Virus record (IMG/VR): IMGVR_UViG_3300023179_000035
Location: 32,001-96,000 of that record
DNA length: 64,000 nt
From: a virus
Reading direction: 5' to 3' (one strand)
Under the pieces are notes generated by a model. The model saw nothing but the letters and a program-made list of their open reading frames with translations, made no database searches and was not told the origin of the DNA. The position numbers and the translations under genes were made by a program. Positions 1 through 64,000 of this stretch are shown in pieces (the stretch's first letter is position 1; each line of letters begins with the position of its first letter).

Positions 1-375
1 TTTTACCGCACAGGTGACGCGACCAAGACTCCCGTCGATCCGTACACACTTACGCCAGGAACGAGCGTCACTCTCGTGGGAGCTAGCAACAGACACCCAG
101 AGAGGGAGATCGTGACAATAATTCCAAGGCCATGGCCGCCAGGCCCCAACGCATTCGTCTACCTGGCTGGAGACGTTACGAAGACGCCCGTCGACCTATC
201 AGCCCAAGCAGTTGGTACCGACTTGATCCTTGTCAGTGGCGGGAAAGAGACACCTGTTACGGCAGGAAATTTCACTCTGAAACCTGCTCAGAACGTGGAC
301 CTCTACGTGAAGGTCTTGAAGGCAATGATGAACAGCAACAGTAACGGCAAGCCCAGCGATCCCAACTCGTTCTAA
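1..375 (+). CDS. Hypothetical protein, 5'-truncated by the window edge
   Basis: Frame 1 is open from base 1 (FYRTGDATKTPVDP...) to TAA at 375. It contains an internal repeat, GDATKTPVD / GDVTKTPVD. Confidence 0.6.
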   Translation, partial: FYRTGDATKTPVDPYTLTPGTSVTLVGASNRHPEREIVTIIPRPWPPGPNAFVYLAGDVTKTPVDLSAQAVGTDLILVSGGKETPVTAGNFTLKPAQNVDLYVKVLKAMMNSNSNGKPSDPNSF

Positions 376-394
376 AAGTCTCTCGCAGTAATAG

Positions 395-430
395 CAGCGG
401 GTTGCGTTTTAAAACGCAACCCGCTGTTTC
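395..430 (+). terminator. Perfect 32-bp palindrome, probable intrinsic terminator
   Basis: cagcgggttgcgtttt|aaaacgcaacccgctg (395-426) followed by ttt, just after the stop at 375. Confidence 0.6.
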
Positions 431-447
431 ATTGTATAGTTACTTCT

Positions 448-747
448 ATGAACCCCAGCGCCATCCTGAAAAAATCTTTCCTGTTGCTGCTGTTAGTTTC
501 ATCATGCGATAAGCCAAAATTTCCCAAGCATCACCAGACCTCGCTGGACGTTGATGTTCTGTACTGCGATGCGGCTGGATCGAAACTTCGATCTTTAAGT
601 TGCGATGAAGGTAACCCAACGAAGAAAGGAACCTCTTTCGAGGACCTGTGCCGCGATCTAGAAAGCAAGAGCATTTACGTTGGAGCGCAGTGCATCTCAA
701 AGATCAGCTCGTGCGATCAGGTCGACGACTGCACAGGGAGCCGATGA
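448..747 (+). CDS. Small Cys-rich lipoprotein
   Basis: KK plus a hydrophobic LLLLLLV stretch and a lipobox-like VSSC; several further Cys. ATAGTTA motif at 436-442. Confidence 0.6.
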   Translation: MNPSAILKKSFLLLLLVSSCDKPKFPKHHQTSLDVDVLYCDAAGSKLRSLSCDEGNPTKKGTSFEDLCRDLESKSIYVGAQCISKISSCDQVDDCTGSR

Positions 748-1535
748 TGGAGGCGTTTAGAGTCGGCGGGTACATACCCGACCCAAAGAGTGACAAGGAC
801 TACAAGTTTGCTTCCTTCGCTCCGGTCCTGACCCGTCCCGCGCAGCCGGGGGTTAGGAACATCATCAAAGAGCTGACGCCCGTCTCTAACCAGGGTCAGC
901 TGTCTTCCTGCGTCGCCAACTCCACCGTCGACGCCCTTGAGATCCTCCTAGGGCTCGAGGACCCAAGCTCTGTCCAACAGCTGTCGCGCCTCTTCGTCTA
1001 CTACAACGCTCGCAACTACGACGACGCCACCCGCGCCGACGCTGGTACTTTCATCCGCAACGCTTTTAGCTCCCTCAGGGACTTTGGGGTGTGCCGCGAG
1101 GACGACTGGCCTTACAATCCAAGCAGCGTCTACCTCCAGCCTTCCATCAACTGCTACAAGGAAGCCAGCGACAACCGTCTCGCAGCCTTCTACAGGATAG
1201 ACTCGTCAGGCGACCAGCTCCTCGACGACGTTGTCAACGCCCTCGACGCCAATCATCCTGTGGTCTTCGGGACGGGTGTGTCTAAGGAGTTCACGCAGAC
1301 CTTCAACGCAGGACCCGACGTGGCCTTCACAGCTCCCGCTTCGACCGTCGGTAACCACGCCATGATTATCGTGGGCTACGACACGGTCCCATACCTACGA
1401 TTTTACGTCCGCAACTCGTGGGGACCAGATTGGGGCGACGGCACAGGGCACTGCTGGTTCAGCCCTGATTACGTCAAATCAACGATGACGTCAGACCTGT
1501 GGGTCCCCACCCTGGTTCCTCCAATTCTTACTTGA
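744..1535 (+). CDS. Papain-family (C1) cysteine peptidase
   Basis: Catalytic motifs QGQLSSCVAN (Gln/Cys), GNHAMIIVGY (His) and VRNSWG (Asn). ATG 744 overlaps the upstream TGA. Confidence 0.9.
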   Translation: MMEAFRVGGYIPDPKSDKDYKFASFAPVLTRPAQPGVRNIIKELTPVSNQGQLSSCVANSTVDALEILLGLEDPSSVQQLSRLFVYYNARNYDDATRADAGTFIRNAFSSLRDFGVCREDDWPYNPSSVYLQPSINCYKEASDNRLAAFYRIDSSGDQLLDDVVNALDANHPVVFGTGVSKEFTQTFNAGPDVAFTAPASTVGNHAMIIVGYDTVPYLRFYVRNSWGPDWGDGTGHCWFSPDYVKSTMTSDLWVPTLVPPILT

Positions 1536-1555
1536 AATAACGAATACATAGTAGC

Positions 1556-3079
1556 ATGTCAGTCAGCGTCGCCTACGACACAGCTCAGGGGCTGGTGCAG
1601 GTTTCTTCTCTTGGGTCCGCGTCAGTCAGCTTCTCTGGTGCGCAGCTGTCAGCAGATGTCAGGGGCTCTGTCTCAGTCGCTGTCGACTCTGTGGCTGACG
1701 TGTCTGCCTACGATGCGACAAACTTATCTGACGGCGCTGTCTTGTACAGCAAAGACGTCAAGGACTACTGGACACTGTCGCGCTCCTCAACTCTAAACTC
1801 AGACGGCATAACAGTCGTCCTGCCGTCTGACGGCCTAGGCAGGTGGGTCAGGTCATGCATGGGCAACTCAGAATGGGCTCAGCAAAATTTTTGGCACGTT
1901 GACTCAGTCAACGGGTCTGACACTAACGATGGTTTCACATCGGGCTCTGCGCTGAAGACTGGCACGGAGCTGGCTCGGCGACTCAACGGTCAAATTGTAA
2001 GGTTAGACTCAAGCCGTGGCCTCCTCTCCTCTAGCCTTTTTATCCACAATGACATTTTGATGCCCGACGCCCTCTTCCTCGACTTTACGCTAGGGGTCAC
2101 TGGGTCAGCCTCCTCCGCGGAAGACAAGCGAGGTTTTGTGATCCAAGGAGTCCCAAAGACCGTCGCCTCTGGCACGCTGACATCGACTACTGCGATTGAC
2201 AGGGCTACCAACACCCCGGCCTCCATCAATGCAGGCGGCATGGATCTGTCCCCATACATCAAGGGAAATTATAGGCTCAAGTTCTTGAGCGACAATGCCG
2301 TGTGCTACGTCGTCAAGTCCTTGGGCGGAGGATCTTATAGGATCAGCCCCCCTTTGGCGGGCTGGCCTGGCCCAGCCAAGACGCCCAGGACAGCAGGAGA
2401 ACAATTCATAGTAGAATCTTTGCCTGTCGTCGAGAGGACAGCGGGCAGCGTAAGCAATGCTTTTATCTACGCAAGGGACCTTTGTTTTAACCTGTATGAG
2501 CTGTTGATCGCTACCCCAGGAGAAGGCGCTTACGCATCGTACCCATACTGTATCTTCAGCGGGTCGTCGGTCCAAAATATCAATCGAGCGCGGAACGTCT
2601 ACACAAATCCGTGCTTTATAAACGGATTTTCTTCTGCGGCATCGACAGTCAACGTCCAGGGAGGCGCCTCCTTCGGTCCTGTTTCTCTCAGTGAAATGAC
2701 AAGCGCGACTGTCTTTGATGACTTTATCGTGCAGGGAAGCTCTGTGCTGCTAGACACTAATTCCTACGCTGAATTAACATGTGCAGCCGTGTTCGACACG
2801 CCAGGCAACGCAATTACGATTAGAAAAAATTCTTCTGCCCGGCTTCGGGAGACGCCAACGTACGGCGTCTACGGCTCAGGGTCGACCGGCTACGGAATTT
2901 TCTTGGGCAAGGGCACCCAGATCTACCAGTACTCTAACAACTCTTTCAGCACAGTCAAGATAACTGGGTCTCTTGGAGACGTCAACGTTGGCGGCACCGT
3001 CAAGTCTTGGTCAGACTTAGGAACGGCAGGCTACGTCAACACGGGATCTCTCGCTGCGGTGCTGTACGACTATCCATGA
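1556..3079 (+). CDS. Putative virion-associated, beta-rich structural protein
   Basis: 507 aa, Ser/Gly-rich. HVDSVNGSDTNDG...ALKT motif of the kind that precedes beta-helical fibre/spike domains. ATACATA motif upstream. Confidence 0.55.
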   Translation: MSVSVAYDTAQGLVQVSSLGSASVSFSGAQLSADVRGSVSVAVDSVADVSAYDATNLSDGAVLYSKDVKDYWTLSRSSTLNSDGITVVLPSDGLGRWVRSCMGNSEWAQQNFWHVDSVNGSDTNDGFTSGSALKTGTELARRLNGQIVRLDSSRGLLSSSLFIHNDILMPDALFLDFTLGVTGSASSAEDKRGFVIQGVPKTVASGTLTSTTAIDRATNTPASINAGGMDLSPYIKGNYRLKFLSDNAVCYVVKSLGGGSYRISPPLAGWPGPAKTPRTAGEQFIVESLPVVERTAGSVSNAFIYARDLCFNLYELLIATPGEGAYASYPYCIFSGSSVQNINRARNVYTNPCFINGFSSAASTVNVQGGASFGPVSLSEMTSATVFDDFIVQGSSVLLDTNSYAELTCAAVFDTPGNAITIRKNSSARLRETPTYGVYGSGSTGYGIFLGKGTQIYQYSNNSFSTVKITGSLGDVNVGGTVKSWSDLGTAGYVNTGSLAAVLYDYP

Positions 3080-3429
3080 GCCGCTGGTCGACAGGAAAGT
3101 ACAGGTCTCGAAAGTCCGGGACCGTCTACGACTACAAGTCCTCGTGGGAGGCGATCTACATGGACATGCTGGACTCGGACCCGGCAGTCGATTCCTGGGA
3201 GTACGAGTCTGTCTGGGTCATGTACCACAACGGCCAGAAGGTCAAGAAGTATCTGCCTGACTTCCTCGTCGCCCTCCGCGGCGGCGGTAGGGTCCTAGTT
3301 GAAGTCAAGCCGGAGAAGCTCCGCGACAACCCGACCAACGCCGCCAAGCGCCTCGCGGTGCAGCAGAAGTGCCGGGAGGAAGGCTGGGTGTACTACGAGT
3401 GGGCCCAGGGGCAACCTGGCCTGCCTTGA
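3076..3429 (+). CDS. TnsA-N-like PD-(D/E)xK nuclease (T4 gp4 head-completion-like)
   Basis: YKSSWE, WEYE, YLPDFLV and LVEVKP motifs. ATG 3076 overlaps the upstream stop. Confidence 0.75.
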   Translation: MSRWSTGKYRSRKSGTVYDYKSSWEAIYMDMLDSDPAVDSWEYESVWVMYHNGQKVKKYLPDFLVALRGGGRVLVEVKPEKLRDNPTNAAKRLAVQQKCREEGWVYYEWAQGQPGLP

Positions 3430-3472
3430 ACAACAGACAGGTTTGGCCGTATACTTACACTGTCTTTGACAA

Positions 3473-3840
3473 GGGGGCGAAATAGTTTCGACACGGCGGC
3501 GAACGCCGAGCCTGCAGGCGGGGGTGCACGAGGGTCCCCCTTCAAAACCCAAGTGACGTACAGATGCCAACGACAACGGCACCGCTGTTCTCGCCCTCGC
3601 GGCCTGAACAATGGGGTCCTAACACCTAGAAACAGAACGTTAGGAAAACGTCAGGGGACCAGACGTTAACTGGAACGCGTCAAAGTGCTGGACGTAAAAC
3701 GAAGTGCCGTCCGTGGTAGTCTAGGACGCTAAAGTTCGACTGTCTAATCCCGCCTGAGGATGAACAAATAGAAGGCCAAGCCTGTGAAAGATGGCTCGGA
3801 TTTTAAGTCGTGGACCCCGGGGCAGCGCCGGGCGCCTCCA
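3473..3840 (+). ncRNA. ssrA: tmRNA (one-piece), tag ANDNGTAVLALAA
   Basis: 5' GGGGGCGAAATAGTTTCGAC pairs with 3' CGCCTCC-A, giving the G3.U Ala identity pair. T-arm cccgg-GGCAGCG-ccggg (3816-3832). Tag ORF 3566-3607 ends LAA-TGA. CCA is not encoded. Confidence 0.93.
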
Positions 3841-3877
3841 CTATAACAAACAACTGCAGACAGCAATACATAACTTC

Positions 3878-4216
3878 ATGAAGATAACGACGACGCAGCT
3901 CAGGAAGATTATTAGGGAAGAAGCGCAGCTCCTCATGGAGGATCCGGAGGATCCTGCAACAATGAAGGCTGAGCCAGGGGCTCAAAGAGCTTCTAATGTG
4001 TTAACAACAATTGAAGGTTCAAGCAATCTAATGCATAAGATGCAGTCCCTTGCAATGGCAAATAAGAAGGATGAGATTACCGCATTATTCCAGGGGCTGC
4101 TGGACGTGATGCACGATGCGAATCCCAGGCTGTCAACGTCCAACATCGTCTCGGCTTTGAGGACAGTCACAGCCACAGAGAAGGATCCTGAAAAGCCCAA
4201 GACGTCCACGGCGTGA
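3878..4216 (+). CDS. Hypothetical protein with N-terminal MKITxxQLRKIIREE motif (candidate internal head protein)
   Basis: ATG 3878 lies 6 nt after ATACATA. The longer ORF start at 3791 falls inside the tmRNA. Confidence 0.7.
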   Translation: MKITTTQLRKIIREEAQLLMEDPEDPATMKAEPGAQRASNVLTTIEGSSNLMHKMQSLAMANKKDEITALFQGLLDVMHDANPRLSTSNIVSALRTVTATEKDPEKPKTSTA

Positions 4217-4273
4217 GAATATCGACGTATTCGCCCCTGTACACTTAGATTTCCTTTGCTACATTGACGTAGA

Positions 4274-4495
4274 GTGATACACCTAAGTCTGACGCCAACT
4301 GAAGCTATCGAGCTGCTTAATGTCCTTATCGCTGCAGGCGACAAGAGGCTGGCAGCTCGCCTGTCCACTGAGCTGGTTAATGTCCTAGAGTCACTCGATA
4401 AGTTAGGCAGGGACCGCCACGCGGCGATGGCGTCAGCATGGATTAAGTCACAGCACCAGAAGATGAACAAGGTGGAGGAAGAAGATGTCGGCTAA
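4274..4495 (+). CDS. Hypothetical protein
   Basis: 73-aa ORF tiling with its neighbours. Confidence 0.5.
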   Translation: MIHLSLTPTEAIELLNVLIAAGDKRLAARLSTELVNVLESLDKLGRDRHAAMASAWIKSQHQKMNKVEEEDVG

Positions 4496-4661
4496 GACAG
4501 AGCAGCTACTAGAGCAGATCAATAAACTAAAGGAGTATGTTCCGGTCCTGGAGGGGCAGGGGCAGGACCCACTGTCAGTACAGAAAGAGATCTCCCGCCT
4601 GGAGCGAGAGCTCTTTCAGGCCAACCAGGTGCTGACTGAGTCCAAGGTAATGAAGGGTTGA
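4485..4661 (+). CDS. Small coiled-coil hypothetical protein (58 aa, not in the ORF track)
   Basis: MSAKTEQLLEQINKLKEY...KVMKG*. GGAGGA-like RBS upstream; fills the gap between the 4274 and 4664 ORFs. Confidence 0.65.
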   Translation: MSAKTEQLLEQINKLKEYVPVLEGQGQDPLSVQKEISRLERELFQANQVLTESKVMKG

Positions 4662-4663
4662 CC

Positions 4664-4885
4664 ATGGGCAACGTCGCCAATGTATACGCCACTGTTGTGG
4701 CCGACAAGCAGGGACCACCACCCCTAGTCATCAATGTCCTCACCACACCGCGGACCATGGAGTTCGTGGGAGGGGTCCCATCCTCGGCCACCCGAGTCGA
4801 GTCGTATGTTCTCTTCTCTGCCCTGCCTGAGGAGCTGCAGGCTCGTGTCAGGGTCTCAATAGAGGCCCTGCAGGCGGGAATCTGA
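4664..4885 (+). CDS. Hypothetical protein
   Basis: ATG 3 nt after the previous stop; phage-typical codon use. Confidence 0.6.
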   Translation: MGNVANVYATVVADKQGPPPLVINVLTTPRTMEFVGGVPSSATRVESYVLFSALPEELQARVRVSIEALQAGI

Positions 4886-4901
4886 CCCTATACTTATAGG
4901 G

Positions 4902-5201
4902 ATGAGCCCACGCCAACTAGAGGCTTCTCCCTACACAGGTCCGCTGCTGCCGTCATCTCTCAAGTCAATGTCAGACGAAGAGTCTGGCTTGGCCGACGCT
5001 GATGATGGCGACGTCATTCGTGAGTACCTACAGTCCCTAGTGCCGCAGCTCGTCCTCAACGAGATAGTAAGAAAGTGCGGCGGCAAGTGGTGCCTGTACA
5101 CGAAACATAAGAAGAATGGCAAGAGGAGGAGGCTTGGGACCCATCCTACCAAAGCAGCTGCCTACAGGCAGGAGAGAGCCATAAAAGCTCGAGGTGGTTG
5201 A
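4902..5201 (+). CDS. Hypothetical protein with basic C-terminal domain (KWCLY...RLGTHPTKAAAYRQERAI)
   Basis: ATACTTA motif 6 nt upstream; acidic N-terminus and basic C-terminus. Confidence 0.65.
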   Translation: MSPRQLEASPYTGPLLPSSLKSMSDEESGLADADDGDVIREYLQSLVPQLVLNEIVRKCGGKWCLYTKHKKNGKRRRLGTHPTKAAAYRQERAIKARGG

Positions 5202-5462
5202 GTCGATTAAGCCAGGCGCCTCGGTCGCCGGCGTCGATGTTAAATTTGGTGGCCTATTTGACATGGTCTGGCGAAGCCTGTCGATGAGTTACGACAGGCC
5301 ACAGCCGAAGGCGGCTTGACAGCAAAGATGCAGCTGAAAGCTATCAGACGCGATACTTACCAAGTAAGTGGCTCGAAAGAAGCGGGAAGAAACTTTCTCA
5401 CAGCATCGAAGGAAGTGAAAGTTACAACTGGATTGATCAACTCAAGGCCCTGGGAAACATGA

Positions 5463-6629
5463 ATGCCGACGTTTAATGTGACGATAAACCCCACTCCGTT
5501 TGGCTTTTTTGACGCCGAGGTTGATTTTCAGGCCGACGCCGATTCGATAGTCACCTTCGTGAAGCGCAAACTGGGGGACGACGTGCTGTCTGTGGAGTTG
5601 ACCTCTCGACAGATATGGGCGTGTTTTGAGGAGTCTGCCCTGGAGTACGCCAACCAGGTGCACCAGGTCAAGATAACGTCTGAGCTCGCCAACGTCCTCG
5701 GCATCGCTACCGGGTCTAACCTCACCAACAAGTACCCGCGCCAGACTCTAGAGTTCCTAATGCGACAGGCCGAGCCGTACGCCACCTACGCTGGTGTCAT
5801 GGGCTCTCAGGACCCTATACTCGGCTACATAGAGCTGACGCCAGGCGTCCAGGACTACGACATATACGACAGTCTCAAGGACCTGAGCGGCAGCCTCGTC
5901 TACGGTCCCACCGGTGTCGGCAACCAGAAGCTCAGGATACTTGAGGTGTTCCACTTTGAGCCCCTGGCCGCCCAGCAGGTCCTCCTCAACGCCTCCAACA
6001 TCACCAACTTCCTAGCCACTAACTTCAACTACGAGTCGTACGTCAACTCCACCATCTTCTACGTCCTGCCTGTCTTTGAGGACGTCCTACGACGTGGCAT
6101 GCTGGAGGAGGCCTTCAGGGTGCGCCGCTCCCACTACTCCTACGAGATAGTCGGAAAGAAGCTGAGGATTTACCCTGTCCCTGTGACGGACCAGCAGCTA
6201 GGCAGGTTGTTCTTGAGTGTGGCCCCTCCGATGAACCCCATAGACCCATCTTTCCAAGACGAGTCTATCAACGGCGTGTCGGGGCCCAACAACTTCCCGC
6301 TAGGCAATATTCCCTACAATACTATCACCCAGCCCGGTAGGCAGTGGATACGGCAGTACACGCTGGCCCTCTCTAAGGAGCTACTCGGCCTCGTCAGGTC
6401 GAAGTTTGACTCCATACCCATCCCCAACGCAGACCTGAAGCTTAATGGATCTGAACTCATAACGCAGGGCAGGGAGGACAAGGAGAAGCTGGTGACGCAG
6501 CTCCGCGAGTTCTTGGGCAACCTGACTCATGCGAAGCTCTTAGAGCAGCAGGCGACGGCCGCCGACAACATGCTGAAGCAGCTACGAATGGTCCCAATAC
6601 CCGCCGGCAAGGCGATTACCATGGGCTAA
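5463..6629 (+). CDS. Neck / head-tail adaptor protein (T4 gp13-like)
   Basis: VKRKLG..VLSVELT, LRIYPVP and WIRQYTLALSKELLG..RSKF..IP...LNG motifs; first gene of the neck-sheath block. Confidence 0.75.
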   Translation: MPTFNVTINPTPFGFFDAEVDFQADADSIVTFVKRKLGDDVLSVELTSRQIWACFEESALEYANQVHQVKITSELANVLGIATGSNLTNKYPRQTLEFLMRQAEPYATYAGVMGSQDPILGYIELTPGVQDYDIYDSLKDLSGSLVYGPTGVGNQKLRILEVFHFEPLAAQQVLLNASNITNFLATNFNYESYVNSTIFYVLPVFEDVLRRGMLEEAFRVRRSHYSYEIVGKKLRIYPVPVTDQQLGRLFLSVAPPMNPIDPSFQDESINGVSGPNNFPLGNIPYNTITQPGRQWIRQYTLALSKELLGLVRSKFDSIPIPNADLKLNGSELITQGREDKEKLVTQLREFLGNLTHAKLLEQQATAADNMLKQLRMVPIPAGKAITMG

Positions 6630-6639
6630 GGGGACAGCT

Positions 6640-7305
6640 GTGAGCCGCCTGTTCATAACCGAGAGAGAGCTGAACCTCATCTCTGACATCACCAAAGAGG
6701 TCGTCAAGGACGTCGTCGGCCAGAAGATCTTCCTCTTCCCGATCTCTGAGCTGAAGACCCAGTCCCACGAGGTCTACAACGAGGCCATCAAGAAGGTCTA
6801 CGAGAACCCCATCGAGGTCGACGCCCTCGTCGGCCAGCCTGAGGCGACCGTCAAGGTCAACAACTTCGGCGTCGACAGGACGTTCAAGGTGGAGGTCTAC
6901 CTGCAGTGGCGCGACGTCGTCGACAAGGGGATAAGCGTCAACGTCGGCGACTACTTCTCGTACGGCGACAACTTCTACGAGATAGCCGAGTACGTCTACA
7001 CCCGCAACATCTACGGCCAGGTCGACCACAAGGATGGCATGAAGATCACAGGCACCAAGGTCCGCGAGGGCCAGTTCAGGGCGAAGATGTTCGGTCCGAC
7101 CGACATATCCAACTCTGAGGACGACGCGGTGCAGAAGACATTCGAGCAGCAGCGCGGCGCCGCCGAGAACTCTCAGGGGCCGACCAACGACAGACGCGAG
7201 CTGATCGAGAGGGGCGTCCTGGACAGGCCCCTGACAGGCCCGAAGAGCGTCAACGACAAGAGCGGGTCTCCCAGCGGCAACGCCTTCTACGGTGAGGACT
7301 CCTGA
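6640..7305 (+). CDS. Neck / head-closure protein (gp14-like)
   Basis: VYNEA..KVY..PIEV and VGDYF..GDNFYEI motifs; position after the gp13-like gene. Confidence 0.6.
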   Translation: MSRLFITERELNLISDITKEVVKDVVGQKIFLFPISELKTQSHEVYNEAIKKVYENPIEVDALVGQPEATVKVNNFGVDRTFKVEVYLQWRDVVDKGISVNVGDYFSYGDNFYEIAEYVYTRNIYGQVDHKDGMKITGTKVREGQFRAKMFGPTDISNSEDDAVQKTFEQQRGAAENSQGPTNDRRELIERGVLDRPLTGPKSVNDKSGSPSGNAFYGEDS

Positions 7306-8528
7306 TGCACAGGTTCTCCCTGCCCCGCCCATCAGGCAGCATCGGCTCCGGCTACGACAACCCGAACAGCACCGACTACACGGTGCCATCTTGCGGCGTC
7401 GAGGACGTCGACGCTGCCCTGTTCAACCTGTTCGACAAGCAGCTGCCTATGTTCGTGTCTGAGGACACGACACGACGCGTCGGCAACCAGTCGAGGGTGC
7501 CTGTCATATTCGCCGCGGGTGAGAAGTGGGCCCTGCTGAGGAAGGGCCGGGCCCTTCGTGACAACGCTGGTACCCTGATACTACCTCTCATAACCATCGC
7601 CAGGACAGGCATCGAGCAGACGAGTAACGATGTGACAGGCAGGGGAATCAACCAGCAGACAGGGCTGTTGACCTTTACACGCAGGCTCGCCCAAGAGGAC
7701 AGGGCGTACCAGAACCTGATCAACAAGCTCTACATAAAGAACCAGCCTAGCACGTTCCTGCCCCTGGCAGAGCCGAGCGAGGTGCCATACCAGGCCCGGA
7801 CGTCTAGGTCAGTCGGCGCTGCAAGAAGCCAGGTGGCTGTCAGTGACGGGTCGCTGCTGGCCCCCCAGCTTAATAGGAACATCTTTGAGACGATAGAGCT
7901 ACCGGCCCCCCAGTTCTTTACTGCCAAGTACGAGGTGACAATCTGGACGCAGTACACACAGCAGATGAACCAGCTGCTAGAGACCCTGATGAGCTCCTTC
8001 CTGCCACAGGGCCGCTGCTTCAGGCTAGACACCCAGAAGGGCTACTGGTTCGTGGCGTACGTAGAAGACTCCTACGCTCAGGACGCCAACTTTGACGACA
8101 TGTCCGGGCAGGAGAGGATCATTAAGAACAAGATCAGCATGCACGTCCCGGCCTACGTCCTGGCCTCTTCGGCCCCCGGTGTTCCCATCGCTGTGCGGCG
8201 TCGCCTGTCGTCCGTGGACGTTAGCTTCGAGACGACGATAGACGTCCCGCTGGGCTACCCGTGGGTCGGCGCCGACGACCCGACCCTGCCTCTCGTCAAG
8301 TCTGACAGCAACCTCAGGAGCGACGGCAGGGACACGGGAGTTGGGCCGCTCGACTCGTCGGCCGGAAGCGATCCAGCCCTGTCGTCGTACCCTCGTGGGG
8401 TGCCAGGCAGCTACGTCGTCTCTGGAAGCCTACTGAAGAGGGCCCCCATACGGGGCCCACACGGTGAGTCAACCGTCAGCGTGGCCGAGTTCTTCGCCCA
8501 GGTGCTGCAAGACCCGCTTGCCAAGTAA
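7305..8528 (+). CDS. Tail completion / terminator protein (gp15-like)
   Basis: VPVIFA.GEKW, LILPLITI.R and YEVTIWTQY..QMNQLLE motifs; directly upstream of the sheath genes. Confidence 0.65.
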   Translation: MHRFSLPRPSGSIGSGYDNPNSTDYTVPSCGVEDVDAALFNLFDKQLPMFVSEDTTRRVGNQSRVPVIFAAGEKWALLRKGRALRDNAGTLILPLITIARTGIEQTSNDVTGRGINQQTGLLTFTRRLAQEDRAYQNLINKLYIKNQPSTFLPLAEPSEVPYQARTSRSVGAARSQVAVSDGSLLAPQLNRNIFETIELPAPQFFTAKYEVTIWTQYTQQMNQLLETLMSSFLPQGRCFRLDTQKGYWFVAYVEDSYAQDANFDDMSGQERIIKNKISMHVPAYVLASSAPGVPIAVRRRLSSVDVSFETTIDVPLGYPWVGADDPTLPLVKSDSNLRSDGRDTGVGPLDSSAGSDPALSSYPRGVPGSYVVSGSLLKRAPIRGPHGESTVSVAEFFAQVLQDPLAK

Positions 8529-8600
8529 ACGCTGTCAAAAAAGATAAACGCCCCTGGCGTCTATAATTAGTCATGGCAGCCAACAACCGGAGACAACAAG

Positions 8601-11600
8601 ATGGCCGAGCAGACATTCCGTTCACCTAATTTCTTTGACAGAGAGATAGACCTCTCAGGCAAGGTTCCAACCCCTCCGACCGGGACACCTGCCGGCGTCA
8701 TTGGAACATCCAATAAGGGGCCCGCCTTCGTTCCGGTTACAGTAGGCAACTTTGATGACTTTTCGCTGAAGTTTGGTGGCCTCAACCCAGACCACCCAGC
8801 CGTGTACGCTGTCAACAGGTTCCTAGAGACCAGGCAGTCTCTCACCTTCCTCAAGGTCCTCGGGGCGGGAGCTAACTCCTCGTCAGCAGACTCTGACTAC
8901 ACCAGAACGTACGGCAGGGTCGTCAACGCAGGGTTCACGCTGCCGTCTAGCAACTCAAACGGAGGCGTCTACTTCATATCGACTACCGAGGTCCCGACCG
9001 TCAGCGAGTCGTACGGCTTTCCTATGTTCAATGACAACGACTCCTTCTCTGGCTACGACTCCGTGTCAGGCACACTGGGCTCTGCAGGCATGCAGCTCAT
9101 CAGGGGCATGGTCATGCTGCCTTCGACAGCCAGGCTACTGACGTTTGGGTCGGGCACAAACGTGACTGAGACAGACGTCAACAGCCTCAACAAAGACCAC
9201 ACGTGGCTGGCCGACTCCCCTCTGGATGGTGACGCGGGCCTGGACTACTACTTCAAGCTCGTTATATCCTCTTCAAACTCTGACTTTAAGGCCTACAACA
9301 CGTCAGACGGCATAAAGGGCGTCAAGATATTCAGCGCGTCGCTCAACCCGAGCTCGCCCAACTACATCGGCAAGATACTCAACACTGACTCCAAGAAGTT
9401 CGAGGAGAAGCAGCACTTCCTATACGCTCACTTCCCAATCGACCACCAGGTGTCGTTCCCCGTCTCGGCCTCGCTGCTGTCTGGGACGCAAAACTCTAGC
9501 TTGGTCGACACCAACATCAAGTATAGGGACCTATTTGGTCACTTTGACACCCGCTTCACGACGCCAGCCTCTCCGACGTTCATATCACAGCCCTTCGGCG
9601 ACAAGGAGCACGACCTCTTCCACTTCGAGGCCCTGGACGACGGTGAGTTCGCCAACAAGCTCTACAAGATATCTGTCGCCAACCTCAAGGTGTCAGCTGA
9701 CCCGACGAACCCATACGGAACATTCTCGGTGCAGGTCAGGGACTGGAACGACTCGGACATAACACCTTCCATCCTAGAGCAGTACGATAACTGCGACCTC
9801 AACCCAAGCTCCCCCAACTACGTCGCCAAGCTGATCGGAGACATGCGCAGGTACTTCAACTTTGACGCCTCCACGCTGGCGGAGCGCAGGGTCCTCATAG
9901 ACGGCAACTTTGAGAACGTGTCCAAGCGCGTCAGAGTCGTCATGAACGACGACGTCAAGAACAAGCAGGTCCCGGCCAAGTCGTTGCCCTTCGGCTTCAG
10001 GGGAATGCAGCTCCTCAAGACCGCTGACACCATCAGCGGCATGAGCGGCTCAATCAACGCCGCCGCGACCATCCTGCAGCGTTCTGCCGGGACGGTGTCA
10101 GCCCAGCTACCACCGATACCCTTCAGGGTCAAGCTGACGACGGGCCAGGTTAACATGTCGGGCAGCCTATTTGACACCAGCAAGTACGAGGTCCTGAAGC
10201 CTAGCCTGTACTGGGGTGTCAAGTTCGAGCGCAACACAGACATCCTGAAGGTCAACGAGGTGGTAGAGCGCAACGAGCTGCTCGACAGCTACACCAAGTT
10301 CCTTGGAATACCTGGGCTGATGACCCTGACTGACCAGGACACGGCGGACTCCCTCAACAACAACAAGTTCAGCCTGTCGAGGGTCACCTTCAACGTCACC
10401 AGCCTGGACAACATGACGCAGTCGGCCGAGTTGCACATGCTGAACACAGCCTACATCAGGAACGGCGTTCCTGACCCGAACAGCTACATGATGGTCGACA
10501 CGACGAACAATATCAGCACCCCACACGTCACCCTAGCCTCTCTTGTCAACGCCACAGACAACAGCTACACTAACGGTGTCGTCGCTGCGTCTAACTTCAA
10601 CAGGTTCGCGCAGTACACGAAGTTCACCACGTTCATGTACGGAGGCTTCGACGGCACCAACATCCTCGACAACGACTCGAGGCTCCTCAACGAGAAGTCG
10701 CTGTCTTTCGTTGAGGTCTCCTCTGACGGGTCGGCGGGCGGTGCTTCAAGCATGTATGAGATGCCGGGCTTCCCAGGCTACAACCCGTCAGGAGTCCACG
10801 GCAAGAACGCTTCAGTGATGTCCTACAAGACTGCCGCTGACATCATGACTGACCCATACGCGGTGGCCACCAACATCCTGACGATACCTGGCATCAAGGA
10901 GTCGTTCGTCACAGACTACGCGGCCGAAAAGGTCCGTAGCTACGGCCTGGCCCTCTACGTCATGGACATCACGTCCTACGACGACGACAACAAGGCGATA
11001 TTCGACGGCACCAGGGCCAAGCCAAACATCGAGAACACTGCGGCCCAGTTCGAGCAGCGCAACATGGACAACGACTACGTGGCGACGTACTTCCCCGACG
11101 TGTTCTTGGATGACGCCACCAACCGCCGCCGCGTCAAAGTCCCAGCGTCAGTCGCGGCCCTTAGCGCCCTCGGCTTCAACGACAAGGATACGTTCCCGTG
11201 GTTCGCCCCGGCCGGCTTCAACAGGGCGTCCCTTGACTTCGTCACCAACGTTCAGGTGCGCCTCAACGTCACCGACAGGGACAGGCTGTACGACGCTAAG
11301 ATCAATCCAATCGCGACCTTCCCACGCCAGGGCTTCGTCATCTACGGCCAGAAGACGGTCAAGGCCAAGAAGTCTGCCCTGGACCGCGTCAACGTCCGCC
11401 GGCTGCTCCTCGAGGTCAAGAGGATAATCGGCAACATAGCCACCAACCTGATATTCGAGCAGAACACGCCGGCCCTTCGCAATAAGTTTGTGGCAGACGC
11501 CACCGTCCAGCTGGGCCTCATCCAGGCGCAGGCGGGCATCGAGGCGTCGCAGGTCATCATGAACGAGTCGAACAACACCCAGGACGACGTCGACAACAAC

Positions 11601-11696
11601 AGGCTCAACGGGCGCGTCGTCATAGTGCCGACCCGGTCGATCGAGTTCATCGCCATAGACTTCATAGTCACAAACAGCGGCGTTCAGTTCGTGTGA
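8601..11696 (+). CDS. Contractile tail sheath protein 1
   Basis: N-terminal SP...REIDLS...GVIGT..KGPAFVP. C-terminal PWFAPAGFNR, INPI, GQKT, SALDRVNVRRLL and PTRSIEFIAIDF. Confidence 0.93.
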   Translation: MAEQTFRSPNFFDREIDLSGKVPTPPTGTPAGVIGTSNKGPAFVPVTVGNFDDFSLKFGGLNPDHPAVYAVNRFLETRQSLTFLKVLGAGANSSSADSDYTRTYGRVVNAGFTLPSSNSNGGVYFISTTEVPTVSESYGFPMFNDNDSFSGYDSVSGTLGSAGMQLIRGMVMLPSTARLLTFGSGTNVTETDVNSLNKDHTWLADSPLDGDAGLDYYFKLVISSSNSDFKAYNTSDGIKGVKIFSASLNPSSPNYIGKILNTDSKKFEEKQHFLYAHFPIDHQVSFPVSASLLSGTQNSSLVDTNIKYRDLFGHFDTRFTTPASPTFISQPFGDKEHDLFHFEALDDGEFANKLYKISVANLKVSADPTNPYGTFSVQVRDWNDSDITPSILEQYDNCDLNPSSPNYVAKLIGDMRRYFNFDASTLAERRVLIDGNFENVSKRVRVVMNDDVKNKQVPAKSLPFGFRGMQLLKTADTISGMSGSINAAATILQRSAGTVSAQLPPIPFRVKLTTGQVNMSGSLFDTSKYEVLKPSLYWGVKFERNTDILKVNEVVERNELLDSYTKFLGIPGLMTLTDQDTADSLNNNKFSLSRVTFNVTSLDNMTQSAELHMLNTAYIRNGVPDPNSYMMVDTTNNISTPHVTLASLVNATDNSYTNGVVAASNFNRFAQYTKFTTFMYGGFDGTNILDNDSRLLNEKSLSFVEVSSDGSAGGASSMYEMPGFPGYNPSGVHGKNASVMSYKTAADIMTDPYAVATNILTIPGIKESFVTDYAAEKVRSYGLALYVMDITSYDDDNKAIFDGTRAKPNIENTAAQFEQRNMDNDYVATYFPDVFLDDATNRRRVKVPASVAALSALGFNDKDTFPWFAPAGFNRASLDFVTNVQVRLNVTDRDRLYDAKINPIATFPRQGFVIYGQKTVKAKKSALDRVNVRRLLLEVKRIIGNIATNLIFEQNTPALRNKFVADATVQLGLIQAQAGIEASQVIMNESNNTQDDVDNNRLNGRVVIVPTRSIEFIAIDFIVTNSGVQFV

Positions 11697-11745
11697 AGTT
11701 GGCCGTCGTAATAGTTATGAAGCAATCAGCTAGGAGCCACACCAG

Positions 11746-14700
11746 ATGAGCAGCACTTACAGAGTTAGCCCAGGCGTCACCTCACGTGAGATAGACCTAA
11801 CAGGACCGACTACGACTGGGCCGAGGGGGGTGCCTGCAGGAGTCATAGGCACATCACAGATGGGACCTGCCTTCGTCCCGATCACCGTGGCCAACATCTC
11901 AGAGCTAGAGAACAGGTTCGGTGCCTTTGACAGGACAGAGTTTGGAATCCTGGCCGCCCGTGAGTGGCTGTCCAACGCTCAGGCCCTGACATACCTCAGG
12001 GTGCTGGGCGTTGGGACGGGCGAGATGAGCATGGTCAACGACAACGACTCCCCTGGGTCGGGAGCCGGCAGGGTAAAGTACGCTGGCTTCGTAGTCGGTA
12101 ACAAGCTTCCCGGAGCCGCCCTTGGCGGCACCTCGTGGGGTGACCTGGTCGGTAATCCATACGCTTCAGGTAGCGGCCCTGGCGGCAGGACCTACTTCTT
12201 AGGAGCTTTCATGGGGGCAGACGTCAACGTCGCCTCGGTGGGAGACCAGCTCTTTACAAGCGGCGTCCTCGCTGGCACAGCACCGCAGCCTTTCATCGTA
12301 GGAGTCCTGATGGCTCCAAGCGGGGTCGTCCTGACTCTGTCGTCGACGTACGGCGGTGGAAACTCTGACGTCGCCTCGTCTAACGCTTACCTGCCTAGCG
12401 GGTCAAGTGTTGGAGACGTGGTCCTCAAGAGCCCAGCCTCGACGATGTCTGGGATGAGCCAGTTCGTCATGCTGCTCAACGGGCACGCTACAGGAACGAC
12501 TGCCATAACAGCCTCGTTGTCCAGGAACAGCAACTCCTACTTCGGCTCCACCTTCAACACAGTTCCTACGAAGATGCAGGAGGCCGGTCACTACCTCTAC
12601 GCTGCCTGGGACTACCCAGGCCTGTCTGTGACAGGGTCCAGCCTGATGTCAGGGTCTGTCACCAGCTCTTACTCTAATCCAAAGTACGTTGAGCCTATCG
12701 TCTTCCTGCTGACTGGCTCCAACGACCAGAACCACGTCAGCGCCACGTCACCTAACTACGAGAACTTTGAGACACGCTTCGGCCACGCAGTCACTCCGAT
12801 GGTAGTGTCGCAGCGCATCGGCGGCAAGCCCACTGACCTCTTCCGCCTCCACGCCCTGTCAGACGGCGCCGGCGTCGCGAAGAATTACAAGTTCTCTATC
12901 GAGAATATAACGCCCTCCCCCGACCCTGCCTACCTATACGGCACGTTTGACCTCCTCGTCAGGTCGTGGAATGACACTGACTTTGAGAAGACGGTCTACG
13001 AGAAGTACACGGGCCTGTCGCTCGACCCAACAAACGACAGGTATATCGCCAAGGCGATCGGCGACGTCAACACCTACTACGACTTTGAGCGCGACACAAA
13101 CTCCCAGAAGCTCGTCGTCGAGGGGGACTACAACAACAACTCTAGCATCGTGAGGGTAGAGGTAAGCGACGATGTGTCCCTGGGGCTCGCCGCCGCAGAG
13201 TGCTTGCCGATGGGGTTCAGGGGACTCCCACACCTCGTCACTTCGGGCTCTGCCCTCAAGGTCGACGGCCTAGACCTAGCCGTGACAGGCTCTGGTGTCT
13301 CATCCTTCAGCAGCCTACTGAAGTCTGCCCGGCAGGCTCCGGTTCCGTACGTCCTGTCAATATACAAGGGCCTCAGCACGAAACGCACAGCAGACCCCAA
13401 CAGGTACTGGGGCGTCGCATTCGACCTACCAGTGCTAACAAACGACACAGGCGTCCAGCTGGGGCGCCACAAGAACCAGTTCGTGTCTGACTTCACCAAG
13501 TTCTTCCCACAGTTCATCGTGGGCAATCCCAACTTTGTCGTCGGCGACAATGCTGGTGTGGCTGACGACGTCAACTTCGGGGTGGTGGACGCCGACAGGT
13601 TCAACAACAACCTCTTCACGCTGGAGAACATCGCAGTCGTCACATCGTCCAAGACGCCGCACATGGCCGATCCAAACGCCTGGCAGAACGCTGAGTATAT
13701 GCGCAACGGCATCAAGCCTGCTGACGACCGCAGGATGCTAACCGTCTCTGACCTGACGACAGACAACAAGGGCTACGCCAAGTTCACCTTCGTGATGCAG
13801 GGCGGCTTCGACGGCGTCAACCTGTTCGACGAGCACTCGGCGGCCATCGACGGCGTAGCGGTGGAGTGCGACATGAGGCAGCCCCTACGGCACGACGTCA
13901 ACGGCGCCAACGTCAAGGCCTACACCAAGGCCCTGGACGTCATGAAGAACGTGACCAACGTCGACATACAGCTCCTCGCCATGCCAGGCATCAGGAACAC
14001 ATACGTGACTGACAGGGCCCTGGCCGCCGTCGAGTCCCGGTTCGACGCCATGTACCTGATGGACGTGGAGGCCTACGACCAGGGCGACAACCTCCTGCTA
14101 CCTGGCACGGAGAACTTCATGGACAACGGGCTGCCGGTGGAGAAGGTCGACGTCAGCTACACTGCGCAGAACTTCGCAGACCGCGGCATCAACTCCTCCT
14201 TCGGCGCTGCGTACTTCCCAGACCTCAGGTACGTCCACCCCAGCACTGCCGCTGAGGTCCAGGTACCACCGACTGTGGCTGTCCTCGGGGCCCTGTCCCT
14301 CAACGACAAACTGGGACACCCGTGGTTCGCTCCTGCCGGATACACCCGCGGGGTGCTGCCCAACGTGACAGACCCGACTGTTCCCCTGACAGACGCTGAC
14401 ATGGACAGGCTGTACGACAGGGACGTCAACATGGTCATCAAGAAGGCAGCCCCGGCCGGCACGGTGGTCTGGGGCCAAAAGACGCTGTTGAAGGCCGCCT
14501 CGGCCCTGGACCGCGTCAACGTCCGCCGCCTCTTGATAGAGGTACGACGCCAGGTCAGGGACATCGCCCAGACCATCCTCTTCGAGCCCAACAGGGCCGC
14601 CACCCTGGCCCGTTTCTCTGCTGCCATCACCCCGAGGCTGCAGACCATCCAGCAGCAGGCCGGCCTCGACAGGTTCAAGGTCATCATCGACTCCTCCACA

Positions 14701-14817
14701 ACGACGCAGGCCGACATCGAGAATAACACGGTCCGCGGCAAGATATACCTGCAGCCAACGAAGAGCGTCGAATTCGTGTCCTTGGACTTCGTTGTAACAA
14801 ACAACATCCAGCAGTGA
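11746..14817 (+). CDS. Contractile tail sheath protein 2 (paralogue)
   Basis: SPGVTSREIDL, GPAFVP, PWFAPAGYTRG, WGQKTL, SALDRVNVRRLL and PTKSVEFVSLDF. Confidence 0.93.
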   Translation: MSSTYRVSPGVTSREIDLTGPTTTGPRGVPAGVIGTSQMGPAFVPITVANISELENRFGAFDRTEFGILAAREWLSNAQALTYLRVLGVGTGEMSMVNDNDSPGSGAGRVKYAGFVVGNKLPGAALGGTSWGDLVGNPYASGSGPGGRTYFLGAFMGADVNVASVGDQLFTSGVLAGTAPQPFIVGVLMAPSGVVLTLSSTYGGGNSDVASSNAYLPSGSSVGDVVLKSPASTMSGMSQFVMLLNGHATGTTAITASLSRNSNSYFGSTFNTVPTKMQEAGHYLYAAWDYPGLSVTGSSLMSGSVTSSYSNPKYVEPIVFLLTGSNDQNHVSATSPNYENFETRFGHAVTPMVVSQRIGGKPTDLFRLHALSDGAGVAKNYKFSIENITPSPDPAYLYGTFDLLVRSWNDTDFEKTVYEKYTGLSLDPTNDRYIAKAIGDVNTYYDFERDTNSQKLVVEGDYNNNSSIVRVEVSDDVSLGLAAAECLPMGFRGLPHLVTSGSALKVDGLDLAVTGSGVSSFSSLLKSARQAPVPYVLSIYKGLSTKRTADPNRYWGVAFDLPVLTNDTGVQLGRHKNQFVSDFTKFFPQFIVGNPNFVVGDNAGVADDVNFGVVDADRFNNNLFTLENIAVVTSSKTPHMADPNAWQNAEYMRNGIKPADDRRMLTVSDLTTDNKGYAKFTFVMQGGFDGVNLFDEHSAAIDGVAVECDMRQPLRHDVNGANVKAYTKALDVMKNVTNVDIQLLAMPGIRNTYVTDRALAAVESRFDAMYLMDVEAYDQGDNLLLPGTENFMDNGLPVEKVDVSYTAQNFADRGINSSFGAAYFPDLRYVHPSTAAEVQVPPTVAVLGALSLNDKLGHPWFAPAGYTRGVLPNVTDPTVPLTDADMDRLYDRDVNMVIKKAAPAGTVVWGQKTLLKAASALDRVNVRRLLIEVRRQVRDIAQTILFEPNRAATLARFSAAITPRLQTIQQQAGLDRFKVIIDSSTTTQADIENNTVRGKIYLQPTKSVEFVSLDFVVTNNIQQ

Positions 14818-14838
14818 TAGACAAGGAATAGAAAGAGC

Positions 14839-15168
14839 ATGACAATGAAACTCACAGCCAACCAGCTCCGCCAGATCATCAAGGAGGAAGTCGATGCTAT
14901 GATGCCTGCCGCTGGAGGCAAAGACCCACAGCGCTTCCTCCACGGCTACGAGTCCGGTCACCCGATGGACGACGAGGGCTACATGGCCAAGTCCCGGATG
15001 GTGGATATCAAGGAGATGGCTGGGACGATCTGTGGCCTGGTGGAGGAGGGCGACCAGCTCCCAGCATGGGTGCAAGACCTGATCGCCAAGGCCCATGAGA
15101 ACCTTGAGCACGTCAAGGACTACATGGCCGGGGACGAGGCCCTGCGTGATGCCGGGGAGACAGACTGA
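14839..15168 (+). CDS. Hypothetical protein with MKLTANQLRQIIKEE leader (candidate internal head protein)
   Basis: 109 aa with EGYMAKS and LPAWVQDLI motifs; AAGGA RBS upstream. Confidence 0.7.
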   Translation: MTMKLTANQLRQIIKEEVDAMMPAAGGKDPQRFLHGYESGHPMDDEGYMAKSRMVDIKEMAGTICGLVEEGDQLPAWVQDLIAKAHENLEHVKDYMAGDEALRDAGETD

Positions 15169-15203
15169 CGCTGGCTGTGGCTCCGCCCTTCCTGTGAGAT
15201 AGG

Positions 15204-15240
15204 TCCTGGTGGTCCACGAGGCCACCAGGATTTTTCTTTT
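15204..15240 (+). terminator. Intrinsic terminator
   Basis: tcctggtggtc-cacga-ggccaccagga hairpin followed by tttttctttt. Confidence 0.75.
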
Positions 15241-15315
15241 CCTCTGGACGGTAGAAACCCACGCCTACTGTGGGAGGATTATCCTGGTGTCATCTAGATA
15301 CTTAAGCGACAGCCG

Positions 15316-16244
15316 ATGATACGACCTGACACATTCCTCCGCCGCGTCATTCGTGAAGAGGCCAAGAGGGTCCTACACCCCAGCCATTTCGTGTGGGGCT
15401 CGTCCAGATGGGCTGCGGGACTGACCCCGCCCAGAACCTGGAGAGGGCTGTCGAGCTGACGCGTGAGGCAGCCCGGCTAGGCGCCAACGTCGTGTGTCAC
15501 CAGGAGCTGTTCCTGACGCAGTACTTCTGTCGCGTCCAGGACCCCCGTTCCTTTGGCCTGGCCGAGAGCGTTCCAGGCCCCACGACGGGTGCCATGAGTC
15601 GCCTCGCCAGGGAGCTGGGCGTCGTCATCGTGGTCCCTCTCTTCGAGAGGGCCGGCGCCCGCTTCTACGACACGGCTGTCATCATTGACGCTGACGGCTC
15701 CCTGGCGGGCAAGTACCGCAAGACGCACCTGCCGGAGGAGCCGCTGTACCACGAGAAGTTCTACTTCTCCCCTGGAGACCTTGGGTTTAGGGCCCACGAC
15801 ACACGGTTCGGTCGTATCGGCGTGCTCGTCTGTTGGGACCAGTGGTTCCCAGAGGCGGCCCGCCTGACTGCCCTGGACGGGGCAGACGTGCTGCTGTACC
15901 CCACAGCTATCGGGTGGAGCTCTGCTGACAGGGACCAGTACGGGGAGGCTGACCTGTCTGCCTGGGAGACAGTGCAGCGGGGCCACGCCATCTCTAACGG
16001 CGTCTATGTCGTGGCCGCCAACCGGACAGGGAGAGAGGGTCCACCAGGGCAAGACATCCAATTCTGGGGCTCGTCTTTCGCTGTCGACCCACACGGGCGG
16101 GTGGTGGCCAGGGCCTCCAGGGACGGCCAGGGGGTTTTAGTCGTTGACATCGACCCCTGGGAGGTCGCTGAGGCCCAACGACAGTGGCCCTTCTTTCGGG
16201 ACAGGCGGGTGGACGCCTACGGCGGGCTGGTTGGCGGCAGGTGA
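15316..16244 (+). CDS. aguB: Carbon-nitrogen hydrolase, N-carbamoylputrescine amidase-like; its leader (ATG 15316) is in a different frame
   Basis: Nitrilase E-K-C triad: HQELF, YRKTHLP, VCWDQWFPEAAR, plus EKFYFSPGD and YPTAIGW. The catalytic frame runs 15357-16244 with no ATG before the conserved FRVGLVQM strand. Confidence 0.8.
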
Positions 16245-18119
16245 CACGTTGAGGCGGTAGACCAGGTTGGAGCACCCCCAGATCTTGACGACGCCAGCCT
16301 CGTCTGCCACCTGGGCCTCCGTCATGCCGCGGGAGGGGTCAGCCTTGAACTTGAAGCGATCGAACCGCTTGTGATAGTCTGTCCACCAATAACGTGGACT
16401 AGTCTTTTTTTCCAAGATGAATCCTGACAGGACGTACCCGTTACCATCGCCTCCGAGTCGGGTGTCAACGTAAGATATGACGCTTGAAACGCCAGTTACC
16501 CTCGCCTCTTGAACAACTTTTTTGACCAACCTGCTCATTCCACCTGGGACCACTAGGTTAACCCTAGAGCAAAAGCGGGCTATCTCCAATGATTCGCTGT
16601 ACTTTTTGTGGAACGGTCGCCGTGCTGAGATTGCGGCCACCAGCTCTCCGTCTTTCGTCCTAAGACCGAAAGAAAAAGAGGCATTGACATCGCCATCGAG
16701 GTGGTTGAGCTCAAAAAATTCGCGACGTTCCTCTGGGCTGAGGCCGACGACGTCGCAGTCTCGAGCGTTGACCCTATCGTTGATCATCTGCAGCTTTGAT
16801 AGGATCGTCGACTTTACGACCTCCCGCTTGTCGTACCACTCGTCTTCGAAGATATGGACGAGAGACACCCCGTGCTTTTCACAAGATAAAGACTTTTGCT
16901 GGTGGTACCTAGCGTCTTTGCCTGGTTGTGTTTCACCGTGCCAGAATAGTCCATTAAACTCTATGGCAACCATCTTCTCCGGAACGAAGATGTCTAACTG
17001 CTTCTTACCGTCCAGGATTCCGACAACGTTCCGGCCAACGTAAAGGCCAAGCGACTGAAGCCAGTCAGCGATCTCATTCTGGCCACGCGACCCTATGGGA
17101 GTACACTTGGGGCACCTGTCTGCTCGCGCGCGGTCAAATGTGACTGCATCAGACCACCCACAAGACTTGCACCTGACGAGGATAGACGAGACGTAGACAT
17201 TTTTATAGCTTTCTATCTCGACGAGCTCTACTGCTTGGTTGCCTGACAACTTTTCTCTAACCACATCTTCTGACCAGTGGACGTGCTGGTACTCCTTCAT
17301 GGCGTCACGATTAGCCCAAAACTTGTCGATGCGTGGGTCTTCGGCTGCAGTTTTTCCAGCGTGCCACGCCTTGACACGTCCGGACTCATATGCTTGCCGG
17401 AGGGATTCATTCTTCTGCTTGACGCGATCGTCGACCTCTTCAGACAGGCCCTTGTGCCACTGCGACCTTATGCCGTTTGCAAAGTCTTCCTTCAAGCGCT
17501 GGGAAAACGCCAGTAGCCTTTCGTCGGTCTCTTTGGTTAGGCCCTTCGACCAGGCCTTTAGCTCGCCTTCATCAAAGGCCTTCTTCCTTCCTACGCTAGT
17601 TGCGGCAGCGCGGGCTGCCACCCGTTCGTCAGTTTCTTTGGTCAACCCCTTTGACCACCCTGTAGTTCCCCTCAGGGCGGCAGACCGCTTTGCGGCTATC
17701 TCCAACGCCTTCTCTTCTTCGTAGACTGAGTAGATGCTCGCGTTGTGACCGCATAGGACAGACGAGTACCCCTTTGCCCATCCAACCCACGTAGTCTGCC
17801 TTCCGCACCCACACTTGCAAAGTGCTGGACTAGCGTCCTTTAGTCGCAGCCACAGCTCCTCTGGAGAAACGCCGTGTCTCGCAGCGTGCTCTTCGACGCC
17901 TTCCTTAGAGGTCCTAAACTCTTCAGTGCACAGAGAACATTTTTCTGTCCCGGCGTTCTTCTTCCCATTATTGGACCGCGAGCACTTAACACAAGGAGAA
18001 CCCGCCTTCTCGGCCGCTCTACACTTTGCCTTGGACTTATGCTCGACGGTCGAGCCGCACTGGGGGCAGTGTCTTGACCATAAGGTCTCTTTTTCTTTAG
18101 CTTCCATCTTTTCTAGCAT
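16137..18119 (-). CDS. Free-standing Hef/Vsr-like putative homing endonuclease
   Basis: Zn-finger motifs (CPQCG, CKCGCG), repeated WxKGLTKETDER modules, nuclease motifs LDIFVP...IEFNGLFWH...HIFEDEW. Visibly more AT-rich than the flanks. Confidence 0.75.
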   Translation of the reverse strand: MLEKMEAKEKETLWSRHCPQCGSTVEHKSKAKCRAAEKAGSPCVKCSRSNNGKKNAGTEKCSLCTEEFRTSKEGVEEHAARHGVSPEELWLRLKDASPALCKCGCGRQTTWVGWAKGYSSVLCGHNASIYSVYEEEKALEIAAKRSAALRGTTGWSKGLTKETDERVAARAAATSVGRKKAFDEGELKAWSKGLTKETDERLLAFSQRLKEDFANGIRSQWHKGLSEEVDDRVKQKNESLRQAYESGRVKAWHAGKTAAEDPRIDKFWANRDAMKEYQHVHWSEDVVREKLSGNQAVELVEIESYKNVYVSSILVRCKSCGWSDAVTFDRARADRCPKCTPIGSRGQNEIADWLQSLGLYVGRNVVGILDGKKQLDIFVPEKMVAIEFNGLFWHGETQPGKDARYHQQKSLSCEKHGVSLVHIFEDEWYDKREVVKSTILSKLQMINDRVNARDCDVVGLSPEERREFFELNHLDGDVNASFSFGLRTKDGELVAAISARRPFHKKYSESLEIARFCSRVNLVVPGGMSRLVKKVVQEARVTGVSSVISYVDTRLGGDGNGYVLSGFILEKKTSPRYWWTDYHKRFDRFKFKADPSRGMTEAQVADEAGVVKIWGCSNLVYRLNVSPAANQPAVGVHPPVPKEGPLSLGLSDLPGVDVND

Positions 18120-18219
18120 TGTACTTCATTTAATTAAGCTTTTGCATACGAAAAAAGTCGTATATGAACGTGCAGCTATACGTAACTTTGGCACTTAAAG
18201 TGCGAAGAGGAGACACACC

Positions 18220-18708
18220 ATGGCCGAGACACTCGACGTTTCATCAATGATTCCGAATAAGTTCGAACCAAAGCGCAAAAATAGATGGGTATTAATGATA
18301 GAAGGCATTGACGCCTACATCGTCAAGAGCGCCTCGCGCCCCACCTTCACCACGGACGAGGTTGAGATACCGTTCATCAACTCCCGCCGCTACGTGGCCG
18401 GCATGACCAAGTTTGAGACCATCTCGGTCAACCTCCACGACCCCATCGCTCCCTCGGGCGCCCAGCAGGTCATGGAGTGGATCCGTCTCCACTTCGAGTC
18501 GGTGTCGGGCCGCGCTGGCTACGCTGACTTCTACAAGAGGGACATCCAGCTTAAGATGCTTGATCCTGTCGGTACAGTGATAGAACTTTGGGACATCAAA
18601 GGCGCTTTCATTACATCGGCCAACTTCGGTGAGCTCGCGTATGATGGCGCAGATCCACAGGAGATCCAGCTCACGATTAGGTTCGACAACTGCGTGCTGC
18701 AGTTCTGA
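18220..18708 (+). CDS. Tail tube protein (T4 gp19-like)
   Basis: FEPKRKNRW, DPIAPSGAQQVMEW, YKRDIQL, VIELWDIKGAF and LTIRFD motifs; GAGGAG RBS. Confidence 0.9.
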   Translation: MAETLDVSSMIPNKFEPKRKNRWVLMIEGIDAYIVKSASRPTFTTDEVEIPFINSRRYVAGMTKFETISVNLHDPIAPSGAQQVMEWIRLHFESVSGRAGYADFYKRDIQLKMLDPVGTVIELWDIKGAFITSANFGELAYDGADPQEIQLTIRFDNCVLQF

Positions 18709-18765
18709 TTCGATAAAAATACCTACTGGGTTGCACAACTTCGAAGGCTGTGGTACATTTATGCC

Positions 18766-20418
18766 ATGGCCTTCGAACGCATTCGCTGCCCCCGCTGCGA
18801 CCTAACATTTGGACAAGAAGCTCGGTTCCTCGACCACCTGGTCGATGTCCACGGGATCCCGGATCATCTAGCCCTGTACCTTGAGCTCCACCACTGTGGC
18901 ATTCACCCGACCTGTCAGTGCTCGTCTGATTGTCAGGAGAAGCTGTCTTGGTCCGGGTGGAAGAAAGGGTTCCTGTCAAAGTTCGTCCGTGGCCACAACG
19001 CTCGCGTCGACTCTGTCTACCTCGACCCCGCACGCCAGGCTGAGTTCGCCAAGAAGAGGGCCGACGGCTACGCTGGCGGTAAGTACAAGGTCTGGAACGA
19101 CGGTCTGACCAAAGAGACGTCTGCGAAGGTTGCAGGTATGGCCGTGAAGACGTCTGCCACCCTTCAGGAGCTGTACTCTTCTGGTTATAACTCTTGGCAG
19201 AGTGGGAAGACGAAGGAAGAAGACCCCCGTGTTGCCAACATGGCCGCGTCCAGGGTTGCAGCGTTACGAGCGGGTGAGATCCATGTTTGGAACAAGGGCC
19301 TGACAAAGGAGGATGACCCGCGTGTTGAGCTGTTGTCGCAGAAGCTTTCAGCCTTAAAGCAGGCTTACGACCCGCGTCGCTTAACGCCGGCGGAGCTGCT
19401 GAATCGAGTCGAACAGTTTCCGCAGTTCTCACTCGTCACCCCGCCTAGTGAGTACCGCAACAAGTACCAGCGACTCAAGTTCAAGTGCATTGAATGTGGG
19501 ACCGAGCAGGAGAAGAACCTCATGATGCTAGAGTCTACTCCCGTCTGCTTCTCCTGCCACCCCAAAGAGTCCAAGGGCCAGCTGGAGCTCCTGGAGTTCG
19601 TCCGGTCCCTTGGGGTGGAAGCTGCCTCCAACGACAGGACGGTCCTGGCTCCCCTGGAGGTGGACGTCTGGGTCCCGTCCCACAAGTTCGGTGTGGAGTA
19701 CAACGGCCTCTACTGGCACTCCTCCCTCGTCATCGCAGACCAGAAGTACCACCAGGCCAAGCACGACGCTGCCCGAGCGGCAGGAGTCAGTCTCTTCAGC
19801 GTCTACGAGGACGAGTGGAGGGACAGGCGTCCCGTCGTGGAGGGCATGCTACGCCACCGCCTCAAGATGCCTGTCGAAGTGTTGGACGCCCGCAAGCTGA
19901 GGGTGGAGCAGCTGGACTCGGCCGTCGCTACAGGCTTCTTCCAGGCCTCCCACCTGGAGGGGGCGACACGCAGCGTCGCATCTTTCGGCCTCGTCGATGG
20001 GTCCGGCCGCGTGGTGGCCGCTTCTTCCCTCCGCCGCCCCTTCCACAAGCGGCACTCGGACACGCTTGAGGTGGCCAGGTCAGCCACCCTGCCTGGCGTC
20101 GCAGTCAGGGGCTGGCTAGGGAAGCTGACGCCTCACCTGGCCCGCTACGCTTCTTCTGCTGGCATGAAGGGCCTGATGACATACGTCGACGGCCGCGTCG
20201 GCGCCGGCGTTGGCTACGAGGCAGCCGGGTGGAAGCTGGAGCGGGCCTCTACCGGCCCCCGCTTCTGGTGGACAGACTTCGAGCGCAGGTACAACCGCTT
20301 TAAGTTCAAGGCCGATAAGTCCCGTGGCATGACGCAGGCCCAGGTGGCCCAGGAGGCGGGGGTCGTCGAGATCTATGGGTGCTCCAACTCCTCCTGGCGA
20401 CTTGACGTCGTACCGTAG
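18766..20418 (+). CDS. Free-standing Hef/Vsr-like putative homing endonuclease
   Basis: C2H2 finger, WNxGLTKE repeats, EVDVWVP...VEYNGLYWH...VYEDEW. Paralogue of the 16137-18119 gene. Upstream promoter-like TTGCAC-N17-TACATT. Confidence 0.75.
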   Translation: MAFERIRCPRCDLTFGQEARFLDHLVDVHGIPDHLALYLELHHCGIHPTCQCSSDCQEKLSWSGWKKGFLSKFVRGHNARVDSVYLDPARQAEFAKKRADGYAGGKYKVWNDGLTKETSAKVAGMAVKTSATLQELYSSGYNSWQSGKTKEEDPRVANMAASRVAALRAGEIHVWNKGLTKEDDPRVELLSQKLSALKQAYDPRRLTPAELLNRVEQFPQFSLVTPPSEYRNKYQRLKFKCIECGTEQEKNLMMLESTPVCFSCHPKESKGQLELLEFVRSLGVEAASNDRTVLAPLEVDVWVPSHKFGVEYNGLYWHSSLVIADQKYHQAKHDAARAAGVSLFSVYEDEWRDRRPVVEGMLRHRLKMPVEVLDARKLRVEQLDSAVATGFFQASHLEGATRSVASFGLVDGSGRVVAASSLRRPFHKRHSDTLEVARSATLPGVAVRGWLGKLTPHLARYASSAGMKGLMTYVDGRVGAGVGYEAAGWKLERASTGPRFWWTDFERRYNRFKFKADKSRGMTQAQVAQEAGVVEIYGCSNSSWRLDVVP

Positions 20419-20478
20419 GTCCCGCTGCAGGCCATCAGCTCCCCCGTTCCCAGATATTTAAACATCAGGGAGTTTGAC

Positions 20479-23400
20479 ATGTCAATATCAGCGAAGTACA
20501 CACCTGGCCAGGGTCTTGTCCAGTTCAATGGCGAGGATGGGGGCGTCGACTTTGGCGGCGCCCCTGTCAGTGGCTCTTTTGTCGGCGCCTTCAGCGGCTC
20601 CCACACCGTCGTCGGCGATGGATCGCCTTTCCTGGTGGCCGGGGCGAACGTCGTCATCACCACCGGGTCCAATGGGTCTATCACAGTAGCGGCCCCGGCC
20701 GTGCCGGCCTCCCCCGTCGGCCTTGACAAACAGGTCCAGTTCAATGACAGCGGCTCTCTGGCCGGCGACCCTGGCCTGACGTACGACAGGTACGATGGCC
20801 TCCTGACGGCGACGAAGGTCGGCACAACTTCCATCACGGCGGCCAGCGTCATTGTCTCGGGCACCACCGGTGGGCCGGGTGGAGGCTACCTCCAGATGCT
20901 ACCCGTCGATGCCGCGGGATCCATCCCGGCTAACCTGACCGCTTCATACGTCTACACCTCAGGCTCCACCAACGACCTCTATTTCACGCAGTACCAGGGA
21001 CCATACACCAACACCACACGTCTCCGGTGGCTGGAGAGCTACATGAGCACCGGCATCCTACACGGCGGCGTGGTATCCACGACCCCGGGAACAACGACAT
21101 TCAGCGTCGCTGCCGGTGAGGGAATCGTCGTCGCCCAGAACGCCTCCACTTCATCGTCACCGTACCCGACCATAAAGCTGGTCAAGTGGGATAATTTCGT
21201 AAACGTGCCGCTGGCGTACTCAGCCTCCGCCAAGATCACATACATTGGCATTGGTCCCGACGGGGACCTGATACAACAAACTCTTCCGTGGGGCTCCATC
21301 AACATCAATCAACACGATGAGGCGATTGACCTGGCTGCCGTCTTGCACCTCTCCGGAAATCTCACCACCGGTGTCTTCAATGCCCCGCAGGTCTCCTACG
21401 CCTCTAACCAGCAAACTGACGACTTCTTGCGTGCCTTTGGGCCCATGAAGCTATCGGGCCACACACTGGAAGCCTCAGGCTCCACGCTGGGCATCGTAAA
21501 GGCGGCCGGCAGGTCTTTCAAGCTGGGTGCCAACTACACGGTCGACCCGAGCCATCCCTCGACAATCGTCGAGGACACACCGGTGACTGTCTCCAAGATC
21601 GCTCGCTACTACGTCAGCGGCTCCACGCCCATCATCGACGTTGGCCCCGGGGCGGCAGGTTACACTTACATCGACCCGACACACTACAACAACAACGGCA
21701 CGCTCACCCTCGTCCCGAGCGGGTCCTGGACAATCCAACGCGTCTTCTGGGTGCCAAACTCTCCGACGGGCCTCTTCCTCGTCTACTACGGCAACACGGC
21801 CTACGCTGACGCATCCTCAGCCCAGGGTGGCATCAACAACGAACCGTTCATCGAGGCGCCCAACTCTGCTCAGAACGCGATCCTCTTGGGGTACATCATC
21901 CTCAGAGAGGACTGCACGGACCTCTCTGACGGGTTGGTCATCATCCAGCAAGCCGGGCTCTTCAGGCAGGTCGGTGGCGTAGGCGTCAGCGCCCAGCCAA
22001 CGGTTCCCACCCAACTGCAAGAGCTCGGAGACGTTTCCATCAGCGCCGGCTCCACGGGCGATATGTTGGTCTTCAATCAGACGACGGGCTTCTGGAGCAA
22101 CTCAAAGACACTCCAGAGCTTCACGGTCGGCACCGCCAACACGACTACGACCAACGCCACGACTGTGAACGCGTCGTACTTGACAGGCTCTCTCACGAAG
22201 CTGTCTGATGGATCGTCCTACCTCGTGGCCGGAGGAAACATGAGCGTCGTGACCGGCTCTAATGGGTCAGTCACGTTAGCCACGGTCAACAGCGGCACGA
22301 TACACGGAGTGACGGCCGGAACAGGCCTGACTGGCGGAGGAACATCAGGCGTCATCGTGGTGAACCTTTCGAACACCGGATCGGCCGGAACATACGGATC
22401 CGCTTCGCAAGTTCCCGTGTTCGTGACGGATCCGCAGGGTAGAGTAACCGCGGTATCAAACACGTCAATTCAGATAACCGAATCTCAGGTCACTGGCCTG
22501 GTGACCGACCTGGGGAACATAACGGGTTCTATTAATTCATTGTCTAGCTCGCTGGCTTCCCAGAAGGCCGACAAGATCACGACGATATCAGCTGGAACCG
22601 GGCTGGCTGGTGGTGGAGACCTCTCTGCAAACCGCACCATATCGATGCCCAACGTTGGGACCGCCGGGACCTACGGCTCCGCCGCGCTTGTCCCTGTCTT
22701 CACCACCGACGCGCAGGGCAGGGTTACAGCCGTGACCAACACTTCTGCCTCGCTGGATGCCTCCCAGGTGACCTCAGGAATTCTTTCTGTCGCCAGGGGT
22801 GGTACTGGATTGTCTTCTTCCGGATTATCTGGAAGCATCCTCACGAGCAACGGGACGGGTTGGGCCAGCTCGGTCCTGACCATCAACTCAGCCACGGCGG
22901 TCAACAACTCCGCTACTGCGTCGATATCTGTGGCTGACCCCACCCACTCCCATCCAGTATCATCGACCACAGCGGTCAATAACTCTGCCACGGCGTCGAT
23001 CTCGGTCACAGACCCGACCCACTCACACCCAATCTCTTCAACCACAGCCACCGTCCAGCCCCTGACTCTGGCGGCGCACGAGTCGTTTAACATCGCACAG
23101 AACATCGGCACCACCCTCGCTACGATCACCTTACCCGGTTCTACACCAGTCAGCCCATCGGCTCAGCCTGGAGTGCCAAGAAACATACAGGTCAACTTTG
23201 GCAACAACTGGAACGGCGGAAACATAACGGTGGCCGGCACAGACGTCTTTGGAAATGTGGTGTCAGAGACCTTCACGTCAAATCCCGGCAACCTCGCCGT
23301 CGGAACAAAGATCTTCTCTCTCATCAACGCCAACGGTATCACCCACACCTTGAACGGTACAGGCGGAGCTGGGCATAACGCAACGGTCCAGCTTGACTCC

Positions 23401-23748
23401 TACATCGGCGTCCTGAACATCCCAGTCGCTTCTTTCTTGAAGACGTCTGTCGCCGGGCTCAACGATTCCTTCTCATCCACCAACCTATCGAGCGGCAGCT
23501 TCGGAACCACCACGTCAATCAATGGGAACGTTGTCGACGTCTGGTACACCTACCAGGTGACCCCGGTCCAGAACTCACACACCCACGTGATAACCAGCGG
23601 GTCAACTGGCATCACTGCGACCGACGCAGGCCACAACCACACACAGAACTCCCACACGCACGTGCTGACCAGCGGCTCTACAGGGATCACCGCAAGTGAC
23701 GCAGGCCACAACCACACGCAGGCTTCGCATACCCATACACACAGCTAA
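20479..23748 (+). CDS. Tail fibre protein with HxH-motif needle tip
   Basis: Gly/Thr/Ser-rich. Two GTYGSAxxVPVFxTDxQGRVTAVxNT shaft repeats, AGTGLxGGG motifs and multiple HSH/HTH/HNH motifs near the C-terminus. Confidence 0.75.
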   Translation: MSISAKYTPGQGLVQFNGEDGGVDFGGAPVSGSFVGAFSGSHTVVGDGSPFLVAGANVVITTGSNGSITVAAPAVPASPVGLDKQVQFNDSGSLAGDPGLTYDRYDGLLTATKVGTTSITAASVIVSGTTGGPGGGYLQMLPVDAAGSIPANLTASYVYTSGSTNDLYFTQYQGPYTNTTRLRWLESYMSTGILHGGVVSTTPGTTTFSVAAGEGIVVAQNASTSSSPYPTIKLVKWDNFVNVPLAYSASAKITYIGIGPDGDLIQQTLPWGSININQHDEAIDLAAVLHLSGNLTTGVFNAPQVSYASNQQTDDFLRAFGPMKLSGHTLEASGSTLGIVKAAGRSFKLGANYTVDPSHPSTIVEDTPVTVSKIARYYVSGSTPIIDVGPGAAGYTYIDPTHYNNNGTLTLVPSGSWTIQRVFWVPNSPTGLFLVYYGNTAYADASSAQGGINNEPFIEAPNSAQNAILLGYIILREDCTDLSDGLVIIQQAGLFRQVGGVGVSAQPTVPTQLQELGDVSISAGSTGDMLVFNQTTGFWSNSKTLQSFTVGTANTTTTNATTVNASYLTGSLTKLSDGSSYLVAGGNMSVVTGSNGSVTLATVNSGTIHGVTAGTGLTGGGTSGVIVVNLSNTGSAGTYGSASQVPVFVTDPQGRVTAVSNTSIQITESQVTGLVTDLGNITGSINSLSSSLASQKADKITTISAGTGLAGGGDLSANRTISMPNVGTAGTYGSAALVPVFTTDAQGRVTAVTNTSASLDASQVTSGILSVARGGTGLSSSGLSGSILTSNGTGWASSVLTINSATAVNNSATASISVADPTHSHPVSSTTAVNNSATASISVTDPTHSHPISSTTATVQPLTLAAHESFNIAQNIGTTLATITLPGSTPVSPSAQPGVPRNIQVNFGNNWNGGNITVAGTDVFGNVVSETFTSNPGNLAVGTKIFSLINANGITHTLNGTGGAGHNATVQLDSYIGVLNIPVASFLKTSVAGLNDSFSSTNLSSGSFGTTTSINGNVVDVWYTYQVTPVQNSHTHVITSGSTGITATDAGHNHTQNSHTHVLTSGSTGITASDAGHNHTQASHTHTHS
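22888..23037 (+). repeat. 2 x 75-bp (25-aa) tandem duplication in the fibre gene
   Basis: SATAVNNSATASISVADPTHSHPVS / STTAVNNSATASISVTDPTHSHPIS. Confidence 0.85.
23569..23718 (+). repeat. 2 x 75-bp (25-aa) tandem duplication at the fibre C-terminus
   Basis: QNSHTHVITSGSTGITATDAGHNHT / QNSHTHVLTSGSTGITASDAGHNHT. Confidence 0.85.
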
Positions 23749-23757
23749 GGGATTGCC

Positions 23758-25857
23758 TTACAGCCCGTACGTCGCCTTGTCGTTGAGCCACAGCTGTTGG
23801 ACCTGCGCATCAGTAAGCGCGGCGAATTCACCATAGACCTCTACCTTACCGATGTCGCCCAGGAAGTAGCCGCTGTCAAACAGCCCGCCACCCCAGCCCA
23901 CCCATGAGGCGATACGCCAGTACGCACCTTCGTACTGGTATGGTGACGCGGTGATCGTCCCCTCGAGGTTTCCGTCGACGTAGATCTTCACGGTGCCTGT
24001 CCCAGTCGCCTGCGTGTTTGGGTCGAAGATGCAGGATGCGACGCAGTGGTGCCACACGCCGTCGTTGACGGGAGTCGTCGACAGGACCGTCCGCTGCATC
24101 GTGTCGAACACGCCGAACCCCAAGAGGCCCGTCGTGTCCTGCACGAACATGTGCCGATCATAACCCGAAGAGCCCTGGCCCACCTGGTTGTTCTCGAACC
24201 CGATGATCTTGCGGTCTGTCCACGGGGTCTTGACCCAGGCGGCCACGGTGAAGGTGTTCATCCCGGGTGACATGAGAGCTGATGTGTACGCATACTGTCC
24301 AGACATGTCTCCGCCGTAAGTCACCCGTGGTGGTGATGCTGAGACTGTAGGCCCGTTGACGAGATGTGCAGCGTTTCCGGGTGCACCGATGAGACCCGCG
24401 TAGGCTCCCGTGTCGGGTATAATTCCTGCGTCGTAGTTGGCTGGATCCCACCTGAAGTAGGGTGTTGGCAGCGATACTGGGGGAAGCGGATACCTGCTCT
24501 TTAGGCTCTCGTAGCTTCCTGAGACGTCTACACTGCTAAGCGCCCTGTCGTAGATCTTGACGAAGGGTATCGAGCCAGACACGTAGGACGTAGCGTCGTT
24601 GTAACCGTCCCACCGACGCCCGATGTTGACGTCTCCACCAGACGTCAGGCTGACCGAGCTCCACGCCGTCGAACCGCTGCTCGCTCCGTTGATGTAGAAC
24701 TTGACGTCTGACCCGTCGTACGTCGCGGCGAGGTGATACCACGTGTCCGTTACTGGGGTTAGAGTGTTAGGCGCGTTCTGCCAGCCGCCGCCCATAACGT
24801 TCTTGTACAGCCCACCAGCAATCTCGCTAGTGTCGTTGTTGCCTATCGAGAAGTTGACGTCATTGCCCCCATAATTGTTGGTAATCACGCCCAATGAACT
24901 AATGTTTGTCACGTCGCTGAACTTGACCCAGGTCTCCACCGTCCACCGTGTCAGGTCACCGAGGTCAGGCACTGTGGCGGCCTGGGTGCTGTCGGCATCG
25001 AACAGGATCGTGCCGCTGTTCGCCGAGCTGTAGGCCGGAGAGTTGAGCAGCGTCGCGTCGTTGTGCCACAGCCCGAGGTCGGACCACGTGGACCCGCTGC
25101 CGGGATAAGACGCCGGGATCGCTGCATCTAGGTAGACGAGCGGGCCGGCATACCTCGTGTTGAGGGAGTTGTAGCTGTTCGTCACCTCGGTCGCGGTGAT
25201 CGGCCTGTCGTACAGCCTGACCACAGCGATGTCCCCATCGGTGAATGAGCTGTCACCATCGTACTGCCCGATCTGCAGGTAGCTGGTCCGTGTGGTGACG
25301 GAGCACGTCTTGGTGTCAGACGCCACGAGGACGCCGTCCCTGTACAGCTTGGACAGGCCAGAGGCCCTGTCCCATGTCCCCACGAGGTGGTACCAGACCC
25401 CAGTCTCGATGGGTCCGGGGTCGAAGACCTGTTCGCCTGCCGCGACCTCCCACCTGATCTCTCCGCCGCTGGTGTAGATCAGGTTCATGTAGCCCGGGCT
25501 GTTAAAGACGACGATGCCCTGTTGCACTGCGAGGTCACGGAACTTGACGTAGACCTCCATCGTGAAGCCCTCCGTCAGGTCGACCGTCACGTCGCTCGGC
25601 GTTGTGGCGAAACCGTCTGTACCGTTGAAGTCTACTCTACCGCTGTGGTAGGCGTATCCGCCCTGCAGCGTCGCTGGGACCCCACTAATCAGGTCTGTCC
25701 ACGTCGTCCCAGCCCCTGGGTATGAAGTTGGGTTGCCGGCGTCAAAGAAGAGGACAGGCCCGCGGAGAGCTGCCTGATTCTCTTGGTAGCTAAACCCGTT
25801 GCCGAAGCCGTACGACTGGGCGAAGTTGAACGTCTGGTTGAAGCCAAAGTTCGACAT
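23758..25857 (-). CDS. Protein with three LamG/concanavalin-A-like domains (virion adhesin candidate)
   Basis: Three copies of the WYH..TWD...LY.DG / IG / G.I..V..YDR pattern; two DAxxPxSYPGxGxTWxDL starts. Confidence 0.8.
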   Translation of the reverse strand: MSNFGFNQTFNFAQSYGFGNGFSYQENQAALRGPVLFFDAGNPTSYPGAGTTWTDLISGVPATLQGGYAYHSGRVDFNGTDGFATTPSDVTVDLTEGFTMEVYVKFRDLAVQQGIVVFNSPGYMNLIYTSGGEIRWEVAAGEQVFDPGPIETGVWYHLVGTWDRASGLSKLYRDGVLVASDTKTCSVTTRTSYLQIGQYDGDSSFTDGDIAVVRLYDRPITATEVTNSYNSLNTRYAGPLVYLDAAIPASYPGSGSTWSDLGLWHNDATLLNSPAYSSANSGTILFDADSTQAATVPDLGDLTRWTVETWVKFSDVTNISSLGVITNNYGGNDVNFSIGNNDTSEIAGGLYKNVMGGGWQNAPNTLTPVTDTWYHLAATYDGSDVKFYINGASSGSTAWSSVSLTSGGDVNIGRRWDGYNDATSYVSGSIPFVKIYDRALSSVDVSGSYESLKSRYPLPPVSLPTPYFRWDPANYDAGIIPDTGAYAGLIGAPGNAAHLVNGPTVSASPPRVTYGGDMSGQYAYTSALMSPGMNTFTVAAWVKTPWTDRKIIGFENNQVGQGSSGYDRHMFVQDTTGLLGFGVFDTMQRTVLSTTPVNDGVWHHCVASCIFDPNTQATGTGTVKIYVDGNLEGTITASPYQYEGAYWRIASWVGWGGGLFDSGYFLGDIGKVEVYGEFAALTDAQVQQLWLNDKATYGL

Positions 25858-25858
25858 C

Positions 25859-26251
25859 TCAGCCGACGCCGCCGTAGCCGTTCGACCCCGTGATTGTCAC
25901 AAAGTTCCTAGACGGGATGAACGTCAGCCCGCCGATGACTGTGTACGTCGGCGTGCCAGCTGAGCCTGAGATGAAGAGCCTGTCTACTCGCATGTCTGCC
26001 GAGAAAGACTCCGTGCCGTTGAGGATGAAGTAGTTGGAGTTGCTGGGCAGCAGGCCGTTCTCAGTGAAGGCCACTGCGATGTTAGAGCCGCTCGGGCTGG
26101 TGTTCCTGACGATGATGAACCTGGCGACGTAGCCGAAGTCTATCTCGTGGACATCCCCCAAGGCCACCTGGGAAGACGTGACGTACGGGGTGGCAGATAT
26201 CTGGTAAGAGGAGACGTAACCCTCGGCTGGGACAGCATAATTTAGTGGCAT
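25859..26251 (-). CDS. Small beta-rich virion-associated protein
   Basis: 130 aa; ATAGTTA motif on the minus strand at 26271-26277; co-oriented with the LamG gene. Confidence 0.65.
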   Translation of the reverse strand: MPLNYAVPAEGYVSSYQISATPYVTSSQVALGDVHEIDFGYVARFIIVRNTSPSGSNIAVAFTENGLLPSNSNYFILNGTESFSADMRVDRLFISGSAGTPTYTVIGGLTFIPSRNFVTITGSNGYGGVG

Positions 26252-26473
26252 CTAATCACCTTGCTGCTCTTAACTATCTAGGACGCTTCTTAGTTGTAGC
26301 TTCTTCCTACTCTGGTTATTGTTAGATAATTGTGTAGCTGCAGTGGGCAGAAGTAAACGTGTCTCATGGCAGGAATATTCCTAGTGCCCCCAGGGGCGGC
26401 TATTTGCAGTTTGGTAATAAGTTTTACTGGCCGCTGCCCAAGAGTGTAGGTTTGGCGGCAGGAGAGCAACAGC

Positions 26474-27346
26474 ATGTCAGACGACCGCGAGAATCGCAAC
26501 GCAGTGTTCCAGGGACAGGTTTCAGCCCCGCCGGGAGTCCAGCCGGGCATGCCGACGACGACGATGGCCGACAGGGTCAAGGCGGACTTTGGCCTCGACA
26601 TTCCGGTGGAGCTCGTCCCCCTGCCGTCCAGCGGCAGGGTCTACCCGCAGGGGTCAGCCCTGGCCGACAGGGAAGCCTTGGAGATTCGGGCCATGACAGC
26701 CCGCGAGGAGGACATCCTGACCAGTAGGGCCCTCCTGAAGAAGGGCACCGCCATCACTGAGCTCATCCGGTCATGCATCGTCGACAAGAGCGTCAACGTG
26801 TCTGACATGCTGATCGGTGACAGGAACGCCCTGATGGTGGCCGTTAGGATCACGGGGTACGGCCCTGAGTACCCAGTGGAGCTGGAGTGTCCAGACTGCG
26901 ACACTAACACCCAACACACCTTCAACCTGGCCGAGCTCCAGATCCGCAGGCTGGCGATCGACCCCGTGGTCGAGGGCAGCAACGCCTTCGAGTTCGCCCT
27001 GCCCGTCTCCAAGAAGAACGTCCGCTTCAAGTTCCTGACGGGACGGGACGAGGACGACATGATGGCCCTGGCCGAGAAGCAGAAGAAGCATGGGCTCGGC
27101 AACGAGTCAGCCGTCACCACAGCGCTACAGTACGCTATCGTGGCTGTGGACGGCGTGACCGACAGGGCCAAGATCTCTAACTTCATCAAGAGCATGCCGG
27201 CCCGCGACTCTAGGGCCCTTCGCACTTACATCAAAGACAACGAGCCAGGCATCGTGATGCGGCAGGACGTGGCCTGCGACAAGTGCGGCCACTCAGAGGA
27301 GGTCGACATGCCGCTCGGCGTCAACTTTTTTTGGCCTTCGACATGA
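26474..27346 (+). CDS. Tail assembly chaperone / gp26-like baseplate hub assembly protein
   Basis: VPLPSSG..YP, MTAREEDILTS, GDRNAL...RITGYG and CxxC pairs; ends NFFWP; lies upstream of the tape measure gene. Confidence 0.75.
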   Translation: MSDDRENRNAVFQGQVSAPPGVQPGMPTTTMADRVKADFGLDIPVELVPLPSSGRVYPQGSALADREALEIRAMTAREEDILTSRALLKKGTAITELIRSCIVDKSVNVSDMLIGDRNALMVAVRITGYGPEYPVELECPDCDTNTQHTFNLAELQIRRLAIDPVVEGSNAFEFALPVSKKNVRFKFLTGRDEDDMMALAEKQKKHGLGNESAVTTALQYAIVAVDGVTDRAKISNFIKSMPARDSRALRTYIKDNEPGIVMRQDVACDKCGHSEEVDMPLGVNFFWPST

Positions 27347-27602
27347 GGACAGGGAGGGGATCATCCTTGAGCCCACTTTCCTGCTGATGTACTACGGTGG
27401 TTTCACCTTCACAGAGGCCTACAACATACCCGTCTCCTACAAGAGGTGGTTCGTAGACCGCCTCGTCCAAGAGCTGACGCGGAAGGGGCCGGACGGCTCC
27501 GATGCCCCGACCCGGGCCGCCCACGCAGACACCCCAGATGTCAGGGCCATGCAGGGGCGGTCTCGGGAGCAGGTACCGTCCCGCCTGAGGCGCTTTACGT
27601 GA
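27327..27602 (+). CDS. Chaperone C-terminal extension, probably reached by a frameshift at the U7 run (or from ATG 27387)
   Basis: The +1 frame is open from the T7 run: FFGLRHEDREGIILEPTFLLMYYGGFTFTEAYNIPVSYKRWFVDRL... Confidence 0.6.
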   Translation, partial: FFGLRHEDREGIILEPTFLLMYYGGFTFTEAYNIPVSYKRWFVDRLVQELTRKGPDGSDAPTRAAHADTPDVRAMQGRSREQVPSRLRRFT

Positions 27603-27646
27603 CCCTTTTGCTGCGTCTCCACTACTTAGTCTGACAGGGGTGACGC

Positions 27647-30600
27647 TTGGCTAAAAGAAAAGGCGGCAAGGGCGGCGGTGAGCCGTACGATTTTTCTGCG
27701 CAGGCTACTGCCATGGCGGCCATGGCGGCCAGCATGGAGAACATCAATGAGAAGCTGACTAGCACCATTGAGGGCCAGCTTAAAGTGCTAGAGCAGCTCC
27801 AGAAGACGCTGGCCTCTCTCGCCGAGGCCGGAGAGGGGCCGGTCGCTGACGCCGCCGCTAACACGTCTAAGGCGGCCGAGGGGGCGCAACAGGTCAACGA
27901 GTCCCTAGAGGACATCATAAAAAACATGGACGAAGCCGGCGGGTCCGCCGCCTCCCTCGCGCAGGCTATAGCGAAAGCCTACGGCCGGCCAGAGCCCCAA
28001 AAGTTCAAGACCCTTCAGGGGCAGCTGGCCAAGGGGGCCAAGAAGTTCATCGACCAGTACAAGAACACTTCCAGCGTCCTGCTCTTCTTCCAGGGCCTGT
28101 CCCAGGGCGTCCAGAACGCCATGAACGTCTTGAAGGGCGCCACGTCTATAGCTACCAGCCTGGCCTCCTCGCTCTTCAACATCGGCTTCGCCATCGCCTC
28201 CATACCGTTCCAGATGTTCCAGAAGCTGATGGACTTCGCCGCCAAGGCCACCGGTGGCACCGAGTTCGCCCAGGCCCGAGAGAACGTCCGCAAGTACTTC
28301 GGCGACCTGAGGACTGGGACCTCCGCCATGGTGCTAGACGTCGGCACAAAGATGCAGGGCTTCGCGAAGAACACAGGCCTGAGCCTCTACAGCGTCTTTG
28401 GGGACGCCGCCGAGATGCTCAACTACGTCAACGAGATGGCCCAGGGCATCGGGGCCGCCCTGCCCTCAATGCTCAAGTCCTTTGGCAAGAAACAGCAGGG
28501 CACGCTCTTCGCCTTCGCCAAGGGCCTAGGCCTAGGAGCGGAGGAGATGAGGTCAATCGGCCTCTACGCTCTCGCTTCAGGCAAGGACGCCAAGCATGTC
28601 TTTCAGGACATGACCAAGATGGCCCTGCAGCTGGAGAAGGCCTACGGCGATAACGCTAAGGTCTTGGGCAGGGACGTCGGCAAGGCCATCAAGGACGTTG
28701 GTGTCTTCGGCAACGCCACCGTGGAGACCCTCTTCAAGGGCGCCACTTACGCTCGCGGCCTTGGGGTAGAACTGGACCACATTAAGGGCACGCTAGGCGC
28801 TTTCGGCACCTTCGAGCAGGCCGCTGACAACGTCTCTATGCTGACGCAGGCCTTTGGCGCCAACATTGACACCATGGAGCTGCTGCAGGCGGGTGCCGGC
28901 GGCGACGCCGCTAAGCAGGTAGACATCCTTCGAAAGTCACTGTTCAGTGCCGGCGTCTCTGCCGACACGATGAACAACTACAACCTCAAGCTGTTGGCCT
29001 CTAGCACTGGCCTGTCAGAAGAGGTGGCCCGTACCGTCTTTTCTATGAACAACCAGGGCAGGTCGCTGCAGGACATCCAGAAGCAGGCTGACGCGGCCAA
29101 GAAGAAGGAGGAGGCCTACCAGGAGACACTTCGGCGTCTCGCTCCATCCATCGAGAGGGTGGTGAGGCAGTTCGAGATGGTGGGGTCCTTCTTCGAGATG
29201 TTCTTCAAGGGGATGGCCAGGGCCCTTGTCATGTTCGGCCCCTTTAGGGACGTCGTCTTCGACATCAGGAAGGCCCTGATGCACACCTTCCAGATCGGCT
29301 TCCAGTTCGGCATGAAGTTCTTCGGCATCCTCGAGAACACTTTCGGTCTCTTCACTGCGATGCACAACTTTTTCAAGCAGGGTGGCATAGAGAAGTTCTT
29401 TAATACCTTCTCGGGTATCTTGGAGAGGTTCACTCGGTCACTCGCTACGGGCCAGGGTGACGTGAAAGGGCTGCTCGACGACTTCTCGAGGCTCATCACT
29501 GACTTCTTCAGCGGCAACAATCCAGCATTCGCCGGCATAGCCGCCTCCTTCCAGAAGATCATGGCGGTCGTCGGGGCCACCATAGGCGCCGGCATTAGGG
29601 CGCTATCGCCCATGGTAATCAACGCCCTCGACTTCCTTATCAACCTCATCATCGACCCAAAGAGGGCGGACGCCCAGATAAACCAGGCAACGGGCATTAT
29701 GGGCCCATTCGTCATGCCCATCTACACTGCCCTGCGCGAGAACCTTCCAAAGATAGCGTCCAAGATGGGTGACCTGCTGTGGGAGCTTTTAGGACTCGCT
29801 CGGGCTGAGCTATGGAAGGGCAGAGATTTTATGCTTCTTGGCATGTCATTTGGAACTGCCTTAGCCTCATATGCTCTAATACCGGGTATTATTAAATTTG
29901 GTCTCGGAAGATTGTTTCAAAGTTCGGCTACTAGCGCTATTACACAAGCGATCTATCAGGCGGCAGCGGCTGCAGAGGCAGGTAAGGCTGGAGAATTAGC
30001 TGCCTCGCAGCTAAGTCAAGGTTGGATATCCTATCTTGGAAATCCTGTAAGTACAGCGATGTTTAAAACATCATTTACTTCTTTCTTAGGGGCTGCGGGA
30101 CTTCTTGCAGCGTCCTTCACCGCAGGATGGGCATTAGGTAAAATGATTGCTGATTCTGTCGGCCAAGGGATGAGAGATAATGCAAAACAATCTGCTGACA
30201 GCGCTGATAAATTCACAAAAGATATATTGGCCGAGCAAGATAAGAAGAAAAAAATTGAAATAGCTAAAAAAGAACTTGAAGAACAGCAGGCATTAAGACA
30301 AAAAGCCAAAGAAGACGCAGAGAAGCTTAGTTGGGCTGAAACAGGCATGGTAGCAGGCGTAGGAGCACTAGGATTTGTTGGAGGGTCAATTGTAGCGCCA
30401 GGCGCAGGATCAGTTGCAGGTGCAGTAGGCTTATCAGCTGCCGCCGGGGTGGCTTTTAAAGCAGCAAAAATGAAGGAATTTGATGCGAATGCAGCTGCAT
30501 TTGACCTAAGGATTATGAGTGCTCAATCAATTATTGATGCGTATGAAAATCCAAGCAGTCCTGCCTATAAAGCGCGTGAAAATGCTGAAGCACAGGCAAA

Positions 30601-31825
30601 AAAAGCTCAAGAAGCGGCAGCTGAAAAATCGCAGAGAGACATGGCTCTGTCATCCCTCGGTGCAGTTACGCCAGAAAATGTCCAAGAGAGGATAAAGTCC
30701 TTCAAGGACATGGCTGCAAAATTAACCGTTGACGAGATAAAAGGCATCAACGCTACGATGAAGTCTATCCGCGATGCGATGGACCAGATCGACTGGCGTG
30801 TAATGGGACCTGACGCTGAGAAAAATTTTAAGGACAAGGTCCTGCAGGTCAAGATATTCCAAGACCTCATAACTTCCGTCACTACGTCTATTAATGCAGT
30901 TATTCAGGCCAACCAGACAGTCGCTGGGTTCAAGCCAGCCTGGACGACGTTCAGCAAGGCGATGGGCGACGTCTTCATGACCATAAATTCATACTTTGAT
31001 GCTGGGCAGGGCCCGACCCTTGGCTCCGCATTGACCCTCACTGACTCCACGAAGGCTAGCCTAAAGAGCGCGGCGGATAGCGCCGACGCCGCCGGCCAAT
31101 CTTTCACTAGCATGAAAGGCGGCGTGTCGAGCATGGTGGCGGCTGTAGGCCAGATCACAGCGACAATACCAACAGGAGTCGGCACGGCGCAGGCCATCGC
31201 CCAGTCAGCTGGCTCCCTTTACAATATCTTCAACGCGATATACGCTGGTTACAGCGTCGACTCTCCGATAGGCAGGCTCCTGTCCTCCTCGCCGGTGGCG
31301 ACGTCTTTTACTACCATGGACCAGGCGAAGTCTAGCATCGACGCCGCGACCCAGAAGGTGCAGACTACAATGGGCGCCGCCAAGGAGCTCTTCAAGGCGT
31401 CTAACGAGTTCAACACAGAGCTAGGCAAACTAAAGGGCCAGAACTTCAACGTCAAGGCCTCCCTCGACTCCTTGGGCAACCGCCTCGGCTTCGGAGACCA
31501 GGTGACGCTCCGCAACGACAAGGTGGTCATCAACCTGGAGGTGTCGGTCGACATGAAGGCTGACACCCTGGAGAGGATACTGGTCCTGCGCAAGGACTCT
31601 ATCATTAGGGACAGGCTGGACTGGTCCGTTAGGGCGTTGAAGATTAATTTAGACAACAAGTCAGATGGGACAAGTTATGCAACCAACGCAGCGGTCTCCA
31701 ACCCTGAGACTGCAAAATACGAAACGCAGCAACTGACTTACCCCACCCTGCTTGATGAGTTGCCGCATGACCCAGGCGGACACGTTAAGAGAGCTGTGAC
31801 AGACAGCACGCACCAAGCTAAGTAA
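27647..31825 (+). CDS. Tape measure protein
   Basis: 1392 aa, Ala/Gly-rich and helical with hydrophobic segments; sits between chaperone and baseplate genes. Confidence 0.85.
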   Translation: MAKRKGGKGGGEPYDFSAQATAMAAMAASMENINEKLTSTIEGQLKVLEQLQKTLASLAEAGEGPVADAAANTSKAAEGAQQVNESLEDIIKNMDEAGGSAASLAQAIAKAYGRPEPQKFKTLQGQLAKGAKKFIDQYKNTSSVLLFFQGLSQGVQNAMNVLKGATSIATSLASSLFNIGFAIASIPFQMFQKLMDFAAKATGGTEFAQARENVRKYFGDLRTGTSAMVLDVGTKMQGFAKNTGLSLYSVFGDAAEMLNYVNEMAQGIGAALPSMLKSFGKKQQGTLFAFAKGLGLGAEEMRSIGLYALASGKDAKHVFQDMTKMALQLEKAYGDNAKVLGRDVGKAIKDVGVFGNATVETLFKGATYARGLGVELDHIKGTLGAFGTFEQAADNVSMLTQAFGANIDTMELLQAGAGGDAAKQVDILRKSLFSAGVSADTMNNYNLKLLASSTGLSEEVARTVFSMNNQGRSLQDIQKQADAAKKKEEAYQETLRRLAPSIERVVRQFEMVGSFFEMFFKGMARALVMFGPFRDVVFDIRKALMHTFQIGFQFGMKFFGILENTFGLFTAMHNFFKQGGIEKFFNTFSGILERFTRSLATGQGDVKGLLDDFSRLITDFFSGNNPAFAGIAASFQKIMAVVGATIGAGIRALSPMVINALDFLINLIIDPKRADAQINQATGIMGPFVMPIYTALRENLPKIASKMGDLLWELLGLARAELWKGRDFMLLGMSFGTALASYALIPGIIKFGLGRLFQSSATSAITQAIYQAAAAAEAGKAGELAASQLSQGWISYLGNPVSTAMFKTSFTSFLGAAGLLAASFTAGWALGKMIADSVGQGMRDNAKQSADSADKFTKDILAEQDKKKKIEIAKKELEEQQALRQKAKEDAEKLSWAETGMVAGVGALGFVGGSIVAPGAGSVAGAVGLSAAAGVAFKAAKMKEFDANAAAFDLRIMSAQSIIDAYENPSSPAYKARENAEAQAKKAQEAAAEKSQRDMALSSLGAVTPENVQERIKSFKDMAAKLTVDEIKGINATMKSIRDAMDQIDWRVMGPDAEKNFKDKVLQVKIFQDLITSVTTSINAVIQANQTVAGFKPAWTTFSKAMGDVFMTINSYFDAGQGPTLGSALTLTDSTKASLKSAADSADAAGQSFTSMKGGVSSMVAAVGQITATIPTGVGTAQAIAQSAGSLYNIFNAIYAGYSVDSPIGRLLSSSPVATSFTTMDQAKSSIDAATQKVQTTMGAAKELFKASNEFNTELGKLKGQNFNVKASLDSLGNRLGFGDQVTLRNDKVVINLEVSVDMKADTLERILVLRKDSIIRDRLDWSVRALKINLDNKSDGTSYATNAAVSNPETAKYETQQLTYPTLLDELPHDPGGHVKRAVTDSTHQAK

Positions 31826-31842
31826 CCCTAGCAGGTCATGAC

Positions 31843-32070
31843 ATGAAATCACAAAAGTTTATAGACATGCTGAGGTCCGACCCCAGCTATGCGGCCGCCC
31901 TGGCGGCCGCCCCAGACGAAGAGACCCGTCGCAAGGTGGCCGCCGCCGCTGAGTCACTAGCCCTAAAACTAGGAGAGGTCCTCGACCCGTTCATGGAGAC
32001 AGCCAGGGGCAACCCTGACTTCGCTCGGGCTGTCTCCAGCGTGATCGCCAAGGGCGGAGGGCAGAAATAG
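31843..32070 (+). CDS. Small hypothetical protein
   Basis: 75-aa Ala-rich ORF after the tape measure gene. Confidence 0.6.
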   Translation: MKSQKFIDMLRSDPSYAAALAAAPDEETRRKVAAAAESLALKLGEVLDPFMETARGNPDFARAVSSVIAKGGGQK

Positions 32071-32122
32071 CCTCCGCTGCTGTAGTTAAAACACAGCGGC
32101 AGGGCCGCGATAGGAGACAGCA

Positions 32123-35104
32123 GTGGCCAATCCGCCGAAAGACAGCGTAATTAGCACGCCTGGGCATGGCATAGGAGTTGAGACGGGCGACGGTGGGTTC
32201 GACGTAGGCGATGGAGTAACGCGGACGTATGAGCCGAGAGATCCCGCGGCCGAGCCCACGACGAAGCCACGCGACAGGGTCATAGACGTAAGCTTCACCA
32301 CCAACGGCGTGCCCAACGACCTGCCCAAGAAGACGATAGAGACTCTGGGCAGCTACCTGGTGAAGTTGACCGCCAAGAACAAGTACCCAGTCTCGCCCAT
32401 TGACCAGACGACTTCTTACGCTGACGTCAACGCTGACTCTCCCAGGGTCCACGCGGGGTACGCGTTCGTCCAAGAGACGACGAACGTCCCCAGCATGGAG
32501 TCCCAGACAGGCACCGGAAAAAAATTTGCGAATGACAGTAGGCAGTTCCTCAGGCCGCAGCCCTACCTCATCAGGCCGCAGCCCAACACAGAGGTCGGTG
32601 AGCCTAATTTTAGGGACGCCTCTAGCGAGCCAGAGGGCAACTACGTCACCGAGGCTATCGCGAAGTCAGGACGCTGGAGCAGCGTCAATAGCTTCTCTTC
32701 TAACTTTATGGCAGGCGCGCCGTCAGACCCACAGTCTTCCCTCATTGTCGACAGAGAGCTGGGCGATAACGTCTTCGGCAAGAAGCTAAAGAGGCAGGCT
32801 CTTACGTCTAGGTTCGTGGCGCTTGGGGCGGGTCTAACACAAGTCGCCACAGGTGAGCTGGCGGCCCAGCTACCTCTCTTCGACCCGAACGATCCTAACA
32901 CAATCTTTGCTAACAAGACAGTGCCGGGTCTCGAGCAGCTGACTGCAGCAAACTCTATAAAGACTGCTGTCCTCCAGGCCCAGGCAGTCTTTGATAAGGC
33001 CGATAGGCTGCCGTCTGACCCTACGTACCTCAGCATCAACGACGTCACGTGGGGGCAGCTCAACAATGTTGACGATAACTTCACAGGGCAGGGCATGTGG
33101 TTGCTCGCGTTGGCCCAGTTTGCAGTCGTCAAACTGGCTGTGGCGGCCGTGGGCGCCGTACTCGGTCTCATCACAAAGTCTGCAGACGCAGCAAGCTTCT
33201 TAGGCCTTACTCAGACAGACCGGGTGTCATACAGCGACGCCGTGGACTATGGCTTCAACATATTTTTCGCAGGGTATGAAAATCCGACAGTCGACAAGGC
33301 AATCGCGTCTTTCTTGGCGCCATTCAAGAACGACAACGGCTTTCGAGTCGTGCATTTTCGTGTGTTGATTCGGTCGGCCATACTGCTCGTTGAGAAGCTA
33401 TCAGCCTTGATAGGCGGCGGCCTCGGCCTCGTGACGAACATCTTTGAGATTGTGTCTGCCATCAAGACTTCGCACCTCTTCGCGACCCTTAACGCGTTTG
33501 CTAAGATCGGTGATCTATATGCTTACTTACAAGTTATTGGAGATATAAGTCTTAAGGACGACAGGGGGTTTATTATTCCAGGAGATGAAAGTTCAGTTAC
33601 ACCAGCTGATAGTGTCAAGCTGAGAGCGGACGCACTGCTCTCAGTAGCTGGTTTGACTGGTCATTCTAAAAAAATTACAAGATACAAGCTAGGCAGCTTT
33701 GAAGAGGCCGCCCCAGACGACGTTAAAGATAATCGCGAAAGCGAGATGTCAGTGCGTAGAAAAGTTTCGATTCTCATGCCTGTTGTAAAATTAGGAGATT
33801 TAAAATTAGGCGTTAATGTTCCGCCTACGTCAGCTTTTGATGCCTCCCCAGACAGTGTCGATGAGAACTTCAGGGTAAAGACCGGTGTGGTCAGCACATT
33901 AGAAAGTTTCCTAGAGTCTGAGTATTTCCCGTTCTACTTCCACGATCTTAGGACCAACGAGATAGTCTCTTTCCACGCTTTCCTGGCTTCGCTAACCGAC
34001 AGCTACACTGCGTCGTATGATTCAGTCGAAGGAATGGGACGTGTGGAGCCAGTGAAGCACTACAAGGGGACCACGCGTAAGTTTGGGTTTTCATTCTACG
34101 TCGTGGCGACTAACGAGGACCAAGTGTCGCCGATGTATGACAAGATCAACAAGTTGACGACCTTGTTATACCCGCAGTACACGAGCGGGAAGGTCGTCTT
34201 CCAGAACCAGAAGAGGTTCGTCCAGCCCTTCAGCCAGTTGATCGGAGCGTCTCCGCTTGTCAGGATAAGACTAGGCGATATAGCGCGCTCCAACTATTCT
34301 AAGTTTGCCTTAGCTAGGCTTTTTGGAGCCGGGACAGGCTCTGACAAGTTTAATATAGATGGCAACACCGAAATCAAGCCAGTGCCGCCAGAGAATTTAG
34401 TATACTACTACGAACCTCAGAACTCCGGTCAGCCGGTGGCTGTTTCTACTCAAGATGGTGGTGGTCCAATTGACTACATCTCGCCTACCGGGTGGTCTAT
34501 AACAATAACTGGCGGTACGACAGGCGTTGTAATTAATTCTGCTAATGGTCTGGAGTATGTGGAGTATGTCACTGGCAAGTTAAAAATGAAAGAGGGCTTC
34601 AGGGAAGGGCCCTTAGCTAAATTTAAGGGGCGTAATCCTGGTAAGTTCAGGACGGCAACTGTTAAAAAATTTGATGGCGAGACAGTCTTTATAAAAAAAA
34701 GTTACCTCACTCAGACAGTGACAGTCATCAACGCTAAGGACGTAAGCGAGGTAAAGTCATACAACACCACGGCTGACATTAGTAATTCTTTAAGCATTTC
34801 CAACATGCTCGACCCGACCACGTCTGCTATCGTTCGTCACTTTGAGCACAACAGTGGCAAGGGCCTCGCGGGGCATATAGACCAAATGGACTTCGACTGG
34901 TACTCAAATACGAGATGGAACACAGGTGACCAGGGCAGGTCGAACGGTTTCGTCCCAATGATGTGCAAGGTCACGGTGAACTTCTCCCCCGTTCACGACA
35001 TTTCTCCTGGCCTCGACAGCCAAGGCTACAACCGCGCTCCAATCTACCCGCGCCCGCCAACGCCAGCCCCTAGGTCAGGTATAATTCGTGATGTTCCATT
35101 CTAA
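32123..35104 (+). CDS. Baseplate / tube-initiator-like structural protein
   Basis: FPFYFHDLRTNE..SFHAFL.SLTDSY, GRVEPV..Y..TTR, PLVRIRLGD and P.MCKVTVNF.PVHD motifs. Confidence 0.65.
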   Translation: MANPPKDSVISTPGHGIGVETGDGGFDVGDGVTRTYEPRDPAAEPTTKPRDRVIDVSFTTNGVPNDLPKKTIETLGSYLVKLTAKNKYPVSPIDQTTSYADVNADSPRVHAGYAFVQETTNVPSMESQTGTGKKFANDSRQFLRPQPYLIRPQPNTEVGEPNFRDASSEPEGNYVTEAIAKSGRWSSVNSFSSNFMAGAPSDPQSSLIVDRELGDNVFGKKLKRQALTSRFVALGAGLTQVATGELAAQLPLFDPNDPNTIFANKTVPGLEQLTAANSIKTAVLQAQAVFDKADRLPSDPTYLSINDVTWGQLNNVDDNFTGQGMWLLALAQFAVVKLAVAAVGAVLGLITKSADAASFLGLTQTDRVSYSDAVDYGFNIFFAGYENPTVDKAIASFLAPFKNDNGFRVVHFRVLIRSAILLVEKLSALIGGGLGLVTNIFEIVSAIKTSHLFATLNAFAKIGDLYAYLQVIGDISLKDDRGFIIPGDESSVTPADSVKLRADALLSVAGLTGHSKKITRYKLGSFEEAAPDDVKDNRESEMSVRRKVSILMPVVKLGDLKLGVNVPPTSAFDASPDSVDENFRVKTGVVSTLESFLESEYFPFYFHDLRTNEIVSFHAFLASLTDSYTASYDSVEGMGRVEPVKHYKGTTRKFGFSFYVVATNEDQVSPMYDKINKLTTLLYPQYTSGKVVFQNQKRFVQPFSQLIGASPLVRIRLGDIARSNYSKFALARLFGAGTGSDKFNIDGNTEIKPVPPENLVYYYEPQNSGQPVAVSTQDGGGPIDYISPTGWSITITGGTTGVVINSANGLEYVEYVTGKLKMKEGFREGPLAKFKGRNPGKFRTATVKKFDGETVFIKKSYLTQTVTVINAKDVSEVKSYNTTADISNSLSISNMLDPTTSAIVRHFEHNSGKGLAGHIDQMDFDWYSNTRWNTGDQGRSNGFVPMMCKVTVNFSPVHDISPGLDSQGYNRAPIYPRPPTPAPRSGIIRDVPF

Positions 35105-35130
35105 GTTATCACGGCAAGGGAGGTGAGGAT

Positions 35131-35424
35131 ATGGCAAACTCAAGGTACTCAAACACGAGGACAATCTTTCCTGGCAACTACTACGGGACGTCTTCCACAG
35201 TCGCCAGTATCAGGGCCGCTCTGGAGCAGGGGACGCTGTCTTTCAGGACTCGTTATACGACAGGCAACGAGAGGCTTGATACCATAGCCGCCCAGGAGTA
35301 TGGAGACGGTAGGTATTGGTGGGTCGTGGCAGCCGCCTCCGACATTGGGTGGGGCATGCAGGTACCCCCAGGAGTCTACCTACGGCTGCCCAACATAAAC
35401 GAAGTCATGGTCTACCTGGGCTGA
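35131..35424 (+). CDS. LysM-like baseplate protein (gp53/gpX-like)
   Basis: ERLDTIAAQEYGDGRYWWVVAAAS...PPGVYLRLP. Confidence 0.75.
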   Translation: MANSRYSNTRTIFPGNYYGTSSTVASIRAALEQGTLSFRTRYTTGNERLDTIAAQEYGDGRYWWVVAAASDIGWGMQVPPGVYLRLPNINEVMVYLG

Positions 35425-35427
35425 GTC

Positions 35428-38310
35428 ATGGCAGCAGGCGGATTTTTTAACAGCCTAGAGGCAGTGTTAGGTGGCCTTACAGCCACAGACAGCCTCGCTG
35501 CGCGCATACAGGCAGATGACAGCACTCCCGAGTCTTTTCTGCTTAACAACGTGATGTTCCCGCGGTCGCCGACCCTGCTGTCGACGGACTACATCATGAG
35601 TGAGACGGAAGGGTCCGGTAGGTTCCCTACCGGCAACTCTGTCGTCAGAATACTGGAGCCGAAAGAGGCCAAGAAGTTTATATGCTCAAAAACGCAAATC
35701 GGTCCTTCAGAGCGGGTCATGGCGATGGACATCCTGACACCCAAGGCTAGCTACACGGGCTTCAACGCCAACAGGGTGTCGCTGTTCATCAACTCCCTGC
35801 CGCCAATCGTCGCCAACAACCTCGTTCCATACGTGGAGGTCGAGTTTGAGATGCCTGCGAAACAATCTGGGAACAGCTTCAAGCCGTTCGGCCTGAACAG
35901 ATTTTTCTTAGGTGATTCTGACCCAACTGGCTTTGACTTAGGCCACCAGGCTGCCCGACTAGGAGTGTCGAAGACTCCGAAGGGGGATACTATCTACACA
36001 GCTTACGCTGGGATGGAGTTATTTACATCCCCGTCCACACTATACTCAAAGCCTGAGAGCAACGGCTACAAGATCAAGCCGATCCTCAACCCATACGCTC
36101 CCCTGGCGGTCATCAACTCCTTTGAGGTGTCAGTGGCGTCTTCCGGCCAGGGGCAGGGTTTCAACCAGCTGTCCAAAGGGACGCTGACGATGACGATATT
36201 GGACAGGAGCCGGCTCAGGGAGTTTGGTGAGCTCTTCCAGATAAGTCAGTACGGCAAGGCTACAGTCTGGATCACTTATGGCTGGAGGTGCAAGGTGCTG
36301 TCAGCCGGCGACCCATTCGCTGAATTCATCAACAGCTGCATGCTTAACAGGCAGTCTTTCACCATAACACAGCCTGGCTATTCATTTGAGAATAACATGG
36401 TCAAGGTCTCCATGACGCTGGGCTCCAAGACTTTTGATGAGCTAAACGGCATGACCCTGGCGGACGCCTATCTTGGGACGGGGTTCAAGTCCAACTACGG
36501 CGTTAGTGAGACTTGGAAGAAAATAAGGGTGCCTGGCAGCAAGCAGACATACGAAGGGATGATAGTGCTCCTCAACGAGCTAAAGGAAAAGCTAAGCGCA
36601 AACGTGTCTGACGTAGACGCCCTAGGCGCTGGTAGTTTAATACCTGCTATGAACACCACACCGCAACCTGAGGCGGCTGATCCAACCATAAAGGAAAAAA
36701 TAAAGAACCTAGCTGACGCTCTCAAAAAGGCGGCAGACAAGAAGTACAATCAAAAACCCGGCGCAAACGCGAAAGTTAAAAAGGCCAGCGGCCAAGACAA
36801 AAAAGCGTTGCAGGACGCCAATAAAAGCATAGACGAGCTAGCCAAGTCGCTAAGCGAGTACTATAGGGTCAATAGCAGTAAGGACTCCAAGAAGAACGGC
36901 AAGTACGTGCAGTACCTTGAGAACCTAGACAGGTCGACTGACGCTGCCAAGAAGCTGCTGGAAGATATTAGCAACGTAGAGTATGACCCTTACAACTCTA
37001 AGTGGCGTGACCGAGCCGCCCAGCAGAACTGGAACCCTAACTCTAAGCACAAGAGCCTACCGTCAGAGAGGTCAAAAGGTGGTAACACACCGAAGCAGGG
37101 GGCGGCCCGACTGAACCCGACCTACATTTCCCTTGGGGTAATCCTGCTGAAGGTGCTGGGCACCGCTGCCCTGGCCCAGGACAGGATAGGGGACGTGCAG
37201 TTCGTCTTCTACAAGATGAATAGCCACACCGCCGGGGCCAGTGACCTGCTGCTGTCAGAGTTTCCAATTGACATGGAACGCCTGCGGGGTGAGTACGCTC
37301 GTGAGGTGGCCAAGAACGGCGGTGTTCCACTGTCTATGGGCGTCTTTCTCAGCCTGCTGACCTCTCAGGTCAACGATGTGCGGTCAGAGATCTATGGCCT
37401 CAAGAAGTACTTTAAGCCAATCGCCAAGGACGGACCCCCTGACCAAGCTGTCACAAAAGACGAGTGGAAGGACAACCTGCCTCAAGAAGTGAAGTCTTTC
37501 GTGCAGCCGTACGTCGGTATAGACGTTCAAGTCGCAGAGCGCACATCAGCTCCAAGCAATAGCGGCGCTACCATCGACCTATTACAGTCGCTGTCTGTGT
37601 CTGCAAAGCTCAGAAAGCAGGCAGCGGGTGTCTACCCACTGGTCATGAGGATACACGTCTACGACAACAATCACGTAACAGTGTCCAACATCAAGACGCC
37701 GTCTCCACCATTTGGTAGCGAAGCCCCAGACGACGCGAAGCTAAGGGAACAAGCGGCTGACATGCTTGCTGCGAAGGTCGGGCCAGGCAGGATATCGCTG
37801 GACAAGACGTCGAAGGGCGTCTACGAGTACACGTTCAAGGACGCGACTGCGTTTGATGACCTGATCTCGTCCTACATGCCCTCTATCATCATTGGTGCCA
37901 ACGGATCGACCATCATAACAGCAGCCGTTAATACCAAGATGAACCAGCTGATGCAGACTGCCGCCCTTGTCGGAAACAGCCCAGGCATGTCTTCTACTGG
38001 AGCTCCCTCCATTGTCTCGCCTAGCGGCCTGCCGTATGTCATCATACCCGCTGAGGTCAACATCACGATGCTTGGGTGCCCGCTGGTTAGGTTTGGACAG
38101 ACTTTTTACATAAACTTCAACACTTCCACCACCCTTGACGGTGACTACTACGTCGGCACCCTGAGCCACGGCTTCTCCCCAGGCAAGTACACTACGACAA
38201 TGAAGCTGGCACCCCGCTCTGGGGCCGCTTCTTTCGCGAGCGGGAAGAACATAGTCGACCAGCTCAAGAACATAGAGAAGTACCTCGGGCTGTCGACTCC
38301 GACCGGCTAA
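35428..38310 (+). CDS. Baseplate hub-like protein (gp27/late-control-D-like C-terminus)
   Basis: C-terminal ITMLGCPLVRFGQ.FYI.F.T.TTLDGDYYV..LSH.FSPGKYTT; follows the LysM gene. Confidence 0.6.
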   Translation: MAAGGFFNSLEAVLGGLTATDSLAARIQADDSTPESFLLNNVMFPRSPTLLSTDYIMSETEGSGRFPTGNSVVRILEPKEAKKFICSKTQIGPSERVMAMDILTPKASYTGFNANRVSLFINSLPPIVANNLVPYVEVEFEMPAKQSGNSFKPFGLNRFFLGDSDPTGFDLGHQAARLGVSKTPKGDTIYTAYAGMELFTSPSTLYSKPESNGYKIKPILNPYAPLAVINSFEVSVASSGQGQGFNQLSKGTLTMTILDRSRLREFGELFQISQYGKATVWITYGWRCKVLSAGDPFAEFINSCMLNRQSFTITQPGYSFENNMVKVSMTLGSKTFDELNGMTLADAYLGTGFKSNYGVSETWKKIRVPGSKQTYEGMIVLLNELKEKLSANVSDVDALGAGSLIPAMNTTPQPEAADPTIKEKIKNLADALKKAADKKYNQKPGANAKVKKASGQDKKALQDANKSIDELAKSLSEYYRVNSSKDSKKNGKYVQYLENLDRSTDAAKKLLEDISNVEYDPYNSKWRDRAAQQNWNPNSKHKSLPSERSKGGNTPKQGAARLNPTYISLGVILLKVLGTAALAQDRIGDVQFVFYKMNSHTAGASDLLLSEFPIDMERLRGEYAREVAKNGGVPLSMGVFLSLLTSQVNDVRSEIYGLKKYFKPIAKDGPPDQAVTKDEWKDNLPQEVKSFVQPYVGIDVQVAERTSAPSNSGATIDLLQSLSVSAKLRKQAAGVYPLVMRIHVYDNNHVTVSNIKTPSPPFGSEAPDDAKLREQAADMLAAKVGPGRISLDKTSKGVYEYTFKDATAFDDLISSYMPSIIIGANGSTIITAAVNTKMNQLMQTAALVGNSPGMSSTGAPSIVSPSGLPYVIIPAEVNITMLGCPLVRFGQTFYINFNTSTTLDGDYYVGTLSHGFSPGKYTTTMKLAPRSGAASFASGKNIVDQLKNIEKYLGLSTPTG

Positions 38311-38349
38311 TACAACAGGTCACCTAGGTGGGTAGTATGACGTGGGCCA

Positions 38350-39531
38350 ATGCGACCCTCTTACTTCTACCCACAGCTCCTCGGAGCTGACCATGGGCTT
38401 GTCGTCGACAGCGACGGCTATAGGTGGTCGTCGCGTCGGCCGCCAGAGTGCTGGGCGGTCCGAGGTGAGACACGGCACGACGAGGACGCTAACAGCCTCG
38501 ACGAGCTGGCCCGCCTAGAGTCCCGTAAGCTCCAGGCGCTGCCGCCGGACCAGTTCGTCTCGTCGCTCAGGACCATCAGTGGGGACCGCCCCATGTGGCG
38601 CTACGCCCTGCCCCAGGCTGCCTATAGGTCTTTCGTCGACAGGCTGGTCAGCGACGCCACGTCCTTCCTGGAGTCGGCCGACACGGGCTACTACTCTGGG
38701 TGCTGGCTGCCGCACCGCAGGGTCTTCTCTTCTATGGCCAGGATGGCCGCCCCTGACCCAGGGCTCTTCTCGGCGGAGACAGACTGGGACGCCTCCTCGT
38801 TTCGTCCTCGAGGCGGCTACTGCGACAGGCTGGTCTACGACAGGTTTGGAACCCGCACGGGCAGGCTGACAGTCGCCTCAGGACCGTCCGTCCTGACCCT
38901 CAGGAAGGACCTCAGAAAATTCCTGAGGTCTCGACGTGGGGATTCCGGCGTCCTGCTGCAGGTGGATTTTTCTGCCCTGGAGGTGAGGCTCCTGGCCGCC
39001 GACGTGTCCAAGCACGTGCCGGTCGGCGACCCGTACCAGGAGCTGGCAGACGAGCTGGGCATGGACAGGCGGTCGGCCAAGCTGGCCCTCATATCCACGA
39101 CCTACGGCTCTTCAGACAGGGGCCTCGCGTCCTCCCTGGGGGTGGACCTGGCCGCCGCCCGGCGCGTCATCGAAGCGATCCACCGCAGCCACGGGGTCGA
39201 GGCCCAGGTCAGTCGCCTCAGGGCAGAGCACAGCCGCCTCGGCTACGTTCGTAACAGGTACGGCCGCAGGGTGGAGACCCCAGACGCCTCTGACGGTCTG
39301 CTCCTCAACTCTTACCTGCAGTCTACAGGGGTGGACGTGGCCCTGTGGGGCTTCTTGCAGGTCATCGACAGGATCCCAGAGGGCCACGGCGCTCCGGTGG
39401 CCCTCATCCACGACGCTATGGTGCTGGACGTGAGCCGCGACCTCGCCGACAGGATAGGGGCCGACCTGTCAGTGACGGTGCCGGGGTACGACGGAAAGTT
39501 CCCTCTTAAAGTCGAGCCTTTGAACGTCTGA
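38350..39531 (+). CDS. Short family A DNA polymerase-like protein (polymerase domain only)
   Basis: TRTGRL, motif A VDFSALEVR, motif B RRSAKLALISTTYG, NSYLQSTGVD and motif C IHDA; 393 aa. Confidence 0.75.
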   Translation: MRPSYFYPQLLGADHGLVVDSDGYRWSSRRPPECWAVRGETRHDEDANSLDELARLESRKLQALPPDQFVSSLRTISGDRPMWRYALPQAAYRSFVDRLVSDATSFLESADTGYYSGCWLPHRRVFSSMARMAAPDPGLFSAETDWDASSFRPRGGYCDRLVYDRFGTRTGRLTVASGPSVLTLRKDLRKFLRSRRGDSGVLLQVDFSALEVRLLAADVSKHVPVGDPYQELADELGMDRRSAKLALISTTYGSSDRGLASSLGVDLAAARRVIEAIHRSHGVEAQVSRLRAEHSRLGYVRNRYGRRVETPDASDGLLLNSYLQSTGVDVALWGFLQVIDRIPEGHGAPVALIHDAMVLDVSRDLADRIGADLSVTVPGYDGKFPLKVEPLNV

Positions 39532-39557
39532 CGTCCGCGGGTGTATAGTCCACCTCC

Positions 39558-40175
39558 ATGGAAGACAAGAACCTGACACCGGAAGAGATCCAGTCAAACT
39601 GGAACAAGTACAGGGCTCTCCTGGAGAAGAACCTAGGAGATAGGTCAGCCGCCGCCTCGGCCATGCTGGACGCCCTAGAGGATAGGCTGGCTATGTGCCC
39701 CGCCTCGGGCCGCAAGGACTTTCACAACGCTTTTCCGGGTGGCCTAGTGGAGCACTCTCTTCGGGTCCTCCGGAACGCCATGACGCTGTCCAGGTCATTT
39801 GGCTGGCAGCTGCCAAAAGACTCCCTCATCATCGGCGCCCTCTTCCATGACCTGGGCAAGGTCGGCAACCAGGACCAGGACTACTACGTCCCACAGGACT
39901 CCGACTGGCACAGGGACAAGCTAGGCGAGGTCTACAAGCACAATAAGGACATCAGGTACATGACAGTCCCCCAGCGCGGGCTGTGGCTGTGCCAGCACTT
40001 TGGGCTGAGGCTGACACACGACGAGTACGCTTCGATCCTCCTCAATGACGGCTGGGTCCTTCAGGAGAACAAGCCGTACTGTCTCAAGGAGCCCCTGCTG
40101 GCCCACGTCATCATGACGGCCGACTACATCGCCACCTGTCAAGAGAAGGGGCTGATGCCGGACAGCAGCGGCTGA
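39558..40175 (+). CDS. HD-domain phosphohydrolase
   Basis: PAS...FHNAFPGGLVEHSLRV, LFHDLGKVG and ADY motifs. Upstream TTGAAC-N-TATAGT promoter-like site. Confidence 0.85.
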   Translation: MEDKNLTPEEIQSNWNKYRALLEKNLGDRSAAASAMLDALEDRLAMCPASGRKDFHNAFPGGLVEHSLRVLRNAMTLSRSFGWQLPKDSLIIGALFHDLGKVGNQDQDYYVPQDSDWHRDKLGEVYKHNKDIRYMTVPQRGLWLCQHFGLRLTHDEYASILLNDGWVLQENKPYCLKEPLLAHVIMTADYIATCQEKGLMPDSSG

Positions 40176-40203
40176 TTCCTAAAGGAATTGCATACTTAGG
40201 AGG

Positions 40204-40407
40204 GTGGACCCACTACGCCGATACATCTCTGAGTGCCTGCAGGACATCTTAGAGTCAGTCACCCTTGACGAGTTCTCTACCGTGGCAGCAGCCACCCCGG
40301 CTGGAAGCGCTGGCTTCCAGCCTGTCCCCCCACTGGGGCTTGGTGTTGAAAAGCCACCGTCAAAGCGTAGGGCTCGGCGTCGTAAGAAGGGCCTCACCAT
40401 CGGATGA
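40204..40407 (+). CDS. Small protein with LRRYISE leader (candidate internal head protein)
   Basis: ATACTTA lies 6 nt upstream of the GTG; LDEFS motif and basic tail. Confidence 0.55.
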   Translation: MDPLRRYISECLQDILESVTLDEFSTVAAATPAGSAGFQPVPPLGLGVEKPPSKRRARRRKKGLTIG

Positions 40408-40534
40408 CGCTAGAAACACTTACCTTGTACAGCCTAAACATCTATTATACCTTCCACAAGTCCTGCGGCCTACTCCACAGGCGACAAACACACACCTACA
40501 CACAACCAACACCCAATAAGAAAAGAGAAAATAC

Positions 40535-41365
40535 ATGGCAATCGACCTAGAAGCAATTAAGCGACGCGTGTCTGAGCTCAACGGCACAGCCAAGAAGGAG
40601 CGCAGCAACATTAACTTTTGGAAGCCGGGCGTCGGCGAGTACCGAGTCAGGATCCTGCCCTCAAAGTTCGCGAGCGAGGGTTCTCCCTTCTCCGAGCTGT
40701 GGTTCTACTACATCGGCAACGAGCGGGGCTTCCTGGCCCCCAACCAGTTCGGCAAGCCTGACCCTGTCAATGAGCTGATTCGTAAGCTCTACGCTAGCGG
40801 CAAGCCGGCTGACAAGGAACAGGCCAAGAAGCTATCGGCCAAGATGCGGTGCTTCGCCCCCGTCGTCGTCCGCGGCGAGGAGGACAAGGGCATCCAGGTC
40901 TGGTCCTTCGGCAAGCAGGTCTACCAGCGCCTCCTGGGGTTCTTCCTCGACTCAGAGATCGGCGACATCACCTCCACGACTGACGGCTTCGACCTTGTCG
41001 TCAAGCTGTCACAGCAGCCGGGCAAGCAGTTCATGGACACGACGGTCGACGCAGCCCGCCGGCCCAGCAAGCTGACAGACAATGATGACATCGCCCAGAA
41101 GTGGGTGGACTCGGTCCCCAACGTCAACGACATCTACAAGGAGAAGTCGACGGAGGAGATCAAGGCGCTCCTCAACTCCTGGCTCAACGGCGACCTCAGC
41201 CCTGAGGCGGCGGCACCCGGTGTCGGAACAGCCAAGGGTCCTTCGAAGGACGATGAGCTGGACAAGCTGGCTGCCGAGGTCTCGGCTGAGAAGGCAACAA
41301 AGCCGGCGGCCAAGGAGACGAAGTCCAAGAAGTCGCTGGACGACGCTTTCGCTGACCTGATGTAA
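40535..41365 (+). CDS. Single-stranded DNA-binding protein (T4 gp32-like)
   Basis: FWKP, VRILP, PVVVRGEE, WSFGK, GDIT...GFDL motifs and an acidic LDDAFADLM tail. Confidence 0.8.
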   Translation: MAIDLEAIKRRVSELNGTAKKERSNINFWKPGVGEYRVRILPSKFASEGSPFSELWFYYIGNERGFLAPNQFGKPDPVNELIRKLYASGKPADKEQAKKLSAKMRCFAPVVVRGEEDKGIQVWSFGKQVYQRLLGFFLDSEIGDITSTTDGFDLVVKLSQQPGKQFMDTTVDAARRPSKLTDNDDIAQKWVDSVPNVNDIYKEKSTEEIKALLNSWLNGDLSPEAAAPGVGTAKGPSKDDELDKLAAEVSAEKATKPAAKETKSKKSLDDAFADLM

Positions 41366-41387
41366 GACAGTTTACTTGTCTGCGCAG

Positions 41388-41426
41388 ACGGGATGGGAGA
41401 ATTTGCTCCCATCCCGTTTGTTTTTT
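41388..41426 (+). terminator. Intrinsic terminator after the SSB gene
   Basis: acgggatgggag-aatttg-ctcccatcccgt followed by ttgtttttt. Confidence 0.85.
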
Positions 41427-41430
41427 CCAC

Positions 41431-41460
41431 TTGTCAAAGGAAATAACGACAGAGTAGGAT
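41431..41460 (+). promoter_or_regulatory. Sigma70-like promoter for the recA operon
   Basis: TTGTCA-N18-TAGGAT, between the SSB terminator and ATG 41470. Confidence 0.5.
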
Positions 41461-41469
41461 GTGACAACC

Positions 41470-42258
41470 ATGGCCAAGAAGCAAGAAGAGATGCAGCAGA
41501 AGAAGACCAAGTCTGAGGCTGACGACATAACGTCAGACCTCATAAAGGACCTCAACAAGCAGTTCCAGTCTCGGGTCGCCTTTAACCTCTCAGAGGACGC
41601 GGCCCCCACCATCGTCAAGCGCTGGATCCCGACCGGGTCGACGCTGTTGGACTACATCGTGTCCAACCGCCGCGACGGCGGCATGCCAGAGGGTCGTATC
41701 ATCGAGATCTCTGGAATGCCTTCTACGGGCAAGTCTCACATCGCCTTCCTGATGGCGAAGAATGTCCAGGCCATGGGCGGCCTCGTCGTCTATGTCGACA
41801 CAGAAAATGCAGTGCCCGTCGACAAGCTGGCAGCCATGGGCATCGACGTCCGCAAGCGCTTCGTCTACTGCGACACGCACTGCACAGAGGAGGTCTTCTC
41901 CATCATCGAGTCGACCATCACAAAGGCCAAGGCGGTCCTCGACAAGGACATCCCGATCCTCGTCGTGTGGGACTCTGTCGCCGCCACTTCGCCGAAGGCA
42001 GAACTGGAGGGCGAGTACGACCAGAACTCTGTGGGTCTCCAGGCCCGAACGATCTCCAAGGGCATGCGTAAGATCACTGGCGTCATTGGCCAGAACAACG
42101 TCACCCTCGTGTGCCTTAACCAACTCCGCTCTGCTATCGGCGTTACCCACGGCGACCCGATGTGTGTTGAACCAGCTTCAACTCGAATTAAGATCCGGTT
42201 CAGGCCAGATAGTCAGTTTGCAAAGCTGCTAGAAAGAAAGGAAAACAATGCTGAATAA
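41470..42258 (+). CDS. recA: RecA N-terminal part fused to a 31-aa N-intein
   Basis: IPTGS..LD, GGMPEGRIIEISGMPSTGKS (Walker A), VVWDSVAA (Walker B), QARTISKGMRK, NQLR..IGV, then GDPM|CVEPAST...*. Confidence 0.92.
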   Translation: MAKKQEEMQQKKTKSEADDITSDLIKDLNKQFQSRVAFNLSEDAAPTIVKRWIPTGSTLLDYIVSNRRDGGMPEGRIIEISGMPSTGKSHIAFLMAKNVQAMGGLVVYVDTENAVPVDKLAAMGIDVRKRFVYCDTHCTEEVFSIIESTITKAKAVLDKDIPILVVWDSVAATSPKAELEGEYDQNSVGLQARTISKGMRKITGVIGQNNVTLVCLNQLRSAIGVTHGDPMCVEPASTRIKIRFRPDSQFAKLLERKENNAE

Positions 42259-42601
42259 TGAATACATCGAAAAAGAAGTGAGTTTCTTAGAGTTGGCTTC
42301 GCTCTTAGGAGTCGAAGATTTCTCTGAAGAGACAGCGATTGACCTTGAGAACATGGGGATTCAAGTCGAATCACCCGCTGGCTTCTCTAGCGTAGATCAA
42401 TTTTACGTCAAGGGCAGGGCTGATGGGTACTCTCTAGGCGACTTGATTGCCAGCGGTGAGCACAGAACACTTGTGAACAACGAGTGGGTAAAGCTGAAGG
42501 ACAATCCTGAAGCCAAGAAATTAGGCAAGAGGATCGACGTCGTCGATATCTCTGTTCCTGATGGAAATGCTTACATCGCTAATGGCCATGTGAATCATAA
42601 T
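42163..42601 (+). mobile_element. Atypically split intein in recA (IntN 42163-42255, IntC 42248-42601)
   Basis: Block A C1-VEPASTRIKI then a stop. A separate overlapping ORF with AAAGGA RBS carries block B (ASGEH), block F (VVDISV) and block G (YIANGHVNHN|S). Confidence 0.85.
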
Positions 42602-42616
42602 TCATCACCGGGTGGT
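42248..42616 (+). CDS. recA: C-intein plus first RecA C-extein residues (SSPGG); exon 1 of the second recA gene piece
   Basis: ...NHN|SSPGG ends at the group I intron 5' splice site (U42616). Unspliced, the frame reads WN* at 42625. Confidence 0.85.
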
Positions 42617-43675
42617 TGGAACTAAGCTTAGCCTCCCGTAAAAAATTCCGTGAATTGCTGGAAACTCCTTAGAGCCTTCTTTGCTACAACGCGGTTGGTA
42701 ACGACGAACGTGAATGCAGAAAAAAAGAAGGATTGGACAATCAGCAGCCAAGCGCCAGAGCGATCTGGTGAAGGTTCAGAGACTAGAATGAGTAATCTTG
42801 CGATGAACTCCGTACCTATTCATCATGCAAGAAGAAAATTCCTCGAGCGCGGAACGACTAGTTGAGTGCAAGGTATGCAGTAAGTCCATGAAAGCAATCA
42901 CAAATTCTCACCTAAAGACGCACGGAATGACCACTAGCGAATATAGGGTCAAATTTCCGCATGCTGCATTTGGTGAGTTTTCTAGATTTGCTGATTGGAG
43001 AAACAGTGAAGAAAATAAGGCACATATGCGCGAGCAGAACAAGCGCATCTTTTCTTCACATGAAATTCGTGAAAAGAGGAAGACCAACCTTTTCAAAGCC
43101 ATGAAGACTGAGGAGTACAAGCAGGCGCTGTCAGCCGCCATGAAAGTGTACGCTCAAACTCCTCTTGGCAAGCAGAGGCTTTCAAATAAGCCTGTCACTG
43201 CAAGAATGAAGCTATCTAACTTTGAAAGGTGGGTCGATCAATTTGGGCTTGATGAGGCTGTAAGACGCCAATTGGATTGGCAGGCCAAGAATGTTTTGCC
43301 TGCTAAATCTCGGCACACAAAGCCTGAATTGATGTTGGCTGATATGCTGCGGTTGATGAACGTTAAGTTTATTGACCAATTCCCTCTTCCGCGGATGTAC
43401 TGCGACTTCTTCCTTCCTGACTACAACATGATTGTTGAGGTTGATGGCGATTATTGGCACGCAAATCCGTCGCTGTTTGCTCCAACTGATCTAATAGGCA
43501 AGAAGAAGACAATGGCACAAGAAATTTGGGCTAGGGATGCAGAAAGAACGAACAAGATCCAATCACTTGGATATAAAGTGATGAGAATTTGGTCGTCTGA
43601 TCTCAAAAAGACAACAGCCCAGCAACTGGTTGAAGATATAGTCCGGCACTGCGAGAAATTGCAGTGATTACACCG
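42617..43675 (+). mobile_element. Group I self-splicing intron in recA
   Basis: P1 pairs exon cgggtggt with gcctcccg (42631-42638), with U.G at the splice site. Core elements gaattgctggaaac, aatcagcagccaag, ttcagagacta (42775-42785) and aagatatagtcc (43633-43644). P9 cactgc..gaaa..gcagtg; terminal G at 43675. Splicing restores SSPGG|NAIPFHSSVR. Confidence 0.92.
42825..43667 (+). CDS. Intron-encoded Vsr/DUF559-like homing endonuclease
   Basis: N-terminal CKVC...HLKTH finger; TKPE, YCDFFLP...VEVDGDYWH and GYKVMRIW motifs; lies between the two P7 strands. Confidence 0.8.
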   Translation: MQEENSSSAERLVECKVCSKSMKAITNSHLKTHGMTTSEYRVKFPHAAFGEFSRFADWRNSEENKAHMREQNKRIFSSHEIREKRKTNLFKAMKTEEYKQALSAAMKVYAQTPLGKQRLSNKPVTARMKLSNFERWVDQFGLDEAVRRQLDWQAKNVLPAKSRHTKPELMLADMLRLMNVKFIDQFPLPRMYCDFFLPDYNMIVEVDGDYWHANPSLFAPTDLIGKKKTMAQEIWARDAERTNKIQSLGYKVMRIWSSDLKKTTAQQLVEDIVRHCEKLQ

Positions 43676-44149
43676 AATGCAATTCCATTTCATTCTTCAG
43701 TTAGAGTCAGGCTAGGCTCTGGCTACCCAGTCAAGGACAAGGCAGGCAACGTCATCGGTATCCACGTCACCGTGTCAGTCAAGAAGAACAAGGTCGCCCT
43801 TCCCTTCCGGAAGTGCGAGTTCGACATCCACTTTGGCCACGGAATCGTCGAGCACGAGTTCTTGTTCGACGAGCTGCGGTCGTGGTGTGACGCGAATGGT
43901 TCAGCCCAGGCGGGTGGTAAGCTAATCTCTATCTCAGGATCTGGCGCCTGGAAGGAGCTGCGAGTGTCGGACTCTAAGACAGGTGAGGTCCTGCAGGAGA
44001 AGAAGTTCTACAAGAGCGAGTTTGGCGACCTGTGGGCGTCTGAAGAGTTCGGTCCTGTGCTTCGAGACCTGGCTGAGAGGGCACTCTGCGTCGACCTATC
44101 TAGCTACAATCCAAACGAGACATCACCGGGAGAGAACGATGACGACTGA
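43676..44149 (+). CDS. recA: RecA C-terminal exon
   Basis: NAIPFHSSVRVRL, VKKNKVALPFRKCEFDIHFGHGI and SGAW motifs. Confidence 0.9.
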   Translation, partial: NAIPFHSSVRVRLGSGYPVKDKAGNVIGIHVTVSVKKNKVALPFRKCEFDIHFGHGIVEHEFLFDELRSWCDANGSAQAGGKLISISGSGAWKELRVSDSKTGEVLQEKKFYKSEFGDLWASEEFGPVLRDLAERALCVDLSSYNPNETSPGENDDD

Positions 44150-44573
44150 CGCCGTGGGCAAGATTCGATTCGTCAAACTAGGCGAGCACCAGCTGCCACC
44201 GCCTTCTAGGTCTACGAGAGGGGCTGCGGGCTATGACCTAATGTCTAGAGAGAAGATGACAGTCTGGCCCGGCCAGCGGAAGCTTGTCCCGACTGGCTAC
44301 GGCCTAGAGATGTCCAGCGAGTTTGAGGCCCAGGTCAGGCCCCGATCAGGCCTGGCCCTGAAACACGGCGTTACAGTGCTCAACTCGCCTGGTACCATTG
44401 ACAGCGACTACAAACTTGAGGTCGGCGTCGTCCTCATCAACCACGGGGAGCGAGAGTTTAATATCAACATAGGCGACAGGGTGGCGCAGCTCGTCTTCTC
44501 AAATGTCGCCTACACTGAGGACTTGGTCGAAGCAGCGGCCCGAGACGGTGGCTTTGGATCGACAGGGTCCTGA
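44139..44573 (+). CDS. dut: Trimeric dUTPase
   Basis: AAGYDL, RPRSGLA, GTIDSDY, GDRVAQL and RDGGFGSTG motifs. Confidence 0.95.
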   Translation: MTTDAVGKIRFVKLGEHQLPPPSRSTRGAAGYDLMSREKMTVWPGQRKLVPTGYGLEMSSEFEAQVRPRSGLALKHGVTVLNSPGTIDSDYKLEVGVVLINHGEREFNINIGDRVAQLVFSNVAYTEDLVEAAARDGGFGSTGS

Positions 44574-45523
44574 TGGTAGACCACCCTATCGTAGTCGTCG
44601 ATTCGCAGAACGCCTTCATAAGGGCCTATGAAGCTTGCCCTGACATGAGCCCAAATGGGTACCAGATCGGAGGAACTCTAGGATTCCTCAGGTCCGTGCG
44701 GCGCCTCTGTACAGAGATCCAGCCTTCAGAGCTGTACCTCGTCTGGGAGAGCGGCGGCTCGCCTCGGCGTCGAGCCCTCTTCAAGGAGTACAAAGAGAGC
44801 CGCAGGCCGGGCAAGCTAAATCGATTCTACGAAGACGACATCCCTGACACTGCCGACAACCGACAGCACCAGCTCGTGTCGCTGGTCGGCCTGCTAAAGA
44901 ACCTGCCGATCAAGCAGCTGTACGTACCTGACTGCGAAGGCGACGACGTGATAGCGTACCTGTGCCGAGGGCCGTTCCTCGGCCGCGACAAGGTCATCGC
45001 TTCCTCGGACAAGGACATGTACCAGCTGATCGACGACACCACCCAAGTCTACTCCTTTCACAGGAAAAAAAGGGTGCTGCCAGAGGACATCGCGGAGGAG
45101 TTCAGGATATCAGCCAGGAACTTCGCCCTGGCCAAGTCAGTCTGCGGCGACCCTTCTGACAACATACCCGGCGTCGAGGGGATCGGCTTCAAGACGCTAG
45201 CCAACAAGTTTCCGATCCTCGGCACAGACAACGACGTCCTCTTGCAGGACATCTACGACTACGCGGCGTCGCACGTCAAGGAGTCCGTCACCTACAGGCG
45301 AGTCCTGGAGAACCGCGACCTAATCGATCGCAATTGGAGGCTGGTCTACCTGGACTCTTCTTCTCTCTCCCCTGACCAGGCGAAGCGTATTGACGTCCAG
45401 CTTAGTACATCCCCACCCCCTGGCAATAAGTTCGGTCTCATCAAAGGACTCGTGGCAGAGGGCATAGGGGACTTTGATGTTGAGGGTCTCTTCTACTCGC
45501 TTACCTGTCTCCAGGCACGATAA
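44573..45523 (+). CDS. 5'-3' exonuclease / flap endonuclease (T4 RNase H / PolI N-terminal-like)
   Basis: VVDSQN, YKESR, EGDDVIA, SSDKDMYQL and GDPSDNIPGVEGIGFKT motifs. Confidence 0.9.
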   Translation: MVDHPIVVVDSQNAFIRAYEACPDMSPNGYQIGGTLGFLRSVRRLCTEIQPSELYLVWESGGSPRRRALFKEYKESRRPGKLNRFYEDDIPDTADNRQHQLVSLVGLLKNLPIKQLYVPDCEGDDVIAYLCRGPFLGRDKVIASSDKDMYQLIDDTTQVYSFHRKKRVLPEDIAEEFRISARNFALAKSVCGDPSDNIPGVEGIGFKTLANKFPILGTDNDVLLQDIYDYAASHVKESVTYRRVLENRDLIDRNWRLVYLDSSSLSPDQAKRIDVQLSTSPPPGNKFGLIKGLVAEGIGDFDVEGLFYSLTCLQAR

Positions 45524-45530
45524 GGAAAAA

Positions 45531-46976
45531 ATGCACGACAACGAGACGCAGTCTTTGGCGGCGAAGCCAACATTTAGCACCTACGGAAAGCACTTTCAAG
45601 AGTGCGTCATGGCGGGTCTGCTGCTGGACCAAAAGTGGTCCGAGCAGATGATGGAGGTATTTGATACCGATTACTTCGACCTGAAGTACCTGCGGTTCCT
45701 GGCCGAGAAGTACTTTGCCTACTCTCGAAAATACAAGGTCTTTCCAACCCTCCAGCTCCTTGTCACCATCATCAAGGATGACCTGAAAACGGGCTCCGAC
45801 GCTCTCATTCGTGACCAGATCATCGACTACCTGACTCGGATGCGCGCCAACCCGCCGATCAATGACCTGCAGTACACGAAGGACAAGTCTCTTGAGTTCT
45901 GTAGGAAGCAAGCCCTGAAGCAGGCGCTGGAGTCAGCCGTCGACCAGATGCAGGCTGAGAAGTACGAGTCGATCGTTGAGACAATCAAGAAGGCTGTGTC
46001 GGTCGGCACGACCCCCTCCGTTGGCCACGATTTTTTCAACGAGATGGACGCTAGGTTCACAAGGCTGAAGCGCGACACAATTCCCACAGGTCTTGCAGAG
46101 CTGGACAAGAAGGACATCCTCAACGGCGGGTCTGGAAAGGGAGAGCTGTTGTGCTGCGTCGGCGCTTCCGGTGCAGGCAAGAGTCACTTCCTGACGATGA
46201 TCGGTGCCAACGCCCTGCGTGAGGGGAAGAAAGTACTGCACTACACATTAGAGCTATCCGAGACGGCTGTCGGTATTCGGTACGATTCGAACCTATGCAA
46301 CATCGATTCATCAGACGTGATGGATCGTAAGGATGATGTTATTGCCGAGTACCAGAAGATGAAGCTCGGTCGCCTCTACATCAAGGAGTACCCGACCAAC
46401 ACAGCCTCTATCCATACGATTAGAGCACACTTGGAACGGTTGAGCCTGAAAGGTTTTGTGCCTGACATTATTGTTATCGACTACGCAGACATCATGAGGT
46501 CCACGAGGCAGTTCGACTCCCTCCGCCACGAGCTGAAGCTGGTCTACGAGGAGCTACGAGGACTTGCTATGGAGATCAAGGTCCCCATCTGGACAGCTTC
46601 CCAGTCCAACAAGGAAGGTGCTAACTCTGACGTCATTGACATGACCAACATGTCTGAAGCCTACGGCAAGGCAATGATCTGTGACTTCATCGTCTCAATC
46701 TCCCGTAAGACCCATGAGAAGTCGACGGGCTGGGGTCGCCTCTACGTAGCCAAGAACAGGGCCGGCCGCGACGGCCTAGTCTATCCGATCCAGATTAACA
46801 CAGCCCAGTCCAGGTTTACGATCGCAGGGGCGTCAGCCGCCCCGGAAGAAATCGCAGTTGACAGCGAGAACGAGATGAAGAAGGCCATCCGCGAGAAGTG
46901 GAAAGAGCTGCAAAAAGAGGTTAACTTTGTAGCACAGGAAAAATCTGTTATCACCAAGACAGGAACGGATAGTTAA
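45531..46976 (+). CDS. DnaB-like replicative helicase (gp41-like)
   Basis: GASGAGKS, TLEL, IVIDYAD, WTASQSN and AKNRAG motifs; AAGGA RBS before ATG 45531. Confidence 0.9.
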   Translation: MHDNETQSLAAKPTFSTYGKHFQECVMAGLLLDQKWSEQMMEVFDTDYFDLKYLRFLAEKYFAYSRKYKVFPTLQLLVTIIKDDLKTGSDALIRDQIIDYLTRMRANPPINDLQYTKDKSLEFCRKQALKQALESAVDQMQAEKYESIVETIKKAVSVGTTPSVGHDFFNEMDARFTRLKRDTIPTGLAELDKKDILNGGSGKGELLCCVGASGAGKSHFLTMIGANALREGKKVLHYTLELSETAVGIRYDSNLCNIDSSDVMDRKDDVIAEYQKMKLGRLYIKEYPTNTASIHTIRAHLERLSLKGFVPDIIVIDYADIMRSTRQFDSLRHELKLVYEELRGLAMEIKVPIWTASQSNKEGANSDVIDMTNMSEAYGKAMICDFIVSISRKTHEKSTGWGRLYVAKNRAGRDGLVYPIQINTAQSRFTIAGASAAPEEIAVDSENEMKKAIREKWKELQKEVNFVAQEKSVITKTGTDS

Positions 46977-46983
46977 GGGACCC

Positions 46984-47841
46984 ATGGCAAACTACACCAA
47001 AGAAGAAGCAGCATCGGCATCGTTAGATTACTTTGGCGGGGACGAGCTGGCAGCCTCAGTCTTCGTCTCCAAGTACGCGCTCAGGGACGGCTCAGGCGAA
47101 CTCCTAGAGAAGACGCCCGCAGACATGCACCGGCGGCTCGCCAAGGAGTTCGCCCGCATCGAGGCGAAGTACCCGAACCCCCTGGGCGAGGAGGAGATCT
47201 TCGACTACCTCTCCAAGTGGGAGATCGTCCCGCAGGGGTCTCCGATGTCTGCGATGGGCAACGACTACAAGCTACAGTCACTGTCCAACTGCTTTGTCGT
47301 CGCATCGCCCCAGGACTCCTACGGTGGCATCCTCTTCACCGACCAGGAGCAGGCCCAGATCATGAAACGTCGTGGCGGAGTCGGCTTCGACATCTCCACC
47401 ATCCGCCCCAAGGGAATGCACACGGCCAATGCAGCCGGCACCACCGACGGCATCGGAGTCTTCATGGAGAGGTTCTCCAACACCTGTCGTGAGGTGGCGC
47501 AGGGCGGTCGACGCGGAGCTCTGATGTTGACTATCCATTGCTTTGAAGGATCTACATTGATTCTAACAGAATCAGGGTGGATGAAGATCGAAGATATTGT
47601 CAATAATCAGTATAGCGGAAGGGTTTGGACGCACGAGGGCTGGAAAGAAATAGAGGCATATCAGAAGTTTGAAGACAGCGATCTGTACGAAGTTGAAACC
47701 GAAAATGGGAAAACGATTAAAGTGACAGCTGATCACAAATTTGTCGTCAGGAACGTCGACACTGGAGAAGAGTATCTCAAAGAGATCAAGTTTGTCGACG
47801 TAGAAAAAGAAGAACTAGTTTTTTACGATGTCAGTTTCTAA
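46984..47841 (+). CDS. nrdJ: Class II (B12-dependent) ribonucleotide reductase, N-terminal part plus N-intein
   Basis: KYALRD, SLSNCFV, KRRGGVGFDISTIRP, VAQGGRRGALMLTIH|CFEGST... Confidence 0.88.
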   Translation: MANYTKEEAASASLDYFGGDELAASVFVSKYALRDGSGELLEKTPADMHRRLAKEFARIEAKYPNPLGEEEIFDYLSKWEIVPQGSPMSAMGNDYKLQSLSNCFVVASPQDSYGGILFTDQEQAQIMKRRGGVGFDISTIRPKGMHTANAAGTTDGIGVFMERFSNTCREVAQGGRRGALMLTIHCFEGSTLILTESGWMKIEDIVNNQYSGRVWTHEGWKEIEAYQKFEDSDLYEVETENGKTIKVTADHKFVVRNVDTGEEYLKEIKFVDVEKEELVFYDVSF

Positions 47842-48940
47842 CCGCAACAATGCGTATATTGCATGTCGATCATCTTGAAAAAAACATTTGAAACATTTGA
47901 CAGAATTTATTTTGAACTGCCACAAGAAGTTGAATACTTCGGAAAAAAATGCTCCAAATTTTCGATGAATTCACCCGCAAATTTGATTAGAGCACTAAGG
48001 GCAAATGGAAATCTTCTGTGTGACATTCTCGTGGGAAAAGAAGTGTATCGGGCAGATTGGCGATCGGCTAAAATAGAAAGGAAGAAAATTGTTGTCAACA
48101 AATTTGAAACGCGCGAATCGCGAGAAGCGGCAATTCAGCTTTTTAAATTGGAAAAAAAGGCAACAATGTCTTTTAGAGATTGCGCAATTTGCGGCGCTCG
48201 ATGCAAAAAATCAAAAAAGATGATTGGCTGCTGTAGCGACGCATGCTTTCAAAAAAAATTAGCCTTGAGGAATGAGTCTGTTTCAAAAACACACTGGTGC
48301 AAGTCTTCAAAATTTGAAGAGATCACTTTGAAGAGAGTCGCACGCAGAAAGAGAAATGATGAAACGCTAAGCAGGAAATATGCTGCATGGAACTCTGGGA
48401 AGACGGGCATCTATTCACTAGAAACGATCGAAAAAATCAAGGCTGCGACTAGATCGCAATTTCATAGAGAGATTTTCAAAAAAACATCAATAGAAAAACG
48501 CGTTGATGAGCTACTCAAAGAAGCTGGAATCAAATACAAGTATTCTTTCATACTGTGCGGTCGTCAATTTGATTTTGTCGTAAACGATAAATTTCTGATA
48601 GAGTTGCATGGGGATTTTTGGCATGGCAATCCAAAAATTTACGGTCCTGGCCTAAAAGATCTTAGAGATCACCAGATAATGAAGAGGCTTGACGACAAAA
48701 TTAAACAAAGAATTGCCTGCGAACAAGGCTACGTTTATGTTGAATTATGGGAGTACGACATAAACAACAACTGGGACACGGTCAAATCAAGAATTTTGGA
48801 GATGATAAATGGAAATTAAGAGCGCGACAAAAAGCACTTCGAAGATCAAGCGTGTTAGTCCCGCGGGCAGATCAACCAGCTATGACTTTACTGTAAAAGA
48901 CACGCATAGAATTCTTGCCAATGGGTTCTACACGTCGAAC
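47539..48940 (+). mobile_element. Split intein of nrdJ (IntN 47539-47838, IntC 48809-48940) with an intervening endonuclease gene
   Basis: IntN is 100 aa: CFEGSTLILT...IKVTADHKF...*. IntC is 44 aa: ...SYDFTV..TH..ANGFYTSN|C. The whole segment is AT-rich. Confidence 0.88.
47863..48819 (+). CDS. Free-standing Vsr/DUF559-like homing endonuclease between the split-intein halves
   Basis: CAICG...CCS finger, WNSGK..YS.ETIEKIK (NUMOD3-like), TSIE, FDFVV...IELHGDFWH and ELWEYD motifs. Confidence 0.8.
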   Translation: MSIILKKTFETFDRIYFELPQEVEYFGKKCSKFSMNSPANLIRALRANGNLLCDILVGKEVYRADWRSAKIERKKIVVNKFETRESREAAIQLFKLEKKATMSFRDCAICGARCKKSKKMIGCCSDACFQKKLALRNESVSKTHWCKSSKFEEITLKRVARRKRNDETLSRKYAAWNSGKTGIYSLETIEKIKAATRSQFHREIFKKTSIEKRVDELLKEAGIKYKYSFILCGRQFDFVVNDKFLIELHGDFWHGNPKIYGPGLKDLRDHQIMKRLDDKIKQRIACEQGYVYVELWEYDINNNWDTVKSRILEMINGN

Positions 48941-51900
48941 TGTTCCCACCCCGAGATCGAGACATTCATCAGCATCAAGCGTGACCTCAAGAAGGTGACC
49001 GGGGCCAACATCTCCATCCGCCTCACCGACGCCTTCATGCAGGCCGTCAAGGACGACTCAGAGTACACTCTCCGCTGGCCGGTGGAGTGCACGCCAGAGA
49101 CAGCCAAGATCACCAAGGTGGTGAAGGCCAAGGAGGTCTGGGACCAGATCATCGATGCCGCATGGACTTCCGCGGAGCCTGGTCTTCTCTTCTGGGACAC
49201 AGTTAAGAAGAACACTCCGACTGAGGCTTATGCCGATAAGGGATACAGCTCAGTCTCCACCAATCCGTGTCTTGCATATGACACACAAATTGCTGTTGCT
49301 GATGGGCGCGGCTACGTTTCTATCGGCGATCTAGCTGCTGCTGGTATGGATGTACCAGTCTACGCTCATGACAATGACACGGGCAGGATCGTTGTAAAGA
49401 CTATGAGAAACCCGCGCCTTACTGGCGAGAGCATGCCTGTCTATAGAGTTACGATTGAAGGTGGTCACACGTTCAGGGCGACCAGCAACCACACGATGAT
49501 ACTCCGCGATGGAACGCGGAAGACTGTGCAGGACCTGCAGCCGGGAGATCAACTATGGGTCGCCCAAAAGGCTCACGCCAAATTTAATGAAGTTCTGCCT
49601 GGCCTCCAAGCGACACAATCGCAGGATTATATCTGGGTCAAAGATTGCAACTCTAAGTCGTGGAAGGCTGAACACAGAATTCTTTGGGAAGCACACCATG
49701 ACCGAAAGTTGGGTCTGCATGAGGTTATCCACCATGTAGATTTCAACGCGTCCAACAACGCAGTTGACAACCTGCTCTTGATGAGCAAAGAAGATCATGA
49801 CGCCTACCATGCATCTTTAATCAAGGGCAAGAACAATCCGATCTTCAAGATCAAGTCAGATCCTGCAAGATTTGCTGAGTACTCGGCAAAGATGTCTCAG
49901 TCTACTGGCGGGCTGAACAACCCAAGAGCTTACGACATTAGCAACGAAGAGCTGATGAAACACATTGAAGCTCTTGTCACATCTCTTGGGCGTCGCCCAA
50001 GCGGCGGCGACTGGGAGAGCTATGCTGCGCAAAACTCATTGCCTAAGTTTTTGAACTCATTTAGGCTAGGTGGCAAGAAGTTCTCACAGGTCGCTTCCGA
50101 GCTTTCTGATAAGCTTGGTATTGCGAATGACCTAACGTCAGCTGACCCGCGAATGGCGGCTAGAGCCCTTGAGGCGCAAGAGTCTGGATACTCATGGCGT
50201 ATCTTGAACAACGAACTAGAAGTCGAGAAGAAGTGTGAGTGGTGCGAGGCTAACTTCTGGAGTGCATACGATAGGAGAGAGATTTCTTTCTGCGGTCACT
50301 CTTGCTCAAATTATTACGCAAACCGTAAGGCTGGCAAGAATGCTGCTCGTGCCGCTTCTCTTCAAAAGATGCACGAAGAGAGGGGCACGAAGAACAGAGT
50401 CGAACAGCTAAATGTCTACACCAAGCTGCGGTTTGAGCTTGGCAGAGACCCTCTGCTCGATGAGTGGGCAGACGCCTGCAAGTCGAACGAACTACCCGTA
50501 AGGCTGGGGACGAAGAACGGCTTTGCTTCTTGGAAGCAGCTGAAATCTGAGGCTTCGCTTCACAACCACCGTGTTGTGTCTGTCGAATTTGCTGGACACG
50601 AAGACGTGTACAACGGGACAGTGGATGACGTTCACACGCTACTGTTCAAAGTTGGACAAGAAAGTGTCAAAGGCTTACGCAACCCTATCGACGTAATAAT
50701 CGCAAGTGAACAATGCGGAGAGATCGTCCTGTCTCCATACGACTCCTGCAGGCTCCTCCTCCTCAATCTCAGTAAGTTTGTCAATGACCCCTTCACACCC
50801 TCTGCTAAGTTCGACCACGAGCGTTTCAGCAAGGCAGTGGTAGTAGCACAGCGCCTCATGGACGACCTCGTCGACCTGGAGCTAGAGGCCGTCGACAAGA
50901 TCGTCGCCAAGGTGAAGGATGATCCAGAGACGGAAGAGGTGAAGCGGTCTGAGGTCGGCCTGTGGACCAAGATCCGTGAGGCCGCGACCAACGGCCGCAG
51001 GACGGGGCTCGGAGTCACCGCTCTCGGCGATGCCCTGGCCTTCCTCAACGTCCGCTATGGCTCCCAGGAGTCGGTCGACAAGACAGAGGAGATCTACAAG
51101 GCTCTGGAGACGGGAGCCTACACCTCCACCATCACCATGGCGTCAGAGCGCGGGTCGTTCCCAGCCTTCTCACACGCAGCGGAGGCTTCTCATCCCTTCG
51201 TCCAGAAGGTGGTGGCAGCACTACCCCAGGACGTCCAGGACCTCTACAAGAAGGTCGGCCGTCGCAACATCGCACTCACCACGACAGCTCCTGCAGGATC
51301 AGTGTCCTGCCTCACTCAGACGACCAGCGGCATTGAGCCTGCCTTCCTCGTCTCCTATACCCGTCGCAAGAAGCTCACCTCCACCGACGTCACCTCACGG
51401 GTCGACTTCGTGGATCAGCTCGGCGACAAGTGGCAGGAGTACAAGGTCTACCACCACGGCTACAAGAAGTGGATGGAGGTCACAGGCAAGGGCGACGTGG
51501 TGGAGGAGTCTCCTTACTGGAAGGCGACGTCCAACGACGTGGACTGGCCCATGTCTGTCAAGCTCCAGGCTGCAGCCCAGAAGTGGGTGTGTCACTCCCT
51601 GTCCAAGACCTGCAACCTTCCAGCCGACACGACTCGTGAGACTGTCGCAGACGTCTACATGTCGGCGTGGGAGAGCGGCTGCAAGGGATTCACAGTATAC
51701 CGAGACGGCTGCCGCAGCGGCGTCCTGGTGGCCGAGGAGCCGAAGGCTGAGAAGAACGTTGACGTCGGGCAGCCCACGTCCATCCTAGAAAATCACGCGC
51801 CCAAGAGGCCCAAGGAACTGCCGTGCGACATACACAGAATAAACGTGAAGGGCTCTGGAGGCCCGGAGAGCTATCTCGTCTTGGTAGGCAAGCTCGATGG

Positions 51901-52345
51901 GATGCCATACGAGGTCTTCTGTGGGCTGTCGTCCCACGTCGAGGTACCCAAGAAGGTGAAGAGCGGCGTCCTCATCAAGAACGGCAAGAAGGACGGCCTG
52001 GCGACCTACAACCTCCAGATACCGCTAGGCGACGACGACTGCCTCCTCTTTAAGGACGTCGTCAACCTCTTCGACAACCCCAACTACGGCTCGTTCACCA
52101 GGACAATATCGCTGGCCCTCCGCCACGGCGTCCCCGTTTCGTACGTCTGTGAACAGCTCCAAAAGGACAAGCACAGCGACATGCAGAGCTTCTCAAGGGT
52201 CTTGTCTCGAGTCCTAAAGGGGTACATCCCAGACGGCACCAAGTCAGCTTCAGACAAGAAGTGCGGCAGCTGCGGCCTCGAGGGGCTCGTCTACAAGGAA
52301 GGGTGCGTCTCTTGCATCAACTGCGGCGCCAGCCGCTGCGCGTAA
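48809..52345 (+). CDS. nrdJ: C-intein plus nrdJ C-terminal part containing a second (cis) intein
   Basis: CSHPEIETFI, ANISI, AEPGLLF, STNP|intein|CGEI, RRTGLG, TTAPAGSVS, TSGIEP, KGFTVYRDGCR and a C-terminal Zn ribbon. Confidence 0.9.
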   Translation: MEIKSATKSTSKIKRVSPAGRSTSYDFTVKDTHRILANGFYTSNCSHPEIETFISIKRDLKKVTGANISIRLTDAFMQAVKDDSEYTLRWPVECTPETAKITKVVKAKEVWDQIIDAAWTSAEPGLLFWDTVKKNTPTEAYADKGYSSVSTNPCLAYDTQIAVADGRGYVSIGDLAAAGMDVPVYAHDNDTGRIVVKTMRNPRLTGESMPVYRVTIEGGHTFRATSNHTMILRDGTRKTVQDLQPGDQLWVAQKAHAKFNEVLPGLQATQSQDYIWVKDCNSKSWKAEHRILWEAHHDRKLGLHEVIHHVDFNASNNAVDNLLLMSKEDHDAYHASLIKGKNNPIFKIKSDPARFAEYSAKMSQSTGGLNNPRAYDISNEELMKHIEALVTSLGRRPSGGDWESYAAQNSLPKFLNSFRLGGKKFSQVASELSDKLGIANDLTSADPRMAARALEAQESGYSWRILNNELEVEKKCEWCEANFWSAYDRREISFCGHSCSNYYANRKAGKNAARAASLQKMHEERGTKNRVEQLNVYTKLRFELGRDPLLDEWADACKSNELPVRLGTKNGFASWKQLKSEASLHNHRVVSVEFAGHEDVYNGTVDDVHTLLFKVGQESVKGLRNPIDVIIASEQCGEIVLSPYDSCRLLLLNLSKFVNDPFTPSAKFDHERFSKAVVVAQRLMDDLVDLELEAVDKIVAKVKDDPETEEVKRSEVGLWTKIREAATNGRRTGLGVTALGDALAFLNVRYGSQESVDKTEEIYKALETGAYTSTITMASERGSFPAFSHAAEASHPFVQKVVAALPQDVQDLYKKVGRRNIALTTTAPAGSVSCLTQTTSGIEPAFLVSYTRRKKLTSTDVTSRVDFVDQLGDKWQEYKVYHHGYKKWMEVTGKGDVVEESPYWKATSNDVDWPMSVKLQAAAQKWVCHSLSKTCNLPADTTRETVADVYMSAWESGCKGFTVYRDGCRSGVLVAEEPKAEKNVDVGQPTSILENHAPKRPKELPCDIHRINVKGSGGPESYLVLVGKLDGMPYEVFCGLSSHVEVPKKVKSGVLIKNGKKDGLATYNLQIPLGDDDCLLFKDVVNLFDNPNYGSFTRTISLALRHGVPVSYVCEQLQKDKHSDMQSFSRVLSRVLKGYIPDGTKSASDKKCGSCGLEGLVYKEGCVSCINCGASRCA
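49268..50713 (+). mobile_element. Cis intein (482 aa) with HNH endonuclease, at the NP|CGE catalytic Cys
   Basis: Starts CLAYDTQIAVADG; block B ATSNH; HNH EHR...IHHVDFNASNN..DNL...H; block F VYNGTVDDVH; ends SEQ|C. Confidence 0.88.
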
Positions 52346-52357
52346 CGTCATAGTTAA

Positions 52358-52660
52358 GTGTCAATGAAGAAGACAAAGAGAGTCGTGCTTGGCGTTGACC
52401 TCGACGCACTGTCACCACCGCCCCAGCAGGCCCTATCAGAAGGCCTGCTGGGGACGGAGTCAGACGCTAAGATAACGCAGGCTGTGGAAGCTTTAGTCGG
52501 CATACTGGAGCAGGCTATCCAAAATCACATACGGCAGGACATGTCGAAGGACCCTGTCCAGAGGAGCGAGGCGATGGTAGAAGCCAGCGGGCGCATCAAT
52601 GCCATAAGGAAGTCTGTGACGCAGGCGGTGGTAGACTGCCTGACAGCTTCTCACTTGTGA
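52358..52660 (+). CDS. Hypothetical protein
   Basis: ~100-aa ORF directly after ATAGTTA (52350-52356). Confidence 0.55.
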   Translation: MSMKKTKRVVLGVDLDALSPPPQQALSEGLLGTESDAKITQAVEALVGILEQAIQNHIRQDMSKDPVQRSEAMVEASGRINAIRKSVTQAVVDCLTASHL

Positions 52661-52712
52661 CACGGTAGAATGAACTGTCACCTAGCTAGTTTGTAACTTA
52701 TTACACACAGGC

Positions 52713-53486
52713 ATGCGACAGTTCAGCCCAAGCGTATTCTTCAAGTCAGTGGACGTCCTAGACAAGGGCTCGGTAGAGCTCTTTGACGCCATGCTGATGG
52801 ACCCACGGCTCAAGGTCGTCAATTCAGCCCGCGTCTCCTTCAGCAAGACGTCAGATGAATTCTCCGACAAGGACGCCAAGCTCGTCAAGTACCTCTACGA
52901 GCACGGCCACTTCTCGACCTACCGCCACTCCTACTTCTCTTTTAGGATCAAGGCACCTCTCTTCGTCTTCCGCCAGTGGTGGAAGTACCAGGTCGGATCG
53001 AACTGGGAGGAGGGAGATGAGCTTGGATCTCCTGTCATCGTTCCTGATACGAGCTGGAACGAGCAGAGCGGCAGGTATGCAGAGTTCAAGCCGGAATTTT
53101 ACATCCCGTCGAAGATCCGCAAGCAGTCAGCCAGCAACAAGCAGGGGTCATCTGGCGAGAGCGTCGATAGCATCAGCGTTTTGTCAGACATTCATGTCGG
53201 CCAGAAGACAAGCGTCCCGGCCCGGGATTATTTCCTAGAGGCCTGCCAGAAGTCTTTTGAGCACTACACCACCATGGTCGAAGCCGGCGTCGCCAAAGAG
53301 GTAGCCCGCCTCGTTCTCCCCCAGAACATCTACTCTGAGTGCATCTGGACGTGCTCTCTCCAGACCCTCATCCACTTCTTCAACCAGCGTCTAAAGCCGG
53401 ACGCGCAGCTCGAGATCAGAGAGTACGCTGAAGCTGTCTTCAGCCTTGTAGAACCCCTGACCCAGGGGCTAATTTCCAAGCCATGA
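52713..53486 (+). CDS. thyX: Flavin-dependent thymidylate synthase
   Basis: VVNSARVSF, L..HGH.S, IKAPLFVFRQW, WNEQSGRY, EVARLVLP and AQLEIREYA motifs. Confidence 0.92.
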   Translation: MRQFSPSVFFKSVDVLDKGSVELFDAMLMDPRLKVVNSARVSFSKTSDEFSDKDAKLVKYLYEHGHFSTYRHSYFSFRIKAPLFVFRQWWKYQVGSNWEEGDELGSPVIVPDTSWNEQSGRYAEFKPEFYIPSKIRKQSASNKQGSSGESVDSISVLSDIHVGQKTSVPARDYFLEACQKSFEHYTTMVEAGVAKEVARLVLPQNIYSECIWTCSLQTLIHFFNQRLKPDAQLEIREYAEAVFSLVEPLTQGLISKP

Positions 53487-54064
53487 GCGCCAAGTTAATC
53501 GTGATCGAGGGACCAGATTCGTGCGGTAAGAACACTCAGTCAAGGCTCTTGGCTGAGCACTACAGGCTACAGGGAAAGAAATCTCTCTGCATCCAAGTTC
53601 CCATCATGGATGGCATCACTTACACCATGATCTACGCTTCCCTAAAGTCCGGGATCGCTGGGAAGTACCCCAACTTCTTCCAAGCGCTAAACGCTCTCAA
53701 CAGGTTCTTGTTCCAGTGGGCTGTCCTCCCGATCCTATCTCTGGTCTACGACTACATCATCTTCGATAGGTGGTCTCTCTCGATGGTGGTCTACGGAGAC
53801 GCGTCGGGAGCAGATCCTAATCTAACAAGAAGGTTGCACCGGATGGTGAAGCAGCCTGATTTCACAGTCATCATCAACGGCCCCTCCCACGCCCGTCGCA
53901 GCAGAGATTCTTACGAGAGAGATTCAAACCTCCAGCGTCTCGTCCGCGTTGGGTACGCCGATTGGTACGATAAGAATCCCAAGAATACAGCCCTTGTCCT
54001 CTCCAACGGTGGCACCGCAATTCAAATTCATGACCAGATACTAACAGCCCTTAAGGGTGTATAA
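53483..54064 (+). CDS. tmk: Thymidylate kinase
   Basis: IVIEGPDSCGKNTQ, IIFDRWSLS..VYG and QPD motifs. Confidence 0.85.
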   Translation: MSAKLIVIEGPDSCGKNTQSRLLAEHYRLQGKKSLCIQVPIMDGITYTMIYASLKSGIAGKYPNFFQALNALNRFLFQWAVLPILSLVYDYIIFDRWSLSMVVYGDASGADPNLTRRLHRMVKQPDFTVIINGPSHARRSRDSYERDSNLQRLVRVGYADWYDKNPKNTALVLSNGGTAIQIHDQILTALKGV

Positions 54065-54083
54065 CTTACAAAGGAGAAAACAC

Positions 54084-54326
54084 ATGACACTAAAGCTTGC
54101 AGACAGCGTTCTTCATCGTTTTGTTCAGATCATCCAGGAGGCCATGCTGACCGGGACTGATTGCGCCGATCACATGAGAATGGTGCGCCTCGTAGCGGAT
54201 TCATCTGACCCGCACACTCTTGTCCTATCGGATGAGTACAAGGCTCAGGTGGAGCAGATTCACAAGAAATATTTGGCTGAAATTGAGGCTAGGACGTCGC
54301 AGGGGTCTAAGTCAATTGAAAATTGA
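54084..54326 (+). CDS. Small hypothetical protein
   Basis: AAGGAG RBS; MTLKLADSV...QIIQEAMLTGTD. Confidence 0.65.
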   Translation: MTLKLADSVLHRFVQIIQEAMLTGTDCADHMRMVRLVADSSDPHTLVLSDEYKAQVEQIHKKYLAEIEARTSQGSKSIEN

Positions 54327-54494
54327 GCTTGAGTTTTTCTTTATCGTAGGCGTCCTAATAGGGCTGTGGATTGTCTTTCACAAGGAAGGTTCTGAGTAAG
54401 AGAAAAATTTTAGGCAGCCCCTTCCCTTCCTTGAGATGGTGATTACTACATCCGAGCGGTTGAAAATGACAGCCGCAGAGGAGAAGACAAGACG

Positions 54495-54863
54495 ATGCTC
54501 TCAAGGTACAAGAATGATATCGTGTCACCATACTACAGCCTGTTTGATTATGACCTATTCGGACTATACCCTGCCGATATTCTGCCAACGGCCTACAGGG
54601 CCAAGAAGGTAGACAGGGGCTTAGAGATATCTCTTGACGTTCCAGGAGTCAAGCCTGAGGACCTTAACGTCACCCTTGAGGGTAGGACTCTCAAGGTGAA
54701 AGGACAGTCACGTGGAAGGCAGCTGTCGTACTCATACATCATCCCTAGGGACTATGACGCAAGCGCTGTCGATGCGCAGCTGGAAAATGGCGTCTTGACT
54801 CTTGTCTTTGACAGGGCTGCAGAACTAGAACCAAAGAAGGTAGAAGTCAGGACTGTGTCCTAA
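54495..54863 (+). CDS. Small heat-shock protein (Hsp20)
   Basis: DVPGVKPEDLNV and A.LENGVLTL alpha-crystallin motifs. Confidence 0.88.
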   Translation: MLSRYKNDIVSPYYSLFDYDLFGLYPADILPTAYRAKKVDRGLEISLDVPGVKPEDLNVTLEGRTLKVKGQSRGRQLSYSYIIPRDYDASAVDAQLENGVLTLVFDRAAELEPKKVEVRTVS

Positions 54864-54882
54864 CATCCGCCACACTTGTGGT

Positions 54883-54922
54883 TGCGACAGGGGAGGCAAT
54901 TTGCCTCCCCTGTCGCATATTT
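54883..54922 (+). terminator. Strong hairpin / terminator after hsp20
   Basis: tgcgacaggggaggcaa-t-ttgcctcccctgtcgca followed by tattt. Confidence 0.7.
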
Positions 54923-54929
54923 ACGACTT

Positions 54930-55571
54930 GTGGAATCTCTAGAAGAGAAGAAGCGTAGAAAAAAAATTAATCCTGTCTACCTAAAGGGCGTAGGCGGAAA
55001 GGCTCGTACTGAGCGTCGAAGAGAGATCGAGCGCCGCTCTAAAGAGCCGCACGAGGATCCGCACTCCTATAGGCCCTTTAAGACAGACAGGAACACAAGA
55101 ACTGGCAAGACTCGGAAGACGAAGCCCTCAAAGTGGAACGAAAAAGTCAGGCAAATGTTTGGAGAAGCCATGAGTGACGTAGATTTTACAGTTGAAGAGC
55201 TGATGGAAGCAGAGCTCGACCTCCTGGAAGCGGAGCTCATTGAAGAGGATACCGACGCTCTAGAGGGGGCTGAGCTGCTGGAGTCGTACCTTGTCGAGTA
55301 CCTTCTCTTGGAGAAGAAGAAGGGCAAGTCCAACGTCACCCAAGCTCTCAAGAACAAGGCTAAGAAGGCTAACGCACCGATGGGAGCACTTAGAGCGATC
55401 TACAACAAGGGCTTGGCCGCCTGGAGGACAGGACACCGTCCAGGAGCATCACAAGCAGCGTGGGGAATGGCACGTGTCAATTCAGTCCTAGCAGGCGGCC
55501 CTGCTCGTAAAGTTGACGCCGCTCAGTGGAAGAGCATTCAAAAACACCGCGCTAAGAAGCGCAAGAAGTGA
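54930..55571 (+). CDS. Basic/acidic protein with DUF5824-like C-terminus (candidate head-internal protein)
   Basis: YNKGLAAWRTGHRPGASQAAWGMARVNS motif and many L-x-E sites; GTG 7 nt after ATATTTA. Confidence 0.6.
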   Translation: MESLEEKKRRKKINPVYLKGVGGKARTERRREIERRSKEPHEDPHSYRPFKTDRNTRTGKTRKTKPSKWNEKVRQMFGEAMSDVDFTVEELMEAELDLLEAELIEEDTDALEGAELLESYLVEYLLLEKKKGKSNVTQALKNKAKKANAPMGALRAIYNKGLAAWRTGHRPGASQAAWGMARVNSVLAGGPARKVDAAQWKSIQKHRAKKRKK

Positions 55572-55576
55572 CAGAG

Positions 55577-55953
55577 ATGGTAGGACTCATCAAGCTCCTG
55601 GTCAAGGAGATGTTGTTGGTTCTACTTGCGTGAGAGATAGCTCGATAGACGGCAGAGGCCTATTCGCAGGTGGCTACATCCCGCCTGGATTTGATAAGCT
55701 ATACTCTGCAGGTTACCCTAACACACTCGATAGGTCGCAGAGAGCTGAGTTTGAGAAATACGCGTCTTTTGATGGTGAAGTTTGGACCCTCTCTGGGGAC
55801 GGCGCTGTTTTCATAAATCGCAGTGATGAACCTAACTTGGCTGTCGCGCCTGGTCCTAGGAGGCCTTCGACACGAGATCTAGTCGCTGTCAAGAGCATAT
55901 TGCCTGGAGAAGAGCTAACCATGGACTACGGTGAGGTAGGCATCGACTCGTAG
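55577..55953 (+). CDS. SET-domain protein; start and domain are one frame apart (break near 55619-55623)
   Basis: SIDGRGLFA, FINRSDEPN and I.PGEELTMDY motifs in frame 1. The ATG-led MVGLIKLLVKEMLLV is in frame 2. Confidence 0.7.
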
Positions 55954-55977
55954 GATCAAACAGTTAAAAAACTTCAC

Positions 55978-56511
55978 ATGGTGCTGTATGGTACTAACAC
56001 CATGAGTCCCGATAAAGACGCCGCTCTCTGCGCCAAGTATCCCAAGATCTTTCGTGATCGTAACGCACCGATGAACCAGACCTGCATGTGCTGGGGATTT
56101 GACGTCGGAGACGGCTGGTACGACCTGATCGACACCCTGTGCGACGACATCCAGAATGAAGTTGACAACGACGTTCGCCAGCAGGGCTACAAGATCGAGC
56201 GTGGCGACCTGAAGCCAGAGGACGCAATCCCTGAGGAGGACATGCAGGTCGTTGCCATACAGGTCAAGGAGAAGTTCGGTGGCTTGCGCTTCTACACCAG
56301 CGGTGCCTCCGAGCGTGTCGACGGCATGATCTCCATGGCAGAGAGCATGTCATACAAGATCTGTGAGACCTGCGGCAGCCCAGGTCGTCCCAACAAGGAC
56401 GGGTGGATTGCTACGCTTTGTGACCCATGCCGAGAAGCTCGCGACAAGGAGAGAGCTGCCCGTGATGCCGAGCTAAAGAGCAGGCTGGACCTCAAGCAAG
56501 GCACGCCGTGA
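55978..56511 (+). CDS. Conserved phage hypothetical protein
   Basis: GFDVGDGWYDLI, QVKEKFGGLRFY and CETCGSPG...GWIATLC motifs. Confidence 0.75.
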   Translation: MVLYGTNTMSPDKDAALCAKYPKIFRDRNAPMNQTCMCWGFDVGDGWYDLIDTLCDDIQNEVDNDVRQQGYKIERGDLKPEDAIPEEDMQVVAIQVKEKFGGLRFYTSGASERVDGMISMAESMSYKICETCGSPGRPNKDGWIATLCDPCREARDKERAARDAELKSRLDLKQGTP

Positions 56512-57359
56512 AGCTCGCCTGGTGCACAGACATCCACTTGGACTTCCTGGACGGTCCCGGCAGGCCGAATACTATTTACCAGGATTTTGCCAAACCGCTG
56601 TCTGACGTAGACAGCGACGCGGTCATGATTACAGGAGATATCTCCCTCTCCAGCATGCTGCCTCGTCATCTGTCAGATCTTGAGGCTGTCGTTAGAAAGC
56701 CAATCTACTTTGTCCTTGGAAACCACGATATTTACGGAAGCTCATTTGGCGCTGTACACGACCAGGTAAAAAACCTGTGCTCGTCATCAAAGAACCTGAA
56801 GTACTTGACAGGGTCGGGTCCGGTCTCTCTCACGAGAAAGACTGCACTCGTCGGAGACGACGGTTGGTACGACGCTTACCACGGCGACGCTTCGCGATCT
56901 CCCTACGTCATGTCGGACTGGGTCCAGATCGCTGACTACGTCAACGCTGGCTGCGCTCAGAGCACTGGGATGTATGGCCCACGGCCTAACATGGGAAGCG
57001 TCATCGCTATCTCTCGAAAGATTGCTTTTGACGCGGCCGAGAGGATGAGGGCTGCCGCTTCGGCCGCGTCAAAGTCTCACAAAGTCGTCGTCATCCTCAC
57101 ACATGTGCCGCCGTGGGTTCAGGCGCATCGACTCGATGGCAAGAGTGGGTCAGTTGTAGCGCACCCGTGGTACACTTCTAAGCTGATGGGCGACGCGATC
57201 GAGGAGGTCGCGAGAGAGCACCCCAGCGTACGATACGAGGTCTTTTGTGGCCACACACACGGGCAGTACGACGCTAAGATAGCAGACAATGTCTCCTGTC
57301 ATGTCGGAGGCGCTGAGTACGGCAAGCCTGACATCGTAGGCACTGTATTACTTGAATAG
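56508..57359 (+). CDS. Calcineurin-like metallophosphoesterase
   Basis: TDIH, ITGDIS, LGNHD, THVPP and GHTH motifs. Confidence 0.9.
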   Translation: MKLAWCTDIHLDFLDGPGRPNTIYQDFAKPLSDVDSDAVMITGDISLSSMLPRHLSDLEAVVRKPIYFVLGNHDIYGSSFGAVHDQVKNLCSSSKNLKYLTGSGPVSLTRKTALVGDDGWYDAYHGDASRSPYVMSDWVQIADYVNAGCAQSTGMYGPRPNMGSVIAISRKIAFDAAERMRAAASAASKSHKVVVILTHVPPWVQAHRLDGKSGSVVAHPWYTSKLMGDAIEEVAREHPSVRYEVFCGHTHGQYDAKIADNVSCHVGGAEYGKPDIVGTVLLE

Positions 57360-57368
57360 TTAACTGTC

Positions 57369-58310
57369 ATGTCAATATCCCCACGTCGTTTAATGCCTGG
57401 CAATAGGGTCGCTATCGTGGCGCCTTCATCTCCGTTCGACGCCCACGAGCTGCAGGACGGAATTGATACCATATCTGCCATGGGCCTCGTGCCGGTCCTC
57501 GGCCCAAACGTCAAAAATCTTCGCGTCAGGACGATACACTCAGCCTCGGCCCAGCAGAGGGCAAACGAGTTAATGTGGGCTTTCACGCACCCTGACATCC
57601 ACGCTATCCTCTGCGTTCGCGGCGGGTACGGCTCAGCCGAGGTCCTCCCCCTCCTCGACTTTGACGCCATCGGCGACGCCAGGAAGGTTTTCATCGGAAA
57701 GTCAGACGCCACAGCGCTGACCAACGGTATCTACAGCAGGTGTGGCCTGGTGGCAGTTTGCGGCCGGACCGCCTCTATACGAGGCGATTTCTCCGACTCA
57801 GACGTCAAGTCCCTAGAGGACACGCTTCGTCTATGCATGAATAACCTCGAGTGGGGCAGCAGGCCATTCGACAACAGCAACATAACCCCTCGGACTGTCA
57901 GCCCAGGCAGGGCGGTGGGTCCAGCTATCGGAGGTAACCTTGAGACGCTGTGCACGCTGCTCGGGACGCAGTACTTTCCTGACCCAGAGGGTGCCGTCCT
58001 CTTCATAGAGGACGTCCACAAGGGAGGGACGTCTATCGCTAGGAAGCTGTTACACCTCAAGATGACGGGAGTGCTCAGCAGCGTAGCGGGAATAGTCATC
58101 GGTGAGTTTTCAGACATCCCCAAGAAGTCTGACCCAGACGACCCCTCTATAGAAGATGTCATCTTAGAGTACCTGACGGGTGGTGCTCCCTGCGTCTATG
58201 GCTACAGCTTCTCACACGGCGAGTACACTTGTCCTGTCCCAATCGGTGCCATGACTGTCATGGACGCTGACACGCGCGAAGTCTCTTTCAAATTTTCGAT
58301 GGGGAGGTAA
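57369..58310 (+). CDS. S66-family LD-carboxypeptidase (LdcA/MccF-like)
   Basis: IVAPSS, RGGYG, IGKSDAT (Ser), GGNL, LFIEDV (Glu) and FSHG (His). Confidence 0.88.
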   Translation: MSISPRRLMPGNRVAIVAPSSPFDAHELQDGIDTISAMGLVPVLGPNVKNLRVRTIHSASAQQRANELMWAFTHPDIHAILCVRGGYGSAEVLPLLDFDAIGDARKVFIGKSDATALTNGIYSRCGLVAVCGRTASIRGDFSDSDVKSLEDTLRLCMNNLEWGSRPFDNSNITPRTVSPGRAVGPAIGGNLETLCTLLGTQYFPDPEGAVLFIEDVHKGGTSIARKLLHLKMTGVLSSVAGIVIGEFSDIPKKSDPDDPSIEDVILEYLTGGAPCVYGYSFSHGEYTCPVPIGAMTVMDADTREVSFKFSMGR

Positions 58311-58315
58311 GCACA

Positions 58316-58849
58316 GTGAGGGCGCTGCTACTTGACTCCACCTGGAGGCCGATAACTTTCATAAAAGAAGTACGCGCAGCTGTCATGGTCATGGCTGGCA
58401 AGGCAGAGGTAGTCACTGACTGGGAGGACAGGCACCTGTCCTCCCAGCGTATGACGATGAAGTCTCCTGCTGTCATTCGGCTCCACAGCTACGTTCATAG
58501 GCACCGCGGCGTGCCACGTTTTCGTCGGTCTGTCCTGTACTCTCGGGACGGCTGGCAGTGTCAGTACTGTGGTGAGAAGCTATCAGCCTCTAGCCTCACC
58601 ATTGACCACGTGGTGCCCAGGGCCATGGGTGGCAAGACTTCTTGGAACAACTGCGTCGCGTCCTGCAGGCCCTGCAACAGGAAAAAGGGCTGCATGCCCC
58701 TCCGTGAAGCAGGTATGACCCTCAAGAAGCAACCTACGCCGCCTAACCCTTCACACTTCTGGGACTGGCGCAATAGGTTATCAAGCGACTCGTGGCACCC
58801 CACGTGGTCGCAGTTCATAGGAGCGAAGAATGCCCAGGGAGCTTGTTGA
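58316..58849 (+). CDS. HNH endonuclease
   Basis: RDGWQCQYCG, TIDHVVPR..GG..SWNNCVASCRPCNRKKG. Confidence 0.88.
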   Translation: MRALLLDSTWRPITFIKEVRAAVMVMAGKAEVVTDWEDRHLSSQRMTMKSPAVIRLHSYVHRHRGVPRFRRSVLYSRDGWQCQYCGEKLSASSLTIDHVVPRAMGGKTSWNNCVASCRPCNRKKGCMPLREAGMTLKKQPTPPNPSHFWDWRNRLSSDSWHPTWSQFIGAKNAQGAC

Positions 58850-59042
58850 ATACATTAGAGAAGTAATGGCTGCCAGCGACCGCGTCGACGGCCCGTATAC
58901 TCATAACTTAGCTGACGACCCAGCGGCCCACGGCAAGTCCGCCCTCGTCCCTGACGACATCAAGGGCAAGATTTTCTCCTACTTCGAGAAGATGGGATTA
59001 TCCGCCAAGCGGTCTAAGAAAAAATCCGGAAGAAGAACCTAA
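58830..59042 (+). CDS. Small hypothetical protein (LVEYIRE leader)
   Basis: 70-aa ORF filling the gap to the next gene. Confidence 0.55.
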   Translation: MPRELVEYIREVMAASDRVDGPYTHNLADDPAAHGKSALVPDDIKGKIFSYFEKMGLSAKRSKKKSGRRT

Positions 59043-59049
59043 TTAGCTA

Positions 59050-60147
59050 GTGGAGAACTACCGAATGAGCCTTAAATTTGGCCAGCTTAAAGAAGTAGCC
59101 GACGGTGTCATAAAGCGACAGAAGCTGCTTGACGCTGTCACGACAGAGGCTCGCGACACGTTTGGACCATTTATAAGCACCTGCGCTGACCTGTCGCGCG
59201 TCTGCGACGAGATCCTGAACAGGAGCGACCTGCTCGAGGCACGCGGCAGGCCATACGCGCATCACTTCAAGACTTCTACCCTCAAGAAGCTCCTCGAGTC
59301 GGGCGTGCAGCCTGCCCGGCTGGTAGCTGCAAGGTTCTTACCAGTAGACCTCACCAAGGACCTCGCGACGGACCGCGATCCAGACGTTAGGTACGAGGCC
59401 TGCAAGAGGCTACCGGCTGACGTCGTCAAGGAGGCCTCAGAAAGCTACCCTGCAGACTTCGGTGTCAAGATGCTGCTTGAGGCCAAGGCGCCTGCGCACG
59501 ACAGCGAGCACTTACACATGTACGACAAGAAGAGGATGGGCAAGGCGGCGCGGCCAGCCATCCAGCCTGACTTTACCGACGCATTCTACCACACACACGC
59601 CCTTAAGGCCGTCCAAGACTACGGCACTAACGTAGAGGGACAGTGGGAAGAGGTGTACGTGAAGAGGTACTGTTCTTCCTACACTCAGACGACAGGCATA
59701 GAGATCGACGCTGGCAAGCTGTACAAGTCGGTCATGGCAGTCCTCAAGAAGAAGGACGACGACGCCCTGACGCAAGGCGAGCTGAAGCGACTTGAGAAGC
59801 TGCACAGGATGCGTGAGTCTGCAGAGCGCGTCTCAGGGCCGAGCGAAGGGCAGGCTGTCGCCTCAAGCTCTGACTTCATCAAGCGTGTCAACGAGTCCTT
59901 CAGGGTGCGGCAGGCGATGATGCCAGCCGGCCTCCGCAAGTACACAGTATCGTCAGGCGACTTCATGGTTCCAATGAAGGCGACCGCGCCTGGTGGCGTC
60001 CTCACATACGACATTGAGAGGACTCTGGACGACTACGTCTCCCGCTGGAACGCTACGATGCAGCTCGTTGGCGAGAGCGTACAGCTGTCTTGGACGCCTG
60101 ACCCCGTGTCGGCCGGCGGCGTCTGCTTCAACCTGGTGATAAAGTGA
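59050..60147 (+). CDS. Hypothetical protein with a short helical (HEAT/LRV-like) repeat
   Basis: 365 aa; LATDRDPDVRYEACKRL; several LLE sites. Confidence 0.65.
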   Translation: MENYRMSLKFGQLKEVADGVIKRQKLLDAVTTEARDTFGPFISTCADLSRVCDEILNRSDLLEARGRPYAHHFKTSTLKKLLESGVQPARLVAARFLPVDLTKDLATDRDPDVRYEACKRLPADVVKEASESYPADFGVKMLLEAKAPAHDSEHLHMYDKKRMGKAARPAIQPDFTDAFYHTHALKAVQDYGTNVEGQWEEVYVKRYCSSYTQTTGIEIDAGKLYKSVMAVLKKKDDDALTQGELKRLEKLHRMRESAERVSGPSEGQAVASSSDFIKRVNESFRVRQAMMPAGLRKYTVSSGDFMVPMKATAPGGVLTYDIERTLDDYVSRWNATMQLVGESVQLSWTPDPVSAGGVCFNLVIK

Positions 60148-60704
60148 TGAACTACGCAGACACCAGGGTGTCACGTCCTACCCTCACGGCAGTCAGCGCC
60201 TGTATGCAGAGCTCAAACGAGCCCTACTGGGAGCTCTTCGTCGTCATAGGCCTGCTGCGTCACCTGTATTTCGTCCACCAGACAAACCACTGGACAGTGT
60301 CAGGCGACCCATTCTATGGAGACCACCAGCTCTTCCAGCGCCTCTACGCGGGTGTAGAGGAGAACGGAGGCATCAACGACGAGATAGACAGCGTAGCCGA
60401 GAAGGCTGTAGGCCTAGGCTCAGCTAACCTAGTCGACCTAGCGTCGCAGCTGGCCTTCGTGTCGCAGTTGCAGCAGAGCTTCGGCCACCGCCCTTACAAC
60501 CTCCCACACCCAGACAAGCTCGTCCAACTGTCGCTGTCGGCAGAGCTGACGTTCCTGCACGCCATGGAGCACGTCTGCCAGTCGCTTAAGTCGTCTGGGA
60601 TGATGACACACGGCCTCGACAACCTGCTGGCTGGCATTGAAGACACACACGAGAGCTCTGTCTACCTCCTGAAGCAGAGGTCGACGTCAGTCTTCCTACC
60701 ATAA
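60144..60704 (+). CDS. dps: Dps/ferritin-like protein
   Basis: HWTVSG.PFYGDH.LFQRLY and EIDSVAEK ferroxidase residues. Confidence 0.75.
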   Translation: MMNYADTRVSRPTLTAVSACMQSSNEPYWELFVVIGLLRHLYFVHQTNHWTVSGDPFYGDHQLFQRLYAGVEENGGINDEIDSVAEKAVGLGSANLVDLASQLAFVSQLQQSFGHRPYNLPHPDKLVQLSLSAELTFLHAMEHVCQSLKSSGMMTHGLDNLLAGIEDTHESSVYLLKQRSTSVFLP

Positions 60705-60725
60705 CTTAGGCTGTCGCGCCAAATG

Positions 60726-60756
60726 AAAACGGCCTCCGAGCGGAGGCCGTTTTTTT
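60726..60756. terminator. Bidirectional intrinsic terminator between convergent genes
   Basis: aaaacggcctcc-gagc-ggaggccgttttttt. Confidence 0.85.
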
Positions 60757-60772
60757 ATATTGTAGGTTTAAA

Positions 60773-61372
60773 TTACTTCTTGCTTAGCTGCTTTATGTGT
60801 TGAGCGATAGCCTCTGGCGAACGGATGTCTGGGTTCTCTTCCTTGGCATGCTTCATCATCTTGATGAGTTTCGTCATAGAGACATCGCCCTCTTTATTCT
60901 TGCCAGCCCTCTTGGCCAGGGACTTTGCCATCTTCTTCTGGGTCTTCATGGAGGGGCCCTTCCGCCTCTTCTTTTTCTTGGCCTCTAGGATGACTGACTC
61001 AACCATGCCTGAGTAGCCACACTCGTCGCAGTAATCCCCCTCTGCGGCCATCCCGCCTCCGCACTTGTCACAAGCCTCTGTCGACTCGTCCATGTCATAC
61101 TCGGCCCCGCAGCCACAGCCCTCTTCAGTGTCGGTCATCAGCATCTTACCACACATTGGACACGCTGATCCAGCGTCGCAGCAGCCACACGACGTTCCTG
61201 TCGAGTGGCATCCGCAGTCGCAGTGGCCCTCATCCGTCATTGCCCGGACGTCAGGTGCGCCTACAGGAACGCCAGCTGGCATCTCTGCCCAAGCCCCCAT
61301 AGATGGGTCGCCAAAGTTCTCAACCAGCCTGCCGCGCTTTGTGACGGCCCACTCAATTAGCCTTTTGTCCAT
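60773..61372 (-). CDS. Cys-rich hypothetical protein with basic C-terminus
   Basis: HCDCGCH..CGCC..CPMCG..CGCG..CDKCG..CDECG; ATAGTTA on the minus strand at 61390-61396. Confidence 0.6.
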   Translation of the reverse strand: MDKRLIEWAVTKRGRLVENFGDPSMGAWAEMPAGVPVGAPDVRAMTDEGHCDCGCHSTGTSCGCCDAGSACPMCGKMLMTDTEEGCGCGAEYDMDESTEACDKCGGGMAAEGDYCDECGYSGMVESVILEAKKKKRRKGPSMKTQKKMAKSLAKRAGKNKEGDVSMTKLIKMMKHAKEENPDIRSPEAIAQHIKQLSKK

Positions 61373-61451
61373 GGATGTCTCCTGGGTTTTAACTATGTCG
61401 TTGTTTGTGTTTTAGTTGTATACTGGACGTCCTACTGCATAATATCAGCCC

Positions 61452-61826
61452 ATGGTAGATCGTCTCAAAGAGATGCTACAGCTGCGTGAGCACTTCATGT
61501 CCGAGCTGGCAGCACGGCGACCGATGGTACTGCAGCAGTGGCCTGTCGATATCAAGACCAAGGAGTCACAGCAGGTGGTACGCGACACAGTGCTGAAGGG
61601 CGTCGAGGAGATGTTTGAGTCCCTGCAGCACCTCAAGAACTGGAAGCCTCACAGGGACACAGAAGTCCGCGACTTTGACCACCAGGCATTCCTGGAGGAG
61701 TACGTCGATGCCTTCAACTACTTCCTGTCAGTGCTCGTCATGCTAGGCATCGACGCAGACGAGTTCTACGAAGCCTACCTCCGGAAGGACGCGATCATCC
61801 ACGAGAGGCTCAAGGTCGGGTACTGA
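61452..61826 (+). CDS. All-alpha (MazG / dimeric dUTPase-like) NTP pyrophosphatase
   Basis: EEMFE..HLKNWKPH, LEEYVDAFNY and YL.KD...HER...GY motifs. Confidence 0.75.
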   Translation: MVDRLKEMLQLREHFMSELAARRPMVLQQWPVDIKTKESQQVVRDTVLKGVEEMFESLQHLKNWKPHRDTEVRDFDHQAFLEEYVDAFNYFLSVLVMLGIDADEFYEAYLRKDAIIHERLKVGY

Positions 61827-61828
61827 GG

Positions 61829-62773
61829 ATGATAGACTGGTCCAACCTAGGCGCAGCCCTCCAGGCCCAGCGGTGCTTCTCTGATATTTTCTTTGAATCC
61901 TCGTCCATGTCTGACGAAGAAAAGACGCGACAGTTCAAGTCTTTCCTGCTGTCTCTCCACTCTGAGCTGTCAGACCTGGCAGGGGCTGTTAACTACAAGG
62001 ACCACCGTCCTGGGACACACGTTGACCGCCAGAAAATTCTATTTGAGTCTGTCGACGTCTACCGTTACCTGCTCGCAGTATTAAACCTGTGGGGCATTGA
62101 CGCTGGCACCTTCGCGTCTGCCCTGGAACAGAAGGACCACCTCTTGCATTACAGGCACCTGTTGCAGCAGAGGTCTTGGGCTGGGCAGCCTGTCGTCCTG
62201 TTCGACATGGACGACGTCCTCGCGGGCTTCAGGGACAAGTTCTGCGAGTTCTCCACCCAGCGGTACGGCTTCTTCGTAGACCCTGACAGCCCTGAGTACT
62301 ACAACACTAACGCCTTCAAGGCCCACGGCGCCTCCGACGCAGACGCTTTCGCTGAGTTCATAGACGCTCGTGGGTTCTCGACGCTGGGGGTCATACAGCC
62401 CTACATGGACTTGATGTTCTCTTTGAAGGAGATGGGTTACTGGGTCCACATCGTCACAGCCCGACCAGAACGCAGTAGGTTCTGCTACCACGACACCTAC
62501 TCCTGGCTGTCGAGGCACAGCGTGCCCGCTGACGCTGTCACATTTACCCCTGAGAAGTACGCGTGGCTCGTCGGCCAGCCCTACGTGTCGTCTGCCGGGC
62601 TCTTCGCCATCGACGACTCTCCCAAGCACGCTGCGGAGTACGCGAAGCACGGGGTCAGGGTCCTGGTCCCATCGAGACCGTATAATAGGGAGATCGCCGG
62701 CCTGAAGAACGTTACTTACGTTGGCCCGGACGATAGCCCGCTAGACAAAGTGAGAGAACTTCTCTCCTTGTAA
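61829..62773 (+). CDS. All-alpha NTP pyrophosphatase fused to a HAD 5'(3')-deoxyribonucleotidase
   Basis: N-terminal ELSDL..AVNYKDH and FESVDVYRY; C-terminal FDMDDVL, IVTAR, IDDSP and PYN. Confidence 0.75.
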   Translation: MIDWSNLGAALQAQRCFSDIFFESSSMSDEEKTRQFKSFLLSLHSELSDLAGAVNYKDHRPGTHVDRQKILFESVDVYRYLLAVLNLWGIDAGTFASALEQKDHLLHYRHLLQQRSWAGQPVVLFDMDDVLAGFRDKFCEFSTQRYGFFVDPDSPEYYNTNAFKAHGASDADAFAEFIDARGFSTLGVIQPYMDLMFSLKEMGYWVHIVTARPERSRFCYHDTYSWLSRHSVPADAVTFTPEKYAWLVGQPYVSSAGLFAIDDSPKHAAEYAKHGVRVLVPSRPYNREIAGLKNVTYVGPDDSPLDKVRELLSL

Positions 62774-62809
62774 TAGGGAAACATAGGCTGTAGTTTTAAG
62801 CGGAGGCAA

Positions 62810-63742
62810 ATGACAATGTCGACAATCACCAATGGCTTCAAGGGCATCAAGGTAACCCTGCTGGACCCAGGCAACGATCGTCCGTTCCAAATGTTCTGGA
62901 ACTGGTACAGGGAGACGTGGTACTCACTGCGGGACCAGGAGTATGACCACACCAATCCCGAGCACATCAAGGCTGCAAAGGAGGTCCTAGAAGCCAAAGC
63001 TTTGCCCGTCCCACAGGAGGCGCTTAACTTCCAGATTCGAGTCGAGGGACTCAGTCGAGTCGCCCTGGCCCAGTTCACACGCGGTCGCGTCGGTTGGGCT
63101 TACTGCGTCACGTCGCAGATGCCAGAGAAGATCGAGCACGACGTCATCGTTCCCAAGAACATCTACGAGTCCGAGTTTGGCGCCGAGGCGGCCGAGCTCG
63201 TTCTCAAGTCCCAGAGCCTCTACGAGAAGATGGTGGCGGCAGGAGTTCCTCCTCAAGATTGCCGTTATTTGACGATTCACGGGCAGACGACCAACCTGGT
63301 CTGCCTCGTCAACTTCATGGCCCTCAAGGGGTACTTCGCACGTCGCTGTGAGAATGGCCTGACAGACGAGCTCAACATGATCGGTCGCCTCATCCTCCAC
63401 GAGCTTCGTGTCGCGCACCTCGACGGTGCTGGCAATGACAAGGTGCCAGGCTCAGGCTGGTCTGTCCTCCTCAGCAAGCTAGACGCGATGGGAGGCAGCA
63501 GGGCGTGCCTTAACAACGACAAGGTCTTCGGTAACACTGGCAGGGCGCCGTCGGCCGGCGATTGGATTCCTTCGCCCATCAACGAGAACAACAAGTGCGA
63601 CTGGTCCTTCGACAAGTCGGCGTGGTACTACGAGCTCCTGGAGATGCCTGACCACCTCCTCTTCCCAGGCGAGAAGGAGATGATCCAGGACTGGCGGGAC
63701 ATTGGCTTCGAGGGCCGTCTCCGAAAGATCGAGAAGAAGTGA
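62810..63742 (+). CDS. Divergent ThyX-like flavoprotein (second copy)
   Basis: P.EA.NFQIRVEGLSRVALAQFTRGR, LYEKMVAAGVPPQDCRYL and VNF.AL..YFARRC. The canonical RHR and SxRY are altered. Confidence 0.65.
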   Translation: MTMSTITNGFKGIKVTLLDPGNDRPFQMFWNWYRETWYSLRDQEYDHTNPEHIKAAKEVLEAKALPVPQEALNFQIRVEGLSRVALAQFTRGRVGWAYCVTSQMPEKIEHDVIVPKNIYESEFGAEAAELVLKSQSLYEKMVAAGVPPQDCRYLTIHGQTTNLVCLVNFMALKGYFARRCENGLTDELNMIGRLILHELRVAHLDGAGNDKVPGSGWSVLLSKLDAMGGSRACLNNDKVFGNTGRAPSAGDWIPSPINENNKCDWSFDKSAWYYELLEMPDHLLFPGEKEMIQDWRDIGFEGRLRKIEKK

Positions 63743-64000
63743 TGGGCGGCCAGCTCGTAGTCATCTATGACAGCGTCGATGGGACAGGCAAGACCCACAT
63801 GGCCCAGGAGCTGTCACGCCGCACAGGAGTGCCGTACTTCAAGAACGCGGACGAGCACAAGTACTTCTTGCGCGACCCTGAGTACTTCATCCACGCTATC
63901 AGGTACGTCGACTCGTATTTCACTTCCTACCTAGAGGCTTCCAAGGCCTCTGTCATCCTGGACAGGGCTTGGCCGTCAGAGTTTGTCTACAGCCACGTGC
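63742..64000 (+). CDS. dNMP kinase-like P-loop protein, 3'-truncated by the window edge
   Basis: MGGQLVVIYDSVDGTGKTHMA...ILDRAWPSEFVYS; ATG overlaps the upstream TGA. Confidence 0.7.
   Translation, partial: MGGQLVVIYDSVDGTGKTHMAQELSRRTGVPYFKNADEHKYFLRDPEYFIHAIRYVDSYFTSYLEASKASVILDRAWPSEFVYSHV

Follow-up and report, generated by a model that had tools for sequence, protein, structure and literature searches.

A split mini-intein and a group I intron 15 nt apart in the UvsX/RecA-like recombinase gene of a lake phage

The window, the whole stretch of DNA that was analysed, is 64,000 nt in length, and all coordinates given here refer to it. The UvsX/RecA-like gene of this lake phage (41470-44149) contains two elements, one split mini-intein and one group I intron, which are 15 nt apart. 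The ORF upstream of the recombinase gene matches the PHROG families of ssDNA-binding proteins. One promoter-like site was found in front of the recombinase; the promoter scan returned two sites against 2.3 expected in shuffled sequences, and this site is a consensus match only. The features of the locus are as follows.

41384..41421, + strand: terminator-like hairpin, a stem of 16 pairs and then a T run, which ends the upstream ssDNA-binding protein gene
41431..41460, + strand: weak promoter-like site (TTGTCA-18-TAGGAT, 9/12 matches), directly 5′ of the recombinase start
41470..42162, + strand: N-extein of the UvsX/RecA-like recombinase, 231 aa, C-terminal GDPM
42163..42255, + strand: IntN, 31 aa, Cys first (Cys1); stop at 42256-42258
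42238..42242, + strand: Shine-Dalgarno-like AAGGA for the IntC ORF, 5 nt upstream of ATG 42248
42248..42601, + strand: IntC, 118 aa, start ATG 42248, terminal HN
42602..42616, + strand: mini-exon of five extein codons, SSPGG; the last 7 nt are the 5′ strand of P1
42617..43675, + strand: group I intron, 1059 nt, terminal G at 43675
42825..43667, + strand: ORF of the putative intron-encoded homing endonuclease, 280 aa
43676..44149, + strand: exon 2 (C-extein), 157 aa plus stop, N-terminal NAIPFH
43676..43705, + strand: likely co-conversion tract; exon 2 codons 1-10, each with A or T in third position

The N-extein matches Pfam RecA (5.4e-38) and PHROG 97, UvsX-like recombinase (1.8e-56); exon 2 matches Pfam RecA (3.1e-08) at profile positions 206-261. 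For comparison, we used the best 80 of 595 IMG/VR relatives, which are 67-76% identical to the N-extein. The gene is uninterrupted in 75 of these 80 and follows the order GDPx-xxPGG-x(A/S)xP(F/Y). When the pieces of the window gene are joined (GDPM-SSPGG-NAIPFH), they are collinear with the 75 uninterrupted relatives, SSPGG falling opposite xxPGG. The earlier note had divided the recombinase gene into three coding pieces whose joining restores the L2-loop region of RecA; the ORFs, Pfam matches and relatives, all of them sequence and comparison evidence, bear out the pieces, and the collinearity agrees with the restored loop region. The IntC ORF is in the +1 frame of the IntN ORF and overlaps it by 11 nt. 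Without removal of the intron, reading past SSPGG continues with WN and then meets a stop within the intron. The GC content is 0.449 in both the intein and the intron, compared to 0.596 and 0.57 in the exteins, and the GC3 string of exon 2 codons 1-10 is 0000000000, compared to a GC3 of 0.82 in the N-extein. By its low GC and the likely co-conversion tract, the insert is recognisable as a recent foreign acquisition of the phage genome.

The intein of this locus is an atypically split mini-intein with a short IntN, predicted to splice in trans. An assembly error, which the earlier note had named as one way in which the split could be false, was checked; no indel is present at the junction in three contigs from two other studies (X2 rec2, X3 rec9 and X6 rec17), all of which align with 0 gaps across 42248-42258. 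The intein is split at this spot in 13 of 17 distinct metagenomic alleles, and every split allele has a stop and a start of its own. Ten of the split alleles have a frame offset of +1 and two of -1, and the remaining one has an in-frame stop; one +1 frame for all splits is ruled out by these three alleles. A Shine-Dalgarno-like sequence and ATG are also present at the junction in eight other split alleles displayed. All eight stand-alone IntC homologues, 53-63% identical, start at the same place and end with HN, TTPGG and 2-9 further residues. P0008 and P0009 were considered as longer or contiguous forms and rejected: what extends their N-termini is read-through in another frame, 5′ of the true start. 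At the split spot, the lengths of L084 and of the contiguous relative L093 differ by 7 nt.

The residues expected of an intein are well kept. Cys1 is invariant in 12/12 aligned IntN fragments, and His72 (the block-B His), His117 and Asn118 (the terminal HN) of IntC are invariant in 9/9; at +1, the window has Ser and 8/8 homologues have Thr. IntC matches TIGR01443 (intein C-terminal region) with 17.1 bits, above the cut-off of 15.6. The dN/dS of IntN and IntC is 0.03-0.10 in three close pairs, indicating strong purifying selection. The HINT fold was read from an AlphaFold model of the contiguous L093 (pLDDT 94.4), in which helix 18-27 is followed by the loop that holds the split site; for the window itself, IntN and IntC were modelled together, as a complex. 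In a Foldseek search of the PDB with the L093 model, the matches listed to rank 48 are all inteins or intein-like HINT domains, VidaL being the first. The predicted IntN/IntC complex scored 0.76 (best control 0.01), a value reached by 58/80 solved complexes and 2/110 mismatched pairs. The score favours binding of IntN to IntC but may reflect likeness to, or memory of, solved inteins. The partner pLDDT is about 71, and at least 95% of the contacts agree between runs.

Downstream of the mini-exon, the segment 42617-43675 is a group I intron with conserved core helices, predicted to be self-splicing. Rfam RF00028 covers 42596-43665 with 55 bits (gathering score 50, E 2e-12) and was recovered in the scan of the whole window too. 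The intron boundaries given earlier are borne out by sequence and comparison, and the helices are placed as follows.

42610-16/42631-37, + strand: P1
42646-52/42848-54, + strand: P3
42656-60/42742-46, + strand: P4
42675-82/42724-31, + strand: P5a
42755-59/42764-68, + strand: P6
42781-85/43639-43, + strand: P7
42855-64/43623-32, + strand: P8
43647-52/43661-66, + strand: P9

Among the 54 predicted pairs, 25 have changed on both sides. Overall, 96.8% of the cells are paired, compared to 84.3 ± 0.8% in shuffles and 36-44% in slid controls, and none of 500 shuffles reached the observed pairing or covariation. The U.G pair of P1 at the 5′ splice site is present in 14/14 sequences, and the exon-guide pair beside it covaries (GC in 12, AU in 1 and UA in 1). 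P9 shows compensatory changes in 7/7 pairs; P8 keeps 7-10 bp in 12/12 sequences; P7 is invariant. The terminal G is present in all 12 complete introns. The P1 of the Rfam alignment, located further upstream, was dropped for the GGGUGGU/GCCUCCC pairing, because RNAalifold found this pairing independently, it covaries and it gives an in-frame GG-N junction. Since the GGT GGT codons of the mini-exon are constrained by P1, they say little about the donor. One RNAalifold helix (A3 columns 194-200 with 208-215) shows no covariation and clashes with P7; it was not counted.

The endonuclease ORF runs through P3′, P8, P7′ and P9. Its product has a Ros/MucR-like N-terminal region and a Vsr-like C-terminal nuclease, and its role in homing is putative. 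The nuclease part matches DUF559 (2.6e-09) above the cut-off; the matches to Vsr (2.7e-05, 24.4 against 27) and, in the zinc-finger-like N-terminal region, to ROS_MUCR (3.8e-05) are below the cut-offs. The PDB sequence search identified E. coli Vsr (1cw0, E 0.0015), and, as we read the alignment, one Asp lies opposite the metal-binding Asp of Vsr and one His opposite His69; the structure of I-Bth0305I is absent from the five matches with E ≤ 1. Full-length homologues are encoded in eight other distinct intron alleles (L084, L087, L090, L097, L107, L115, L116 and L119). A different location of this ORF in the group-B introns was considered and not upheld. The window's own nrdJ is a fractured gene that holds a 27%-identical endonuclease paralogue.

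To compare alleles, 23 loci were used; L100-L103, which match the last ~20 intein residues only, were left out, and three alleles are partial (the N side is missing in L119, the 3′ side in L111 and L064). The earlier note had proposed a search for empty, intein-only and intron-only alleles, and all three states turned up: the family includes empty, intron-only, intein-only (contiguous, fractured or split), double and triple alleles. At least two alleles have the intron only (L064; X3 rec10 and X6 rec18). The intron is present in 12 of the 13 adjacent-split alleles; L117 is split and has no intron. In the extein tree, the group-A carriers are dispersed among empty alleles, and the AU test rejects their monophyly (p 0.0039), the group having been named after the tree was inspected. 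In the group-B trees, 7/14 inner branches are open.

Between L095 and L096, a block that is 97-100% identical coincides exactly with the intein, mini-exon and intron, whereas the exteins are mostly 57-87% identical. This block was not moved by its own nuclease, because its intron has no ORF. L091 and L097 have the intron in common (core 96%, endonuclease 82%) but not the intein (62%), while L087 and L091 have the intein (92%) and the intron core (87%) in common but not the endonuclease (67%). In relatives, the intein and the intron have moved jointly as one near-identical block, and separately too. The suggestion that the intron endonuclease co-mobilises the intein is therefore partly supported: the joint block speaks for it, and the intron shared without the intein, and the intein shared without the endonuclease, speak against it.

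We consider it likely that, in the L2 DNA-binding loop region, two selfish elements, each of a known kind, are separated by five codons, and that their stacking is a parasitic arrangement, not a regulatory one. The anatomy is supported by sequence, comparisons and the model, from which we infer that both splicing reactions most likely take place. Among the sequencing runs listed for the locus, none was of RNA, and the contigs aligned were all of DNA. A single transcript would cover 41470-44149. The intron would excise itself, joining the SSPGG codons to NAIPFH. The first ORF would yield the N-extein with IntN, and the overlapping ORF, led by the Shine-Dalgarno-like sequence, would yield IntC-SSPGG-C-extein of 280 aa. 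The 31-aa IntN would then dock on IntC to complete the HINT fold, and protein trans-splicing would generate a recombinase of 393 aa. We read both RNA and protein splicing as required for the recombinase, and the L2-loop region as a hot spot for stacked, separable elements. As the split mini-intein has no nuclease and lies near a nuclease-bearing intron, gene conversion could copy both as one cassette, and recombination could also part the intein from the intron.

A closer union of the two elements is conceivable, and we hold it only tentatively. The intein, mini-exon and intron might form one composite homing cassette, in which the Vsr-like nuclease cuts naive uvsX either between the two insertion sites, which are 15 bp apart, or at the site of the intein, and repair must copy both. 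If true, this would be the first intein that spreads through an intron-encoded nuclease, and the intron in 12/13 adjacent-split alleles would be accounted for. It is unlikely that the cassette is obligate, such that cleavage of naive alleles by the nuclease falls at or close to the intein site, which precedes the intron site by 15 bp, and homing always copies both elements, with the intein effectively the passenger of the intron. The 15-bp spacing would fit within a footprint of the I-Bth0305I type (about 60 bp; PMC3239194, available text), the whole block was co-transferred in L095/L096 and the intein with the intron core in L087/L091, and the group-A carriers with the N-extein in view (the window, L081 and L107) have both elements in separate extein lineages. 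However, the intron has moved without the intein (L091/L097), and intron-only alleles occur. In addition, the N-terminal DNA-binding region of the nuclease differs from that of the prototype I-Bth0305I.

The earlier note had favoured an evolved AND gate, in which the efficiency of intron splicing tunes the amount of active recombinase and IntC-SSPGGWN from unspliced mRNA diverts the N-extein into a truncated dead end. Such a dead-end product is predicted as a logical consequence of the sequence; both splicing steps are logically required, the pairing of split and intron recurs, and the IntC homologues of all intron-bearing alleles stop 2-9 codons into the intron, which makes the short product a conserved possibility. 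However, early stops are usual within phage group I introns. The intein and the intron are separable and have been exchanged independently, alleles with intron only, intein only and split without intron (L117) occur, neither element is present in 75 of the best 80 of 595 relatives, and the base composition is that of a recent foreign insert. We found no sign of regulation; the two elements act like parasites that can be parted, and the gate is improbable as a function. It is very improbable that the gene is a decaying pseudogene, that the split is an artefact or that ribosomal recoding makes the intein contiguous: a single indel in the 11-nt overlap would fuse IntN and IntC, and L093 and L084 differ by just 7 nt there, but the three independent contigs have no indel, the three frame relations, each with its own start, fit no single recoding event, and the purifying selection on the intein fragments, the covariation of the intron and the intact exteins all speak against decay.

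To our knowledge, an essential phage gene in which predicted RNA cis-splicing and predicted protein trans-splicing meet within 15 nt is apparently undescribed. No description of a split intein beside a group I intron was found in the literature searched, including the available text of PMC2677866, PMC3239194 and PMC2814812; the recA introns are the subject of Supplementary Figure S3 of PMC2677866, which may be relevant here. A family with every allelic state and clear module boundaries offers a natural system for three questions: by what means inteins without a nuclease are maintained and spread; what gives rise to split inteins, a 7-nt length difference here parting the split from the contiguous form; and how selfish elements packed closely together favour or impede one another. 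The many natural variants of this 31-aa/118-aa split intein may also interest protein engineers who use inteins with a short IntN.

Introns and inteins can reportedly share one gene, a situation said to have been termed 'intron-intein coincidence' by Derbyshire and Belfort 1998. According to the available text of the two sources, T4 mobE mobilises the defunct nrdB intron (PMC2790892), and effects between neighbouring elements are described for MCM inteins (PMC10643990); as may hold for the window intein, elements without a working nuclease in these systems persist via gene conversion triggered by a neighbour's nuclease. Different from the window, the former is an intron with a free-standing nuclease and the latter are two nuclease-bearing inteins, and neither, as described there, is a split intein with an intron at 15 nt.

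Like the atypically split inteins, the window intein has no endonuclease domain and comes from phage metagenomes. VidaL (6vgv) is the best structural match to the L093 model, but the sequence identity is 12%. The window intein differs in its host gene site, in its overlapping ORFs, in that its trans-splicing is only predicted, and in that its C-extein on the IntC ORF is five codons in the DNA, because the intron follows. The primary papers on these inteins are reportedly Thiel 2014, Bachmann and Mootz 2015 and Neugebauer 2017. An IntN of 15-35 aa and an 'S2' site after the first helix are described in the available text of PMC13014065, with which the 31-aa IntN and the split in the loop after the first helix (18-27 of the L093 model) agree.

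According to the available text of Taylor et al. 2011 (PMC3239194) and Dassa et al. 2009 (PMC2677866), the recA gene of Bacillus phage 0305phi8-36 likewise carries a group I intron in its L2-loop region, whose nuclease I-Bth0305I, one of the EDxHD/Vsr-like homing endonucleases, cuts at its own intron site; like the putative endonuclease of the window intron, it is Vsr-like and has its DNA-binding part set apart. However, this intron (NC_009760) separates the GD codons from the P codon, which places it 21 nt upstream of the window intron site and 6 nt upstream of the intein site, and the available text of these papers describes no adjoining intein. Its endonuclease ORF is in the P1 loop (Dassa et al., PMC2677866, available text), whereas the window ORF spans P3′ to P9, and the N-terminal region is NUMOD in I-Bth0305I and zinc-finger-like in the window endonuclease.

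Like the fractured genes (Dassa et al. 2009, PMC2677866, available text), the window locus combines a phage replication or repair gene, a split intein and an endonuclease of the Vsr-like family. The fractured-gene model includes loss of the endonuclease that leaves adjacent intein halves, as at the gp41-7 locus (PMC2677866). The fractured form, with a free-standing endonuclease gene between the intein halves, is found in L098 at the same site and in the window nrdJ, and not in the window recombinase. Here, the endonuclease is located not between IntN and IntC but within the ribozyme 15 nt downstream, which adds an RNA-splicing step to the predicted protein trans-splicing.

In the window, the recombinase gene uvsX is in three pieces, separated by a split intein and a group I intron.

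Features of the uvsX/recA locus (window coordinates)
41470-42162, + strand: N-extein (N-terminal recombinase piece), UvsX/RecA-like (Pfam RecA, 5.4e-38; PHROG 97 'UvsX-like recombinase', 1.8e-56), C-terminal end GDPM
Directly after GDPM, + strand: IntN, the N-terminal intein fragment, 31 codons, first residue Cys, stop codon at 42256-58
From ATG 42248, + strand: ORF of IntC, the C-terminal intein fragment, in the +1 frame, AAGGA 5 nt upstream, 118 residues to HN
After HN, + strand: tail of the IntC ORF, SSPGG, then WN, then a stop codon
42617-43675, + strand: group I intron, 1059 nt (Rfam RF00028, 55 bits, gathering score 50, E 2e-12)
42825-43667, + strand: intron ORF, 280 aa, from the ORF list
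43676-44149, + strand: exon 2, first residues NAIPFH, matching the end of the RecA profile

The ORF list and the sequence bear out the three-piece layout put forward in the earlier note, and its claim of a group I intron is upheld by the RF00028 match, which lies above the gathering score and was recovered in a second Rfam scan. When conceptually joined, the exons read GDPM-SSPGG-NAIPFH, as had been proposed. The gene is uninterrupted in 75 of the 80 best IMG/VR relatives, and the joined product is collinear with these, which read GDPx-xxPGG-x(A/S)xP(F/Y) with identical spacing. The stacked arrangement of split intein and intron is confirmed at this locus.

The split is not an assembly error, with 41470-42625 in truth one continuous frame: the IntN stop and IntC start are spanned without gaps by Logan contigs from runs of two other studies.

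Logan contigs spanning the IntN/IntC junction, 0 gaps each (window coordinates)
42198-42423: X2 rec2
41900-42498: X3 rec9
42128-42637: X6 rec17

The sole indel listed in any Logan contig alignment is at position 42824. A protein search with the IntC ORF found, besides the window's own near-identical entry, eight homologues of 53-63% identity. All eight are 121-150 aa in length, share the start position and end in HN-TTPGG plus 2-9 residues; therefore, the 'IntC plus five codons' ORF is conserved. The split alleles differ in frame relation (+1 in 10, -1 in two, an in-frame stop in one) and every one has its own start, a pattern that argues against any single recoding mechanism. The junctions of the contiguous allele L093 and the split allele L084 differ by 7 nt in length.

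The residues expected for splicing are kept: Cys1 in 12/12 IntN fragments, and the block-B His and terminal His-Asn in 9/9 IntC sequences. The +1 residue is Ser in the window and Thr in the other IntC sequences. TIGR01443 (intein C-terminal region) matched above its cut-off and Pfam Intein_splicing below. The AlphaFold model of L093 has a pLDDT of 94.4, and the window's split site maps to the loop after helix 18-27 of this model. Among the Foldseek PDB matches listed down to rank 48, all are inteins or intein-like HINT domains; the top one is VidaL, a natural short-IntN split intein, and the second is an engineered atypically split intein. The predicted IntN/IntC complex scored 0.76 compared to 0.01 for the best control, which may partly reflect likeness to solved inteins; of 80 solved complexes 58 attain that mark, as do 2 of 110 mismatched pairs. 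Across the complex runs, partner pLDDT was ∼71 and at least 95% of contacts agreed. Natural atypical split inteins, according to a review (PMC13014065), have an IntN of 15-35 aa and are split after strand β2 or helix α1; on that description the window intein is of the second type.

To describe the ribozyme, the 5′ parts of 14 related introns (alignment A3) were given to RNAalifold, which independently returned P1 (last exon bases with the internal guide), P3, P4, P5, P5a-c and P6. All 14 introns have a U.G pair at the 5′ splice site, and the third base of the exonic Pro codon covaries with the guide (GC in 12, AU in one, UA in one). Both-sided changes occur in 25 of 54 pairs of this alignment. 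Paired cells amount to 96.8%, compared to 84.3 ± 0.8% in shuffles, none of 500 of which attained the observed value, and to 36-44% in slid controls. P9 shows compensatory change in 7/7 pairs; in 12/12 introns, P8 forms 7-10 bp that close over the endonuclease ORF, in many differing sequences; P7 is invariant across the introns compared; and a terminal G ends 12/12 complete introns. In annotated phage DNA, likeness is limited to the intron core (42635-42798), with 141 records of 60-80% identity; these matches lie within or next to interrupted genes of phages of Bacillus, Staphylococcus, Lactococcus and Vibrio. Sequence, comparison and models together support the anatomy, conserved catalytic residues, a ribozyme structure and the IntN/IntC docking.

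A strong terminator-like hairpin lies upstream of the gene, and within it, on the same strand, there are only weak ones of 5-8 pairs; a single transcript would therefore span the gene. From this transcript the intron would self-splice, the overlapping ORFs would be translated by coupling, and protein trans-splicing would produce a 393-aa protein. Within 41431-41470, the -10 hexamer of a promoter-like site, a consensus match only, ends just 9 nt before the recombinase ATG, so that the mRNA could be nearly leaderless. The phage also encodes a tmRNA at 3473-3843 (Rfam RF00023, 64.2 bits, gathering score 47).

When the IntC alignment was used as query, 19 viral loci proved usable and 16 metagenome loci were added; together with the window's own allele (WIN), these collapse to 17 distinct alleles.

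Allelic states of uvsX
Adjacent split and endonuclease-bearing intron, 9: WIN, L084, L087, L090, L097, L107, L111, L115, L116
Adjacent split and ORF-less intron (ORF deletion remnants), 3: L081, L095, L096
Adjacent split, without intron, 1: L117
Contiguous intein, without intron, 2: L093, L099
'Fractured', IntN (18 aa) and IntC on either side of an endonuclease gene, without intron, 1: L098
N side beyond the contig end, 1: L119

The intron without the intein occurs in at least two alleles, L064 and a second one, found in the sequencing-run contigs X3 rec10 and X6 rec18. The allele comparison that the earlier note had called for finds empty (75 of the 80 best relatives), intein-only (for example L093, L099) and intron-only (for example L064) states. 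In L115 (1650-4400), three elements lie inside 12 codons: at IG|V, a fractured intein that has an IntN of 14 aa and a gene for a Vsr-like endonuclease; a single ORF of IntC1, the seven extein residues TMYGDPT and IntN2; and, after an in-frame stop, IntC2, TTPGG and an endonuclease-bearing intron. Making its recombinase would take trans-splicing twice and RNA splicing once. L070 (4330-5250) and L079 (4470-5890) carry a different intein at IG|V, six codons upstream, in which a very short IntN (14 aa) and its stop are followed by an ORF for a Vsr-like endonuclease and by IntC; judged by sequence, the gene is fractured and its split position is VidaL-like.

Across 42100-43700, GC drops to 0.41-0.50 from about 0.58-0.62 (exteins 0.596 and 0.57; intein and intron 0.449 each), and other high-GC hosts have the same gap (L097, L111, L115). 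GC3 of the N-extein is 0.82 right up to the intein, and each of the first 10 codons of exon 2 ends in A/T, with a chance, by simple arithmetic, between about 1e-5 and 4e-8; this stretch looks like co-conversion from a low-GC donor. L095 and L096 share a block of 97-100% identity, from just inside the intein to ∼40 nt before the intron 3′ end, within exteins mostly 57-87% identical, so here the intein moved along with the intron. In L087 and L091 the intein and intron 5′ core are in common, with endonuclease ORFs only 67% identical (intron positions ∼180-1050); the intron core is 87% identical and the 3′ end is conserved, and the ORF appears to have been exchanged as its own module. L091 and L097 share an intron (96%) and endonuclease (82%) next to inteins of just 62% identity, with a breakpoint inside the final ∼18 nt of intein sequence. 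Pairs with unsaturated synonymous change give dN/dS values of 0.03-0.10 in the intein fragments and of 0.10-0.20 in the endonucleases. Of the two sets of intein/intron alleles, group B forms one clade with the intein-only alleles in the 76-row extein tree, and the group A carriers WIN, L081 and L107 are scattered among empty alleles; the AU test rejects group A monophyly (p 0.0039), the group having been named after the tree was seen. In the IntC tree, group A (100/97) is nearly the sole supported grouping. The earlier note had regarded the two elements as an AND gate tuning active recombinase. As logic this holds; as regulation it fares worse, and parasitism fits better, given the separable modules, many element-free relatives and foreign composition.

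The C-terminal half of the intron endonuclease is Vsr-like (DUF559 above cut-off, Vsr just below, E. coli Vsr 1cw0 at E 0.0015), and its N-terminal part is similar, below cut-off, to a Ros/MucR zinc finger. Its sequence places the putative enzyme with the Vsr-like ('EDxHD') homing endonucleases (Dassa et al. 2009; Taylor et al. 2011); the I-Bth0305I structure is absent from its five PDB sequence matches. Free-standing homologues, 40-42% identical, lie directly 3′ of uninterrupted uvsX.

Free-standing endonuclease homologues downstream of uninterrupted uvsX
L072 (L072/L073): 6243-7031
L067: 2058-2858

No intron core motifs were found near these genes in L072 and L067; the genes may have supplied the intron-borne ORF, or may be homing elements that lack an intron. 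The window also holds a fractured nrdJ-type reductase (46984-52345): its N-piece carries an IntN of ∼100 aa and stops at 47841, next comes a free-standing Vsr-like endonuclease of 318 aa (47863-48819), and IntC opens a 1178-aa ORF in which an HNH intein also seems present. The nrdJ and intron endonucleases are 27% identical over the nuclease domain.

Separate descriptions exist of fractured genes, of split inteins with a short IntN, of recA introns that carry Vsr-like nucleases and of trans homing (PMC2677866, PMC3239194, PMC13014065 and PMC2790892). In the literature searched, supplements apart, we found no account of a split intein adjoining a group I intron. The recA intron of Bacillus phage 0305phi8-36 (L123; NC_009760, 160638-164222, minus strand) lies between the GD and P codons, ...FGD|PNVTTGGRA..., 21 nt upstream of the window intron and 6 nt upstream of the window intein, and the described and window intron sites are therefore seven codons apart. 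Together with the window intein and intron sites and the IG|V intein site (L070, L079, L115), it gives at least four insertion sites in the L2-loop coding region. Compared to these systems, the locus is, on sequence grounds, a new combination of known kinds of element, the function of which we infer.
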